64,000 nt of DNA, taken from contig CAVUQO010000003.1 in the NCBI GenBank assembly GCA_963743635.1, forward strand, positions 640,001-704,000. The letters are read 5' to 3'. Below are positions 1 through 64,000 of the stretch, in pieces. A program made the translations under genes and the position numbers. Positions within the stretch are counted from its first letter, which is position 1, and every line of letters starts with the position of its first letter. Source of the DNA: Candidatus Babeliales bacterium (lineage in GTDB: Bacteria > Babelota > Babeliae > Babelales > Vermiphilaceae). Below the pieces are notes generated by a model that did not search any database, was not told the origin of the DNA, and saw only the letters and a list, made by a program, of their open reading frames with translations.

Positions 1-1018
1 TCGAAGATGAGCTGGCATTTCTTGGTGATTGTCCCTGGGACGATGACCTTCGCTACGCCCGTGCGGTGTGTGAGCAGATAGGGGTTGAATTGAAGGTAGT
101 TTCTCTTCAAAAAGAGTATTGGGATTACGTTGTATCCTACGTGATTGATGAAGTGAAAGCGGGGCCGCACTCCAAATCCGGACGTCTTTTGCAATAAACA
201 GATTAAATTCGGCATGTTTTTAGATTATCTCAACCGTGAACATGCGGGTGAGTTTGATAAGATTGCAAGCGGCCATTATGCGCACGTCGTGCATGAAGGA
301 AATGTGGCACGTCTCAAGCAAGCGCCAGATCCGATCAAAGATCAGACCTATTTCTTATCCTATCTTGATCAAGAACAGTTACAAAAATTAGTATTTCCCA
401 TCGGGCATTTAGATAAGTATGCAGTGCGCGCGCTCGCGCAGCAATTTGATCTGCCTAATAAAGATCGCAAAGATAGCCAAGGAATTTGCTTTTTGGGTAA
501 ACTGAAGTTCAGTGATTTTATTAAACAATATCTTGGTGAAAAAAAAGGCGAAATGATCGAAGTTGAAACGGGTGAAGTTCAGGGACTTCATAATGGATTT
601 TGGTTTTACACGATCGGACAACGCCAAGGGCTTGGCTTAGGCGGTGGTCCATGGTACGTAGTCGCAAAAGATATTCGGAAGAATGTTGTCTATATTTCGC
701 GCAATTATCATGCAGATGATAAGATTCGCGATACCTTTATAGTCCATCAATATGCATTGGATTAGTGGCATCGCTCCTTTAAAGTCAGCGCTTGACGTAA
801 AATTGCGTCATGGCGCGCATAAACATGCATGTACCATTACCTCGACCGATGATGGTCGCATGCTCGTGCAATTGACATCTCGCGATCAAGGAATTGCGGC
901 GGGACAATTTGCCGTATTTTATGACGGTGATGAGTGTCTTGGTGCCGGCATTATCGAACAGGCATTTGATCAACTTCCGCAGCATCTTGATGGAGCAGTG
1001 TTACCAGGAAAGTCTTGA
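1..1018 (+). CDS. mnmA: tRNA 2-thiouridylase MnmA, 5' part outside window, split by ~2 apparent frameshifts (~165 and ~750)
   Basis: Motifs RTPNPDVFCNKQIKFG, ASGHYA, DPIKDQTYFL, KDSQGICFLG, YTIGQRQGLG and GQFAVFYDGDECLGAG spread over the 5' end and ORFs 214..765 and 752..1018. Confidence 0.93.
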
Positions 1019-1023
1019 AAAAG

Positions 1024-1626
1024 ATGAAAAAAATAACGTGGCAAAGCATATCCCGTATTCCACTCCATGAACGGCGTCTAACGTTTTCCACGATGATTAC
1101 TATGATGCGCATTATTCTTGCGCCATGCGTAGTAATTGCAATGCTGCACGGTACGTGGGGCAGAGCATGTATCCTCTTTTTGATTGCATCGATTACCGAT
1201 TTTCTTGACGGTAACATAGCGCGCTTACTCAATGAGCAAACCTTTTTGGGCGCTTGTCTTGATCCGATTGCGGATAAAATATTACTCCTTCCTTGTTTTA
1301 TGACGTTGGCATTTATTAAAACGCCACTCTTTAGCATACCGCTCTGGTTTGTATCGGTGGTGCTTGTGCGCGAATTAATTGTGTTGGTCGGCGCATTAAT
1401 GATTTATATTTTTAAAGGCGACGTAGTTATTAAACCGACGTTACTGAGCAAGTTGACCACCATGATGCAAATGATTTTTATTGCCTGGTTATTTGCTTGT
1501 TATTTTATGCATTGGGTTCCGCAGCGCACGTATGATGCAATGCTCGGTTTGCTCTTGCTGTTAGTTATTGGTTCATTGATGCAGTATGTTTACATTGGCA
1601 TTCGTCAATTACGGGAGAATGTATGA
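1024..1626 (+). CDS. CDP-alcohol phosphatidyltransferase (PgsA-like)
   Basis: Signature TDFLDGNIARLLNEQTFLGACLDPIADK; hydrophobic membrane protein; ATG at 1024. Confidence 0.88.
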   Translation: MKKITWQSISRIPLHERRLTFSTMITMMRIILAPCVVIAMLHGTWGRACILFLIASITDFLDGNIARLLNEQTFLGACLDPIADKILLLPCFMTLAFIKTPLFSIPLWFVSVVLVRELIVLVGALMIYIFKGDVVIKPTLLSKLTTMMQMIFIAWLFACYFMHWVPQRTYDAMLGLLLLLVIGSLMQYVYIGIRQLRENV

Positions 1627-1994
1627 AGATTTCACGAACACATCTTTTTGCAAGTTTGTTATTAGTGCCGTGTGTATTGATGTTGGCAACGCCTTTTGCA
1701 TCTGCACCAAAAGCTAAAGGTCAGTCAGCATCAAAATTAAAAGAACAATGCGCGCAGGAGCTCGGTGAGCAGCTCAAGCGATTTGGACGCATTATGCAGC
1801 AGATGGGCGCGGTGCAAGATCAAGTGCTTGAGCATACGTATGCCGTGCTTGAAAATGATAAAGATCATGCATTGTATCAGAAAAATGCTGCAGAGTTGCA
1901 AGTGTGTTGCGCTACGATGCGCGAGTTCAATGAATCATTGCAAAAGATTGAAGAACAATTGCGCGCATACAATCTCTTTTTGGAGCGGCTGTAA
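1623..1994 (+). CDS. hypothetical exported helical protein
   Basis: 123-aa ORF with N-terminal hydrophobic signal; ATGA overlap with the upstream stop. Confidence 0.65.
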   Translation: MKISRTHLFASLLLVPCVLMLATPFASAPKAKGQSASKLKEQCAQELGEQLKRFGRIMQQMGAVQDQVLEHTYAVLENDKDHALYQKNAAELQVCCATMREFNESLQKIEEQLRAYNLFLERL

Positions 1995-2004
1995 ACAAAT
2001 AATT

Positions 2005-2307
2005 ATGCAAGATTTTTACGTATACATTCTTCTTTGTAGTGATGGTTCCTTTTATATAGGACATACGGATGATATGGAAGCACGATTATCCGCGCATGAG
2101 CAGAGACTTTTTCCTCGTTGCTATACTGCAAAACGTTTACCTGTTAAATTAGTATTTGTAGAACCTGCTGCTAGTCGCTACGAGGCATTAGCGGCTGAAA
2201 GACAAATGAAAAACTGGAGTCGTTTAAAAAAACAAGCGCTCATTGATGGTGATTCGGAATTGCTTAGAAAATTAGCAAAAAGACGAACGCCTTCTACTAA
2301 AAGCTAA
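2005..2307 (+). CDS. small GIY-YIG nuclease (UPF0213-like), 100 aa
   Basis: From ATG 2005: FYVYILLCSDGSFYIGHTDDMEARLSAH...YTAKRLPVKLVF...EALAAERQMKNWSRLKKQALI, the stand-alone GIY-YIG pattern. Confidence 0.9.
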   Translation: MQDFYVYILLCSDGSFYIGHTDDMEARLSAHEQRLFPRCYTAKRLPVKLVFVEPAASRYEALAAERQMKNWSRLKKQALIDGDSELLRKLAKRRTPSTKS

Positions 2308-2347
2308 TATCATTAGTAAGAAATTATGTGTACATACTTTAGTTTGC

Positions 2348-2553
2348 ACCCCTCGCTATTTTTCCTCCCTACGGTCGTAAAAAACCTCTGGGCGAACGGT
2401 GAGAGGGCAATGTTTTATGAGTATTGTGGTTGGAAGAAATGAGCGAGAATGTATTGCTCTTCGCATAATGTATTATCATGTTAATAACAAATGATATCCA
2501 TTCCCGTTCGCCCAGAGGTTTTTTCGACCATAGGGAGAAAAATAGCGAGGGGT
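2348..2553. repeat. inverted doublet of REP-like elements (family A)
   Basis: Arm 2348-2399 ACCCCTCGCTATTTTTCCTCCCTACGGTCGTAAAAAACCTCTGGGCGAACGG is the near-exact reverse complement of 2504-2553; AT-rich spacer. Confidence 0.9.
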
Positions 2554-2718
2554 TAGGGAATAAATAATGATGCATTTACATTTTTTTTCTCCAGCGATTA
2601 CCCCTGTCTAATAATGTTATTATGCACAAACATGCAGTTGCTTTTTGTTTTTGCATCAGGTACTTTCATATTATTCAAATGATTTTTTTACTTATACAAT
2701 GCCTAAAGGATAAATATT

Positions 2719-3258
2719 ATGGCTGGGTACAACCGTGTGGTTCTCGTTGGTAATTTAACCCGTGATCCTGAATTCAAACAACTCACATCAGGACAAGGCG
2801 TATGCCGACTTGGTCTTGCAACAAACAGACAATTTAAAAATCGTCAAACTGGCGCTATGGTACAAGAAGTATGCTTTATCGACATTGACGTCTGGGGTCC
2901 ACAAGCAGAAAGCTGTAAGCAATATTTGCAAAAAGGCCGCTCAGTTCTTATCGAAGGACGTCTAAAGCTTGATAGTTGGCAAGATACCAATGGTCAAAAT
3001 CGCAGCAAACATTCAATTGTAGCTGATCGTGTAGTTTTCTTGACCGCAGCTGAAGGCGGTTCTGAGTCATTCGACCAAGCTGGCCGCGAGAGCTCTGAAC
3101 CAACTTCTGAACTGGAACAAGGTTTACTTGACCAAATAAGTCAGGTCAAAAAACGTACAACGGCTCCTAAGGCTGCAGCTCCAAGAAGAGCAGCAGCTCC
3201 ATCGGGCGAAATCTCCTTCAAGGACGAACCCCCGTTTGAGGACGAATTACCGTTTTGA
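2719..3258 (+). CDS. ssb: single-stranded DNA-binding protein
   Basis: NRVVLVGNLTRDPE start and acidic C-terminal EDELPF tail. Confidence 0.97.
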   Translation: MAGYNRVVLVGNLTRDPEFKQLTSGQGVCRLGLATNRQFKNRQTGAMVQEVCFIDIDVWGPQAESCKQYLQKGRSVLIEGRLKLDSWQDTNGQNRSKHSIVADRVVFLTAAEGGSESFDQAGRESSEPTSELEQGLLDQISQVKKRTTAPKAAAPRRAAAPSGEISFKDEPPFEDELPF

Positions 3259-3284
3259 TTCTATTCGTACGGGAATAAAATACT

Positions 3285-3322
3285 AAAAAAAGGGCGCCTT
3301 CTCATGTAGAAGTCGCCCTTTT
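3285..3322 (+). terminator. intrinsic terminator after ssb
   Basis: AAAAAAAGGGCG-CCTTCT...AGAAGT-CGCCCTTTT stem-loop with A/T tails. Confidence 0.75.
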
Positions 3323-3390
3323 CTGTTTCATATAGAATCTCTTATTATCTATTAATTAAACTCATTATTTATAAGCTTTTAACTTGTTCA

Positions 3391-3420
3391 TTGACAAATT
3401 GAATCGATATTTGCCATGCT
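3391..3420 (+). promoter_or_regulatory. putative sigma70-type promoter
   Basis: TTGACA-N18-CATGCT upstream of ORF 3480; similar motif at 30984. Confidence 0.4.
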
Positions 3421-3479
3421 GGGAGTAGAAAAGTTGAATAGGTGGGGTTAAAAAGGAAGATATTAAAACGAGAGGTCGA

Positions 3480-3950
3480 ATGATGAAGATAGGAAGAACG
3501 TCAATACGCATGCTAGGCGCTTTTCTAGCGCTGGCGCTACTAGGTTTAGATACCCATGTTGGCGCTCAAGAGGATCAGATGAAACTCTCATTCGATAGTA
3601 TATTCCCTGCTACTCCCTACAAAGAAGCCCTTGGCTCTTGCATGCAGGTATTGGGTTACTTGGATCAGTTGTGCCATGAGCATCAACGCGGCGAAGAAAT
3701 GGCCTTTTGTCTCGTGCATGATGCATTTTTAGGCAAAGTGGTCTCAGCCCAGCATAAAATTGCCAATCTTTTGGCTAATATACAGACGGGTGCTATCGTG
3801 GCTGATGATAATGTGCACTATTTGAGTAATGTTTTAACTCATATTAATCAGTTATATCAGCAACATATTGATCAGAATCAGCGCAATACGCTTGCCATGA
3901 ACATGCTGCAAGAGATGGCACAGCAGGTATCGCGCCTCATTGAGCAGTAA
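3480..3950 (+). CDS. hypothetical exported protein
   Basis: 156-aa ORF with signal-peptide-like N-terminus and GAGG RBS. Confidence 0.65.
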   Translation: MMKIGRTSIRMLGAFLALALLGLDTHVGAQEDQMKLSFDSIFPATPYKEALGSCMQVLGYLDQLCHEHQRGEEMAFCLVHDAFLGKVVSAQHKIANLLANIQTGAIVADDNVHYLSNVLTHINQLYQQHIDQNQRNTLAMNMLQEMAQQVSRLIEQ

Positions 3951-3951
3951 T

Positions 3952-6900
3952 CTATTCGAGTCCTATGACACCATTATTGGTGCCGGCCATGGTAATACCG
4001 GTCGCTCCAATGTCTTGCACCCAATTGAAAGATTGTACCGATTTGAGGGTAGGATCAAATGATATGTCTTGTTGTGGTTTTACCACATTCCAATCGATCG
4101 TATCAAATGGAAGCACCATCAATCTATTATGTGTTGGGCATGCGCAGCCTTGATTGAGCGGATTGATAATAAAGAAGCGGCGCGCGCCATCGGACCAGAA
4201 ATAGGTAATCGGGTAGAGTGCAGCAAAGCTTGGATCCATGTTCTCAATGCTATTGAAAAATGATGGTACAAACGTGAATGGGCCAGATTGCGTACCATTG
4301 AGCTGGTTAATGCTTCCCTTATTAAACAATTTTAATCCTTGTGGATCAATCAGATCAAATGGCCAGACCGTTGACTGCGGTGCAATGGGTATTGAGGTAT
4401 GCATACCGCCAATGCCGAGATATAAGTTGTTCCCGCCATCGCAGTGATTGGTATCCAGCTGCGGAGGTTTGCGTAACGCCAGTTTGTTGTATGCCGCCCG
4501 CAATTGATGATTGGAATAATCCTTGATTAGTTGCGAGTACGATTTGTTCGGTGCTTCCTGTGCTATTTGTTGAGATGATTTGCATACCAAGAAAACGAAC
4601 CGTTGCATAAAAAAATGTCGGAGCAGTTTTTGTTTGCGCAAGAATAGAAATATTTGTTGGATCAAACATCGCGCTGATGGTTGGTAGGAATGGAATTGCA
4701 TAAAGCGTGCCTTGTAATGGCGCATTGGTTGAGCTCACCGTCAATACATAAAGCATATTGCCAGTTGTTTTAATATCAACAATTGCGCCGGGAAGATTGG
4801 GCGCTAATTGCCAACTACCAGTTGTAAATGGCAATGTATTCAGATCGCCGAATGTTCTCACATCAAGCGCAGTACCTTGCGGGCCTGCAAATACGTAAAG
4901 TCCGTTTTGTGTGCCGGCATAAAAATAATTTAAATAAGGATTTGGTGTAGTGCTATCGCGACGTGCATATTCAAGTACGGTTACCGCGCCACATTCTGAT
5001 AATTTTGTAGTGACTAGATTTTCCGGCTGTGAGTAATCAGTGATAACTGTTTGCGGATCGAGTAACATTATTGCAATCGGACAATATACATCAAGACTTT
5101 GGCTTACTTGCGCAAATATCACGATATTAGTGCCGCCAAAAAGTGCATAGCGGCTGCAGGTGTTGCTAGCAAATCCGCGCGTTGATTGATCTAAATCAAG
5201 CACTGAATAACAACCCTTAGGGCATGGATTACTGCAGTTATTGCCGGGTAAATTTTTATTAAGTTGTGCAACGAGTGATACGGGTGACGTTCCTTTATCC
5301 CATTCAGTAATCGGCTACAATTGTTTCAGTAACGCCATCAACTGCCCATATTTCTCCAGTGCTTGCATCAACGTCAAAGAAAGATACTTGCGCGGAGATT
5401 ATTGGGAAATCCGGTATATGGGAATGATCGTTTTGTCCACGGAGTCCAGCGAAGAATTTTTCCCGTTTCATCAAACATTGCTTGTGAATAAAAAATGCCA
5501 ACTTCGTTAGTACGTTGATTGTGGAACGCCAGAAGATGCATAGACGGTATCGCCAATCACTACTAAATCAGAGAGTTGATTATCAGCATCAAAAGGGAAC
5601 GGGCCTGCCCCAACCAGGCCTGCTGGATCAGTATTAACAACAAGATCAGCATTGTTGATTGCGGGTACCGTAAATTTTCCATTGGTGAGAGACTATTTTT
5701 ATTAGCGAGTGTGCCTTGCGTCGGATTTTTTGGATCGCCAAGATCAACGAGCGGTAATGCGTATAGCATATTACCGGTCGTGATAGCGTATGCCATTGCC
5801 GCCATTAACAATTAAATAACTCGGTCCAGTGCTTGCATGAAGTATGCCGAGTTTATGCACTGAGAGATTTGCTTCAGGGCATGTCGGATAGATGCAATAT
5901 GGTTCTTTATGACATCCATATGGTTGGCAATAGGGCTCATGATCAGTGTAGCAATCTGGCTGGATAACAATCTGCGGGATAGCAGTATGGCGGAGGACAT
6001 ACTTCTGAGAAAATAACGCCAATAATATTGTTTTGCTGATTGACGTTAAATGCACCATTCGGAGCAATTGGAGCAACGGCGAGTGCTCCATATGCATTGA
6101 TAGTATATGCAACGGACACACTTCTGCCCCCACTATTGTGCATAGTGGTATCACTGGTTGCTAGGTCATAGCCGATATAAAGGCGCTGTAATTGATCATC
6201 CCAGAGCATTTGCGGATAGGGGGTAGGGGTTGTGTTTGGATTGATGTTAACGACACCTTCGATGAGTACGGCGGGAATTGTTGCATTGAAGGGTGCTGCT
6301 TTTATGCCGCTATCGCCAGAAACAGCAGCCACTTGCTGCAGCGCGAGCGTAGATTGATTGATTGATACAACGGCAATGCCGCTATTGGTAGCGCCGAATG
6401 TAGTTGATCCATTAGGTGCAACAGCAGCAAAAATAAATGCTTGATTTGCGGCAATATTTGTTATTGCACCCGTTGTAGTGCCTGGTTGATTGACGGCGCC
6501 ACTTGCATCATCGAGGGTGGTGCTCATAATGCCGGGGTTTGTGGAATTAGGCAGGTAGCCCGTGTTGGTCATGATGTTCACTTCTGTTTCGCTTCCTGAT
6601 TGCACGAAAGCGATATTAGGATTTGGATTTCCGTAGCTCGTTGAAAGAGTGAGTAGAGGAACATAACTCGTTATGGTTGTCGGCGCAATGGGTTGAAACG
6701 TCGGAATTGTTGCACCAAAGCTACGATTTGCTTTTGCTATGAAATAAGAAAATGTTGTAGCTTGGCCAGTCGGCGCTTTTGTAGCAACAATAAAATATGA
6801 AGAAGGATCGTCATACACTTTTGCGATGACCGCAGATGAGAAGGTGAGGCTATTGCCAGCTGCAGTGCCATCTCCTTGCGCGATAACGGTTGTATGGGTT

Positions 6901-6962
6901 ATATGAGTGTTCGTGATGAGAAACAGGGCGCACAGGGCGACCAGTAGAGTGTTGCATTTCAT
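3952..6962 (-). CDS. large (~1000 aa) secreted beta-rich protein, possibly a beta-propeller; broken by multiple frameshifts
   Basis: Signal peptide MKCNTLLVALCALFLI at 6962; contiguous T/S/N/G-rich minus-strand fragments 5943-6962, 5563-5811, 5304-5556, 4355-5203 and 3952-4725. Confidence 0.65.
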
Positions 6963-6995
6963 TACGTTCCTTTTTTAATTTTTATAATTCTTTTT

Positions 6996-8277
6996 TTAAT
7001 CTAATCCCCATGCAAAATCGACGCCTACATTGCCGCCAACCATACCTGTTCTAAAGATGCGTGTGCCGCTGATTGGATAATCATAGAAGAGAGTAATGCG
7101 CGGGCCAACCCATGAATGTTCTTTGGTAAAATCATATTCAGCTCTGACGTTCAGGGTATGCATGTTCCAGCTTGCAAACATTGGATCTGAATTGATGATT
7201 GGTGAAGGGAATATTGCGCAGTTGGGTGAAGTGAGTTCATCGCCTTGTTCCGTTACATATGAATAACCGACAAGTAGCGAAAAGCCGCGCACGACGTGAT
7301 CTGCTTTGAGATAGGCGCTCGCCTCCCAAATAGTTCCTTTTTCAGTTTTTACACAATCCGCTTTTGCGAGTTTAATAAATCCGCTCTGATCGAGTGCAGT
7401 TTTTAAGCGCAATGATTGATCAGCGTGGAAGAAAAAGAGCGCGCCCATATGGCCGCCAATAGTGAGCCAATCATACGTTCCCAATGCGGCATCAAATGAT
7501 AAAGGAATGGCTGCATGTCCGTTGTATCCAAGGGGAATTGAAAAGACATTGTTTGGATTTTGTTTTTTAGATGATGCAATCAGATAACCAGATTTAATGG
7601 TCAAATCAACGAAATCAAGCACTTCTGTTTCCTGATAATTGAGCGTCCAGCCGAGTTGTAAACTCGACATCGCCAATACCGCGTTCGTTAACGCTTCCTG
7701 CGCAGAGGCAGTATTGATTGAGAATGCTATTGAAATCAGTGAGGAATGCTTGCCATAAGGGATTATTTACATTGGGTTCCTGGCAATCATTGGGAGAAAG
7801 ATCGCAAAATGATATATCGGTAATATTCATAAAGCGGACAGGAGTGTGGAACTGAAAGAAAATGCCGTGGGCAAAGTTTTGCACATAAAAGATAGTTGAG
7901 CTCGGTCAGCTTAAAATGGCCATCATACGAGAGATACCCAAATGAGCCGCGTGCAGGCAACAATGATAATTCTTCTAAAATAACATCAGAGATGTTACTG
8001 AAATCTTTGCCGGGAACGCCGACGCCCAAAAGCTGCATGTTGTAGGGACCATAGATATCTAAGAAGTGGAACTTTATCGTGCTCGCGATTAAAACCTCTG
8101 GAGGTGGAGCCATAGGATGCATAGACATCAAAAGTGGAGAGCCAAGGCCTTTCAAAGCGCGGTTCTCCAAAGAAGTTTGTGGCCCTATAAAAATGGGCAT
8201 TATCGCGCGATGCATACAGGCCGGTAGTACGAGAGGATGCTGCATGCTACGATGAGGGATAACCAGTGTATTTTCAT
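6996..8277 (-). CDS. putative outer-membrane beta-barrel-like protein, frameshifted
   Basis: ATG at 8277 (MKIHWLSLIVACSIL); fragments 7787-8245, 7615-7884 and 6996-7676 with alternating aromatic/hydrophobic strands; ends GGNVGVDFAWGLD. Confidence 0.55.
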
Positions 8278-8462
8278 GAACTATCTTTCCTTATATACGA
8301 CTATTCTTGGGATAGTGATGGTAAGTTGTTAAAAGAGCGTATACAAAAATATTCCAAAAAGGAAGAAGCAGGCATGAGGCCGGTGCCAGAGTCTTGTTTC
8401 TGCTAGGTGGTATGTTATACTGAAATTAAAGTACAATATAGAACAAATTCGGGGGTCTTTCA

Positions 8463-8974
8463 ATGTGTAGTCAACATATGAATAAAGACGATAATGAGCA
8501 GATTAAACACCATGCAGACGAAGGTGTTGGATGCGGAGCTTACTGCATGTATATCCAGCTTAGAAGCATGCCAAAAAGAGCGTAATGAGTGGAAAGAAAA
8601 ATATCTTTATGCCAGAGCAGATTTTGATAATGCGCAGCGACGCATGGCAAAAGATATGGAGCGACTTATTTGGGACGGTCAGGCAAAAGTGTTCGTCAAT
8701 TACTTGACGTTGTTGCTGATTTTGAACGGGCACTCAAGCGCATCAAGAGCAAGATGGATTTACCCTCATTTATAAGCATATGCTTAAAATTCTTGATCAA
8801 GCAGGGGTAAAAGAAATACCAGCGCAACAGACATTTGATCCTGAACTGCATGAAGCGGTAGCGCACGTTGATGCTCCGGGCCATGAAAGCGGATCAATCG
8901 TTGAGATCTTGCAAAAGGGATATCGATTTAAAAATGAAATTTTGCGTCCAGCACGCGTGAGTGTGGCGAAGTAA
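8463..8974 (+). CDS. grpE: nucleotide exchange factor GrpE, apparent frameshifts
   Basis: KYLYARADFDNAQRR and FDPELHEAV...IVEILQKGYRFKNEILRPARVSVAK in ORFs 8494..8775 and 8780..8974. Confidence 0.92.
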
Positions 8975-9019
8975 CCCACCTGCGTTTATCCGGGTCTTCC
9001 GACGGCAAACTACGGCGTG
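8975..9019 (+). repeat. REP-like element (family B) directly after the grpE stop
   Basis: CCCACCTGCGTTTATCCGGGTCTTCCGACGGCAAACTACGGCGTG; related copies at 35449-35496 and, inverted, at 61844-61893. Confidence 0.65.
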
Positions 9020-9054
9020 CTTTTCACTTGTTATATCTATAAAAGGAGTTAGTT

Positions 9055-9801
9055 ATGACGCGCAATAATTATGGTGTTATTCTTTGGTTATTGAGCATCG
9101 CAAGTCCGTTTGCACTCATTCCCTATCTGCAATCAGTAGCGCTCTTTGCGCATGCTGAGCCGATTGTGCCAACCTTGTACGGTCTGGCGCTTACCGCATG
9201 TATCGCGATGAGTGTGTATGGCTTCATGATCGCGTATGGCATGAACTGGGCCGGAGCAGTTGGTGCGCACTTTTTATTTCTCGAAAAAAATCCAGATCTT
9301 AAAAAGGATCTTTTCATTCCTGGTCTTGTTGCCGGCATTCTCTGCGCGGCAGCGATTCTTCTCATTGATGCAGTATTGCCCGAACCGGCCGTCAGTTTGT
9401 ATGCATTAGCGCGTAACATACCGCCTGCAATTGGATTTTTTTGCCTTTTCTTTTGCATTGTAAATCAGGAAGTTATTCTCTCATTATTTATGCTTTCAGG
9501 CATTGCGGTGCTGTTCAGACGATTTTGTAACACGTTCTCGCATGCCACCATTATGCAAATGAGTATTGTGCTGGCCGCATTACTTTTTGCTATTGCCCAT
9601 TTTCCGCTCTTTTTCTATACCACCATTGGCAATAGTCTGCTTTTAATGGCGAGAATAATGATGCTGACTTTTATCGCGGGCACAACATTTGGCTATCTTT
9701 TTTGGAAGAAAAGCTTTGAAACGGCAATCTGGGCACATGTGGTGGTTGATTTTGTATTGTTCGTTCTCGTGCCGTTATATGCCATAGTTAGTGGTGCATG
9801 A
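9055..9801 (+). CDS. CPBP-family (CAAX/Abi) intramembrane metalloprotease-like protein
   Basis: Multi-TM protein with QEVI (EExx-like), LLFAIAH and FGYLFWKKSFETAIWAHVVVD motifs; the first Glu of the EE motif appears replaced by Gln. Confidence 0.75.
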   Translation: MTRNNYGVILWLLSIASPFALIPYLQSVALFAHAEPIVPTLYGLALTACIAMSVYGFMIAYGMNWAGAVGAHFLFLEKNPDLKKDLFIPGLVAGILCAAAILLIDAVLPEPAVSLYALARNIPPAIGFFCLFFCIVNQEVILSLFMLSGIAVLFRRFCNTFSHATIMQMSIVLAALLFAIAHFPLFFYTTIGNSLLLMARIMMLTFIAGTTFGYLFWKKSFETAIWAHVVVDFVLFVLVPLYAIVSGA

Positions 9802-10879
9802 GTGCTACGACGAGCTCGGTAAAAATAAGTACAATAATCAGCAGCGTGAGAATATCGCCACGAATACCATCAACTTTATGTTGGAGCACCGAGCGAATAT
9901 CCTGAATAATTGAAAGCTTCTTATCGATACCATCTTTCCAATTTTTCAAATCCAACTTATCTACAAGCATGGCATACAATTCTGATAAATAAGGCTCGCC
10001 CACGAGTTTGATACTGCTTTCAAGCCGTTCAGTGATCACTGAAATATCAACGCGCAACTTACCCATTTCATCAATTGGATTGGTCGATAGCGTACCAATC
10101 ATCGGCAGATAGGCCTTTAATGGCACTTGAAAACTGCGTTCTTCATACATGATGTTCATTTGCTGATCGAGTAATCGATCAAAATAGCGCAGTTCAAGAT
10201 GCTGAATATTAGCAAATTCAAACAAATCTAAAATATCTTCATACTCAGATTCATAAATAAATGCAGCCTCGGTATCGATTACGATCAGATCGCCCTTGAA
10301 ATAACCCATAGTTGATTCCAGAATTTCATTTTTCTGATTTTCAGAGAGTGTTTGGGTTTCAAAGCGCAGTGTTGAGGCGATAACGCCACCATATTGTTCT
10401 TTAAATTTTGAGATATCAATTTTGGGATGAACCTTATCAAGTTGGATGACCACATATGATGATTTAGTGTGAAAGAATTGAGGCTTGGTGATATACGGTT
10501 TAACCTTTTTAAAAAGGGAGCCGACATCGATAATGCTATGTTCCTGAAACTTGTTATCGATACTTGATAGCTTTTCCCGTAAATTTTTGAGCGTGTCTTC
10601 GAATGGAATTTGATAAGTCAGTGACACGGCGCCAAAATTGTACATTTTGGTGCTGATACACATTGAGCTGCTATGCGGGTGAGGAAGTTCAACGGCAAGA
10701 GGAATGTGGTAATTTTTAAAATATTTGGGTAACGTTAACGGCCGTGGCATAACCACGCTGGATTCTTTTACTTTTTCAAGGTTAATTTCATCACCAATAT
10801 CAAATGCGTGAAAGATATAAATATTCCCTGCAAAGATCTGAGTATCCAGTTTTTCTTGTTCGGTGGCAAAAGATGGCAT
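9788..10879 (-). CDS. conserved hypothetical protein with C-terminal TM helix (RMD1/DUF155-like)
   Basis: Likely start MPSF at 10879; DLFEFANIQHLELRYFDRLLD motif; C-terminal LTLLIIVLIFTELVVAL. Confidence 0.6.
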   Translation of the reverse strand: MPSFATEQEKLDTQIFAGNIYIFHAFDIGDEINLEKVKESSVVMPRPLTLPKYFKNYHIPLAVELPHPHSSSMCISTKMYNFGAVSLTYQIPFEDTLKNLREKLSSIDNKFQEHSIIDVGSLFKKVKPYITKPQFFHTKSSYVVIQLDKVHPKIDISKFKEQYGGVIASTLRFETQTLSENQKNEILESTMGYFKGDLIVIDTEAAFIYESEYEDILDLFEFANIQHLELRYFDRLLDQQMNIMYEERSFQVPLKAYLPMIGTLSTNPIDEMGKLRVDISVITERLESSIKLVGEPYLSELYAMLVDKLDLKNWKDGIDKKLSIIQDIRSVLQHKVDGIRGDILTLLIIVLIFTELVVALMHH

Positions 10880-10969
10880 GTGTATAGTTCCTTTGTACAA
10901 GATCATGATTAATTTAGAAAGACAATAGCATATTTCAAAGTATATACGCAAATCCTGGCACAGTATTCT

Positions 10970-12382
10970 ATGAAAACAGTGGTTATAATTATGCTTGGCT
11001 CAACGATGCACGCGCTCCTTGCAACGATTATCTCATTCGTGGTGGGATTGCCAGGCGCCTATTATCTTGCTCGTTACGCGATGCCGTATAGATCATTTGT
11101 GCTCTCTGCGTGCACTATTGCATCCATGATGCCGACAAAATTGGTAGCCTCGAGCATCGTGTTCTGGTTTCATGGCTCCGGCTCCTGGGCTATTTTGGTT
11201 GCCTATTGCATGCTCAATATTCCATTTGTGATCGCGGTTTGCGTTAATATCTTTACGTATCGGGATGCTACCATAGAGGAACTTGCCTATGATGCGGGAG
11301 CCACATGGTATCAGGCGTATCGCAGCGTGGTGTTGCCCATTCTCTGGCCATCAATCATTTCGCTCGCGGGATTGATCTTTGTGCTTTGTTTTACGAACGT
11401 TTCTATTCCGCTCATTCTGGGTAATAATCCGTGGCATTACACGTGCGATATGATGATGGTTGAGTGCCATGCTCGCGGGGCATACGATCTGTGTGCATTG
11501 TATGGCGCACTGCGCATTATCGTGAAGGCGTTCATTTTATATCGCTGTACCGCGGGAGGCATTTCCGTGATTCCGCCACTCTCGCATGCAGTTGCAGTGC
11601 GCGCGATACCCGTAAGCAATGCTGGATGGTGGTCAGTTTATTGGATTGCTGTAGCCGCACTGCTCAGTGCGCCCTGGTTTACGATGTTTCGCGCATTGTG
11701 GCAGTGGCCGCAGGGTGAATTTTCAGTTTCCCCCGGAGTCTATAATGCATTGGTGCATAGCGTGCATGCTGCATGCATCGGAGGATGTATAGCAGTATTA
11801 TTTGGGTATCTTTTGCTTCTTCTTTCATTAGAAAAAAGCAGATCGCTCATCGCATTACTCACGATGATTCCTTTTTTCCTGGGGAGTGTTGGCTGTAGTA
11901 TTGCATCAATCGTTGGCGTGCGTTGCGGCATTTATTCACCACTTGTGGCCGCTATAATTTGCTACAGCATCATGTATTATCCCTATGTATATCGCATACT
12001 CAGTATGCATATGCCATTCTATAATCCGCGCTGGCATGAGGTGGCGCGCAGTTATGGGGCAACCCGTTGGGATATTCAGCGGCATCACATTATACCATTC
12101 ATACGTTCAGGATTACTTCGTGCATGGTACCTCGTATGTGTTCTTGGTGTTACGGAAGTGGGAGCAGGCGCAGTGCTTGCAGCAGAGGGATGGATCACTA
12201 TGCCGGTACTTATGCGAGAACATATTGCGCAGGGGCAGTATGAGCAAGCCTGGGCATTATATGGATTGATCGTTCTGGTACTGCTTATTGCGAGTTTGCT
12301 GCTCTTCCTGGTAGGGCTTCTTCTGGATCATGTTTTAATATTTTTACGTTCGGTGAAAACGGAAACGTGCATATTCCGATGA
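10970..12382 (+). CDS. ABC transporter permease with two TM type-1 domains (FbpB/ThiP-like); no partner genes nearby
   Basis: Two EAA-like loops (EELAYDAGAT, HEVARSYGAT); highly hydrophobic. Confidence 0.75.
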   Translation: MKTVVIIMLGSTMHALLATIISFVVGLPGAYYLARYAMPYRSFVLSACTIASMMPTKLVASSIVFWFHGSGSWAILVAYCMLNIPFVIAVCVNIFTYRDATIEELAYDAGATWYQAYRSVVLPILWPSIISLAGLIFVLCFTNVSIPLILGNNPWHYTCDMMMVECHARGAYDLCALYGALRIIVKAFILYRCTAGGISVIPPLSHAVAVRAIPVSNAGWWSVYWIAVAALLSAPWFTMFRALWQWPQGEFSVSPGVYNALVHSVHAACIGGCIAVLFGYLLLLLSLEKSRSLIALLTMIPFFLGSVGCSIASIVGVRCGIYSPLVAAIICYSIMYYPYVYRILSMHMPFYNPRWHEVARSYGATRWDIQRHHIIPFIRSGLLRAWYLVCVLGVTEVGAGAVLAAEGWITMPVLMREHIAQGQYEQAWALYGLIVLVLLIASLLLFLVGLLLDHVLIFLRSVKTETCIFR

Positions 12383-13458
12383 TTATTGCTCACGTTAATA
12401 ATTTTTAAATGCGGCGTTATCTGCTTATCCATGATGGTAATCGCGTGTAATTGATTATTGCGCAGATTAAGCATTTGCAATTGCTCAAGGCCATGGAGTG
12501 TTTCGCTCGTGATAATAGTCAGCTTATTGTTACTCAGATCAAGATGTTCTAAATGGTGCAATGCATGGAACACATTTTGAGCGTGGGCTCTATTTTTAGT
12601 GCCCGATTTCTTTTTGGCAGGCAGCAGGGTGAGTTTATTATGGCTCAAATTGAGTTTGATAAGATGTGTGAGTGGATCAAATACATCTACATTAATGGTT
12701 GGTAACACATTGTTGCTGATATCGAGATTTTTTAAATGATGTAAATCATTAAATGCGCCAAAACCAAGCCATTCAAGCTTGTTATAGGAAATATTCAATT
12801 CTTCGAGTGCATGAAGATTGAAGCAAGAATTTTTGTCAAAGTGGGGCATAACGTTATGGCTCAGGTTAAGCGTATGTAAGTGAGTTAGATGACTGAAAGT
12901 TTTTGCCTTGATGCTTGAAAGATGATTAAAACTGAGATCAAGATTTTTCAGATGACTCAATGCATTAAAATTATTGATGTGTAAAAGCGATATTTCATTA
13001 TGACTCAGATTGAGTGAGTGTACCGATTTGATGGAGGGTATTTCTTCGATGCCATCAAGATCGGCAATATGAAGATAGGATAAATCAAGCTCGCCATTCT
13101 CGCTGATAGCCCGTCCGAGGCGATCATGTTTAATGAGAATACGCAGTGGAAATGAAATCTTGTCATTCTGTAGATCAAGTACCCTGCCATATAACAGGTA
13201 ATAACAGCGTGCAACGCCATAGCGCAATGATGGGCTTGCGTGATCAATAATGTCTTGCGGCGTTATTTTTCCTAAATGCAGCGCGCGTGCAATTATTTCT
13301 TCATATTCTTCTTTTTGTTTTGGATGCAGTTCTGTGTAGGCCTCTTCATCGAATGAATATGCCGTTTTAATGAGGGGCATATGCAATGAGGTGAATTCCA
13401 GTGCGGCGTTGAGTGAGGTGAGGGTACAGGCTATAAGAACGATCAATGATATACGCAT
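12328..13458 (-). CDS. secreted leucine-rich repeat protein
   Basis: Signal peptide, then about nine 24-aa repeats LxxLxLSxNxLxxI (e.g. LSHLKNLDLSFNHLSSI). Confidence 0.92.
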   Translation of the reverse strand: MRISLIVLIACTLTSLNAALEFTSLHMPLIKTAYSFDEEAYTELHPKQKEEYEEIIARALHLGKITPQDIIDHASPSLRYGVARCYYLLYGRVLDLQNDKISFPLRILIKHDRLGRAISENGELDLSYLHIADLDGIEEIPSIKSVHSLNLSHNEISLLHINNFNALSHLKNLDLSFNHLSSIKAKTFSHLTHLHTLNLSHNVMPHFDKNSCFNLHALEELNISYNKLEWLGFGAFNDLHHLKNLDISNNVLPTINVDVFDPLTHLIKLNLSHNKLTLLPAKKKSGTKNRAHAQNVFHALHHLEHLDLSNNKLTIITSETLHGLEQLQMLNLRNNQLHAITIMDKQITPHLKIINVSNNHRNMHVSVFTERKNIKT

Positions 13459-13542
13459 GAGAGACTCTCCGTTTTTGGGATTATGAGTTATCTCAATGCT
13501 ATAGGAATGGCATGTGCGAAGACAATGGTTTGCGTGAGAATA

Positions 13543-15138
13543 TTACCTATGCAGTGCCCGATATGCATCATCGACCGTTTCAAATACCAAGTTATTCTTC
13601 TCCAGTTTCTTACACTGGCTTGATATTGAAAGGAGCAGATTTTTAATCAAGGGATTAATTGCAGCGAGGGCTACTTTTTTATCTTGTTTATGCATGTTTT
13701 CTATGATTTCATCAATGGCGTCGACGCCGTCGATATCGATAAAAAATACATCTTCCATATCAAGAATAACGTTGTGATATCCTTCGAAATCCGTTTCAAA
13801 GCGTACGACGTGGGATTGGCTATTAAGGTAGGATAATTTTCCTTTAAAGTGGTAAATCAGTACATCTGTTTGCTCACCAGGAGGTAACACTGCATGAGGA
13901 GCATACGCTTCTTTATTTCCACCACGCGTGAGTCGCGTTACTTCATAATGTCCGTGTGATAATTTCTCAACGAAAAAGAGTAATGAGATGACCGCACCGC
14001 CAAAAATACCAATGATGGGATCCTTATATACGGTAATCAGAGCAACCAAAATAGAAATAGAAAAATTGATTTTATCATGCGCAAAGAGCCGCGCAAAATG
14101 TTGGCGTTCGATCATGTTGACTGCAACATGCACCAAGATGGCAGCAATGACGGCCATCGGCATATAGGTAAAATAAGGAAGACAGAGAGCGGATAGCGCT
14201 GCGATGAAGAGACTGCTAAAGGTTGCAGACACTTTGCTCTTTGCCCCTGTTTTAACGTTTAAAACGGTGCGGGCAAGAGCAGCAGTAGCAGGAATCCCAC
14301 CAACAAGCCCTGAGCAGATATTTGCCAAGCTTAACCCCAGCAATTCTTGATGACTGTTGTGTTTTGTTTTGGTCAATCCATCCGCAATTTTTGCTGATAA
14401 TATGGTTTCGATAATCGCGATTAAGGCAATGATAAATGCGGGCCAGAGGATGTCCGTAGAAAATGCGCAGGGAGAAAGTCGAAAAAGTTGGATATGTAGT
14501 GCGCCATATTGAGTACCGAGTGTTTCGAGCGATAAACTGGGGGCTGCATATCCGAGTAGAATGCCTAAAGGTGCGAGAATAACTGCGGGCGGTATGCCCA
14601 GAACGAATCTACGCAGTATAAATTGAGCTAAAAAGAAGCCTAAAAATACTAAAAAGGTTGTATTCGAAAACTGAGAGCTATGCCGTAACGCTTCCCAAAT
14701 ATTTTTGATGAGTTCTTTATGAGCGGGTATGTTGCGCAAGCCCAATGCAAAATTGAGCTGACTAAATCCAATAATGCCGGCAACGCCGAGGGTAAATCCG
14801 TGAATAACGCTCGAAGGGATGAAAATAAGATAGCGTTCAAAATGTAAAAAGTAGGCAATTAAGATCATAATGCCCGCCACAAACGCAAGCATGCTGACCG
14901 ATTCAATACCCTGATTCAGTACGAATGACGCGATGATGCCCGATAATGCGCCCGTTGGGCCGATGATATTATAATTGCTCCCGCCAAAAAGCGAGGCTGT
15001 AAATCCCGCAAAAATTGCAGTAATAATTCCTTGAATGGGCGATACATGGGAGGCTACCGCTAAAGAAATGGATAACGGAATTGAAATGAGTGCTACGGTG
15101 AGACCGGATTTCCAATTGGATTGTATTTTTTTTAACAT
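13543..15138 (-). CDS. SulP-family inorganic anion transporter with STAS domain
   Basis: GLTVALISIPLSISLA, IGPTGA, GGIPATAALART motifs; C-terminal VILDMEDVFFIDIDG STAS motif. Confidence 0.93.
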   Translation of the reverse strand: MLKKIQSNWKSGLTVALISIPLSISLAVASHVSPIQGIITAIFAGFTASLFGGSNYNIIGPTGALSGIIASFVLNQGIESVSMLAFVAGIMILIAYFLHFERYLIFIPSSVIHGFTLGVAGIIGFSQLNFALGLRNIPAHKELIKNIWEALRHSSQFSNTTFLVFLGFFLAQFILRRFVLGIPPAVILAPLGILLGYAAPSLSLETLGTQYGALHIQLFRLSPCAFSTDILWPAFIIALIAIIETILSAKIADGLTKTKHNSHQELLGLSLANICSGLVGGIPATAALARTVLNVKTGAKSKVSATFSSLFIAALSALCLPYFTYMPMAVIAAILVHVAVNMIERQHFARLFAHDKINFSISILVALITVYKDPIIGIFGGAVISLLFFVEKLSHGHYEVTRLTRGGNKEAYAPHAVLPPGEQTDVLIYHFKGKLSYLNSQSHVVRFETDFEGYHNVILDMEDVFFIDIDGVDAIDEIIENMHKQDKKVALAAINPLIKNLLLSISSQCKKLEKNNLVFETVDDAYRALHR

Positions 15139-15368
15139 GGGTTTCCCCTTTTTGATAACGCATTAATAAACGCATACCTTAAGGGTTCCATATTAGTTGA
15201 AAAAGTGCAATAAGATTCGGCACAAGATGAGATATTATGTATGTATTACTTATGCCTTACGAGATAAGACTCTTGGTTGTGCGTAACCAGTGTGTACTGA
15301 TCTTGCGCCGGTAAATAAAAACCCCGGATTTGATTCGGGGTGAATGAATAACGTTCCTTGCGCTCAAG

Positions 15369-15665
15369 TTACACTGGCCAGATGTCGTATTCAGTATTTG
15401 AGTGTATACTCAGTAGCTTAATGCATTCGATATTCTTCGATCTGAGCGCGCGCGCGATGTTACTGTCGTCGCAAAGAGCATTTAATTGATCAACGCTTAG
15501 GGTGAAAAAGATGACGTTCTCGGATTCAGGGTGCTTGATGATTAACGTGGTCCCGGGTGAATATACCGTATTATCTTGTAAGATGAATTGTAATAGTCCT
15601 TGTGCCTCCGCCATCGAAATAGGACCATTGGGTATTTGTATTGGACATACAACTATATGTGTCAT
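15369..15665 (-). CDS. hypothetical protein (island)
   Basis: 98-aa ORF with AAGGA RBS, followed by the hairpin ACCCCGGATTTGATTCGGGGT. Confidence 0.55.
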   Translation of the reverse strand: MTHIVVCPIQIPNGPISMAEAQGLLQFILQDNTVYSPGTTLIIKHPESENVIFFTLSVDQLNALCDDSNIARALRSKNIECIKLLSIHSNTEYDIWPV

Positions 15666-15752
15666 AATAATCCTTCAGGAAAATGGTTTTCAATTAGTTT
15701 TTCGTAGTATTAGGACGGTATTTTAATCGAGATATCGTTATTAAGCCAGGCA

Positions 15753-18700
15753 TTAATTTAAAACATTTGTATAATCGAAGGTTTTTAAAGCGGTTTCATT
15801 GATGTCACGTTCTGATTTTAATGCGTGAACAAAGGTGAATTTCCATTTTTGTTCCATGGACATAACATTAAATCCAAGGCGATGCAGCAATAGCTTGAAA
15901 GCATCGTGAGGTATGCGCGAGGTGGGCTCAGCGATCCAGAGGTGCCCGTCAAGTTTAAGGCATCGATGGGCTTCTCGAATATAGTCAATGGAATTTGTTC
16001 CCATTAGGGATAAAGAGAAGACAGCGGCGTCAAGTAAGCTGTCCGCTATAGGAACGCGTTTCATGTCACACGCAACCACCTGATCACTAATCGCTATGTG
16101 GTCAAAAGAGTAAACCTGATTTTGCAGCTCTTTAGCTAAGAATGCTTCTCCGCATCCGAAATCTCCAATGATCCAAGAGGGTCTTTTTTTAAGCCAGATT
16201 ATAGCTTCTTGGTATGGAACAATAGGCCACTCATGCCTTTCTTCTCGGTAAGCAGCATGATAGGATTCCCACTCTGCGGGATTCTTGAAAAACCTTTCAT
16301 GTGTTTGTGTGCTAGAACTACTATTGATGCGTTGATTCATCAGTGTTAATGTGCCCAATTTTCGTTTATTGCTGATCGCTATATCGTTCACCAGGGGTAT
16401 AATAATTTTGCGCCGTTCAATTGTCTTTAGATCGCCACGATCAAGTTGTTGAATCCAGGTTGTTAGGTATTCTTGAGCCTGCATTGCTGCTATATGGTCT
16501 TCTTCAGGAATAATGCCATCAACGATCATATCAGCCATTTTTCGTTTCGACTTTATTATATTCAAACGTGCTTCACAGTAAGAAAAACGATTGCCGTTCA
16601 TGTTAAAAAAAGTAAGTGGAAATATGACGTTGACAAAAGATTTTTTTTGTCCCGGTCGATACACTCTTGCTTGTAGTTGTTCAAGGATAGCATATGTCCA
16701 AGGCAGCGAGTTAATAATCAATGTATTACACACTTCTTGTAAACCATCTATGCCCGTTGAGATGCAACTAGAAGCAATCAATACATCAGCATCGCCGTTT
16801 TTGAATGTTTGAAGCCCTGATTTGTCACTTTCACTGTAAATACATACTCGAAGGCCACGTTGTTCAATTGCTCTGCGAAGTAATTCTAAGACTTTTCCTT
16901 TGTTGTGATACTGATTATAAATAATGGTTTTTTCTTCTAAATTGTTAAGAATAAAAGGAAGCTTTGCTTCTGTTAAGACTTCATCTAGTTCGGCAGAATA
17001 TTGCCCTACGCGTCGGCGGCCTTTTTCATCGAGTACAATAGGAGCAATGCGAGAAAGTAATGAAGTTGCATCAATTTCTTCTGTTATGTGATTGAGAACG
17101 CAAGCCTCTCCATCGGGGGTCGTTACCAGAGTCTTATCACGGATACCATGAATCACAAGCTTTTGATGGAGCTTTATGTTGTTGGAAAAGGTCTTTCTAG
17201 TAGATAAATCATTATGTTCTTCGCCTGTTAAGAGCTCAATCAGTTTTTTGCCTTCTGTAATATTGTTGATAACAGGCGTACCAGTCATTGCTAGGATATG
17301 AATGTTTTCATTCTTTTGACCCGCTTCATATCGAAAGGCATCAATAGTATCTTTACGTTTAGACGGAGTGCTTTCATCTCTTTGTTTTGCGTAATGCACC
17401 TCATCAATGATAATAAAATCAATGACGTGATCCTGTAAAAATGCTTGTAATTTGGATGAAGCGTTGCGTTGTTGAAAGAACTCGTAATTTAAAATTACAT
17501 AGAGATTTTTAGCAGAACTGTATTTTTTTAAATTCAGTTCTTTTATAAGAACTGTGCTGTCTGGATATATTTGCCTAAAGTCTTTCAGCCAAGTGCCGAT
17601 GACATTATTAGGACAGCATACAACTGTAATTCGCGCATTAATAACTCGGCTTGCTAAAATGGCTGCGAGAGTTTTTCCTGCTCCCGGTCCCGACCAATTA
17701 GCTATTTTTTTTCGATCTCTCACTAAACAGGCTAAGAGTTTCTGCATAAGACGTGGGGGATGCTTAAAGCTGTATCCTTTTGGAATTATTAACTCTTTTG
17801 TTTTTTGATAATCGCATAGGAACGTGTCTTTAGCAGATTTATCATACAAGCCTTCGCTATGATACTGTTCAAGTGCCTGAGTTGCATTTTCTTCGTTAGC
17901 AAAAGCGCATCGCCAAATTTTATCTATGGCTGATTTAATAAGATATTCAATAGCTTCAATATCGCATCCCGCGAGTATATGGGGGTTATTAAGCAAACTA
18001 AGGGTTTCGTGTATCGTCGTGCATGCATTGCTTCTATGATTATCATTTCTATCAGCGTTAAGACCCATATCGTTGAAAGCTTTCTGTAAACGATTTAGCT
18101 TTTCCTCTTGACTTTCCATATCTGAGGTTTCATCGATAAGTTCATCGACTAAGGAAGGCTGTGCGTTGGCAAATTTTTGAAGTTCTTGCAAAGGAATTTT
18201 GTCTTTTAGAATTGCTTGGACAATTAATTTACCTTTGCCTGCACAATCCAATAATCCATTTGCTTGCTGCATGATAACGTGCAATTCCATAATGGTCATT
18301 GTAAGTAAGTGAGAATCAAGACCTCGTAGAAATAAACGAATTTTATCTATGGTCCAGCCCGAATTGCATAAGGGACAGCCGGTACCATTTCCTGTTCGAT
18401 CGCAACAAGCAGCTTGCCATTCATGTATTGGATCCTTAATGCATAGCCACCATACCTTTTTATTACTTCCTGCGCTAACTTCAGTAGCCTTTAGAGACTC
18501 ATTTTTTATAGGATGCCATTCTTTTGTAATATCAGGATGCGTAATTGCTAGACTGTTTTTTGGTAAGACTTTATGACCAGAGCAAAAAGGGCAACCGTAT
18601 TCATTCTTAGCTCTATCTACACACCTCGTTTGCCACTCATGGTCAGGGTCGTTAAGACATTGCCACCATATTCTTTTGGTGCTTCCAGGAACTATTTCTC

Positions 18701-19442
18701 TAGGTGATAATTTGTTTTTTTGAGGATGCCATTCAGGGACAAGATGGGGGTAAGTTAGGGCGAGAGAAGTCTCTAGTGTTGGTTTTTTGCCAGTACAAAA
18801 GGGACATTTGCTTGTTTTTTTTGTACGATCCTTGCACGTAGCCTGCCACTCATGACTTACATTTTTTAAGCATAACCACCAAACTTTTTTACCACTTCCG
18901 GGTGTGATATTTATGGGAGAGAGAGGTTCGTTCTTAACGATATCCCATTCTTTTGCAATATCGGGATACAGAAAACTTAAACTACTTTCTAAAGAAACCT
19001 TTTTATTATCACAAAAAGGACAGTTTTGGCCTTGTATGGTGCGGTTGCCAACTGCAGCCTGCCATTCATGAGCAGAATTTATTGGACAAATCCACCATGC
19101 TGAATATGCACTGCCACGAGTAACATCGTACGGAGACTTCTTGCCATTTTTAGTAGGGTGCCATTGTGTAGCTAATGCAGGGTATAGCGTTGCTAAACAA
19201 TTGGTTATATGGACGCGGCGACCAGAACAAAAAGGGCATTTGCTTTTGTTTTTTCCTGTGCGATCGCTGCAGGTTGCTTGCCATTCGTGGGCAATGTCTG
19301 TACTGCATAGCCACCAATATTTTGTATTGCCTCCTGCAGTTATCTCATTCGGGGTTAACTCACCGTTTTTAGTGGGATGCCATTGCAACGTAAGTTCGGG
19401 GTGGGAGATAGATAAAGTAATTTTTGTTTTTTGCTTATTCAT
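15753..19442 (-). CDS. fusion of five Zn-ribbon repeats (DUF4379-like), an SF2 DExH helicase and an RRP8/Methyltransf_8-like SAM methyltransferase
   Basis: Repeats WHPTKN...WWxC...HEWQA...R...CPFC; GPGAGKT, IIIDEVH, MTGTP, STGIDGLQ, QLQARVYRPGQ; C-terminal IGDFGCGEAFLA, ACDMKRVP, AVFSLSLMGTN, EAHRCLKLDGHLWIAE. Confidence 0.88.
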   Translation of the reverse strand: MNKQKTKITLSISHPELTLQWHPTKNGELTPNEITAGGNTKYWWLCSTDIAHEWQATCSDRTGKNKSKCPFCSGRRVHITNCLATLYPALATQWHPTKNGKKSPYDVTRGSAYSAWWICPINSAHEWQAAVGNRTIQGQNCPFCDNKKVSLESSLSFLYPDIAKEWDIVKNEPLSPINITPGSGKKVWWLCLKNVSHEWQATCKDRTKKTSKCPFCTGKKPTLETSLALTYPHLVPEWHPQKNKLSPREIVPGSTKRIWWQCLNDPDHEWQTRCVDRAKNEYGCPFCSGHKVLPKNSLAITHPDITKEWHPIKNESLKATEVSAGSNKKVWWLCIKDPIHEWQAACCDRTGNGTGCPLCNSGWTIDKIRLFLRGLDSHLLTMTIMELHVIMQQANGLLDCAGKGKLIVQAILKDKIPLQELQKFANAQPSLVDELIDETSDMESQEEKLNRLQKAFNDMGLNADRNDNHRSNACTTIHETLSLLNNPHILAGCDIEAIEYLIKSAIDKIWRCAFANEENATQALEQYHSEGLYDKSAKDTFLCDYQKTKELIIPKGYSFKHPPRLMQKLLACLVRDRKKIANWSGPGAGKTLAAILASRVINARITVVCCPNNVIGTWLKDFRQIYPDSTVLIKELNLKKYSSAKNLYVILNYEFFQQRNASSKLQAFLQDHVIDFIIIDEVHYAKQRDESTPSKRKDTIDAFRYEAGQKNENIHILAMTGTPVINNITEGKKLIELLTGEEHNDLSTRKTFSNNIKLHQKLVIHGIRDKTLVTTPDGEACVLNHITEEIDATSLLSRIAPIVLDEKGRRRVGQYSAELDEVLTEAKLPFILNNLEEKTIIYNQYHNKGKVLELLRRAIEQRGLRVCIYSESDKSGLQTFKNGDADVLIASSCISTGIDGLQEVCNTLIINSLPWTYAILEQLQARVYRPGQKKSFVNVIFPLTFFNMNGNRFSYCEARLNIIKSKRKMADMIVDGIIPEEDHIAAMQAQEYLTTWIQQLDRGDLKTIERRKIIIPLVNDIAISNKRKLGTLTLMNQRINSSSSTQTHERFFKNPAEWESYHAAYREERHEWPIVPYQEAIIWLKKRPSWIIGDFGCGEAFLAKELQNQVYSFDHIAISDQVVACDMKRVPIADSLLDAAVFSLSLMGTNSIDYIREAHRCLKLDGHLWIAEPTSRIPHDAFKLLLHRLGFNVMSMEQKWKFTFVHALKSERDINETALKTFDYTNVLN

Positions 19443-20106
19443 GATGTGATCTTCTTTTGACAGTTCTATTTATGCTGGCACATATAGGGCATCCAGTGCC
19501 ATTGGTGCGGTTGTTTATGCTTGCGAGCCATTCATGTGCCGGATTGTTATTGCAGATCCACCACACTTTTAAACGACTACCAGCAGTGACATTGCTTGGC
19601 GTTAAGTTATCATTTTTAACTGTGTGCCATTCTTCGGTAAGTATTGTGTGTACATGAGCTAGAGAGTTTGAAATTGATGCCACGCGACCACTACAAAAAG
19701 GACAACCGCTTTGCTTGTTTGCTCGATTAACACAAGCAGTCTGCCATTCATGTGTTTGATCTTTAGGACACCGCCACCATACTCTTTGTTTGCTTCCAGC
19801 CGTGATGTCATAGGGAGATAATGGTTCATTCTTGGTAGGATGCCATTCGCTGGAGAGGGCGGGATGCGTCGTTCGTAAACAATTTGAGATATGAGCCTTG
19901 CGACCAGAGCAAATAGGGCATCCGCTTTTTTTGAGAGTCCGATCTTTACATGCAGCTAACCATTCATGTTTGAATTCTAAACAGATCCACCATACTTTTT
20001 TGTGGCTATATGCAGGCACTGTTTGTGGTGTAAGGGGAAGGTTCTTAGTTGGATGCCATTCGCGTGACAACCAGGTCTGGTCATCAATAAGAATTTTATA
20101 TTTCAT
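19435..20106 (-). CDS. Zn-ribbon repeat protein (three DUF4379-like repeats)
   Basis: Three EWHxxKN...VWWxC...HEW...CPxC units; likely start MKYK at 20106; 8-nt overlap with the helicase start. Confidence 0.85.
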   Translation of the reverse strand: MKYKILIDDQTWLSREWHPTKNLPLTPQTVPAYSHKKVWWICLEFKHEWLAACKDRTLKKSGCPICSGRKAHISNCLRTTHPALSSEWHPTKNEPLSPYDITAGSKQRVWWRCPKDQTHEWQTACVNRANKQSGCPFCSGRVASISNSLAHVHTILTEEWHTVKNDNLTPSNVTAGSRLKVWWICNNNPAHEWLASINNRTNGTGCPICASINRTVKRRSHHE

Positions 20107-20206
20107 TATGAGAATTCCGAATGTATGTTTTTGTACTTGTTTTATTGCAAAAATAAGAGTACGCTTCTTCCCCAATAAGTCAATTCAATTTTCAGGAGAA
20201 ATAACA

Positions 20207-20530
20207 ATGGAATTAAAAGAGTTCACCAAAGCTGTAGTAAGGCAAGTGGTTGAGGGCGTGCAAGAAGTCAGTGATGAGCTAGGTCGTGAAATATGCATAG
20301 CGAAACCTCAGGACAATAGATCAATAGAGCTGGATATTGCGTTTACTGTAGAGAGCTCCATTAGGGGCGGAGCGGGTATAAAGATATTCAATGTGGTAGA
20401 TTTTGGTGGAAATGGTGAGAGCAAAAATTCATCAATTCACAGAATAAAACTAGGGGTCTATGTAGCATCGTCAAATAAAACTGAACAAAAAGACCATCGG
20501 AAGATGTTGAGCAATCTTATACGCGACTGA
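20207..20530 (+). CDS. small hypothetical protein, Trypco2-like pattern
   Basis: AGGAG RBS then ATG 20207; MELKEF...IELDIAFTV...GGAGIKIFNVVDFGG...HRIKL. Confidence 0.55.
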   Translation: MELKEFTKAVVRQVVEGVQEVSDELGREICIAKPQDNRSIELDIAFTVESSIRGGAGIKIFNVVDFGGNGESKNSSIHRIKLGVYVASSNKTEQKDHRKMLSNLIRD

Positions 20531-20540
20531 TCGGCTAACA

Positions 20541-20571
20541 GGAAGCGCCTCGGATGATCCGAGGCGCTTCC
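20541..20571. terminator. perfect GC-rich hairpin between convergent genes
   Basis: GGAAGCGCCTCGGAT-G-ATCCGAGGCGCTTCC, 15-bp perfect inverted repeat. Confidence 0.7.
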
Positions 20572-20590
20572 AATCAATGAATGACGTATG

Positions 20591-20788
20591 CTATTTTATG
20601 TTGAATAATTCGTCTTCGGCTTGAAGTAGGTCATTGTATGCCTTGGATGCATTCCTAAGTTCTTCTAATGTAAGTCCGCGCTCAAGGATGGGTGGGTTGT
20701 TTAAAGGAACTAGCGCGCTTAACACTTGAATCTTCTGTACAAGGACCTTGATTCTGTCATGGACATTCAGGTTTTCTATTGATGTCAT
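20591..20788 (-). CDS. small hypothetical protein (island)
   Basis: 65-aa ORF with AAGGA RBS upstream. Confidence 0.5.
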   Translation of the reverse strand: MTSIENLNVHDRIKVLVQKIQVLSALVPLNNPPILERGLTLEELRNASKAYNDLLQAEDELFNIK

Positions 20789-20928
20789 TTAGTGTTCCTT
20801 TCATCAAAAACTGATATATGAGGGTGGTTTTAAACCGTATCTAATTCAGTGTAGGATTCGTGTAATCATAAACAAGTGGTAACTATATGTCAGCCGCAGG
20901 TAGGTTTATATGAGGATATTGAACGGCG

Positions 20929-21990
20929 TTACTTATGCATCATGAGATAAGATTCTTTTTGGTGCGTAACCAGTGTGTACTGATTTTGATTCAGAACAAG
21001 TTTCTTAACGTACGCGGGACGAAATCCGAGCGTGTGTGAAATGGTGCTCAGCGGTGCACGCTGCATAGGTTGTGCTTGCAGATATGCAGAAAGCAGTTGG
21101 TTGGCGATGAGCTGTTTGTTGCGCCGATTGGCAAAATAGGATGCGATTAATCCTTTTTCCGGCGCAAAAAGAAGCGCGAGTAAAAAGAGCATGCCCGATG
21201 CGGTGGCAATAGCGCCAGCAATTGAGACGTTCAAAAGATGCGCTAACCAGTAGCCGCCTATTGAAGAGGCGATGCCGAGCGCGATGCTCAGATAGATCAT
21301 GATATTAAGTTTGTGCGTTAGTAGATAGGCAGTTGCAGGCGGTGTAATCATGAGTGCGACAACCACAATCGAGCCGACTACGTTAAAGGCACCAACGGCG
21401 GTGATGCTCGTGAGCGTCATAAGTGCATAGTACATATATGCAGGCGTGAATCCGAGCATGCGCGAAAGTTCTGGATCGAAGGTGGTAAGTTTCAATTCTT
21501 TATAGCAGATAAGCACAAACAAACTATTGAGCAGTGCAATGCTACCCATGCTCCAGAGTGCGCGTGGGCCCCAATCAATGCCAAATAGTTCGAGACGATT
21601 GAAGGGCGCAAATGCCAATTCGCCGAGCAATACCATATCCATATCAAGATGCACGTTGCGTGCATACATGCTAATCAAAATAATGCCGACGGAGAAAAAG
21701 AGCGGGAACACAATCCCAATGGCTGAATCTTTTTTGAGCCGTTTGCTTGCGATAATTCTTTCCGTGATGAGGACTGTTGCAAGGCCCGCAAGTGCAGCGC
21801 CCAGAATTAAAAGAGGTGATTCAAGATTATGCACGAGAAAAAACATGAGCACGATACCAGGCAAAATCGCATGACTAATCGCATCGCTCATGAGAGCAAC
21901 ACCGCGCAATACGAGAAACACACCCGGCAAAACGGTTGCGATGGAAGTCAGGCAGGCAATCGCCATAATAATGATTTGGAAGCTATTCAT
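20929..21990 (-). CDS. Mn/Zn/Fe ABC transporter permease (TroD/MntD-like)
   Basis: DAISHAILPG, LTTFDP, VGSIVVVALMITPPATAYLL (ABC-3 family). Confidence 0.92.
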   Translation of the reverse strand: MNSFQIIIMAIACLTSIATVLPGVFLVLRGVALMSDAISHAILPGIVLMFFLVHNLESPLLILGAALAGLATVLITERIIASKRLKKDSAIGIVFPLFFSVGIILISMYARNVHLDMDMVLLGELAFAPFNRLELFGIDWGPRALWSMGSIALLNSLFVLICYKELKLTTFDPELSRMLGFTPAYMYYALMTLTSITAVGAFNVVGSIVVVALMITPPATAYLLTHKLNIMIYLSIALGIASSIGGYWLAHLLNVSIAGAIATASGMLFLLALLFAPEKGLIASYFANRRNKQLIANQLLSAYLQAQPMQRAPLSTISHTLGFRPAYVKKLVLNQNQYTLVTHQKESYLMMHK

Positions 21991-22838
21991 GATGATACTC
22001 GCGCATGGCGTGGGGTACAGAAAAATGAGATGAGCACGCAGATGCTTAAAATTACCACGATCGTGGGGCCGGTTGGAATATGCGTATACCAGCTACTAAT
22101 GAGTGATCCAAGAAAGCTGCTCAGGGCGCCAATAGTAGATGCGAGAAACACCATTGATGAAAGACGCGTTGTCCATTGATATGCGGCTGCAGCGGGTGCA
22201 ATAAGCATGGCGCTCATGAGTACTACACCAACTGTTTGTAATCCTAATGAGATGGCGAGTACCATTAATACCGTTAAAAATACATCGAGTGCAATCACGG
22301 GATATCCGCAGGTATGTGCGTACGCGTAATCAAACGTGAGTAATGAAAACTCTTTCCAAAAGAGCGCGAGGCAAGAGAGTGTAAGGGTCGCAATGAATGC
22401 CATCGCGTACACATCTTCGATAATGAGCGTCGACGCGCTGCCAAATAAAAATTTGTTTAAGACTGATTGATGCGGAATTGAATATTTTTGAATGACGGTC
22501 ATGAGCACGAGCCCGACGCCAAAAAAGACCGATAAAATAATGCCGAGTACTGTATCTTGTTTGAGTTTCGTGAGTCGTGTGATGACAAGCATGAGAATAG
22601 TGCCGATACATCCGGCAATTGAACCGCCGAGTATGAGAATGAGCGGATTTCGTGAGTGAGTGGCTAAAAACATCAGTGCAATGCCGGGAAGTGCGGCATG
22701 AGAAATAGTATCACCGAGTAAACTTTGTTTGCGCAGTAATGCAAATACGCCTAATGCGCCGGCGGTGATGCCAAGCAGCATTGTCCCGATGCATACAATG
22801 ATGAGCGTGTAATGAGTGCTGAGGAGGGTATAAGTCAT
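21987..22838 (-). CDS. Mn/Zn/Fe ABC transporter permease (TroC/MntC-like)
   Basis: LLRKQSLLGDTISHAALPG, VGVVLMSAMLIAPAAAAYQWT. Confidence 0.92.
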   Translation of the reverse strand: MTYTLLSTHYTLIIVCIGTMLLGITAGALGVFALLRKQSLLGDTISHAALPGIALMFLATHSRNPLILILGGSIAGCIGTILMLVITRLTKLKQDTVLGIILSVFFGVGLVLMTVIQKYSIPHQSVLNKFLFGSASTLIIEDVYAMAFIATLTLSCLALFWKEFSLLTFDYAYAHTCGYPVIALDVFLTVLMVLAISLGLQTVGVVLMSAMLIAPAAAAYQWTTRLSSMVFLASTIGALSSFLGSLISSWYTHIPTGPTIVVILSICVLISFFCTPRHARVSS

Positions 22839-22885
22839 AGGTATAACAAGGGAAGTGAAAGGGCGTATGATACTTTATTCCGTAC

Positions 22886-23129
22886 ACCCATTCGAGACAT
22901 TCTTCGTCCCGTTTCACGAGACTCAGAATCCTCAGGGCGAACGGATTCTACGACATAGCAGGCATTATATGTAAGATAAGTTTCATCGCAAAAATCATTA
23001 TAAAATCGATGATCTACATCCCCCCGTTCGCCCTGAGGGTTTTTCATAAGCGAAGCGAAATGAAAAATGTCTCGAATGGGTGCGGGGATCCATAAATTTG
23101 CGCATCCCTCGACCAGCTCAGGATGAAGG
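22886..23129. repeat. inverted doublet plus one minimal copy of REP-like family A
   Basis: 22886-22944 ACCCATTCG...CTCAGGGCGAACGG; inverted 23024-23081; minimal copy ATCCCTCGACCAGCTCAGGATGAAGG at 23104-23129. Confidence 0.85.
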
Positions 23130-23178
23130 GACAAAAAAGTTTTTTTAAAAAAGAGAAAGGGAATGTTGAAATTATGCT

Positions 23179-23940
23179 TCATAATTCCCGTACCTTATTA
23201 AAACAGTTCGTAAACAAGGTGTGTTTGCCGTACGTAGCATGCAAATTTTCAGCGTGAAGGACTTGATTAATCGGCCCGCATGCGATGAGTTTGATATTTA
23301 AAAGGAGTAGCCAATCAAAATAATCTTGCAGCGTCTGCAAATCATGATGCACCACGATAATGGTTTTACCTTGAGTGCGTAATTTTTTGAGGAGTTCGAC
23401 AATCGTTTGTTCCGTTGCCATATCAACGCCCATGAACGGCTCATCCATGATGTAAATATCTGCTTGTTGCACCAGTGCGCGTGCTAAAAAGACGCGCTGT
23501 TGTTGCCCGCCTGAAAGTTGGCTGATATGCCGGTAGGCATAATGAGTGAGTTGTACTTGTTCAAGCGCAAGCCATGCTGCATCATAATCGGCCGATGAGG
23601 GGCGTTTGAACCATCCCATATGTGCATAACGGCCCATGAGTACAACGTCCAATACGTTGGCAGGAAAATCCCAATCAACGCTTAATCGTTGTGGGACGTA
23701 TGCGATGCGCTGGGTATGTTCTTTATAGCTGCCCCCAAAAAAAGATACTGACCCTGCATCAGGCCTAATAATATTAAGAATAGATTTAATGAACGTGGTT
23801 TTGCCTGCACCATTGGGGCCAACAACGGCAAGTAATGTTCCCTGCGGAATAGATGCGCTGATATCCCAGAGTACTGGCTCGGTTTGATAGCGCACCGTCA
23901 AATGGGAAATGGATAATGCAGCAGTGGTGTCTGATGGCAT
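23179..23940 (-). CDS. Mn/Zn/Fe ABC transporter ATP-binding protein (TroB/MntB-like)
   Basis: Walker A GPNGAGKT, signature LSGGQQQR, Walker B IMDEPF, VHHDL. Confidence 0.95.
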   Translation of the reverse strand: MPSDTTAALSISHLTVRYQTEPVLWDISASIPQGTLLAVVGPNGAGKTTFIKSILNIIRPDAGSVSFFGGSYKEHTQRIAYVPQRLSVDWDFPANVLDVVLMGRYAHMGWFKRPSSADYDAAWLALEQVQLTHYAYRHISQLSGGQQQRVFLARALVQQADIYIMDEPFMGVDMATEQTIVELLKKLRTQGKTIIVVHHDLQTLQDYFDWLLLLNIKLIACGPINQVLHAENLHATYGKHTLFTNCFNKVREL

Positions 23941-23994
23941 AATGAAACGTCCATAATGAATGATACATGATAAGGGATTTGTGTTTTTAGAATA

Positions 23995-24052
23995 TCATAA
24001 AGATGCTAAAGCACCAACAATCGCCGCTATATTATGCCGACCACGCCCAATA
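23995..24052 (-). repeat. stranded copy of the 3' end of the ABC substrate-binding gene
   Basis: Minus strand reads RHNIAAIVGALASL* vs RHNIAVIIGALAS* in gene 29790..30722; lies ~55 bp upstream of the ATPase start. Confidence 0.85.
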
Positions 24053-24152
24053 AAATCCTTGCATCTGAGCTTTTCAATATGCCAATCTGGATAAAAATGC
24101 AAGGCAAAAAATAGTGATTTTGCCTAAATCATTCCTAAAAGGAAAATGAAAT

Positions 24153-25892
24153 ATGAAGAAAATGATAACGATTGTGGTGTTGATATTGGGGTTTTTGACG
24201 TGGCGCATGGGGGCTATGGAGGCACAAGCTGAAGCGGAGGCTGGAGATGTAATGCTGCAGACGAATGATGGTCAACTCGTATCTATCAGTAGAAAGGATG
24301 CAAGATGTTTCCCTACGATTATTGATGCAGTAAGCATATTGAGCACAGATGAGCCAATTCCAGTGAATGTTACGCAACCCGTCTTGCAGCGTCTGCTTCA
24401 AGATTTAGATTGGGTCAGAGCAGTATGTAATGAGAGGCGCCCAGATGAAACAGAACAGCAATGTGCAGAACGAGCTGCACGAGCATTACCTCCATCGGCG
24501 TATGTCTATTCTGATAATAGTATGCGCAGAACATTCGAAAATTTAGCAGCAGCCCATTATTTAGGATCATTGGAATTGCAAGAACGATATGCCCGCATCC
24601 TTGCAGGAATGCTCGTATCTGATCAATCATTAGCACTATTATACAGCAACAATCCTGCTCATATTGCATTTATTCAAAAGATTGAGCCACTGCGGGGTGA
24701 TGGTGATCAAAAGGTATATGCAGAAAATCGTAATGCTGGTGCATTTCATATTTTTGCGCGATTGATTTACAAATATATTCCAGAAATTGAGGTATGGGCA
24801 CAGAGTTCCATGCTTCCACATAAAAGAGTGGTTTTAGCCGCATCTTTTTCGCCCGATAGTGCCAAAGTAGCAACTGCGGCTGATGATAATAGTATACGTA
24901 TATGGAATGCAGATCTGGCTACGATGTTGTTCGTATTACGAGGACATTCGGCTGCTATTCATTCAGTATCCTTTTCTCCAGCTGGGGATAAGGTTGTATC
25001 AGCTGCGAGTGATAATTTAGCGAAAATATGGGATGTAAATACGGGGACATTATTGCGTACATTAAAGGGGCATGCTGGTGTGGTTGCATCAGCATCATTT
25101 TCGCCCGATGGTACTCAGGTGGTGACTGCGTCTGACGACGGAACTGTGCGTCTATGGGATGCAAATACGGGTGCATCATTGCGTACGTTGCAGGGGCATC
25201 AGGGACATAGTTATGGTGCTTATGTGATTTTTTCAGCACAATTTTCACCGGATGGTAGTAGGGTGGTGACTGCATCCAGTGATCGAGAGGCAAAGATATG
25301 GGATGCAAATACGGGTGCGTTATTGCGTACGTTACAGGGACATAGGGATTTGGTTAGATCAGCACAATTTTCACCGAACGGTATGAGGGTGGTGACTGCG
25401 TCCGGTGATCGAGAGGCAAAGATATGGAATGCAAATACGGGTGCGTTATTGCATACCTTGAGGGGGCATGTTGCTCAGGTTAGATCAGCATCATTCTCGC
25501 CCGATGGCACTGAGGTGGTGACTGCGTCTGACGACGGAACTGTGCGTCTATGGGATGCAAATAATGGGGCGTTATTGCGTACGTTGGAGGGGCATACCGA
25601 TTGGGTTCTATCCGCATCCTTTTCACCGGATGGCAATAAGGTGGTGACTGCGTCATGTGATAGAACGGCGCGCATATGGAGACCAATTCGGGCGGACAGT
25701 TTTGATCAGGCGTTATTTATTCATATGTTACGATGGGCACAGCGTAATAATAAACCAGTAGGCTGGCAAACAGGATGGGGACGTATGGTAATGGATACGT
25801 ATAATCCCGATGTTGAAGCCATGATCAAAGAGGCATTCCCTAAATCATTGATGGAGAAAATGAACGAAAAAGTGGGCAGATTATTTAGGTAG
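24153..25892 (+). CDS. secreted Skp1-like domain + 7xWD40 repeat protein (copy 1)
   Basis: Signal peptide ending MGA-M; VMLQTNDG...PIPVNV...LAAAHYL; seven GH...SASFSPDG..VVTAS.D....IW repeats. Confidence 0.9.
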   Translation: MKKMITIVVLILGFLTWRMGAMEAQAEAEAGDVMLQTNDGQLVSISRKDARCFPTIIDAVSILSTDEPIPVNVTQPVLQRLLQDLDWVRAVCNERRPDETEQQCAERAARALPPSAYVYSDNSMRRTFENLAAAHYLGSLELQERYARILAGMLVSDQSLALLYSNNPAHIAFIQKIEPLRGDGDQKVYAENRNAGAFHIFARLIYKYIPEIEVWAQSSMLPHKRVVLAASFSPDSAKVATAADDNSIRIWNADLATMLFVLRGHSAAIHSVSFSPAGDKVVSAASDNLAKIWDVNTGTLLRTLKGHAGVVASASFSPDGTQVVTASDDGTVRLWDANTGASLRTLQGHQGHSYGAYVIFSAQFSPDGSRVVTASSDREAKIWDANTGALLRTLQGHRDLVRSAQFSPNGMRVVTASGDREAKIWNANTGALLHTLRGHVAQVRSASFSPDGTEVVTASDDGTVRLWDANNGALLRTLEGHTDWVLSASFSPDGNKVVTASCDRTARIWRPIRADSFDQALFIHMLRWAQRNNKPVGWQTGWGRMVMDTYNPDVEAMIKEAFPKSLMEKMNEKVGRLFR

Positions 25893-25918
25893 TACATATA
25901 TTTTACATCACGAAATTC

Positions 25919-25947
25919 AAAAGGGTCTCTTAATCGGGGCCCTTTTT
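25919..25947. terminator. bidirectional-type intrinsic terminator
   Basis: AAAAGGGTCTCTTAATCGGGGCCCTTTTT; identical copy at 29760-29788. Confidence 0.75.
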
Positions 25948-25948
25948 A

Positions 25949-26003
25949 TTATGATGTTAAAGCGCCAACAATCGCCGCTATATTATGCCGACCATGCCCA
26001 ATA
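25949..26003 (-). repeat. second stranded copy of the 3' end of the ABC substrate-binding gene
   Basis: 39/42 identity to 29790-29831; reads RHNIAAIVGALTS*. Confidence 0.85.
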
Positions 26004-26102
26004 AAATCCTTGCGTCTGAGCTTTTCAATATGCCAATCTGGATAAAAATGCAAGGCGAAAATAGTGATTTTGTCTAAATCATTCCTAAAAGGAGAATGGA
26101 AT

Positions 26103-27956
26103 ATGAAGAAAATGATAATGATTGTGGTATTGGCGTTGGGTTCTTTGACGTGGCGCATGGGGGCTATGGAGGCACAAGCTGAAGCGGAGGCTGGAGATGT
26201 AATGCTGCAGACGAATGATGGTCAACTCGTATCTATCAGTAGAAAGGATGCAAGATGTTTTCCTACGATTATTGATGCAGTAAGCATATTGAGCACAGAT
26301 GAGCCAATTCCAGTGAATGTTATGCAACCCGTCTTGCAGCGTCTGCTTCAAGATTTAGATTGGGTCAGAGCAGTATGTAATGAGAGGCGCCCAGATGAAA
26401 CAGAACAGCAATGTGCAGAACGAGCTGCACGAGCATTACCTCCATCGGCGTATGTCTATTCTGATAATAGTATGCGCATAACATTCGAAAATCTAGCAGC
26501 AGCCCATTATTTAGGATCATTGGAATTGCAAGAACGATATGCCCGCATCCTTGCAGGAATGCTCGTATCTGATCAATCATTAGCACTATTATACAGCAAC
26601 AATCCTGCTCATATTGCATTTATTCAAAAGATTGAGCCACTGCGGGGTGATGGTGATCAAAAGGTATATGCAGAAAATCGTAATGCTGGTCCATTAAATG
26701 TTTTTGCGAAATTAATCTATAAATATTTTTCACACGGAGAAGTATGGGAGCGGCGTGTATTTTTCAGAGCGCATACGAATAAGATTTATTCACTATCATT
26801 TTCATTGGATGGCGCTCGGGTGGTGACTGCATCTGGTGATCGAACGGCAAAGATATGGGATGCAAATAGTGGGGCGTTATTGCATACATTGCAGGGGCCT
26901 CATGGGCATACTGATTTTGTTTATTCAGCATCATTTTCACCGAATGGCGATCGGGTGGTGACTGCATCTCGTGATCGAATGGCAAAGATATGGGATGCAA
27001 ATAGTGGCGCGTTATTGCATACATTGCAGGGGCATACTAATCTGATTGTTTCAGCATCATTTTCACCGGACGGTAGTAGGGTGGTGACTGCGTCCAGTGA
27101 TCGAACAGCAAAGATATGGGATGCAAATAGTGGCGCGTTATTGTGTACCTTGCAGGGACATAGACATGAGGTTCGTCCAGCATCATTTTCATCGGATGGC
27201 ACTCGGGTGGTGACTGCATCTGGTGATCGAACGGCAAAGATATGGGATGCAAATAGTGGGGCGTTATTGCATACATTGCAGGGGCATACTGATTTGGTTT
27301 ATTCAGCATCATTTTCACCGAATGGCGATAGGGTGGTGACTGCATCTGGTGATCGAACGGCAAAGATATGGGATGCAAATAGTGGGGCGTTATTGCATAC
27401 ATTGCAGGGGCCTCAAGGGCATACTGATTTGATTTATTCAGCATCATTTTCACCGAATGGCGATAGGGTGGTGACTGCATCTCGTGATCGAATGGCAAAG
27501 ATATGGGATGCAAATAGTGGGGTGTTAGTGCATACATTGCAGGGGCATACTAATCTGATTGTTTCAGCAACATTTTCACCGGACGGTAGTAGGGTGGTGA
27601 CTGTGTCCAGTGATGGAACGGCACGCATATGGAATGCAAATAGTGGGGAGTTATTGGATACATTGCAGGGGAATGTAGCATCATTTTCACCGGATGGCAC
27701 TCGAGTGGCGACTGCGTCTAATGATGGAATGGTGCGCATATGGAGATCAATTCCGACGGACAGTTTTGATCGGGCATTATTTATTTGTATGTTGCGGTGG
27801 GCACAGCGTAATAATAAGCCAGTGGGCTGGCAAACGGAATGGGGGCGTATGGTAATGGATACGTATAATCCCGATGTTGAAGCCATGATCAAACAGGCAT
27901 TCCCTAAATCGTTGACGGAGAAATTGAAGGAAAAAGTGGGCGAATTATTTAAGTAG
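26103..27956 (+). CDS. secreted Skp1-like domain + 8xWD40 repeat protein (copy 2)
   Basis: ATG 26103 (1950 bp after the copy 1 start); N-terminal ~190 aa almost identical to copy 1; eight WD40 repeats. Confidence 0.9.
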   Translation: MKKMIMIVVLALGSLTWRMGAMEAQAEAEAGDVMLQTNDGQLVSISRKDARCFPTIIDAVSILSTDEPIPVNVMQPVLQRLLQDLDWVRAVCNERRPDETEQQCAERAARALPPSAYVYSDNSMRITFENLAAAHYLGSLELQERYARILAGMLVSDQSLALLYSNNPAHIAFIQKIEPLRGDGDQKVYAENRNAGPLNVFAKLIYKYFSHGEVWERRVFFRAHTNKIYSLSFSLDGARVVTASGDRTAKIWDANSGALLHTLQGPHGHTDFVYSASFSPNGDRVVTASRDRMAKIWDANSGALLHTLQGHTNLIVSASFSPDGSRVVTASSDRTAKIWDANSGALLCTLQGHRHEVRPASFSSDGTRVVTASGDRTAKIWDANSGALLHTLQGHTDLVYSASFSPNGDRVVTASGDRTAKIWDANSGALLHTLQGPQGHTDLIYSASFSPNGDRVVTASRDRMAKIWDANSGVLVHTLQGHTNLIVSATFSPDGSRVVTVSSDGTARIWNANSGELLDTLQGNVASFSPDGTRVATASNDGMVRIWRSIPTDSFDRALFICMLRWAQRNNKPVGWQTEWGRMVMDTYNPDVEAMIKQAFPKSLTEKLKEKVGELFK

Positions 27957-28026
27957 TGCGTATATTTTACATCACGCAATTCAGCATTAATTTAAAATGC
28001 CGGCTGGGATAAAAGGAGAATGGTCC

Positions 28027-29733
28027 ATGAAGAAAATGATAACGATTGCGGTGTTGGCGTTGGGCTCTTTGACGTGGCGCATGGGGGCAATGCAGCAACC
28101 AGCCAAAGCGGCGGTTAGAGAAGTAATACTGCAGACGAATGATGGTCAAGAAGTGAGCATGAGTGAGGCTGATGCAAGACTTTTTGGCACGATTAGAGAT
28201 GTAATAGATGAGTGTGGCAATGAGCAACCAATTCCACTCAGTAATGTTTCACTCGTAGTATTGCGGCGTCTGCTTGCTGATATACCGTGGGCGAGAGAAA
28301 CGCGTATTGGTAGACAAGCGCATGAAACTGAAGAGCAATGTGCAGAGCGAGCTGCAGGAGCATTGCCGGCATCGGGTTATTCTGTTGATGGTCTGCGCCA
28401 AGCAAGGGAAAATTTCGAGGCTGCTCGCTATTTGCTATCGCCTGAATTGATGGAGAGATATGCACGCATTGTTGCGGGTATGTTAGCATCAGATCAATCA
28501 TTAGCATTATTGTATAACAACGATTCTGCATGCATCGCATTGATTAACAATATTGGGGCTGACGATGTTTTTGCGAGATGGATTTGTAAACACCTTCCAC
28601 ATGTATGGGGGCAGCAGCTTGTGCTTCAGGATACAAGTGCGGTTTATTCAGCTTCATTTTCACCGAATGGCAATAGGGTGGTGACTGCATGTGATGAGGG
28701 AACGGCAAAGATATGGGATGTAAATAGGGGGGCGTTATTGCATACATTGCAGGGGCATACTGATGTGGTTAGATCAGCATCATTTTCACCGGATGGAAGT
28801 AGGGTGGTAACTGCGTCCAATGATCAAACGGCAAAGATATGGAATGCAAATAATGGGGCGTTATTGCATACCTTGCAGGCACCTCAGGGGCATGCTTGGC
28901 GGGTTAATTCAGCATCATTTTCACCAGATGGTAGTAGGGTGGTGACTGCGTCCAGTGATCGAACGGCAAAGATATGGGATGCAAATAGTGGAGGGTTATT
29001 GCGTACATTGCAGTGGGCTCAGGGGAATACTAATTGGTATGATAATTCGATTAATTCAGCATCATTTTCATGGGATGGCAATAGGGTGGTGACTGCGTCT
29101 AATGATAGAACGGCAAAGATATGGAATGCAAATAGTGGGGAGGTATTGCGTACATTGCGGGGCCATAACGCTGCGGTTTATTCAGCATCATTTTCACGGG
29201 ATGGCAATAGGGTGGTGACTGCGTCTGTTGATGGAACGGCAAGGATATGGAATGCAAATAATGGGGACTTATTGCATAGATTGGGGGAGGATCCTGAGGG
29301 ACATTTTGGGTGGGTGCCTGTTTATTCAGCATCATTTTCACCGGATGGCACTCGGGTGGTGACTGCGTCTCGTGATCGAATGGCAAAGATATGGAATGCA
29401 AATAGTGGGGATTTATTGGATACATTGCATGGGCATACTGATCTGGTTAGATCAGCATCATTTTCACCGGATGGCACTCGGGTGCTGACTGCATCTTTTG
29501 ATGGAACGGCACGCATATGGCAATCGACTTGGACGGACAATTTTGATCAGGCGTTATTTATTCATATGTTACGATGGGCACAGCGTAATAATAAGCCAGT
29601 AGGCTGGCAAACAGGATGGGGACGTATGGTTATGGATACGTATAATTTTCATGATCAAGAGTTGATCAAACAGGCATTTCCTCAATCATTGATGGAGAAA
29701 TTGAAGGAAAGAGTCGGCAGATTATTTAAGTAG
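28027..29733 (+). CDS. secreted Skp1-like domain + 7xWD40 repeat protein (copy 3)
   Basis: ATG 28027 after AGGAG; EVILQTNDGQEV...GTIRDVIDECGNEQPIPLSNVSLVVLRRLL...FEAARYL; seven WD40 repeats. Confidence 0.9.
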   Translation: MKKMITIAVLALGSLTWRMGAMQQPAKAAVREVILQTNDGQEVSMSEADARLFGTIRDVIDECGNEQPIPLSNVSLVVLRRLLADIPWARETRIGRQAHETEEQCAERAAGALPASGYSVDGLRQARENFEAARYLLSPELMERYARIVAGMLASDQSLALLYNNDSACIALINNIGADDVFARWICKHLPHVWGQQLVLQDTSAVYSASFSPNGNRVVTACDEGTAKIWDVNRGALLHTLQGHTDVVRSASFSPDGSRVVTASNDQTAKIWNANNGALLHTLQAPQGHAWRVNSASFSPDGSRVVTASSDRTAKIWDANSGGLLRTLQWAQGNTNWYDNSINSASFSWDGNRVVTASNDRTAKIWNANSGEVLRTLRGHNAAVYSASFSRDGNRVVTASVDGTARIWNANNGDLLHRLGEDPEGHFGWVPVYSASFSPDGTRVVTASRDRMAKIWNANSGDLLDTLHGHTDLVRSASFSPDGTRVLTASFDGTARIWQSTWTDNFDQALFIHMLRWAQRNNKPVGWQTGWGRMVMDTYNFHDQELIKQAFPQSLMEKLKERVGRLFK

Positions 29734-29759
29734 TATGTATATTTTACATCACGAATTTC

Positions 29760-29788
29760 AAAAGGGTCTCTTAATCGGGGCCCTTTTT
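29760..29788. terminator. bidirectional-type terminator between convergent WD40 and ABC substrate-binding genes
   Basis: Same hairpin as 25919-25947 with A and T tails. Confidence 0.75.
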
Positions 29789-29789
29789 G

Positions 29790-30722
29790 TTATGATGCTA
29801 AAGCGCCAATAATCACCGCTATATTATGCCGCACCATTCCAATATAGGTATCAGCACCACTGCCGACTGGGCCGAGGGCATCTGAATAAAGTTGATCGCC
29901 GATCTTAACTTCAAACTCCCGTGCACGAGCTGCTTGCTGGACTGCCTGAATATTGCGTTCAGGAATGGAAGCTTCTACGAATAATGCGCGTACTTTATTG
30001 GTTACGATGAAATCAACGAGTGCTTGCACATCTTTAATGCCGGCTTCAGATTCGGTACTGATGCCTTGTAATGCAACTACTTGAAAGCCATAGGCGCGGC
30101 CAAAATAGTGAAATGCATCATGAGCGGTAACCAGAATGCGTTGTGCTGGTGCAAGGCGGGAAACTTGTTCGTTAATGAAAGCGTCGAGCGCTTCAAGTTC
30201 TTGCGTGTAATCAGCAGCACGCGCTGCATAAGCGTCAGCATGTTCCGGATCATGCTGCATAAGCGCATCACGTATGATAGAAACGGCATCAATCCATATG
30301 CTGACGTCAAACCAGATATGGGGATCATGCATGGTTTCATATTCGGCAGATGCGATAAGGCGTGAGCGGTCAAGATGGTCGGCAATAGAGAGGGTTGGTA
30401 CATAGCGATTCATTGAATGGAGTACGTCTGCCAATTTGCCTTCAAGGTGCAATCCGTTATAGATGATCAGGTTTGCTGATGCGAGCGTTTGAATATCATG
30501 TTCGCGTGCGCGATAAAGATGCGGATCGATATCCGGGCCCATGAGGCTTGTAACGTCTGCGTAATCACCCACCAATTGACGCACGGTATCGCCAATGATG
30601 CTCGTGGTGCAGACAATTGAAAAGCGTGCGGGTTGGGAAACTGGCTGCTGGCGGTTAACCCAATAATAGATGCCCAAACCAAGGGCAAGCAATAGGGCAG
30701 TAATGAGGATCGATTGTTTCAT
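29790..30722 (-). CDS. Mn/Zn ABC transporter substrate-binding protein (TroA/MntA-like)
   Basis: DPHLY, YNGLHLEG, DPHIWFD, HDAFHYFG and LYSDAL metal-ligand motifs. Confidence 0.95.
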   Translation of the reverse strand: MKQSILITALLLALGLGIYYWVNRQQPVSQPARFSIVCTTSIIGDTVRQLVGDYADVTSLMGPDIDPHLYRAREHDIQTLASANLIIYNGLHLEGKLADVLHSMNRYVPTLSIADHLDRSRLIASAEYETMHDPHIWFDVSIWIDAVSIIRDALMQHDPEHADAYAARAADYTQELEALDAFINEQVSRLAPAQRILVTAHDAFHYFGRAYGFQVVALQGISTESEAGIKDVQALVDFIVTNKVRALFVEASIPERNIQAVQQAARAREFEVKIGDQLYSDALGPVGSGADTYIGMVRHNIAVIIGALAS

Positions 30723-30983
30723 GAAAGGGCTCTTTCAGGGCTTAAATATAGCCCATAATAGCACGGAAATTGTCCTTTAGTAAGAATGGCCATGCCTGAG
30801 GGTCCTCCTTGTTTCATATTCTGATTGTCTTTTGCCGATGGATAAAAAAAGGTGAATTTGGGGTATTTGAGTTTTGTTGAGGCAGGGCGGCTTTGCCTTT
30901 TTTTTTGATCTTTTTTCCCCTATTTTGGCTGTTTTTGGGGGCTGGGGACCGCCAATCAGGTTCGCCAACTCCATGACACCCTT

Positions 30984-31012
30984 TTGACAAACTGAATATA
31001 AGATGGCATGCT
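30984..31012 (+). promoter_or_regulatory. putative sigma70-type promoter
   Basis: TTGACA-N17-CATGCT upstream of ORF 31055. Confidence 0.45.
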
Positions 31013-31054
31013 TAATGGTGATAAATAGGAATATTATTCATAATAGAGGTTATT

Positions 31055-33319
31055 ATGAAACATACTAAAAAAATTATATCTGTTTTACTGCTTGGTGCAG
31101 TTGTTTGCGCCCCTCAGGCGCAGGCTATGCAGCAAGTGGCGCGTTTTGCGCGCACGGCGGTTAATACTGCCGTTAAGGCAAATAATGCCCTAGTAATTGC
31201 TCAATCAGCCAAATCGGTACTGCCTCATCAGGCGAGCCTGACGTTAAGGCGAGAAGTGGCCACGCGTGTAATTGTGCCATCGATGAGAAATACGATATCA
31301 GTCCCAAAGATAAATAATTATGGCCTGAATTCAGCCATGCATCCAGCTTTAAATGGCAGATCGTTGAGTAGTACAGCTGTGCAACGGGCTGCAATTACTG
31401 CGCAACAGTCGGTCGGTATTCGTGCTATGAGTAATGCTATCAATCATCAATCAATTGATGGATCTCATTCAGTGTTGCCAGAAGATCTTATAAAAGAAAC
31501 AGCTGAAAAGTGGCATTTTATGCTCAGGTGCGAAGAAAGTAAGTTGATGGATATTATAAAAACGTATCCCACAATTAAGGAGCACATTGCTGCCTCTCTG
31601 ACAAAAAATGGTGGTCCAACTAACTTCGATCTAGGGTCTATGTATTCGGAGTATATGAATATAACGTATAAAATGGCCGATATGCTGCTCGAAGACAATA
31701 ATGATAAGATAATGACTCTTTTTGCCGGTATGGTTGAAGATAATATTATAAAATATGTGGAACAAGAAGGAGAAGAGAGTCGTTTCCGTTTTTGTATGCA
31801 TGTAGCCTGGAAGTTGCCGAATTGCCGAGTGCTTGCAAAAAAATTTACTCCTTATGCTGTGGCAAATCTTGGATCTTTGACGCAGTCTAGGAGCGGATCT
31901 TATTTCTTGGACTACGTAATGGAGCACAATCCAGAAGCATCAAAGCAATTTACTCCTCATGCTGTGGCGCATATTGAATGGTTGGTGAAAGATTGGAATG
32001 GAGTGGATTTCTTGGAGTGCTTAATGCGGCACAATCCAGAAGTAGCGTTGAAATTTGCGTCGCGTATTATAGCAAACCCTACAGTATTTGTGGCACGCCA
32101 AGAAGGCATTACATTTGTATCGGCTATAATGCGCAAGCATGAAGCAGCGAGGATATCGTTGATGCAGCAATGCGCTGAAACATTATGGGAACATGCTCCA
32201 GAATTAATTCTGCCCTGGAGGGATACGCCATACGGCAAAGAAGCAATTGCAAAGATAGTGTCGAGGGGCGTACTGGATAAGAAGAAGCCCTACACTTTTT
32301 CAACTATGTTGGTTAAATCAATGGTTTCGAGCAATCCTACACTGACTCAAAAATATTTGGTTATTACCTATAAAGATATGCATTCGGGAAGTAAAACCGA
32401 TTTGAAAGATCCCAAGGTCGTAGATATGGTGGATGAAACGATTGCGATTGAACAATCATGGCTGAAAGATCATTACATCTTTGAGCATGGTAGGCGATGG
32501 ACATATAAATTACCCGAGATGGTTTATCGTCACTTCTATCAGCTTGCAAACAATATAATCCTTCCTGATGATTTTATGTTTACGCATACCAAGCCGCATA
32601 TTTATTCTCACAGGCTTAAGGCTCAAGAATTTGAGCAAGAAAAAGCATTACACACGCAGGTAATCAATGAACGTGAAAATATTCCGGGCGAGGTACGCAA
32701 TAGACGATTGTTCATGAATACCGGCTTATTAGGAAACGTCAATTCAGAAGGAAGCAGCTCGCTCTATTATGTGCTGAAAAATTATAATCAGGCAGATGCG
32801 CGTATTTCGATGAGATCAATCTTCGAGCAGTTCGGGCTGCAAGCGTTATATGAAAAACATAAAGCGCAGTGTGAAGCATTAGAGCAAGAGGCTCAAGCAT
32901 TAAGTAAATGGGGCCAATTATTAGTCATTGGAATACCCAAAGATAAGATAAGCGAATTAGCGACCTATCTTTGTATCAGCGGCCGTCCAAAACCAGCGAT
33001 TAACGTCGGTGGGCAAGAAACCTATGATGCAAAACGCATTCTCGATGCGCGATTGGAAGATCCTGAGTTGGCTAATAACAAAATCAACTGGGTTGCAGCC
33101 ATGACGGACTGTGCGCTCTTAGATCCACGCAGTGGTGTAAAAATAAAAGCAATAGATCGTCCAATAAATCTAGCAGCATTTAAAGCATGGGAAATGAAGT
33201 TCAACGAATTTATGCAATCGATCAGAGCAGAAGCAAAAGAAATAATGGATGCGCATAAAAGAGTAATCGAGAAAAATAGTCAAAATAAATGGGGAAATTG
33301 GAGGTTATGTCATGAATAA
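31055..33319 (+). CDS. secreted hypothetical protein with a basic low-acid N-terminal segment and 35-aa helical repeats
   Basis: 754-aa ORF, signal peptide ending AQA-M; 105-bp internal repeat near 31840-32150. Confidence 0.8.
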   Translation: MKHTKKIISVLLLGAVVCAPQAQAMQQVARFARTAVNTAVKANNALVIAQSAKSVLPHQASLTLRREVATRVIVPSMRNTISVPKINNYGLNSAMHPALNGRSLSSTAVQRAAITAQQSVGIRAMSNAINHQSIDGSHSVLPEDLIKETAEKWHFMLRCEESKLMDIIKTYPTIKEHIAASLTKNGGPTNFDLGSMYSEYMNITYKMADMLLEDNNDKIMTLFAGMVEDNIIKYVEQEGEESRFRFCMHVAWKLPNCRVLAKKFTPYAVANLGSLTQSRSGSYFLDYVMEHNPEASKQFTPHAVAHIEWLVKDWNGVDFLECLMRHNPEVALKFASRIIANPTVFVARQEGITFVSAIMRKHEAARISLMQQCAETLWEHAPELILPWRDTPYGKEAIAKIVSRGVLDKKKPYTFSTMLVKSMVSSNPTLTQKYLVITYKDMHSGSKTDLKDPKVVDMVDETIAIEQSWLKDHYIFEHGRRWTYKLPEMVYRHFYQLANNIILPDDFMFTHTKPHIYSHRLKAQEFEQEKALHTQVINERENIPGEVRNRRLFMNTGLLGNVNSEGSSSLYYVLKNYNQADARISMRSIFEQFGLQALYEKHKAQCEALEQEAQALSKWGQLLVIGIPKDKISELATYLCISGRPKPAINVGGQETYDAKRILDARLEDPELANNKINWVAAMTDCALLDPRSGVKIKAIDRPINLAAFKAWEMKFNEFMQSIRAEAKEIMDAHKRVIEKNSQNKWGNWRLCHE

Positions 33320-33401
33320 GAAGTTAATAATCAGTTTCGTATTAAGCAGTGCATTATGTGCGTCATATGCAATGAATTTCTTAAAACACCTAAATCAATA
33401 A
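33312..33401 (+). pseudogene. signal-peptide-only remnant (29 aa)
   Basis: MNKKLIISFVLSSALCASYAMNFLKHLNQ*, GGAGG RBS, overlaps the upstream stop. Confidence 0.45.
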
Positions 33402-33423
33402 CAATGCGAGTATTGGCTCCATG

Positions 33424-33454
33424 AAAAAGCGCCCTTTAAACGGGGCGCTTTTTT
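33424..33454. terminator. bidirectional intrinsic terminator
   Basis: AAAAAGCGCCCTTTAAACGGGGCGCTTTTTT between convergent genes. Confidence 0.85.
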
Positions 33455-33471
33455 AATGAAAACTAATCTAA

Positions 33472-35316
33472 TTACTTACGCTTTAAGATCGCGAGGAATG
33501 CTTCTTGCGGCACTTCAACGTTACCCACTTGTTTCATGCGCTTTTTACCCTCTTTTTGTTTTTCTAAGAGTTTGCGTTTACGGGAGATATCACCGCCATA
33601 ACATTTTGCGGTTACGTCTTTACGCAATGCAGCAACTGAGCTGCGGGCAATAATTTTTGCGCCAATGGCTGCTTGAATGGCAACTTCGAATAATTGTCGC
33701 GGGATAACTTCTCGCAAGCGTTCCACTAAATCTCGGCCAATATAATATGCCTTATCTTCGTGCACGATGCATGAGAGTGCGTCAACGGCTTTTTTATTGA
33801 GCAAGATATCCATTTTTACTAAATCAGAAGGTTCAAAGCCAGCTTCTTCATAATCGAAGCTTGCGTAGCCCGAACTGCGTGATTTGAGTTCATCATAGAA
33901 ATCGGTTGCCACTTCATTGAGCGGAAGTTTGTATTTTAGAATCACGCGATCTTCATCAATGAACTGCAGATTAATTTGTACGCCGCGTTTCTCTTCGCAG
34001 AGCGTAATCATATTACCCAGATATTCTTTGGGCGTAATGATCGTAGCATTAATAATTGGTTCTTGAATTTCTTCGATGGTGCTTGGATCAGGAAAGTCTG
34101 AAGGACTTTCGATATTAACCACTTCGCCTGAATGTTTCATTTTTACTTTGTAGAGTACGCTTGGTGCGGTTGCAATGATGGTCAGATTATATTCTTGTTC
34201 AAGACGTTGTTTGAATACATCCATATGCAAGAGCCCCAGGAATCCGCAACGAAAACCAAGACCGAGTGCCGGTGAACTTTTCTTTTCAACGGTGACGCTC
34301 GCATCATTAAGCGTTAATTTTTGAATGGCATCAAGGAGCGGATCGAAATCGGTGCTATCAACCGGGAAGATGCCGGCAAATACCATTGGCTTTGCGGGCC
34401 TAAATCCAGGAAAGGGAGTAACCGGTTTTTTGGTGTGGAAAATAGTATCACCAACGCGCGCTTCTTGTACCGTTTTCATACCAGTAATGACGTAACCTAC
34501 TTGGCCTGCATGCAATGCATCCATAGGGGTTAAATCGGGATACATGAGACCAATTTCAAGCACTTCATAGGTATTATCGGTTTGTGCGAGTTTTATTGAG
34601 TCACCTTTTTTGATGGTGCCATTGTGAACCGCAATTAAGCAAATCACGCCGCGATAGTCGTCGAACCATGAATCAAAGAGCAATGCTTTGAGTGGTTCAG
34701 AGATGGAGCCTGTTGGCGCAGGCATGCGGGTAATAATGCCTTCTAAAATATCTTTGATACCGATGCCGGCTTTACCGGAGGCTTTGATGATTTCGTTTTC
34801 TTTGAAATCGAATAATTTTTCAATTTGCAGGGCGATACGTTCTGGCTGCGCATTTGCCATATCAATTTTGTTCATGACCGGAAGAATGGTCAAATCTTGA
34901 TCAAATGCCAGATAAAAGTTTGCCATTGTTTGGGCTTCGACGCCCTGTGCGGCATCTACCAATAAGAGTGCCCCTTGGCAGGCGTAGAGTGAGCGAGAAA
35001 CTTCATAGGTGAAATCCACGTGACCGGGGGTATCGATGAGGTTCAGGAGATATTGGACGCCCTTATATTCATAAAACATTGAGGCGGTTTGGGCTTTAAC
35101 CGTGATGCCTCGCTCTTTTTCCACTTGGAGTTTATCGAGAAACTGTTCATGCTTTACACGGTCCGACAAAGTGCCCGTGAATTCTAAGAGTCGGTCCGCA
35201 AGGGTAGACTTTCCGTGGTCAATGTGAGCAATAATAGAAAAATTACGCACTCGGTCAGGAGTGAAATCCTGCAGCCTAAGCGATTTGAGATCCGTGGACA
35301 TGAGTGTATTTATCAA
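33472..35316 (-). CDS. lepA: elongation factor 4 (LepA)
   Basis: RNFSIIAHIDHGKSTLADR, LIDTPGHVDF, NKID, KCYGGDISRKRKLLEKQKEGKKRMK; start may be 35301. Confidence 0.98.
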   Translation of the reverse strand: MINTLMSTDLKSLRLQDFTPDRVRNFSIIAHIDHGKSTLADRLLEFTGTLSDRVKHEQFLDKLQVEKERGITVKAQTASMFYEYKGVQYLLNLIDTPGHVDFTYEVSRSLYACQGALLLVDAAQGVEAQTMANFYLAFDQDLTILPVMNKIDMANAQPERIALQIEKLFDFKENEIIKASGKAGIGIKDILEGIITRMPAPTGSISEPLKALLFDSWFDDYRGVICLIAVHNGTIKKGDSIKLAQTDNTYEVLEIGLMYPDLTPMDALHAGQVGYVITGMKTVQEARVGDTIFHTKKPVTPFPGFRPAKPMVFAGIFPVDSTDFDPLLDAIQKLTLNDASVTVEKKSSPALGLGFRCGFLGLLHMDVFKQRLEQEYNLTIIATAPSVLYKVKMKHSGEVVNIESPSDFPDPSTIEEIQEPIINATIITPKEYLGNMITLCEEKRGVQINLQFIDEDRVILKYKLPLNEVATDFYDELKSRSSGYASFDYEEAGFEPSDLVKMDILLNKKAVDALSCIVHEDKAYYIGRDLVERLREVIPRQLFEVAIQAAIGAKIIARSSVAALRKDVTAKCYGGDISRKRKLLEKQKEGKKRMKQVGNVEVPQEAFLAILKRK

Positions 35317-35448
35317 TTAAGGGTGATTCGGTAACCAATTTTTATTATAGCATAGTCATGTAAGTATAGATAGCACGGCATTCTTGTCTATTTTATATGA
35401 AAAACTAGCTCTTATAAATGGTGTTGTGATAGCGTACCAGTGTATCAA

Positions 35449-35496
35449 CCCGCCTTCGTATATTCGGGTCTTTTGACTCGAATAGCTACGGCGTGG
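35449..35496 (+). repeat. REP-like element (family B)
   Basis: CCCGCCTTCG-TA-[TATTCGGGTC TTTT GACTCGAATA hairpin]-GCTACGGCGTGG. Confidence 0.6.
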
Positions 35497-35695
35497 TTTT
35501 ACTGGTCGCTTGACTTATATATTGAAAACATTTGGTGTTTGGCGCAGTAGAATAATCAATGACACAAAGAGGTTTACTTCAGTAGCCTTTCTTGTGTTAT
35601 TTGGTTATTCGCGGTATCATAAATAGACATTACAAATGTACATATACCGCATAATTTACGTTAGAAAACGATAGCTCATAGAAAAAGGTGGCACT

Positions 35696-38400
35696 ATGGA
35701 ACCGGAAAATAAGAGCAAGGTAAATAATCTTCGTATTAAGCCTGTGCTCATTGAGGACGAACTCAAGACGTCATTTTTAGATTATGCCATGTCCGTGGTG
35801 GTAAGTCGTGCGATTCCTGATATTCGTGATGGATTAAAGCCGGTTCATCGCCGCGTACTCTATACGATGTATCAGCTTGGCTTTCACTACAATAAGCCAT
35901 ATCACAAATCGGTACGCGTGGTGGGTGATGTGCTTGGTAAGTATCATCCGCATGGTGATCAAGCGGTGTATAATACCATGGTTGGCATGGTGCAAGATTT
36001 CTCCAAACGCTATCCATTGCTTGATGGACAAGGTAACTGGGGTTCGGTTGACGGGGATAATGCAGCAGCAATGCGTTATACTGAAGTCCGCATGGCAAAA
36101 ATTGCTCAGGAAATATTGGCCGATCTTGATAAAGAAACGGTACGATTTGTTCCTAACTTTGATGAATCAACGGTTGAGCCAATGGTATTGCCAAGCAAAT
36201 TCCAAACTTGCTCGTAAATGGTACCACCGGTATTGCCGTTGGTATGGCAACTTCAATTCCGCCCCACAATTTGGGTGAAGTGATTGATGCATGTCTTGCA
36301 TTACTTGCTAATGAACCAGAACTTTCTGATGAAGAACTGTTTGAAAAAATTCCTGCTCCTGATTTTCCAACCGGCGGTATTATTTGCGGCCGTGCTGGCA
36401 TTGTAAAAGCATATAAAACAGGTCGCGGTAATTTAATTTTGCGTGCTGTGGTTGATATTGAAGAGACCAAAAAAGGCAGTTCGATTATTATCACTGAATT
36501 GCCATATATGGTTAATAAAGCAGCACTTGGCAATCAAGATTGCTGATTTGGTGCGTGATAAAGTGATTGAAGGCATCACCAATATTCGTGATGAATCGGA
36601 TAAAAAAGGTATGCGCTTAGTGATTGAAGTTAAGCGTGGTGAAATGCCGCAAGTAATTCTGAATCAACTGTATAAATATACTCCATTGCAAACATCAGTT
36701 TCTATTTTGATGCTTGGGTTGCTTGATAATAGCCCGCTGGTTTTTTCATTGCGTCAATTGTTGCAATCAATTCTTGTATCACCGCCGCGAAGTTGTTTAT
36801 AAACGCACTGTGTATGATTTGACGCAAAGCGCAAGAGCGCGAGCATATTGCTTGACTGGTTTTATTATTGCGCTTAGATAATATTGATGAAGTGGTTGCG
36901 CTCATCAAGAAATCGCAATCTGCAGAAGAAGCAATTACTAAATTAAATAAACGTTTCTTGCTTTCTGCTGAACAAGGCAAAGCAATTTTGGAAATGCGCT
37001 TGCAACGTTTGACCGGTCTTGAACAAGAAAAAATTCATGCCGAAATGGAAGAAATCAAAAAGACGATCGCGCATCTTAGAAGCAATTCTTGAAAATGAAG
37101 AAATCTTAAAAAAGAAATTCATTACCGAATTGTCGCCATTAAAAGAAGAATATGCCGATACGCGCAAATCGCGCATTGAAGGTGCAATTGATATTTTTAC
37201 TGAAGCTGATTTAATTCCTGATGAAGAAGTGGTGGTAACGCTTGACACGAAAGGCTATATCAAACGCGTATCGCTGGAAACCTATGGCGTGCAGCATCGT
37301 GGTGGCAAAGGTAAGATGGGTATGGCGACACTTGAAGAATCTGATGATATGATTGAAGATCTATTTGTTGCGCAAGAACCATGATGAGCTTCTCTTCTTT
37401 ACCAACTTAGGCCGCGTATATAGCATGCAAGTATTTGAAGTTCCTGAAGTTCACGTATTGCAAAAGGACGCGCAATTGTTAATTTGTTGCCGCTTCAACG
37501 CAGGCGAACATGTGGTTAAATTACTCTGCATGCGTGATTTATTGAAGGCAACTTCTATTGTAATGCTTACCAAAAATGGAATTATCAAACGAACTGATGC
37601 GAAGTGAATTTGCAAATATTCGTTCAACCGGTATTCGTGCATTGACGTTGAGTGAAGGTGATGAATTGGTCATTCTGTGCAATGAGTACTGGTAACGAAT
37701 CGGTTATTATTGCAACGGCACATGGTCAAGGAATTCGCTTTAATGAAACTGAAGTGCGTTCATGGGACGTCAGGCTGCGGGTGTGATTGGTATTCGTTTA
37801 AAAAAGGTGATTATGTGGTCGGCATGGAAGTGATTGCTGATCATGGTGATATTCTCTTTGCAACTGAAAATGGTTATGGCAAACGAGTAAAAATTAAAGA
37901 TTTCCGTGTTGCGCATCGTGGTGGCGTTGGTGTTCGTACTATTCCAACCGATAAACGTAACGGTCAAGTGATTGGGCTTGAGCATGTTACTGATAAATCA
38001 AATGTACTCTTGATTGATCAAGCGGGTAAAATTATTCGTCTTACCACCAACAGAAGTTCGCACCATGGGCCGCCAAGCAAAAGGGGTTCGTTTGATCAGA
38101 CTTGATGAAGGTCAAAAACTGGCTTCAGTGGTTGCATTTGAAGAAGAAGAACATGAAGGTGGATCTGGCTCAGGAAATGGTGAAGGCCATATTTCAGGTG
38201 CGGTGAAATTGAAAACAGAACAATCGATTAGTGACATTTTGCAGTTCGACGATGTACAAGCAGCGGCGGCGAACGACGAGTTCGAAGCATTTACAGAACA
38301 TTTGGAACCAGAGGCTGAAAGCCTTGTAGCAAAGGAAGAGCTGCAACTGGAAGTCCTTCGTGAGCCTCAGGATGAGGGTTCGATGCTCGAAGAGTTCTAA
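35696..38400 (+). CDS. gyrA: DNA gyrase subunit A, split by many apparent indels
   Basis: [22 protein letters not shown] (catalytic Tyr), PAPDFPTGG, GyrA-box QHRGGKG, C-terminal pinwheel repeats and acidic tail over consecutive ORFs. Confidence 0.95.
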
Positions 38401-38429
38401 CTAATTATTGAATACATAAAGAATACATA

Positions 38430-38466
38430 AAAAAAGGGGCGTCCGATAAATACGGATGTCTCTTTT
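38430..38466 (+). terminator. putative terminator after gyrA
   Basis: AAAAAGGGGCGTCCG...CGGATGTCTCTTTT stem-loop. Confidence 0.6.
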
Positions 38467-38491
38467 GCTTTTGGGGACAATCTTGCTCCTT

Positions 38492-38678
38492 ACCCATTCG
38501 ATACAATTTTTATTTTCGCTTACGAAAACAAAAATCACTCAGGGCGAACGGAGAGGATGTTCTTTGTAGGTAAAAACTAATTTATATATAAAAATTCATA
38601 ATATTTACGGGAAAAAAGTTTATTTCCCGTTCGCCCTGAGTGTTTCGATCCGTCAGGAGCGAAACGTATCGAATGGGT
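38492..38678. repeat. inverted doublet of REP-like family A
   Basis: 38492-38551 ACCCATTCGATAC...CACTCAGGGCGAACGG and inverted 38627-38678, with different internal hairpins. Confidence 0.88.
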
Positions 38679-38709
38679 GCGGGATCAAAAAACTGAAAAT
38701 AAAGAAAAC

Positions 38710-39849
38710 ATGACTAATCAACACATAATCCTTCACCTATCACTGATCGACGGCATCGGGCCGGCAACGATTGCACAGTTATGCGCACGCGCAGAAAATC
38801 TTGCAGAGTTATATCATTGCTCAGCGCATGAGATAACCCATCGTTACGGCATAGCGCCGACATATGCGGCAAAAATAGTTGCAGGGCTTGCCGACAGATC
38901 GCTTTTTGAGGCTGAATATGCCCGTATTGAAAAGCATGGCATTTCTTGGGCGGTAATATCAGATGAGAGCTATCCCGACGACTTGCGGACTATTTATGCG
39001 CCGCCTTCGGTGATTTATTGGCGCGGCGCTTTGCCAACCGAGGCTAATCCGAGTATTGCGTTCGTCGGGTCTCGTAAAGCCAATCGCTATGGGGAAAACA
39101 CTATTCGCACGCTTGTGGCGCCGCTGGTGCAGCAAGGTTGGTGTATTGTGAGTGGTGGTGCCTTAGGCGCTGATAGTATGGCTCATGAAGCAGCATTGCA
39201 AGCGCAGGGCCGTACGATAGCAGTATTGGGTTCAGGATTATTGCAACTCTATCCGCGTACCAATATTCGTCTTTTTGAGCGCATTGTAGATGCTGGCGGG
39301 GCACTCGTGAGCAGTTTTCCGCTCATGCAGGGGGCGTTGCCAGGGAATTTTCCGGCACGAAACCGCATCATTGCAGGCATGAGTAAGGGATGCGTTGTGA
39401 TACAAGCAGCGCGCAAAAGTGGAGCTCGCATTACTGCCATATGTGCGCTTGAACAGGGGCGTGAGGTATTTGCGGTACCGGGTATGATCGATGATGAGTT
39501 GGCCGAAGGGTGCAATGCATTGATTCAGGAAGGGGCAAAGCTGGTAATGTCGGTCGACGATATTCTGGCAGAATTTGACCCACAGGTTAAAAAGGCCGGT
39601 ATTCCGGCTGCATTGCAGCAAATGAGTCTCTATGACGTTGAGCCTGAAGAGCCAAAGCTTAAACCTGCGGTGATTCCGGCAACAATAGAGGGCAAAATTA
39701 GCCGAATCTGCAAAAATGGGGTTACCACGGATGAACTACTCCTGGAGACGGAATTAAGCCTACCTGAGCTGACAGCGAAGCTGTTTGATATGCAAATTGA
39801 GGGTCTTATTGAGCAAAATAGCGCGGGGATGTGGCAGGCGACTCGATAA
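38710..39849 (+). CDS. dprA: DNA-processing protein DprA
   Basis: IAFVGSR, IVSGGALGAD, AVLGSG, FPARNRIIAGMS, GREVFAVPG, GCNALIQEGA; C-terminal winged helix. Confidence 0.95.
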   Translation: MTNQHIILHLSLIDGIGPATIAQLCARAENLAELYHCSAHEITHRYGIAPTYAAKIVAGLADRSLFEAEYARIEKHGISWAVISDESYPDDLRTIYAPPSVIYWRGALPTEANPSIAFVGSRKANRYGENTIRTLVAPLVQQGWCIVSGGALGADSMAHEAALQAQGRTIAVLGSGLLQLYPRTNIRLFERIVDAGGALVSSFPLMQGALPGNFPARNRIIAGMSKGCVVIQAARKSGARITAICALEQGREVFAVPGMIDDELAEGCNALIQEGAKLVMSVDDILAEFDPQVKKAGIPAALQQMSLYDVEPEEPKLKPAVIPATIEGKISRICKNGVTTDELLLETELSLPELTAKLFDMQIEGLIEQNSAGMWQATR

Positions 39850-39962
39850 ATGAGGGGCCAATTACGGAATCTGATTGATTTTTGAGCGTTTTTTTTATAT
39901 CATTTGTATATCCCTATCGAAATAATATCATATGGTTCATAGAAAAATTTTTAGGATGTACT

Positions 39963-40235
39963 ATGCCAGTACCAAAACGGAAGCGCTCCCGGGCGCGTCG
40001 AGATTCGAGATTCGCAAATAAGGGCCTTGAAGTTAAAGCATTTACTTTGTGTCAAAACTGCCAAGAGCCACTTATGACTCACGCTGCATGCATGAACTGC
40101 GGTCACTATAAAGGTGTCAAAGTCATGGTTACTAAGCTTGATCGAGCGGTAAAACGTGGTCAAACTCGTGAAATTCGCGCAGCGCGTGAAAAAACTACAC
40201 AACAAGCGCAGGCTTCAGACGCTTCAGCTGAGTAG
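39963..40235 (+). CDS. rpmF: 50S ribosomal protein L32 (Zn-binding form, C-terminal extension)
   Basis: MPVPKRKRSRARRDSR...CQNC...HAACMNCGHY. Confidence 0.95.
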   Translation: MPVPKRKRSRARRDSRFANKGLEVKAFTLCQNCQEPLMTHAACMNCGHYKGVKVMVTKLDRAVKRGQTREIRAAREKTTQQAQASDASAE

Positions 40236-40258
40236 CGATTTGTAAATAAAGGATACGC

Positions 40259-41314
40259 ATGATAGCTCTAGATGCCATGGGTGGCGATTATGCTCCCGAC
40301 GTTACGGTACACGGAGCTATCAATGCAGCCAAAAAAGGAATAAAAATCGGTTTGTATGGAGATCAACGGCAAATGATTGCCGTACTTGATAGCATCGAAC
40401 CATCCTGGCAAAATCTGCCAATAACCATCATTCACTGTTCAGAAGTAATCGGAATGGGTGAAGAACCGACTCGTAGCGTGCTACGCAAGAAAGATTCTTC
40501 CCTTGTGCGTGCCATGGAAGCAACGGTCCGTGGAGAGGCATCTGCGGTAGTTTCCGCGGGTAATTCAGGCGCTGCGCTCGTAGCGGGCACCCTTATTTTA
40601 GGGCGCGCAGCAGGAATCGTTCGCCCTGCCATTGGCAACTTCTTGCCCGATACTAAAAATGGCACCTCTCTCTTTTGTATGGATCTTGGCGCAAACATTG
40701 ATTGTAAGCCCGAGCATCTTGAACAGTTTGCCTACATGGGGCATGCATATGTCAAAAAAGTAAAAGGTATCGCAGAGCCACGCATAGCACTCCTTTCTAA
40801 TGGAGCCGAAGCGTATAAAGGTCCTGCGCTTATTAAAAAAACCTATGATCTTCTTATGACTTCAGGCTTACGCTTTGTGGGTAATCTTGAATCGCGAGAC
40901 GTCTTTGACGGTCGCGCAGATGTTCTTATCTGCGATGGATTTTCAGGTAATATTCTCATCAAAACAATGCAGGGAACTGCACATGCAATTGGTCAATGGC
41001 TCAAGCAGGAACAAGCGCGTTCGATTATTCATCGTATGTTCTTTGCGCTTGGTGCCGGACTTTTCTCCCGCATTTATCATAAAATGAGCTATGCTCAACG
41101 CAAAGGCGGCTCGCTCCTGCTTGGTCTTAAGTATCCTCTTATTGTTGCTCATGGATGTTCTCGGGCGCAGGCAATTGAGAGTGCGATACATCTTGCTCAC
41201 ACTACCGTTCTTGAAAACTTTATTCCTTCGTTCAATGAAGAAGTTGCGCGCATTATGCTTGAAAAACGCATAATTCCTACTAATACTATAAAATCGATAC
41301 AGCATTTGCAGTAA
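40259..41314 (+). CDS. plsX: phosphate acyltransferase PlsX
   Basis: IALDAMGGDYAP, VSAGNSGA, DLGANID, CDGFSGNILIK; follows rpmF. Confidence 0.96.
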   Translation: MIALDAMGGDYAPDVTVHGAINAAKKGIKIGLYGDQRQMIAVLDSIEPSWQNLPITIIHCSEVIGMGEEPTRSVLRKKDSSLVRAMEATVRGEASAVVSAGNSGAALVAGTLILGRAAGIVRPAIGNFLPDTKNGTSLFCMDLGANIDCKPEHLEQFAYMGHAYVKKVKGIAEPRIALLSNGAEAYKGPALIKKTYDLLMTSGLRFVGNLESRDVFDGRADVLICDGFSGNILIKTMQGTAHAIGQWLKQEQARSIIHRMFFALGAGLFSRIYHKMSYAQRKGGSLLLGLKYPLIVAHGCSRAQAIESAIHLAHTTVLENFIPSFNEEVARIMLEKRIIPTNTIKSIQHLQ

Positions 41315-41352
41315 AGTAAGTGCGATGTTGGTTGTTATAAAAAGGAGGGTTT

Positions 41353-41916
41353 ATGATCAAGTATGCGTCGGCTCTGGCGGTATTATTGCTGCCCGCAGTT
41401 CTTTACGGCATGGATATTAAGAAGTTTCATCGTGCGGTAGCATCAAACAAGATCAAGTATGTTTCAAAAATTTTAACCACCTATAGAGACGCAGGGAATG
41501 CTCAGGGTGAATATGATGAGACAGCCTTGCATATTGCTGCATTATCCTCCACCGCAGACATGATTACACTCTTGCTCAAAGAGGGTGGTGCTTGCATCGA
41601 GGCAAAAAATAAAGCAGCAGAAACCCCTCTTTTTAAAGCAGTTTATGCCGGCAATTGCCATACGCTTAGAGCATTACTTGCGCAGGGAGCTGAGGTTAAT
41701 ATTGTAAATCATGTGGAGAGCGGAGGCGTTTATGAACATACTCCTTTGCATATTGCGGTTTTCTTGGGCCATGTGAATATTGTAAAAATTCTTTTGCAAG
41801 CCGGTGCTGATCCCGCCGCATGTGGCAATATGAACGCAACACCGTTAGACTATGCTCTTGAGCATCACCCAAAGAATAATGTATTGATAGATACGCTGCA
41901 AAATTTTAAACAGTGA
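41353..41916 (+). CDS. secreted ankyrin-repeat protein
   Basis: Signal peptide ending LYG-MD; TALHIAA, TPLFKAV, TPLHIAV, TPLDYA. Confidence 0.92.
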   Translation: MIKYASALAVLLLPAVLYGMDIKKFHRAVASNKIKYVSKILTTYRDAGNAQGEYDETALHIAALSSTADMITLLLKEGGACIEAKNKAAETPLFKAVYAGNCHTLRALLAQGAEVNIVNHVESGGVYEHTPLHIAVFLGHVNIVKILLQAGADPAACGNMNATPLDYALEHHPKNNVLIDTLQNFKQ

Positions 41917-42016
41917 TTATTTTATGCAGGTCGCTTAATGCATTGATAAAGAGCTGTATAAGCTTTATTATTAAGCATGTCTACTCGCATTATTATAGGT
42001 ATGGACTCAGATTTTT

Positions 42017-42613
42017 ATGAAAACATTATCCTTTTATTTTTCGTTACTGCTTTCGCTCCCTCTCCATTGCGTGTATGAGACAAAGTCGATCAAAGAACTT
42101 TATCGGGCGGTGTTAAAAAATAAATTGTCGGTGGTGAGGGGCAAGATTGATAAATATCCATCATTGGGGATTGCGCCTTGGCGCAGTCGTAATAATAATA
42201 CTGCCCTGCATGTAGCTGCACAGTATTCCGATAGTATGATGATGAAAGCTCTGATGCCAAATCTGTGCATTGATAAGGAAGTGAGAAATGATTGGGGAGA
42301 TACGCCATTAATTATTGCTGCCTATTACAACAACACTGAAGCAGTGACTGTCTTGCTTGCAGAGGGTGCTCGGATAGATGCGGCTGATAATGATGGGTGT
42401 ACGCCGCTTTATATAGCGGTCAGTGAAGGGTTTCTGGACGTAGCGCGAATACTGCTCGATGCGGGGGCTAATCCTAACGCGGAAGATGGGGAAGGGCGTG
42501 ATATATTATTGGCTGCAAGCATCGGCTGTGGTGGCCAGGCAATGGTAGAGCTGGTAAAAGCCTATATCTCCGAATCTGACAAGGAAGTAAGTATGTCGAG
42601 CCTGATAGAATAA
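42017..42613 (+). CDS. secreted ankyrin-repeat protein
   Basis: Signal-like N-terminus; TALHVAA, GDTPLIIAA, GCTPLYIAV...LLDAGANPN. Confidence 0.92.
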   Translation: MKTLSFYFSLLLSLPLHCVYETKSIKELYRAVLKNKLSVVRGKIDKYPSLGIAPWRSRNNNTALHVAAQYSDSMMMKALMPNLCIDKEVRNDWGDTPLIIAAYYNNTEAVTVLLAEGARIDAADNDGCTPLYIAVSEGFLDVARILLDAGANPNAEDGEGRDILLAASIGCGGQAMVELVKAYISESDKEVSMSSLIE

Positions 42614-42720
42614 AAAGCCGATGTCTTTAGCCTTTATCTTTTTAAGTATTTGTGCTACTTTTTCCCTAAGATCAATCGATTAATTGGATCACATACTTAT
42701 CACTAGCCTGGAGAATAATC

Positions 42721-43416
42721 ATGGCACTTAATGCATTGAAAAAAATTGATAACGCATTGTTAAGTTTTTTTGAAATTAACGCAACCTCAAAGGCACGGCA
42801 ATATATTCGCGTATTGAGTTATGGTGGTATCTTAGCCATTCTCTTGGCTCTTTTTTATTGGGTATATAGTACCTACTCAACTGGCCGTGAACAAAATGCT
42901 CAACGTGCTTTGGCATCATGCATCGAACTCTATGAACAAGCAGCAGAATCTCAGGCTCAATGGCCTTCCGTTGTAGCAGCATGCGAAGTTGGCTATCAAG
43001 AATATCGACGATCTTCGTTAGCTCCTTACTTTTTATCCTATCAAGCGGAGGCACTCATCAAACAAAGTAAAACAGATGATGCTATTAAGGTTATGACCTT
43101 GATGGTTGGTTCCATGTTCAAAACTTATCCTTTGTATTATATCTACTCAACCAAACTTGCATTGTTGCAAATGGATAGTACAGAAAGCGCGGTGCACGCT
43201 GCAGGGCTTAAACGGCTTGAGGAATTAGCAGCTGATAACAAAAATGAGCAGCGCGACGAAGCACTTTACTATGTAGGTCTCTATAACTGGCAACATAATG
43301 ATATGGCCAAAGCAAAAGAGGCGTGGAAACAATTGGCAAATCTTCCTTCCAAAAATCAAGATCAAGCTTCACCATGGATGCAGCTCGTTGCAGAACGTCT
43401 TCAGTTCTTAGTCTAA
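42721..43416 (+). CDS. membrane-anchored TPR-like protein (YfgM-like)
   Basis: Single TM helix followed by helical repeats (DEALYYVGLYNWQHNDMAKAKEAWKQL). Confidence 0.6.
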   Translation: MALNALKKIDNALLSFFEINATSKARQYIRVLSYGGILAILLALFYWVYSTYSTGREQNAQRALASCIELYEQAAESQAQWPSVVAACEVGYQEYRRSSLAPYFLSYQAEALIKQSKTDDAIKVMTLMVGSMFKTYPLYYIYSTKLALLQMDSTESAVHAAGLKRLEELAADNKNEQRDEALYYVGLYNWQHNDMAKAKEAWKQLANLPSKNQDQASPWMQLVAERLQFLV

Positions 43417-43436
43417 TAATTTTTAGGTAGTACTTC

Positions 43437-44864
43437 ATGAGTATGAAATCAATTCGGGTGCGTTTTGCACCATCACCCACCGGTCATTTGCATATTGGTG
43501 GTTTGCGCGCAGCGCTTTTTAACTGGCTCTATGCACGCCACAATGGCGGCAAGTTTCTGATCAGAATAGAAGACACTGATCTTGAGCGTTCCAAACCCGA
43601 ATATACTGAATCCATTCTTGCATCATTCGCATGGTGCGACATTCAATCAGATGAGCCAATCGTTATTCAATCGCAGCGTATCGCTGAACACGTTGATATC
43701 ATTGAACAATTAATAAAAAATAAAAAAGCATATTACTGTTATTGTACGCAGGCTGAAGTTACTACACGCCATGGCGTTGAACCTGAAGATCCTTACACCG
43801 CGGTAAAGTATGATGGCAGATGCCGCAATCGCATTCCTACTCCAGATGATGAAAAAAAGCCCTATGCAGTTCGTTTTGCATTGCCGCAGGACCGCACTAC
43901 CATTTCGTTTCATGATTTGATTCGCGGTACTGTTACGTTTGATATGGATCAGTTTGACGATTTTATTATTGCACGCAGTGATGGTACGCCAATGTATAAT
44001 TTCGTGGTGGTTGTTGATGACCATCATATGGAAATTTCACACGTTATTCGTGGTGAAGATCACATTTCAAACACACCAAAACAAATCTTTCTTTATGAGG
44101 CATGCGGTTTTCCCGTGCCACAATTTGCCCATTTGCCGCTTATTCTCGGGCCAGAAGGCAACCGATTAAGTAAGCGTGATGCGGCAACCTCTGTGCTTGA
44201 ATATAGACTCAATGGGTATCTACCAGATGCATTGCTGAACTATTTGGTTCGTCTTGGTTGGGCGCATGGCGATCAGGAAGTTTTCACGCGTGAGGAATTA
44301 ATTTCTTTCTTTACGCTTGAGGCAGTGGGTAAAAAAGGTTCTATTTTTGATCAAGCAAAACTTGATTGGATGAATAGTGTTTATATTCGCGCTAGAACTC
44401 CACAATCACTTCTTTCTTATATCCATGATCATATGGATCCTGCATTTTCTTCTACCTGCCCAAACTGGGATGAGGAAAAGCTCTGTGCTGCGATCGCAGC
44501 ATATCAAGATCGCGTTGCAACCGTACGCGAATTGATCCAGGAAGTGCGTTTGCTGTATGCCGGGCCATTTGAATACAGTGATGAAGATTGTGCCGCATGG
44601 TGTTCAACTACTGAGCAAAAAAGAAGCATTGAGGCATTGCGCGTTGCGTGCGAAGGCATGAGCGAATGGTCAAAAGATGCGGTGTCTCATGAGTTGAAAG
44701 CGCTCGCTAAGCAGCATGATCTTAAATTGGTTGCACTTGCCCAGCCACTCCGGTTAGCATTAATTGGTAAAACAGCAGGGCCTGGAGTTTTTGATATGGC
44801 AGCCTTGGTTGGCCAACAAGAAACAGTACAACGACTTGCACGGCTTTGCTCATATAAATCATAA
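43437..44864 (+). CDS. gltX: glutamate--tRNA ligase
   Basis: RVRFAPSPTGHLHIGG, LIRIEDTD, HVIRGEDH, RLSKR. Confidence 0.97.
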   Translation: MSMKSIRVRFAPSPTGHLHIGGLRAALFNWLYARHNGGKFLIRIEDTDLERSKPEYTESILASFAWCDIQSDEPIVIQSQRIAEHVDIIEQLIKNKKAYYCYCTQAEVTTRHGVEPEDPYTAVKYDGRCRNRIPTPDDEKKPYAVRFALPQDRTTISFHDLIRGTVTFDMDQFDDFIIARSDGTPMYNFVVVVDDHHMEISHVIRGEDHISNTPKQIFLYEACGFPVPQFAHLPLILGPEGNRLSKRDAATSVLEYRLNGYLPDALLNYLVRLGWAHGDQEVFTREELISFFTLEAVGKKGSIFDQAKLDWMNSVYIRARTPQSLLSYIHDHMDPAFSSTCPNWDEEKLCAAIAAYQDRVATVRELIQEVRLLYAGPFEYSDEDCAAWCSTTEQKRSIEALRVACEGMSEWSKDAVSHELKALAKQHDLKLVALAQPLRLALIGKTAGPGVFDMAALVGQQETVQRLARLCSYKS

Positions 44865-44882
44865 TTACCTAATTGGGGAACA

Positions 44883-45861
44883 TATGAAAATTGGCATGCT
44901 TTTTCCGGGATACGGAAGTCAGTTCGTAGGTATGGGGAAGGAATTATATGATGATTCGCGCATTATGCAGGAATATTTTGAAGAAGCCGCAAATTGTTTA
45001 CCAATCAATTTCGTAAAATTATGCTTTGCTTCATCAGAAACTGAAATTGGGCATATGAGTCATGCATATCCCGCTTTGTTTTTGGTGAGCACGTTCTATT
45101 TATTCGATTCTTAAAGAAGAAGGAATCACTCCCGATTTTGTTGCAGGCTATGATACGGGCGTGTATGCCGCATTATTTGCAGGAGGCGGATTGAGCTTGC
45201 CTGATGGTCTTTACTTGCTGAATAAATATGCCCTATTGTATCAAGAAATGCTTGATGCGAGTGCTGTCCGATTTACGGGACTTCGCTTAATTGGATGTAA
45301 TACCGAAGATATTGAAATACTCGTTCGCGAGGCAACGACGCGCAGTAAATATGCACGTATTGGCATTTATGAATCACCACAACAAAATATTGTAACTGGT
45401 CATGAAGAAGCAGTGGGTGAGATTAGCGAATGCATTTTGGCTGGCAGAGAATGTAAAAGTTATGATGTGGGTATTGAGCGTGGATTGCATTCATCATTTA
45501 TGGATCCGGTTGCAGATGCAATTAAAGCCATATTTTGAAAAAGTTGATTTCAAAGATTTATCGATTCCGCTCTACACGAGCAATGATGTGGTGCCGATCA
45601 GTCAGGCGCAGGATCTTAAGGATCATATATTGCGCTATATGAGCGCGCCCGTATTATTAGTGCGCATTATTGAGCATATGGTTGAAACGGTTGACGTCAT
45701 CGTAGAGGTTGGACCCGGATCGGTGTTATCAACGCTAGTTAAAGAACGTTATCCTGATAAACCATGTATTGCGATAAATACATGATGAAGATATTGCAAC
45801 ACTTAAAGAAATGATATCACAAAACGAATCTACTCTAAACGACGAAACGGAGAACCGCTAA
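44883..45861 (+). CDS. fabD: FabD-like (malonyl-CoA:ACP transacylase fold) protein, apparent frameshifts, active site degenerate
   Basis: LFPGYGSQFVGMGKEL, PDFVAGYDTGVYAAL, LHSSFM, VEVGPGSVL across ORFs 44764, 45161 and 45402; 3' end approximate. Confidence 0.8.
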
Positions 45862-45862
45862 T

Positions 45863-46115
45863 ATGGCTTCATTTGATAGAAATGATACCTTACAAAAAAT
45901 TGTTAATCTCATGGTAACAGAACTCAAAATTGATCCAGCATGATGTGAAAGTTAATGTTTCATTCCAAGATCTCGGCGTTGATTCACTTGATATGGTGCA
46001 AATCATTATGAAGTGTGAAGAGCAGTTTGGTATTGAAATTCCTGATGAAATGGCTGAAAAATTTCACACCATTAATGATGTAGTTGAGTACATCAATGAA
46101 CGACGCACTAAGTAA
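45863..46115 (+). CDS. acpP: acyl carrier protein, one apparent frameshift near 45940
   Basis: ATG 45863 MASFDRNDTLQKI...; DLGVDSLDMVQIIMKCEEQFGIEIPDE with the phosphopantetheine Ser. Confidence 0.92.
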
Positions 46116-46337
46116 CCCTGCGTGACGGCCTGACGGCACTCCTCAGGATGAGCGGATAAAATTTTTTATGATATTTTCTGCTGAATATGTTTATATTCAT
46201 TTCATTCTGAGTAGCGCGCACCTGCGTAGGTCGATGTAAAAAATAAAAAAGGCATTCGCATAAAGCGCATGCCTTTTTTTATAATATATTATTTCATTTC
46301 ATCCTGAGGAGTGCCGTCAGGCCGTCACGAAGGGCTA
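46113..46337. repeat. inverted doublet of REP-like family A enclosing a bidirectional terminator
   Basis: 39-bp arms 46113-46151 and 46299-46337 (2 mismatches); hairpin AAAAAAGGCAT...ATGCCTTTTTTT at ~46245-46280. Confidence 0.9.
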
Positions 46338-47911
46338 GTAAGCAAATCCGCCTTTTGCCCAGACTGCCCATAAAGAACGTGTATTTTTAAGCGGCGGTAA
46401 ATCAGAAGGACGGATGCCTTCAAATTCCACCTCTCCCCCAACACCAAAATATGGCTGCACATTATGCATAGGATCCCATGCATAATTGAGATGCGTGAAT
46501 ATTTTGTGCGTCATTTGGCTTGATGTTGCTGCAGACTGCGGATCAATCTCATTACAGGTCACAAACACGGGAGAATTTTGATCGGCAACAAACATTTGCG
46601 CTTCGAATGGATTTCCATGCAGCGTTGCGGTGCTTTGTGTAACTGAGCTCCAGCTGACTGGCATTCCTGCTTCAACGTTTTGAATGCCTTTGAGTCCAAT
46701 GTGAAGCCAGTTGGCAGGAACAATCATCCAATGATATGAGTTCTCTACTTTTGATCCATCCGTTATAACCGATATCAAATCCAAGATGTCGATGTTGATA
46801 GGCAAACATGAACACAATATCAAATTGTAGATTTGCATTCACATTACAATCAAGAGTGGTGGCATTAATAGTTGGTATTGTGGTGCCGTTATAGTTGCCA
46901 TTTTATCAAATCTTTTTGAAAGAATGTAGCGGCTTCCAAAAGAGGCAAGCGTGTTAAAGCATGGATTGCTATCAAAAAGATCAAATGAGCGTCGTTGAGT
47001 GTCGTTGAAGAAATAGGTTCCATTCATATCAACCTATAAGTTTATGCGTTCATCATCATCTCGTTCCCAAATTAAGGTGTGACTCGTAAAGCAAAGCCCG
47101 AGTTCCCAGAAATGGCCGTTACCAAAATGGGAGTGAAGAAATATTCAGGATTTGGTTTGTTGCCGGTTGGTACTGCGGTACGCAAATGAAATCCAACGTG
47201 ACTTTTTTCATGATTTACAATCAGACCGCCGAGCATAAGAATAAGATCGGAGGCGCCGGTTTGATGTCGTGGGCCATTGATAATGCCGATATTTGAGTGC
47301 TTGCACTTGACCATAACTTACGCCCGCGATTGCTTGATTAAAACTATTTGCGGGTGGTTGGACTGCGTCTACATCCATGTAGAGTGGTGGGAATGGTACG
47401 TTGCCCCCATCGCAAATGACTGTTTCATCAAGACATACTTTCCACGTTGTTGAACCAACGGGCAGAATGGCGCGGAAATAAAAATTGTGATAATCCAACG
47501 AACCAGTCAAAGGTGGCGAGTGTATATGAAATGCTAGGGCGTGGTGCGACTACGCTTTCAAATTTTGGTGAAAGCCCAAAATAATCGGCGAGCATATCAT
47601 TTTGACCACGATCTTCAACCAGACTGCCAGACACGGTAAACGCATCATAACCAAAGAAATATTGCGCTATGCGATTGCGTATTGTAGGTTTTTGCATATT
47701 CGGGTGTGATTGAGAAGTTCGTATAAAAACCTTTACGATCATGACGATATAAAAATTGGCGTGATCCAACAAGATCGCGCGCAGCATTGCATGATGATGA
47801 GCGAGGAACCATAATGGTTTTGCCATATAAGGTGAAATCATCGGTGTGCGTAGTATGCGCATAGAGTATGCCAACAATGATACTGGTAACGCGGATGGTG
47901 GTGAATTTCAT
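46335..47911 (-). CDS. beta-barrel-like surface protein paralog 1, frameshifted
   Basis: PRSSSCNAAR, DMLADYFGLSP, VPTG, RRSFDL, GSRY, PYFGVGGEVEF, WAVWAKGGFAY shared with the intact paralogs. Confidence 0.75.
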
Positions 47912-47934
47912 AAGCTACTCCTTTATTATCCCTC

Positions 47935-47985
47935 ACCCATTCGCTATTTTTCTCTCCCAGATCGAAAAATCCTCAGGGTGAATGG
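47935..47985 (+). repeat. single REP-like family A copy
   Basis: ACCCATTCGCTATTTTTCTCTCCCAGATCGAAAAATCCTCAGGGTGAATGG, closest to the arm at 2348. Confidence 0.75.
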
Positions 47986-48056
47986 GGTTAGTATCAGTTG
48001 CATGGAGCATACTACAGCTTTGCATGTATTAGCTAGAGTGTGCGTTCGATTGAGTA

Positions 48057-49883
48057 TTATTCAAAGGAGAATCCGCCTTTTACCCAAACGCCCCATTGGC
48101 TGATTGATGATTCAAGACAATCATCAAGGATGCATGATGAAAGACAGTCTTTTTTATTGTCTGATATGGAAGTGCATTTTCCGATTTCATATTCACCGCC
48201 AATGCCTAAAAAGAAGGTATAAGTATCATTGTAGTGCCAGTTGTAACTTACATGCGTGAATAACTTATCTGATAATCCTTGTGTGCTACTCAGATCGATA
48301 CTATCAAGGCTTAAAAAGGAGAGGGTTCCTGAAGTATATATTTGTTTGTTATTAATTGCATTTGCTGGAAGAGCCTCACCGCCATCGAATGATGCTTCTG
48401 CTAATATCCGATTATCGACTCCCGCAGTTTTGGAATGAACTGAACACCATCAACGCCGATCGGATAATTATTGGTCCCCGATCGAATTGTTGCTTTGCGT
48501 TCTATTGCTGCAAGTCGAACGGTAGCTTCCGGTTCTGGATGGATCTTTCAACGAAGCCAAAAACATATGCATCTCCTTTGAGCGCCCAAGAATTGCCATC
48601 AAGCCCGGGTGGTTGGCAGCGATCTTTCAAGCGTACATTTTCACATCCTCTAAACCAGTAAGTTATATCCAAAATCCCACGTAAAATTACGGGCGTAGCA
48701 TGATACGGCAAATACAGCATCCGCTTGAAAGTTTGATCCTGCAAATACATTGGCGCGTGGTAATATTTGCGATGGGAGAGAGTTCGTTTTGAAATTCAAA
48801 ATCTGACATTGGAATTCCCGGTTAATTGCGGTTGTTCGCGTGGTTACTGGCGAGACGTTGCGCGAGCATGTACTGACTATTTGGTTTATCAAATAAATCA
48901 AAACAGCGTATTTGCGATGTTTTGAACATGTAGGTGAGGTTTGCAAGTGCATGACCAGTCAGTTTTTTAGTTTGCAGATTCATTTTCCCAAAGCAAGACA
49001 TAAATGTTACCATTCGCGCCCAGTTCCCAATGGTGTCCATTGCCTACAATTGGTTGAAATACATATTCGCCATTAACGTGCGTGCCCGTTGGTATTACGA
49101 CACGCAATGCGATTCCCGCATGATACTCATCATCGCTTACTACATAACTTCCGATATTAATTTGAAGGTCTGCAATATGATGTGCCGTGATGCGGCGCGC
49201 AGTCATTGCTGATTTTGCCGCAGTCAAGTGGATTAAAGACTACCGATTGACCAAGATCTGGTGCGAATCCAGCAAAAAAAGTGCTTGCGTTGTTAAGCAA
49301 ATTGCTGCGATCAACTGCTGCCGGGGTCATATAGAGTGCGGTATAGTTATTAACCCCTGGATTGATGACCGTTTCATCAAAATTCAAGTTCCATTTTGTA
49401 TAGACATATGGTGCATGCACTTGCACGAAAACGATTATGACATTTCCATTTAAATGCTAAAAAAAGATCAAGATCAAGAATGAAGTTTTTTATTTTAGGA
49501 TCAACTGAAATGATACTCTGAAAATCAGTTGGTAATCCGAAATAATCGGCGAGCCAATCATGAGTATTACGTTGCGGGACTTGACTTCCTGAAATTCTAA
49601 TAAATTCCTCACAACTATTTTCAGGATGTTGTAAATCGGGCCCAAAGAGAAGTGATCCGATTGCGTCGCCATTGGTTGATTGCGTGTAGCTTGGTGCAAC
49701 AAAAAAACTGCCATGCCATTCTTCGACGCCATGTTTATACGTGTGTTGGTGCCATCCGGCGAATTCTCGAGCGAGATTGATTCCTTGGGAGCGAAAACCA
49801 AAATAAGGGCTGGTAATATTGGCGGCATGGGCACATGTGCCAGTGGTTAATATTATTGCCATCATTATATGATTGTGCTTCAT
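48057..49883 (-). CDS. beta-barrel-like surface protein paralog 2, frameshifted
   Basis: FRSQGINLAR, DWLADYFGLPTDF, QPIVGNGHHWELG, WALKGDAYVFGF; ends SQWGVWVKGGFSFE* at 48057. Confidence 0.78.
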
Positions 49884-49961
49884 CGTCCTTCCTCCTTGGC
49901 GGCGCCTATGCAAATCTCTCCTTGAGCATTCTACTATAGGTGACTATGCAACTACAAGACA

Positions 49962-51926
49962 TTATCGATATGAGAGGCCAATCTTCAGCCAAAGACCCCA
50001 TTGGCTCATTGCGCAGTCGTGGCAACTTTGGATTCCGCAACATTTGTTTTTATAATTTTTCGGTCTTATTTTTGGTTTACATGCATCGTCCTCACAAGAG
50101 CCATGACTTCCAAATTCTAATTCAGCGCCAAAACCGCAATATGGGAACCAGTATGCTTCTTTTTCAATCTGTGTGTAGTTGACGTTCAGAAACAGTTTAT
50201 TTGAAATGCCTCGTGTACCAGCAAAATCGATCTGAGATTCTTTAATGTAGATCGGATCACTTGAACTGAATGCTTGTAATGCACCAGTGTTTGAGCGACT
50301 CAACACGGGAAGAAATATTCCATCATCTTCGGTGAATGCATACGCAGGGCTATCGGCTGCACTATTAGACGGTTGATCGACATTTCCCCTCGATCCACTG
50401 TGAATCGTTGCTTTGCTATCGGTTGCTGCAAGACGCACGGGAAGTCGATCAGTTGCGGGATTTGTGGCTGTAATAGTTCCTTCAAATCCTACTACGAATG
50501 CATCACCTTTGAGTGCCCAGCTATTTTCTGGAAAGATATCAGTACAGCATGGATCGGGACATATGGTTTCGCAACTTCTGCCCCAAAAGTTGTAACCGAT
50601 ATCTGCTTGAAATCCGCCTGATTGATATTCGAACATTAATGCAATATCAGCTTGCACGTTGATAGTTGAAGTTACCCGCATGCAGGTAATATTGGCAACT
50701 GGTGCAAACGCATTTTGGAATTCAACGCCCGCATTTGCATCACTTGGTTCATAGGCATCACTTGGAAGATAGGGATATGTAGGATTTGTTAATGAAGGGG
50801 TAAGACGCAGCGTTCCCAATTTTTCGGCGAGCATGTATCGGCTATTTGGTTTGCCACATAAATCAAAGGCGCGCATTTGGCGTGCTTTAAGCATATGGGT
50901 AATATATGCTTCCATATAAAAGCCATAACTTGTATTGGTTTCTTCATGAGTTATAAAAAGGAAGTGGCCAGTAATTTGTGCACCGACTTCCCAATGTTTG
51001 CCATTACCGATAATTGGTTCAAATACATATTCACCGCGTGGTCGCGTGCCGGTTGGTGCTGCAGCGAGAGCGCCGATGCCCAGATGATACGTTTCTTTTG
51101 CAAGAAAATTCCAACCAAGGATCATTTGTAGTTCACCAAAATTGTTAGTGACCATTGGCCCGCGGTTGCATTCATTATAGAACTTTGAGCATGATAATGC
51201 CTGCCATGCGAGTTGATTATAAGGCTCATTGCAGGGCATTGGTTGCCATGCAGGACCATCGGGTAATTGTGGTGCGTGTCCGGTAATATAGGCGGTGAAA
51301 TCGGTGTTCAACTGATTGCGCGTGATCGATGATTCGCCATTAAATGGATCATTGGGCATGCGATCTGCGCCGTACCATCCTTGAGGATATGGTTCAATAC
51401 CAAAATTTTCGATTATTTCATTGAAATGTAAGCGGCGACGGTTATGCACGAAAGGGCCTTGAAAGCGTAAATAAAGGCCATCATACCAATTATCAAGACC
51501 AACATAGAGTCCAAAATCAAGAATGAAATTTTCACTCGATGGATTGATTTCAAAGCAGCTCTGAAAATCCAGCGGCAAACCAAAATAGGGAGCAAACCAA
51601 TCTTTTGGGCCGCGATATGGATTGGAGATATCATATCCCGTTACATTGATGATCGATTTGCAACTATCGCATACGATATCATCGCCGAACAAACAACGCG
51701 CAATGTTTCCACCATTGAATGACTGCGTATATTCAGTGGTAACATTGAAACTAAAACTAAGTTCATCTTCCGAAGGGCGATTTATTTCACGATTCCAACC
51801 AACCATATGACGCGCAGCGTTTACCGCTTGTGAGCGGAAAGCAATATAAGGAGCTGGTTGTGCGAGGAATATTGGTGTGTGTGCGAGGATGCACCAAGCA
51901 AGAATAGTGCGATAAAGCGGCTGCAT
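49962..51926 (-). CDS. Cys-rich beta-barrel-like surface protein paralog 3
   Basis: Start MQPLY at 51926 after AGGAG; family motifs; ends CHDCAMSQWGLWLKIGLSYR. Confidence 0.82.
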   Translation of the reverse strand: MQPLYRTILAWCILAHTPIFLAQPAPYIAFRSQAVNAARHMVGWNREINRPSEDELSFSFNVTTEYTQSFNGGNIARCLFGDDIVCDSCKSIINVTGYDISNPYRGPKDWFAPYFGLPLDFQSCFEINPSSENFILDFGLYVGLDNWYDGLYLRFQGPFVHNRRRLHFNEIIENFGIEPYPQGWYGADRMPNDPFNGESSITRNQLNTDFTAYITGHAPQLPDGPAWQPMPCNEPYNQLAWQALSCSKFYNECNRGPMVTNNFGELQMILGWNFLAKETYHLGIGALAAAPTGTRPRGEYVFEPIIGNGKHWEVGAQITGHFLFITHEETNTSYGFYMEAYITHMLKARQMRAFDLCGKPNSRYMLAEKLGTLRLTPSLTNPTYPYLPSDAYEPSDANAGVEFQNAFAPVANITCMRVTSTINVQADIALMFEYQSGGFQADIGYNFWGRSCETICPDPCCTDIFPENSWALKGDAFVVGFEGTITATNPATDRLPVRLAATDSKATIHSGSRGNVDQPSNSAADSPAYAFTEDDGIFLPVLSRSNTGALQAFSSSDPIYIKESQIDFAGTRGISNKLFLNVNYTQIEKEAYWFPYCGFGAELEFGSHGSCEDDACKPKIRPKNYKNKCCGIQSCHDCAMSQWGLWLKIGLSYR

Positions 51927-52101
51927 ATTAATACTCCTTTTTTTGCGTATAGTTGCTTTAGCAGACAGACTACTATAAAGGGTTATCCTTTGGCTAGCCC
52001 TTTGGAATGGTTTGTGAGGCACGAGGAAACGTTTTTCTAGTAAATGTATTTTTCGATTGATATGTTCTTAAAAAATAGTTCCATAAAAAAAGGAGTTTCG
52101 C

Positions 52102-53631
52102 ATGAATAAATATTTCATATCGCTATTATTCATTTGTATGAGTGTACCTTTAAGTATGTATGCTAGTGATGATCATCAAACGGCGAATGTAGGGCTTGAG
52201 ACGTTGTTCGCTACGAAAGAAGTGTTATTGGACTCGGTGCGTAAAAAAGATAGTTGCAAAAAATTCTGCAATTTATGGATTCGCAATTGTTTGCGTGCGG
52301 CTGCGCTGAAAGTAGATGGTAATGTCCTAGTCGGTGGTGATGTAACCGTGAATGGTACCATTACTGCCAAGACCGCACCTGCGTGTATTTTTGAAGGTGG
52401 TAGCAATGGGCAAGTGTTGCTTGGGGTAACGAATGGCATTCCGGTATTTTCAACCCTGACTTCGCCCAATGACTCTGTTACGTTCTCGCCAGGGGCAGGA
52501 TCGTTAGGAATGAAGTTGAATCCATTCTATGGCAATATCGCACGCGTTGATCAAATATATGGTAATGATACCGGCCCTGATGCTGGATCGGTAAATGGCA
52601 AACCGTTTTTAACTCTCGGTGCCGCACTAACTCATGCAGGCGCATATGCCACCCCGACTACCCCGGTGGTCGTCTGGGTGTTTCCCGGTACCTATAATGA
52701 ATCAATTACCATTCCTAATAATGTAAGCCTTGTTGGACTATCCGCTGGGGGTGCTGCAGGGGTTGGCGGTGTTACGATTCAGCAAGTAAATGCTGCTACA
52801 ACGTTAGTAACTATGGGGCAGAATTCGTTCATTGAAAATGTGAATCTACAATTAACGGGTACAGCTTCCCTCACGGGCATTGCGATACCAACGGGGCCTG
52901 CCACTATTAAGTGTATCAAATTAAATGTAAGTAATGGGACACCCACCACTACATACGGAATTTTGGTTTCGGGGGATACCACAATAGATTCATCTATCAT
53001 CAACTCTAATGCATTTGGCATCTACGTTGACGCAGCCGTTTCTGGAACGATAAGCAATAGCATTGTGACGAGCAGTGGAGGTATTGCATTAGAAACCAAC
53101 AATGCAGGAGCATTATTCATTGCAAATGCATCAACTCTTAATGGAGCTACTGCAGATATATCACAAACTTTAGGTACGATAACGCTGGAAGATACTAGGC
53201 TTTTCAATTCAACGGCCAATGGCCTTAACTTTACGAGTACCATTTCACCTTCCACCCTCACGTGGGCCTCGACGGGAACTGTTTTGACAAATGCAAACCC
53301 GAACTATATGGTTCCAGGAACTGGAGCTGTCGCCACGACTACGGCAGCCGGTTTTGGGTATGTTATTCCGCAGCAATTAGTGGTTAGAAATTTGCAGGTA
53401 AAGGCACTGACGGGCCCAGGTGGAGTTACGACTACTTTTACGCTCTATAAAAATGGGGCGGCGATTCTCCCTGTTACACTGAGTGCTTCTATGACGGGTA
53501 CTGGTTCGCAAACTGTAGAAGATCTAACGCATAGCGTAACGTGCGCGCCCGGAGATGTTCTTTCGATGCAAATAGATAATCCTCTAACATCGACGCTTGC
53601 TAATGTAATGGTAGGCGTAGAGGTATATTAA
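52102..53631 (+). CDS. secreted fibre/parallel beta-helix protein 1
   Basis: Signal peptide; RKK..C..C.....C motif; VDGNV.VGGDVTVNG repeats; ARVDQIYGND...PFLTLGAAL...VWVFPGTYNE beta-helix cap; G/T/N-rich. Confidence 0.75.
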   Translation: MNKYFISLLFICMSVPLSMYASDDHQTANVGLETLFATKEVLLDSVRKKDSCKKFCNLWIRNCLRAAALKVDGNVLVGGDVTVNGTITAKTAPACIFEGGSNGQVLLGVTNGIPVFSTLTSPNDSVTFSPGAGSLGMKLNPFYGNIARVDQIYGNDTGPDAGSVNGKPFLTLGAALTHAGAYATPTTPVVVWVFPGTYNESITIPNNVSLVGLSAGGAAGVGGVTIQQVNAATTLVTMGQNSFIENVNLQLTGTASLTGIAIPTGPATIKCIKLNVSNGTPTTTYGILVSGDTTIDSSIINSNAFGIYVDAAVSGTISNSIVTSSGGIALETNNAGALFIANASTLNGATADISQTLGTITLEDTRLFNSTANGLNFTSTISPSTLTWASTGTVLTNANPNYMVPGTGAVATTTAAGFGYVIPQQLVVRNLQVKALTGPGGVTTTFTLYKNGAAILPVTLSASMTGTGSQTVEDLTHSVTCAPGDVLSMQIDNPLTSTLANVMVGVEVY

Positions 53632-53656
53632 TAGATAATTAAAAAAAGGAGTTGTA

Positions 53657-55266
53657 ATGAATAAACGTAGTGTATCAGTCTTAATAATGTGTCTAGGCAT
53701 CGCTATATGTTTGCCGTCATCGGCCAATCCAACAGACGATCAAATCGCGCGTGCAATCAGCGGAGAATTACCGTTTGCAGAACACGATGCATCGGATGTA
53801 GTCCGTAAAAAGAAGAAACGTTGGAAGAAATTGTGCGATGTAATTGTTAGTAAATGCTTAAGGGCAGGCGCGCTTAAAGTAGATGGTAATCTCGTGATTG
53901 ATGGTAACTTAACAGTAAATGATCTTTTGATTAATCACGCAGTAGCGTGCACTATCACGGGTGGTCTTGATGGGCAAGCATTGATAGGGTCAACTGGTTC
54001 AAATCCGGTTTTTAATTTCATAACTTCAGATTCTCATCACTCGGTTACTTTTTCTCCGGGTTCTGGATCGTTGGGTCTTGAAGCGGTAGCATTTTTTGGA
54101 AACGTAGCGCGCGTCGATCAAATATATGGTAACGATGCTACGGGTCTTGTGGGTGGAGCGCCATTTGCAACGATTACTGCAGCATTGGCTGCTGCGGGAA
54201 CCTATACTACGATATATGGTGATCCGGTAGTAGTATGGGTATTTCCCGGGGTGTATAGTGATACTGCATATTCTCCCGAAACGTTTCCCCTTAATATTTC
54301 CAATAACGTAAGTCTTGTAGGCATAGCAGCGGGTGCTCGCCCTGATGTTGGTGGGGTTACGATTCAGCAGCTCAGCGCTGCGGGGACGTCAACGTTAATC
54401 ACCATGGGGGTGGATACATTACTTGCAAATGTATCTTTACAACTGAGTACCACGAACAATGTTGCCCTTACGGGAATTTCTATTGCCACCGGACCTGCAA
54501 CAATTGATTCTATAGATTTAAATGTGAGTGCAGAATCAGGATCGGCAAATGCATATGGCATTCATGGTACCGGCGCAGCAACCATAGAGGATTCTGTAAT
54601 TACGGTTTCATCAACGGGAACTCAGGCGACGGCGGGTATTTTAGTTGATACTGCCAACGCCATCATGATGAGCAATAGCACTATAATGGTAACGAATACT
54701 GGGGGGGGAGCGCTGTAGGTGCAGAAACCAATAATGCCAGTGCATCATTCATTGCAAACGCATCAAGTGTGAGTGGTACTACTTCAGACATTTCACAACT
54801 TGCAGGGTCCATAATGCTTGCAGGCACAACGCTGGCGCACTCAACGGCAAATAATGGTTCATTTGCTAGTGCCTTTTCTCCTACCTTGCTTGTTTGGAAT
54901 TCACACACTGGGACCGGCACTGTACTTACTGGCACCAATTATATGGTGCCGGGAACTGCTGCGGTGAGCGCCTCCAATCCAGCTAATTTTGGGTATATTA
55001 TACCGCAGCAATCAATTGTAAGGAATTTACATGTGTATGCAGAAGAAGCTCCTGGTACAGGAAGAACTACTACCTTTACCTTATATAAAAATGGATCTGT
55101 AACTTCATTGACAACGTCTCTGAGTGGCACGGTGACTGCTAATAATGATCCTACTCATAGCGTATTATGCGAGGCTGGCGATGTACTTTCAATGCAGCTG
55201 ATTAATCCTTCATCGGGCACAGGATCTTCTTTGGGTAATATTTCGGTAAATGTAGAATTATATTAG
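53657..55266 (+). CDS. secreted fibre/parallel beta-helix protein 2, frameshift at a G8 tract (54701-54708)
   Basis: ORFs 53657..54718 and 54769..55266 together match protein 1 end to end. Confidence 0.75.
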
Positions 55267-55328
55267 CGCTTAGTACATATAGTATATGTTTGATATGTGC
55301 GAAAAAGTGGTTTAAAAAGGAGCGTATT

Positions 55329-57212
55329 ATGAAAAAATACATGATATCACTATTATTATATTGCGTTGGGGTGAGCATGTGTACGCTGGGTGCTTCTCAT
55401 GCTTTCCAGGATGAACTACGTAATGTAAGTTTGGAAGATCTAGCTACGATCGGTAATCATCTTTCTGATCAGGATTATAGCATTTTAATTAAAAATGCTG
55501 ATATTGACTGTGTGTATATTCCAGATTCTTTAAAAGATGCGATTAAAGTTCTCATGCATCGGTATACTGATTTTGAAACGCATATCGATATATCTCCATT
55601 GTTGCTTAATGATACAATACACATTGCGGCGGAGGAAGACATATTGGTATGTATGCAAAAAGTGGTTGATATCTTGGATGTCGCAGAAATTGAAAAAACA
55701 GATCCTGCATTAAAAATAATAGGCGAATATATGCGAGATCTTGCATCGGGCGAGGCATTTATTTTTTCAGAGCAACAAGATGAGCATGAGGAAAATGTGC
55801 GTAAAAAAAAGTGCAAAACCTATTGCAATCTTTTGGTGCGCAATTGCTTACGCGCAGGAGCGGTGACGGTCAGCGGTAATGCGGTTATTGATGGTACGCT
55901 CACGGTGGATGGCACGGTCATTAATAATAATAGTAGCGCGGCCTTTAAATTTCCCGATGGTACGAATGGTCAACTGTTGATTGGGTCTACGGGGGGAATA
56001 GCTCAGTTTGCAAGCGCTACTTCATCAGATGGTTCTATTATTTTGATCCCTGGTCCTGGCACATTAGAACTTGAAGCTGTTCCTGTGTTTGGGAATGTAG
56101 CTCGCGTTGATCAGATATTTGGTAATGATAGCACTGGCAAGGTGAGCGGTGCGCCCTTCCTCACGATTGGTGCAGCGTTGAATGCTGCAGCTGCATATGC
56201 TTCGGGACCGGTGGTAGTCTGGGTGTTTCCAGGAATATATAATGAAGCGATTATCATTCCCGATAATGTCAGTGTTGTGGGTGTTTCTATGGGTGGCTCT
56301 GTGAATGTTGGCGGCATTACGATTCAGCAAACGAGTGGTGCTACAACGTTAGTAACTATGGGACAAAATACAGCGCTTGAAAATATTACCCTACAATTAA
56401 CCGGAAACAGTACATCTACTTTCACGGGCATTGATATTCCTACGGGGCCTGCGACGATCAATCGCACAAGATTAGAGGTTAATAATACTACGGGAACAGC
56501 ATATGGCATTTTGGCTTCTGGTGATACTGCCGTAAATGTGGATGCATCGAATATCACAACTATCTCAGGAGGAACCTCCCGAGGTGTTTACGTTAATGGT
56601 GCTGCCAACGTCATCATGAGTAAGAGCACGATAACAACATCGGGTTATAATGCGATTGGTGTAGAAACAGTCAATGAATATGGATTATTCACTGCAAATG
56701 CATCGATTATTAGTGGGACAACAGCAGATATTTCAGAAAGTGCCGGGGATATTATCCTTGCAGGCACAACGTTGGCAAACTCAACAGCAAATTACCTTGG
56801 ATTCACTACTACAATCTCACCAGCAATAATATCTTTTGCAACTCTGAGTAACACATTAACTGGCGGCGTCCCCAATTCGGGTGCAGTGTTTCCAGGGACA
56901 GCGGCAGTCGTTATATACAACGGCTCTCATCATGATCGCAATATTGGCTATACTCCCCCTCAGAAATTGACGGTTAAAAATATGTATGTGGCAACTACAG
57001 CACCTGTTGTGAGTAACCTATTTAATGTTAATCTGTATTATAACAACTTTGGCAGGCTGGCATCACCCACCTTTGATACATATACTACTGCGGTGAATGT
57101 TACTGATGCTAGTGGAATGAGCACTTCGAGTGATCTGATTATTGTGCAAATAGACTGGGACCTTGAGTCTACTCAAATTACTGATCTCATGATAAGCGCG
57201 GTTCTATATTAA
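55329..57212 (+). CDS. secreted fibre/parallel beta-helix protein 3 with an extra acidic helical N-terminal domain
   Basis: ATG 55329 after AGGAG; same motifs as proteins 1 and 2, divergent C-terminal domain. Confidence 0.75.
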   Translation: MKKYMISLLLYCVGVSMCTLGASHAFQDELRNVSLEDLATIGNHLSDQDYSILIKNADIDCVYIPDSLKDAIKVLMHRYTDFETHIDISPLLLNDTIHIAAEEDILVCMQKVVDILDVAEIEKTDPALKIIGEYMRDLASGEAFIFSEQQDEHEENVRKKKCKTYCNLLVRNCLRAGAVTVSGNAVIDGTLTVDGTVINNNSSAAFKFPDGTNGQLLIGSTGGIAQFASATSSDGSIILIPGPGTLELEAVPVFGNVARVDQIFGNDSTGKVSGAPFLTIGAALNAAAAYASGPVVVWVFPGIYNEAIIIPDNVSVVGVSMGGSVNVGGITIQQTSGATTLVTMGQNTALENITLQLTGNSTSTFTGIDIPTGPATINRTRLEVNNTTGTAYGILASGDTAVNVDASNITTISGGTSRGVYVNGAANVIMSKSTITTSGYNAIGVETVNEYGLFTANASIISGTTADISESAGDIILAGTTLANSTANYLGFTTTISPAIISFATLSNTLTGGVPNSGAVFPGTAAVVIYNGSHHDRNIGYTPPQKLTVKNMYVATTAPVVSNLFNVNLYYNNFGRLASPTFDTYTTAVNVTDASGMSTSSDLIIVQIDWDLESTQITDLMISAVLY

Positions 57213-57231
57213 GCATATGGGCCCGACTAAA

Positions 57232-57265
57232 GAAAGAACCTCCGAATTTCATCGGAGGTTCTTTT
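57232..57265. terminator. bidirectional terminator
   Basis: AAAGAACCTCCGA-ATTTCA-TCGGAGGTTCTTTT between convergent genes. Confidence 0.8.
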
Positions 57266-57338
57266 ATTTATGTGAGGTACGTAAGTACCGACTGCTCATC
57301 CTGCGTAATGCGGTGCGTATGTAACGACGATGGAAGGG

Positions 57339-59291
57339 TCAGTTATATGAAGTACCTGCCTTCAACCATAAGCCCCATTGTGTGAGCGCACAGCTGGTGC
57401 AGCATGAACCGCAATTGGTGGAACAATTTGATGATGAGCATGATGTATCACAACAGTCACCATACGGTTGCGGCACGAAGCATACTTTGCTGGTGTTGCC
57501 AAATTCTACTTCGGCACCAAAGCCAAAATATGGCGTCCAATTTGTTTCTTCGCGATCATTCCATCCCCAATTTAGATGAGTAAATATTTTATTGGAGATG
57601 CCGCGCGCGCCTTGAAGATTGAAGTTAGATTCTCGAATTAGAATCGGTGCGCTTGAGGTATACAGTTGATTTGCAGGATATTCACTGATTGCTTGGTCAA
57701 CGTAGCGGGTTACTTCGATACCAGTAGCCGTACCGAAGGTGGCAGTTGCAGCAATTGAACTATCGGCGTACATGTTAGAAGGATCTTGTGGTGTAACGGG
57801 CGTGTAGTCGACGCCATTACGTAAGTTTGAGCCTTGATGAATGGTGGCAGTGCTATCAGTTGCAGCGACGGGGACTGGTTGCACTGCATAAGGATACATT
57901 GCATCATCTGCTACAAAGCCGTAGACACGGTTATCGCCTTTGAGGGCCCAGCAACCATATGGTTTTGATGTGCATTCATTGATGCAGATCTTTTCGCACG
58001 ATTTGCCCCAGAAGTTGTATCCAATATCCCATGCGAAATTATCCCTTTGATATTGAAAGCTAAATGCCATATCAGCTTGCGCACCAACACTGACACGTAC
58101 ATCACGTTGCGTTAAATTAGCAACGGGTGCAAATTCATTGGCAAATGCAATACCTGCATTGGATTCGCCATCAAGTACTGGGTTAGAGTTTTCATTTGAT
58201 GCAAGGCGTTGTGCAATCATGTATCGGCTACTTGTACCATTACATGCCAAATCAAAACAGCGTCTTTGATTGGTGCTAAACAAATGCATGATATTGATTT
58301 CAGCAAAGAATCCAAAGCGTGATTCATCAGTATCAGAACGCCACCACATATGATGTGCAGTTATTTGTCCGCCAAGTTCCCAAAATTTGCCATTACCTAT
58401 AATTGGTTCAAAAAGATAATCGCCTTTGCACCCATAACCAGGTCGTGTGCCAGTTGGAGCCGCAGTGTAGATACCAAGCCCAAGGTGGTAATCTCCTTCA
58501 TCATCGTTCAAAAAATTCCAGCCTAGCACGAAGCGCACTTCACCAAAACCGTTCAATGTCACTTGACTTTGATCGCATTGAGCTACAATTTGACTGCACA
58601 TGAGTGATTCCCAACATACATTATCAGGAAGTGATGGTACGCAGCCACTGCTATAATTTAAAAACTGGCTGTTGAGATCGGTAACAGTAACCGAACTTGT
58701 TTCGCTGTCATTACTGATTGTGTCTGGTCCAAAATAACCTTGGAAATAACCGACGGTGCCATTTGAGATGATGCTTTCTTTAGCATTGAGAGTCCAAGCC
58801 GTGTGTACGTATGGCGCATGAAGTCTGAAATATAATCCTTCAACCCATTGGTCAAGGCCGGTATAAAAACTAAAATCTAAAAGATAATTGGTGATGTGGG
58901 GATTAAAGCTGACAGAACTTTTAAAATCGCGTGGTAATCCAAAATAATCAGCAAGCCAATCTGAGGGTCCTCGATCATTGCGTTGCGATCCCGAAACGAT
59001 AATTGATGGTCCGCAATCACTGCATACCAAATCATTGCCAAAGAGAGCTCCAGTCAGATGATCATCTCGGAAAGTACGCGTATAAGCAAAGGTAAGATTC
59101 ATGCTTGCGTAAAATTCATCACCCAATTTTCGATTGATACCCCAATTAGGATTGTTCCAACCAACCATTTGGCGTGCAGTATCCAAACTTTGTGATCGCG
59201 GAATAATTTTGGTTACGGTACCTGCATGGGTGAAATGTACGATACTAGTGCAAGCGATTAACAGCATTAATTTTTTGGTGAATTTCTTCAT
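57339..59291 (-). CDS. Cys-rich beta-barrel-like surface protein paralog 4
   Basis: Signal peptide; family motifs; Cys/Ser-rich loop before CALTQWGLWLKAGTSYN. Confidence 0.82.
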   Translation of the reverse strand: MKKFTKKLMLLIACTSIVHFTHAGTVTKIIPRSQSLDTARQMVGWNNPNWGINRKLGDEFYASMNLTFAYTRTFRDDHLTGALFGNDLVCSDCGPSIIVSGSQRNDRGPSDWLADYFGLPRDFKSSVSFNPHITNYLLDFSFYTGLDQWVEGLYFRLHAPYVHTAWTLNAKESIISNGTVGYFQGYFGPDTISNDSETSSVTVTDLNSQFLNYSSGCVPSLPDNVCWESLMCSQIVAQCDQSQVTLNGFGEVRFVLGWNFLNDDEGDYHLGLGIYTAAPTGTRPGYGCKGDYLFEPIIGNGKFWELGGQITAHHMWWRSDTDESRFGFFAEINIMHLFSTNQRRCFDLACNGTSSRYMIAQRLASNENSNPVLDGESNAGIAFANEFAPVANLTQRDVRVSVGAQADMAFSFQYQRDNFAWDIGYNFWGKSCEKICINECTSKPYGCWALKGDNRVYGFVADDAMYPYAVQPVPVAATDSTATIHQGSNLRNGVDYTPVTPQDPSNMYADSSIAATATFGTATGIEVTRYVDQAISEYPANQLYTSSAPILIRESNFNLQGARGISNKIFTHLNWGWNDREETNWTPYFGFGAEVEFGNTSKVCFVPQPYGDCCDTSCSSSNCSTNCGSCCTSCALTQWGLWLKAGTSYN

Positions 59292-59375
59292 GCCCAACTC
59301 CTTATATTTTTACTCTTATTTTTTTACACATTAAGATATACCTTTTTTTGAAGGTTTATTCTACGACGGAAGGAA

Positions 59376-61358
59376 TCAGTTGTATGATGTGCCAATCTTG
59401 AACCAGACACCCCATTGATTTGGCGCGCAATTCGGGCAGCATTCACCACTATTGCTGCAATTATTGATGGTGCGTGAGCAGCTCACTATAGTACAACCTG
59501 TTTGGAAACAATTGTTTGGGCAGCAGGGACCTTTTGCAGAACTGAGTTCAACTTCAGCACCTACGCCAAGATAGGGAACCCAGTTACGATTTTCATTTTC
59601 AGTCCACGCCCAATTAAAATGGGTAAATAATTTGTGTGAAAAACCAGTAGTGCCACCCAGATTGAAATCGCATTCCTGAATGAAAATTGGTGGATTTGAG
59701 GCATATATGGCAATTGAGCTTTCTGGAAGTATGGCAACATTATTGTCGGCAAGAGATACAATGTTATCAGCATAAAAATTAGTAACTTGCATCGGTTGTA
59801 TGGGAGTGTAATCAACTGAATGAGTTAAATTTGAACCAGCATGAATTGTCGCTTGACTATCGCTGACTGCGAGTTTAATGGCGAGTGATTGCATCGGTCC
59901 ATTATTAACAAAACCATAAACGCGTTCATCACCTTTTAATGCCCAGGTTCCCATTGATGAAGAAGAGCTGTTATTAATGCATAATTTCTCGCAACTTCTT
60001 CCCCAGAAATTATATCCAAGATCCCATTGGAAGCCATTCATGTTATAAGATAAACAGAAGGCAACATCACCTTGAGCAGAAATAGTAGAAGTGACACTCC
60101 GGCGTGTTAGATTTGCAACGGGAGCATAATTATTAGCAAATTCTAAACCAAGTGTGTCGACTGCAGATTCAAGCATAGGATATGTAGTGCCATTTGAAGA
60201 GAGTTCTTGCGCTAACATATAGCGGCTATTGATACCCGCTGAGCAAAGATCAAAACAGCGTGTTTGGCATGCTGCAAAAAGATGGGTGATATTTGCTTCA
60301 AGGTAAAATCCGAAACTTTTTTCTTCATCATCACTTCTCCACCAAATCTGATGAGCAGTTATTTGACCACCAAGTTCCCAATGTTTGCCATTACCCACAA
60401 TCGGCTCAAAAGCATAGAGTCCTGTTTTTCCTTCCCCGATACGACTACCCGTTGGGGCTGCCGCATAGATTCCAGCACCAAGATGGTAATCAGCTGCTGC
60501 ATTATCGAGGAAATTATACCCAAGTACAAAGCGTAGTTCAGCAAATCCGTTGAGTACAAGATTGTCGCATGCACAGCTATTATCAAATCTACTGCAACAC
60601 AATGGCTGCCAGGTAATCGTTCCAAGATCTGAACACGGTCCATATGTTTCGCAAGAGGCCTCTCCATATAATGCATAATTATTATTGATGCGTGGTACTG
60701 TATTGCCATTACCATATTCTAAAAATGTTCTTGTAAGATTGGCTACAGGAACATCATTGCTTGAAAAATAGCCTTGAAAGTAACCAAGAGATCCTGTTGA
60801 AGTTATGTTTTCTGTTGCATTAAGGCTCCAACGAGTATTTACATAAGGTCCATAAATTTTGAAATATAATCCATTAAGCCATCGATCGAGACCGAGATAA
60901 AGGCTGAAATCCAAAATAAAATTTTGAATACGAGGAACAAGCAAAACCGTGCTTTGATAATCACGGGGTAAACCAAAATAATCAGCGAGCCAATCATGTG
61001 GCCCCCTGTCTGATGCGGCTGAACCGGAAATATAGAGCCCTTGCGTAACAATATTCACGCCAGCCTCAATAGCGGTAGTATTACATATGCATGAGGTATC
61101 GTCGCCGAAAAGACTATATGCAAGATTTGCTGGTTTGAATGTTCGTGTGTATTCGAAGGTGAGATTGAAGCTGGTATACAAGCTATCTTGTGGATAACGA
61201 TTGATACCCCATTCAGGATTATTCCAGCCAACCATTTGGCGCGCTGCATTAAAACTTTGTGAGCGAGGAATTATTTTATTGGTGGTGCCTGCATTACAAA
61301 GATGCGCCATGCTCATAAGCATTGTAAGACAAAGTAATATGCGGTTGCATTGAGTCAT
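59376..61358 (-). CDS. Cys-rich beta-barrel-like surface protein paralog 5
   Basis: Signal peptide; family motifs; ends CAPNQWGVWFKIGTSYN. Confidence 0.82.
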   Translation of the reverse strand: MTQCNRILLCLTMLMSMAHLCNAGTTNKIIPRSQSFNAARQMVGWNNPEWGINRYPQDSLYTSFNLTFEYTRTFKPANLAYSLFGDDTSCICNTTAIEAGVNIVTQGLYISGSAASDRGPHDWLADYFGLPRDYQSTVLLVPRIQNFILDFSLYLGLDRWLNGLYFKIYGPYVNTRWSLNATENITSTGSLGYFQGYFSSNDVPVANLTRTFLEYGNGNTVPRINNNYALYGEASCETYGPCSDLGTITWQPLCCSRFDNSCACDNLVLNGFAELRFVLGYNFLDNAAADYHLGAGIYAAAPTGSRIGEGKTGLYAFEPIVGNGKHWELGGQITAHQIWWRSDDEEKSFGFYLEANITHLFAACQTRCFDLCSAGINSRYMLAQELSSNGTTYPMLESAVDTLGLEFANNYAPVANLTRRSVTSTISAQGDVAFCLSYNMNGFQWDLGYNFWGRSCEKLCINNSSSSSMGTWALKGDERVYGFVNNGPMQSLAIKLAVSDSQATIHAGSNLTHSVDYTPIQPMQVTNFYADNIVSLADNNVAILPESSIAIYASNPPIFIQECDFNLGGTTGFSHKLFTHFNWAWTENENRNWVPYLGVGAEVELSSAKGPCCPNNCFQTGCTIVSCSRTINNCSNSGECCPNCAPNQWGVWFKIGTSYN

Positions 61359-61510
61359 AAGAATAACTCCCTATTAACGTCGATGGTGTGATGTTCTTTC
61401 ATGAGGCTATCTTAGAAACTTTTTAATTTCGTTTGCTAGAGTTTTATAAATCTTATGATTTGGGTTATATAAGCTGAGCACTTCGTTACTGGGATATTGT
61501 AAATCATCTT

Positions 61511-61755
61511 ACTCCGCATCCTTCGTCACATTTTTCATGTCACGCAAGACGTGAACATGAAAAATACTCAGGACGATCGGAGGAGAGGGTGGTTTTTTAG
61601 ATGAAAGCACCTCATTACTATAGGTATAAATTTATTATATATTTCCTTATAACAGAGTATTACTTCCACAATACATCAAATTTTTTCTCCGATCGTCCTG
61701 GGTGTTCTGAGAGCGAATGTAATGAGCACGAGGAACGTGACGAAGGATGCGGAGT
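61511..61755. repeat. inverted doublet of REP-like family A
   Basis: 61511-61582 ACTCCGCATCCTTCGTCAC...CTCAGGACGATCGGAG and inverted 61687-61755. Confidence 0.85.
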
Positions 61756-61780
61756 AAAATGGCGTGCGATATTTCTAAAT

Positions 61781-61814
61781 AAAAAAGCCCCCGACTTTCA
61801 TCGAGGGCTTTTTT
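61781..61814 (-). terminator. terminator downstream of paralog 6
   Basis: AAAAAAGCCCCCGA-CTTTCA-TCGAGGGCTTTTTT; homologous to 57232-57265 and its flank. Confidence 0.75.
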
Positions 61815-61843
61815 ATTTATGTGCGGTACATTATGTACCGACT

Positions 61844-61893
61844 GCGTCCGGCATAGTTTGCCGAGCCCGAAGGCCCGGATAAACGACGACGGA
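61844..61893 (-). repeat. REP-like element (family B) directly after the paralog 6 stop
   Basis: Minus strand CGTTTATCCGGGCCTTCGGGCTCGGCAAACTATGCCG matches the copy after grpE. Confidence 0.65.
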
Positions 61894-64000
61894 TCAATTG
61901 TATGATGTACCAATCTTGAACCAGATGCCCCATTGGCTGAGTGCGCAATCTATACAATTGGTTGGAGCTGGAGCACGTCGTGGAAGGCCAACGCATGGTG
62001 TAGTATCGCATGCTTGAGTTGGATAGCTATTGGAACTTGTTGCGCACGGGTTACAAGTAGAAGGGCATGGATTGCAGGTTGAGCTGCAGCTACTGCTTGA
62101 TTCCGTTTTGCATTTGATTGGATAGCAACCGCTTTCAGTTGCGCCAAATTCAATTTCACCGCCCAAGGTTACATATGGAGTCCAAGTTTCATTAGAGCAC
62201 CATTTCCAAGTGAAGTTCGTGAATGCCTTGTTAGAGGTACCGCGAGTTCCGGTGAGATCGAAATCACTTTCTTGGATGAAAATAGGTGGGTTAGAATCGT
62301 ACATTACGGCAGAACCTGCAGCAGGAGGAGTAGATGGTAGCGTCCACACAGCATTCTGATTGTTAGTCTTATCAAGCGAAGCATTATCTGCAAATGCGTT
62401 TACAGCATCTACTGGATTTACTGGAGTGTAATCAATGTTGTTGTACATATTTGAACCACTATAGATGGTAGCGCGGCTATCAGTTGCAGGAATCTTGAGT
62501 GCTACAATATCCGCTGGCGGCCTTGTAACTGAAGGAGGCACGAGTGCAAAGCCATAGACTCGTTGGTCACCCTTGAGTGCCCAATTGCCGACACTGCTTT
62601 CTTGCACTGGGCAACAGCGCTGAATGCAAAGATCTTCACACGTTCTTCCCCAGAAGTTGTAACCAATATCCCATTGGAAACCTTCTGATTGGTACGTAGC
62701 GGTCACGGCGATATCACCTTGTACCGCGATAGTGCTGTACACTGCGCGTTGAGTAATGTTTGCAACTGGTGCATACACATTACCAAATTCTAAGCCAGAC
62801 GGGTTATATTCAGTACTAATTGCTGGAGAGCTGTTGCGGTTTGATTCGAGATACTGAGCTAACATATAGCGGCTATTGCTGCCTGCTGAATCAAGATCAA
62901 AGCAACGGATTTGGCTTGCGGCAAAAAGGTGAGTTGCATTTGCTTCAAGATAAATGCCACCACTCTTAGAATCATCTTGGCTATTCCAGAAGATATAGTG
63001 AGCAGTTACTTGAGCACCAAGTTCCCAGTGCTTACCGTTACCAATGATTGGTTCAAATAAGTAGCGCCCTTGATCGCCATCGCAGCCATCTTGTTTTCCG
63101 ATGCTCGTGCCTGTTGGCGCCGCTGCATAGATACCAAGACCAACATGATATTGTTCTTCTTCATCATTCAAGAAGTTCCAACCAAGCACTGCACGAAGTT
63201 CACCAAAACCATTGCGCGTTAATGAACCGTCTTCACAATCATTCGAAATTCTGCTATTGCAGAGTGATTGCCAAGTGATGTTGCCGAGTGATGTACAACC
63301 ACACGGGCCCTCAACATCGGGTGTGCAAATGGTATTGAGACAAGCATACTCAGCAGTTGAATCAAAATCATTATTGATTGTTGGAACACAACCATTGGCA
63401 TAGTTCAAGAAGCCCTTATTCATGTTTGTGATAGGCACTGCGTTGCTTGAGAAGTAGCCTTGGAAGTATGCACCATTCGCTGCAGTTCCTGGAGATGTAA
63501 CGGTTTCTCTTGCATTCAAGTTCCATTTAGTATGTACAAATGGGCCATGAATTCTGAAATATAAACCATCAATCCAAGAATCAAGACCAGCATAGAAACT
63601 GAAATCGATGAGGAAGTTACTGATTGTCGGTTTAAAAGTTACAGTACTTTGGAAATCACGTGGTAATCCAAAATAATCACCCAACCATTCGTTCCATGCT
63701 CTATCAGGAACAGCAGAACCACTGATCTTGATAGCTAGATCATCACATTCACCGCAGACTACCGCATCACCAAAGAGACTTTGTGTCAGGCGATTGTCTC
63801 TAAATGTTTTGGTATAGGCAAACGTTGCATTGAAGCTGGCATAGTAATCATCTTGAGGATAACGGTTGATGCCCCAGTTTGGATTGTTCCAGCCAACCAT
63901 TTGGCGAGCAGCGTCGAAACTTTGTGAACGGGGAACGATTTTAGTTGTAGTGCCTGCAATACCAAAGAGGTTGCCCGCGCTGATAAGCGCAGTCAGGCAG
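61894..64000 (-). CDS. Cys-rich beta-barrel-like surface protein paralog 6, 5' end outside window
   Basis: Frame open to the window edge (AGTTTKIVPRSQSFDAARQMVGW); ends CALSQWGIWFKIGTSYN. Confidence 0.82.
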   Translation of the reverse strand, partial: CLTALISAGNLFGIAGTTTKIVPRSQSFDAARQMVGWNNPNWGINRYPQDDYYASFNATFAYTKTFRDNRLTQSLFGDAVVCGECDDLAIKISGSAVPDRAWNEWLGDYFGLPRDFQSTVTFKPTISNFLIDFSFYAGLDSWIDGLYFRIHGPFVHTKWNLNARETVTSPGTAANGAYFQGYFSSNAVPITNMNKGFLNYANGCVPTINNDFDSTAEYACLNTICTPDVEGPCGCTSLGNITWQSLCNSRISNDCEDGSLTRNGFGELRAVLGWNFLNDEEEQYHVGLGIYAAAPTGTSIGKQDGCDGDQGRYLFEPIIGNGKHWELGAQVTAHYIFWNSQDDSKSGGIYLEANATHLFAASQIRCFDLDSAGSNSRYMLAQYLESNRNSSPAISTEYNPSGLEFGNVYAPVANITQRAVYSTIAVQGDIAVTATYQSEGFQWDIGYNFWGRTCEDLCIQRCCPVQESSVGNWALKGDQRVYGFALVPPSVTRPPADIVALKIPATDSRATIYSGSNMYNNIDYTPVNPVDAVNAFADNASLDKTNNQNAVWTLPSTPPAAGSAVMYDSNPPIFIQESDFDLTGTRGTSNKAFTNFTWKWCSNETWTPYVTLGGEIEFGATESGCYPIKCKTESSSSCSSTCNPCPSTCNPCATSSNSYPTQACDTTPCVGLPRRAPAPTNCIDCALSQWGIWFKIGTSYN

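What the first reader, a model, noticed from the sequence alone, without database searches (positions are those of the whole stretch)
24153..29733. Secreted Skp1-like/WD40 fusion proteins: candidate single-chain mimics of the SCF ubiquitin-ligase adaptor
Seen: after the signal peptide, copy 3 reads VILQTNDGQEVSMSEADARLFGTIRDVIDECGNEQPIPLSNVSLVVLRRLL...ENFEAARYLLSPELMERYARIVAGML; copies 1 and 2 are similar. Established: eukaryotic Skp1 has IKLQSSDGEIFEV...AKQSVTIKTML...PVPLPNVNAAILKKVI...LILAANYLDIKGLL...VANMI, binds Cul1 through this BTB/POZ fold, and recruits substrates through separate F-box/WD40 proteins. Known bacterial SCF hijackers mostly use F-box domains. Inference: these proteins fuse the cullin-binding module directly to a 7-8-blade substrate propeller, bypassing host Skp1 and F-box proteins to redirect host protein degradation.
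Basis: partly seen in the sequence, partly recalled or inferred. Interest (0 to 1): 0.85.

Follow-up and report, generated by a model that had tools for sequence, protein, structure and literature searches.

The report
Secreted Skp1–WD40 single-chain cullin adaptors
A small intracellular parasitic bacterium appears to export proteins that fuse a trimmed copy of the eukaryotic ubiquitin-ligase adaptor Skp1 to a variable target-binding propeller, which would let it plug straight into the host's Cul1 ligase and choose host proteins for destruction; the design recurs across its phylum and I found no description of it.

Summary
Observation confirmed. Three intact tandem genes each encode a signal-like leader, a Skp1-derived core, a helical linker, a 7/8/7-blade WD40 propeller and a helical tail.

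The core is Skp1-type rather than ordinary BTB: Skp1_POZ above cut-off in copy 3, family profile to Skp1 E=4e-8, best fold match Skp1. It stops before Skp1's F-box-binding helices. A predicted complex of copy 3 with a stand-in Cul1 scored 0.73 (best control 0.17) in the SCF geometry; this may reflect memory of solved SCF structures. Propeller variation falls on the top-face binding positions.

The genome holds 24 related ORFs. The Skp1 head occurs in 46 of 261 genomes of the phylum (inferred Babelota), fused to WD40, LRR or ankyrin repeats; the Skp1 tail in 0 of 261.

Against: several Cul1-contact residues have drifted in these three copies; export to host cytosol, binding and ubiquitylation are untested.

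Single-chain cullin adaptors are known (BTB-Kelch, chlamydial BTB-LRR, mimivirus BTB-WD40). A Skp1-based, Cul1-directed one was not found in 10 literature searches or earlier scan notes. Verdict: new variant of a known kind.

The parts
24153..25892 (+). Copy 1, 579 aa: leader, Skp1 core, linker, 7-blade WD40, helical tail
24153..24215 (+). Copy 1 signal-peptide-like leader (residues 1-21; cleavage before Met22 inferred)
   Evidence: sequence; heuristic
24249..24614 (+). Copy 1 Skp1-like core (residues 33-154); 98.9% identical in DNA to copy 2's core
24792..25682 (+). Copy 1 WD40 propeller, 7 repeats (approximate limits)
25919..25947 (+). Terminator-like hairpin after copy 1 (read by eye, not folded)
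26103..27956 (+). Copy 2, 617 aa: leader, Skp1 core (26199-26564), linker, 8 WD40 repeats, helical tail. About 150 nt upstream are duplicated from copy 1
28027..29733 (+). Copy 3, 568 aa; the copy modelled and docked. 70 nt behind copy 2 with no hairpin seen between them
28123..28485 (+). Copy 3 Skp1-like core; ends where Skp1's F-box-binding helices would begin
28225..28245 (+). Strand B3 (QPIPLSN), equivalent to Skp1's PxPN Cul1-contact motif; at the predicted Cul1 interface
28426..28437 (+). RYLL, aligned to Skp1 Asn108-Tyr109-Leu110-Asp111; the tyrosine makes the best-ranked predicted Cul1 contacts
28558..28599 (+). Last linker helix before the propeller; in register with F-box helix 1 in the family profile (suggestive only, degenerate in this copy); two of its residues touch Cul1 in the model
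28603..29529 (+). Copy 3 seven-blade WD40 propeller with variable top-face positions
29530..29730 (+). Helical tail of about 65 aa shared by the three copies; function unknown; model confidence falls from about 85 to under 50
29760..29788 (.). Terminator-like hairpin between copy 3 and the convergent gene (read by eye)

Best explanation
These are exported effectors of an intracellular parasite of protists that act as one-chain substrate receptors for the host Cul1-Rbx1 ubiquitin ligase. (1, inferred) The leader routes the protein through Sec, and it reaches the host cytosol by type II secretion or vesicles. (2, fold shown by models, binding predicted) The Skp1 core docks on helices H2 and H5 of Cul1 as host Skp1 does. 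(3, shown in sequence) The helices Skp1 uses to grip F-box proteins are missing; the protein's own linker helices take that place and hold the propeller, so neither host Skp1 nor a host F-box protein is needed. (4, variation shown, function inferred) The propeller's top face picks the target, and duplication plus exchange of segments between copies generates new specificities. (5, inferred) The target is ubiquitylated and degraded.
For: Skp1 origin. A 23-sequence phylum profile hits Skp1 at E=1e-16 to 3e-29, Elongin C near 1e-9, and no BTB-Kelch protein at E<=0.01. Fold: N-domain model pLDDT 88.8; the Foldseek rows are SCF/Skp1 complexes; VIA-align best match is Skp1 1ldk_D, Z 10.8, rmsd 3.6, 114 aligned. 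Tail missing: PF03931 in 46 of 261 genomes, PF01466 in 0 of 261; 0 of 30 ORFs examined carry the tail. Complex: score 0.73, best of 3 controls 0.17; the mark was reached by 116 of 157 solved complexes and 2 of 215 mismatched pairs; runs agree in at least 81% of contacts; partner pLDDT at least 80. The contacts include the PxPN-equivalent strand, which Stogios 2005 names as a Cul1 contact. Top face: positions R1, R1-2 and D-1 of Wu 2012 rank 4, 1 and 3 of 29 for entropy in 21 window blades, and 1, 3 and 2 of 29 in 64 blades of another subfamily. Export: leader in 20 of 21 family ORFs and 30 of 30 phylum ORFs, against 1 of 29 eukaryotic Skp1; 2 secretins. Cytosol: 4 of 21 family ORFs end in a CaaX-like motif against 7 of 849 other ORFs (p=7e-5). 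Lifestyle: 1.45 Mb, 4 ATP/ADP translocases; no cullin found in 261 genomes (no positive control).
Against: In the 77-sequence clade around the window, Asn108 is kept in 4%, Asp111 in 14%, and the second P and the N of PxPN in 22% each; the three copies have Arg/His/His at 108 and Leu/Gly/Gly at 111, and copies 1 and 2 lack one residue in the PxPN strand. Only copy 3 was docked, against a fungal-type Cul1 from a metagenome, not the real host's; Skp1-Cul1 is a solved textbook pair, so the pass shows likeness, not binding. Cul3 was not tried as an alternative. The BTB/3-box matches (SPOP Z 8.4, 121 aligned) are not far below Skp1. dN/dS of the core between copies 1 and 3 is about 0.47, only moderate constraint. 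A Sec leader reaches only the periplasm. The three window copies have no CaaX, and two of the four CaaX copies are near-twins. At least 3 genome copies are frameshifted. Blades are not independent, and loops vary in any propeller.
Confidence: 0.6

Rival explanations
1. Cullin sponge: the proteins bind Cul1 and block host SCF assembly, protecting host substrates; the propeller serves localisation rather than target choice.
For: It needs only the predicted binding. Sequestration is proposed for vaccinia A55 on Cul3 (PMC6484134).
Against: One sponge would do, yet there are about 21 core-plus-propeller copies with variation on the binding face, and copies 1 and 2 share a core but differ in propeller.
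Confidence: 0.14
2. Vestigial scaffold: ancestors bound Cul1, but in this diverged clade the core is only a folding stalk for a propeller that binds or inhibits host proteins directly.
For: Loss of Asn108, Asp111 and PxPN conservation in this clade, against N-Y-L in 16 of 23 phylum-wide cores. A few genome relatives keep only the second half of the domain.
Against: Tyr/Phe109 is kept in 84% and the first proline in 65%; the model still docks at 0.73 against a best control of 0.17.
Confidence: 0.13
3. The adaptors recruit another cullin (Cul3 or Cul2/5), at least in some paralogues.
For: Post-core helices align to the 3-box of SPOP and KLHL proteins. Three paralogues elsewhere in the genome hit Pfam BTB weakly (E=0.003-0.013) and carry a phi-x-E-like loop (motif from PMC6484134).
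Against: For the window copies, sequence and fold favour Skp1. Pfam BTB is found in 6 of 261 genomes, Skp1_POZ in 46.
Confidence: 0.08
4. The proteins stay in the periplasm, on the cell surface or in the vacuole and never meet a cullin.
For: A Sec leader alone does not cross the outer membrane; 354 of 870 ORFs have such a leader. No type III or IV system was looked for.
Against: CaaX-like ends in the family imply exposure to host cytosolic prenyltransferases. Chromulinavorax sits in the host cytoplasm and sheds vesicles (PMC6561590).
Confidence: 0.05

Closest known systems
Eukaryotic Skp1 plus F-box/WD40 receptors (Fbw7, beta-TrCP, Cdc4) of SCF ligases
   Same: Skp1 core fold and sequence, a predicted Cul1 interface at the same site, and a WD40 top-face receptor.
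   Different: One chain instead of two; Skp1 helices a7/a8 absent; at most the first helix of an F-box remains; exported by a bacterium; many paralogues.
BTB-BACK-Kelch and other Cul3 adaptors (KLHL11, KEAP1, SPOP; vaccinia A55)
   Same: One chain joins cullin binding and substrate recognition; Canning 2013 calls these single-chain analogues of Skp1/beta-TrCP and treats the design as special to Cul3 (PMC3597819).
   Different: The head is Skp1-type with no N-terminal dimerisation extension in the model; the predicted partner is Cul1; WD40 rather than Kelch.
Protochlamydia PEX1 BTB-LRR proteins (Domman 2014, PMC4209131; Stogios 2005, PMC1257465)
   Same: Expanded tandem family in an amoeba-associated intracellular bacterium, BTB-fold head plus repeats, proposed ubiquitin-ligase hijacking.
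   Different: Described as BTB, with LRR, type III-secreted, and as the only bacterial case. I did not compare their sequences, so kinship is untested.
Mimiviridae BTB/POZ-WD-repeat proteins (e.g. R739, R786)
   Same: They dominate the structural matches to the whole copy 3 model among viral proteins; same domain order; protist hosts.
   Different: Annotated BTB; 8-24% identity; viral. Whether any has a Skp1-type head was not tested.
Bacterial F-box effectors (Legionella AnkB; Babela and Neochlamydia F-box proteins)
   Same: Redirect SCF through a repeat domain. F-box-like proteins occur in 22 of 121 genomes sampled in this phylum. AnkB's CaaX anchor is recalled, not from a call.
   Different: They need host Skp1; these proteins would replace it.

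Membership tests
Skp1 family | Skp1-type BTB core (Skp1_POZ, PF03931) | tested here: met
   Copy 3 above cut-off; profile E=4e-8; Z 10.8, rmsd 3.6, 114 aligned. Copy 1 only through the family profile.
Skp1 family | C-terminal helices a7/a8 that bind F-box proteins (PF01466) | tested here: not met
   0 of 20 paralogues; profile match ends before them; 0 of 30 phylum ORFs; 0 of 261 genomes (no positive control in that call; the family does ring on eukaryotic Skp1).
Skp1 family | Cul1-contact motifs (PxPN strand; Asn108-Tyr109-Asp111, the latter recalled from Zheng 2002) | tested here: inconclusive
   Partly kept: first proline 65%, Tyr/Phe 84%, Asn108 4%, Asp111 14%; better kept phylum-wide.
Skp1 family | Binds Cul1 in cells | not testable with these tools
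   Prediction only: 0.73 against best control 0.17.
F-box/WD40 proteins | F-box motif (three helices) before the propeller | tested here: inconclusive
   Only helix 1 aligns (probability 26, E=7e-4; 0 of 100 column shuffles as high), but F-box against Skp1 scores 14.5 versus 15.8. Pfam F-box in 1 of 41 segments at E=0.19. No excess over an upstream control, p=0.44; window copies score negative.
F-box/WD40 proteins | 7-8-blade WD40 propeller | tested here: met
Cul3 BTB adaptors | Pfam BTB-type domain with phi-x-D/E loop | tested here: not met
   Window copies 1 and 3 have no PF00651 hit; weak sub-threshold hits in 3 other paralogues.
Cul3 BTB adaptors | 3-box helices after the BTB core | tested here: inconclusive
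   Model residues to 175 align with SPOP and KLHL 3-box regions at Z 7-8.4, a range where helical likeness is common.
Cul3 BTB adaptors | Homodimerisation | not tested
   The single complex job went to Cul1.
Phylum Babelota (Dependentiae, TM6), host of the genes | Small genome, ATP/ADP translocases, two gspD secretins, many signal peptides | tested here: met
   against PMC4776705 and PMC6561590
Phylum Babelota (Dependentiae, TM6), host of the genes | Placement by named marker genes | tested here: inconclusive
   Searches returned no phylum name; two earlier scan notes say Babeliales/Dependentiae (unchecked).

The most novel reading that the evidence does not exclude
Babelota evolved a Skp1-bypassing adaptor platform: a collapsed Skp1-F-box chain that binds host Cul1 directly, carries interchangeable WD40, LRR or ankyrin receptors with variable binding faces, is sometimes prenylated onto host membranes, and in some paralogues has switched to a Cul3-type loop. 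It would be the first natural single-chain Cul1 adaptor and a phylum-wide toolkit for programmed degradation of host proteins.
Probability: 0.45. Interest if true: 0.88.

Novelty: new variant of a known kind. Interest (0 to 1): 0.75.

Why it matters
Skp1 is described as an almost stand-alone adaptor (PMC1257465), single-chain adaptors as special to Cul3 (PMC3597819), and BTB-fold domains as confined among bacteria to Parachlamydiaceae as of 2014 (PMC4209131). A Skp1-headed family in 46 of 261 genomes of a parasite phylum would change all three statements. It would give the first concrete mechanism for part of these bacteria's large uncharacterised secretome. Bypassing Skp1 would also free the effector from host controls that act on Skp1 or on F-box competition (inference). 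The key claim is testable with one pull-down, and a natural one-chain Cul1 recruiter with a variable propeller face is of interest for protein-degrader design.

Tried and rejected
Single-sequence PDB search with copy 3: 25 or more of the 28 rows were named Skp1, but none was significant (best E=0.05). The search for related loci with the N-domain alignment could not run on genome or viral contigs, so giant-virus contigs were not scanned. The lepA scan and an Atlas look-up did not name the phylum. The Atlas look-up of the N-domain scored at most 0.80, a lead only. A homologue search with one phylum member found 0 of 521 candidates. Five unrelated genomes had no Skp1_POZ, too few to claim restriction to this phylum. 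A full F-box after the core was considered and not supported. My motif anchors were misplaced for about ten of the 101 rows, which I left in. The tree (quick search, 132 columns, 59 of 93 inner branches open, no root) separates 35 eukaryotic from 61 bacterial cores (SH-aLRT 97) but cannot name a donor or count origins. No RNA holder was listed. No Rfam match in the window. An assembly artefact as the source of the array was considered and not supported. Eukaryotic contamination was rejected: bacterial ribosome-binding sites, no introns, an 818-kb contig, 1.27% contamination. Searches for papers listing Skp1-Cul1 or F-box-Cul1 contact residues gave nothing usable, so those residue roles are recalled.
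Full report
OBSERVATION. The window holds three tandem + strand genes: 24153-25892, 26103-27956 and 28027-29733 (starts of copies 2 and 3 set by ribosome-binding sites). Each protein has a hydrophobic leader, a domain of about 120 residues, helical linker, 7, 8 or 7 WD40 repeats and a helical tail. Contigs from 4 of 4 public peat and soil runs laid on the stretch match at mostly 99% or more with no indels; none spans the whole array.

THE HEAD IS SKP1-DERIVED. Copy 3 passes the Skp1_POZ cut-off (28.9 against 21.9 bits); copy 1 alone hits nothing. An iterated search of the genome gave 24 related ORFs, about 21 with core plus propeller. A profile of 20 N-domains matches human Skp1 residues 3-127 at E=4-5e-8 and Elongin C only at E>=0.03. 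A 77-sequence clade profile against 29 eukaryotic Skp1 gives probability 99.5, E=2e-22. The AlphaFold model of the domain (pLDDT 88.8) matches Skp1 best: Z 10.8, rmsd 3.6, 114 aligned; SPOP BTB/3-box follows at Z 8.4. The Foldseek rows are SCF/Skp1 complexes.

THE SKP1 TAIL IS MISSING. The sequence matches end before helices a7/a8, which Stogios 2005 identifies as the F-box-binding surface (PMC1257465, passages). PF01466 is absent from 20 of 20 paralogues and 261 of 261 genomes. These proteins are therefore not Skp1 family members, and unlikely to be decoys for host F-box proteins. In place of the tail come three helices. The last is in register with F-box helix 1 in the family profile (E=7e-4, probability 26, 0 of 100 shuffles as high), but a control helix scores nearly as well (14.5 against 15.8). 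Pfam finds F-box in 1 of 41 segments at E=0.19, and a position-specific test shows no excess over an upstream control (p=0.44, 101 rows). I treat an F-box relic as roughly even odds.

CULLIN SURFACE. Stogios 2005 names the PxPN strand as a Cul1 contact; Asn108, Tyr109 and Asp111 as contacts are recalled from Zheng 2002, with numbering checked. In the clade, the first proline is kept in 65% and Tyr/Phe109 in 84%, but the second proline and the asparagine in 22% each, Asn108 in 4% and Asp111 in 14%. Phylum-wide cores are more canonical: N-Y/F/W-L in 16 of 23. Copy 3's domain was folded with the N-terminal part of a Cul1 from a metagenome contig (identity confirmed, E=3.5e-74 to Cul1 against 1.9e-28 to Cul3). 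Score 0.73, best of 3 controls 0.17; the mark was reached by 116 of 157 solved complexes and 2 of 215 mismatched pairs; runs agree in at least 81% of contacts; partner pLDDT at least 80. The contacts are the PxPN-equivalent strand, the helix before it, the 108-111 positions and two residues at the start of the F-box-like helix, against two tyrosine-rich Cul1 helices (H2 and H5 by recall). Because Skp1-Cul1 is a solved pair and the cullin is a stand-in, this shows compatibility, not binding.

PROPELLER. The model has seven blades. Wu 2012 defines R1, R1-2 and D-1 as top-face hotspots (PMC3419727, abstract and passages). They rank 4, 1 and 3 of 29 positions for entropy in 21 window blades, and 1, 3 and 2 in 64 blades of another subfamily, while most strand positions are nearly fixed. 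The copies are mosaics: 1 and 2 share cores (98.9% DNA) but not propellers (71%); 2 and 3 share closer propellers (82%) than cores (67%). dN/dS is about 0.5 for the core between copies 1 and 3.

ORGANISM AND EXPORT. The genome has 1.45 Mb, 4 ATP/ADP translocases and 2 secretins; 354 of 870 long ORFs have a leader by my heuristic. This fits Babelota as described in PMC4776705 and PMC6561590 (passages), and two earlier scan notes agree, but no call of mine named the phylum. No cullin was found in 261 genomes (without positive control), so any partner is the host's. CaaX-like ends occur in 4 of 21 family ORFs against 7 of 849 others (p=7e-5), and 8 of the top 75 library hits end with Cys at position -4. 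None of the three window copies has one, and two of the four are near-twins.

SPREAD. The window's profile finds 4 of 40 relatives and 209 library representatives at E<=1e-3, of which I saw the best 150: by eye mostly leader-bearing fusions at the top and eukaryotic Skp1 below (part was cut). Skp1_POZ rings in 46 of 261 genomes, 9 of 21 families and 0 of 14 controls; Pfam BTB in 6 of 261. In the 29 other-genome loci returned, 30 of 30 ORFs have a leader (control 1 of 29) and none has the tail. They continue into WD40, LRR, ankyrin or unknown domains, and some carry two or three cores in tandem. A search for longer proteins gave 15 hits: 8 named eukaryotic proteins with the full Skp1 tail and 7 unnamed fusions. 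The tree separates bacterial from eukaryotic cores but is poorly resolved.

MECHANISM. Most likely (0.60) a one-chain Cul1 substrate receptor: export, docking on Cul1, capture of a target on the propeller, ubiquitylation. Rivals: cullin sponge (0.14), vestigial scaffold (0.13), another cullin (0.08), never in the cytosol (0.05). Shown: genes, domain order, Skp1 homology, missing tail, variable top face, spread. Predicted: fold and Cul1 docking. Inferred: export route, host, binding, degradation.

KNOWN SYSTEMS AND NOVELTY. It works like BTB-Kelch adaptors (PMC3597819, PMC6484134; passages), Protochlamydia BTB-LRR proteins (PMC4209131, passages) and mimivirus BTB-WD proteins. It differs in having a Skp1-type head aimed at Cul1. 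Pagnier 2015 reports an F-box, a RING protein and ubiquitin hydrolases in Babela; 'BTB' does not occur in the main text and 'Skp' only in a reference (PMC4378268, passages). Searches pairing Skp1 with Dependentiae or Babelota names and broader ones (listings only) found no description. Five look-ups of earlier scan notes found no such family. The library lacks most subscription papers and I read no supplements; annotation tables there could list Skp1 hits, and one library protein is already labelled Skp1 by its source. PMC13237083 was opened (passages) and not used.

VERDICT. Real, well supported in structure and distribution, untested in function. New variant of a known kind; interest 0.75.

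Noticed in passing
window 20929-23940 and 29790-30722 (- strand): The three-gene array sits on the opposite strand between the substrate-binding gene and the ATPase/permease genes of what looks, by eye, like a Mn/Zn ABC transporter operon, apparently splitting it.
   Followed up: no
G000 C2:111104-112951, C2:1852-3777, C3:1311-2162 (also C2:113104-114927): Paralogues whose A2-B3 loop resembles the Cul3-binding phi-x-E loop and that hit Pfam BTB weakly, while the rest of the domain matches Skp1-type siblings: a possible switch of cullin within one family.
   Followed up: partly
L041 (G039:C1:972500-986000); P0050, P0062, P0124, P0143: Arrays of proteins with two or three Skp1 cores in tandem before the propeller; they could bind more than one cullin.
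   Followed up: no
G000 C3:751807, C3:1311, C3:779252, C2:1-200: Copies split by frameshifts or stops; pseudogenes or sequencing errors, not resolved.
   Followed up: partly
G000 C3:504788-508096; C2:264272-264937: A 1102-aa protein and a 221-aa leader-bearing protein keep only the second half of the N-domain; the short one joins it to the helical tail with no propeller.
   Followed up: no
window 33472-35316 (-): The lepA-like gene has one 72% relative labelled Pseudomonadota, against 53-60% for the other 79 loci of a capped scan.
   Followed up: no
window 35696-38400: The gyrA-like gene is broken into short ORFs in different frames.
   Followed up: no
L154-L183: Leader-bearing true F-box proteins occur in 22 of 121 sampled genomes of the phylum but not in G000, which has the Skp1 fusions; whether the two strategies exclude each other was not tested.
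   Followed up: partly
G000 C1:27437, C2:148043, C3:132897, C3:370570, C3:392561: Further ORFs outside the family end in CaaX-like motifs: candidate host-prenylated effectors.
   Followed up: no
window 31055-33319 (+): 754-aa leader-bearing ORF without a Pfam match next to the array.
   Followed up: no
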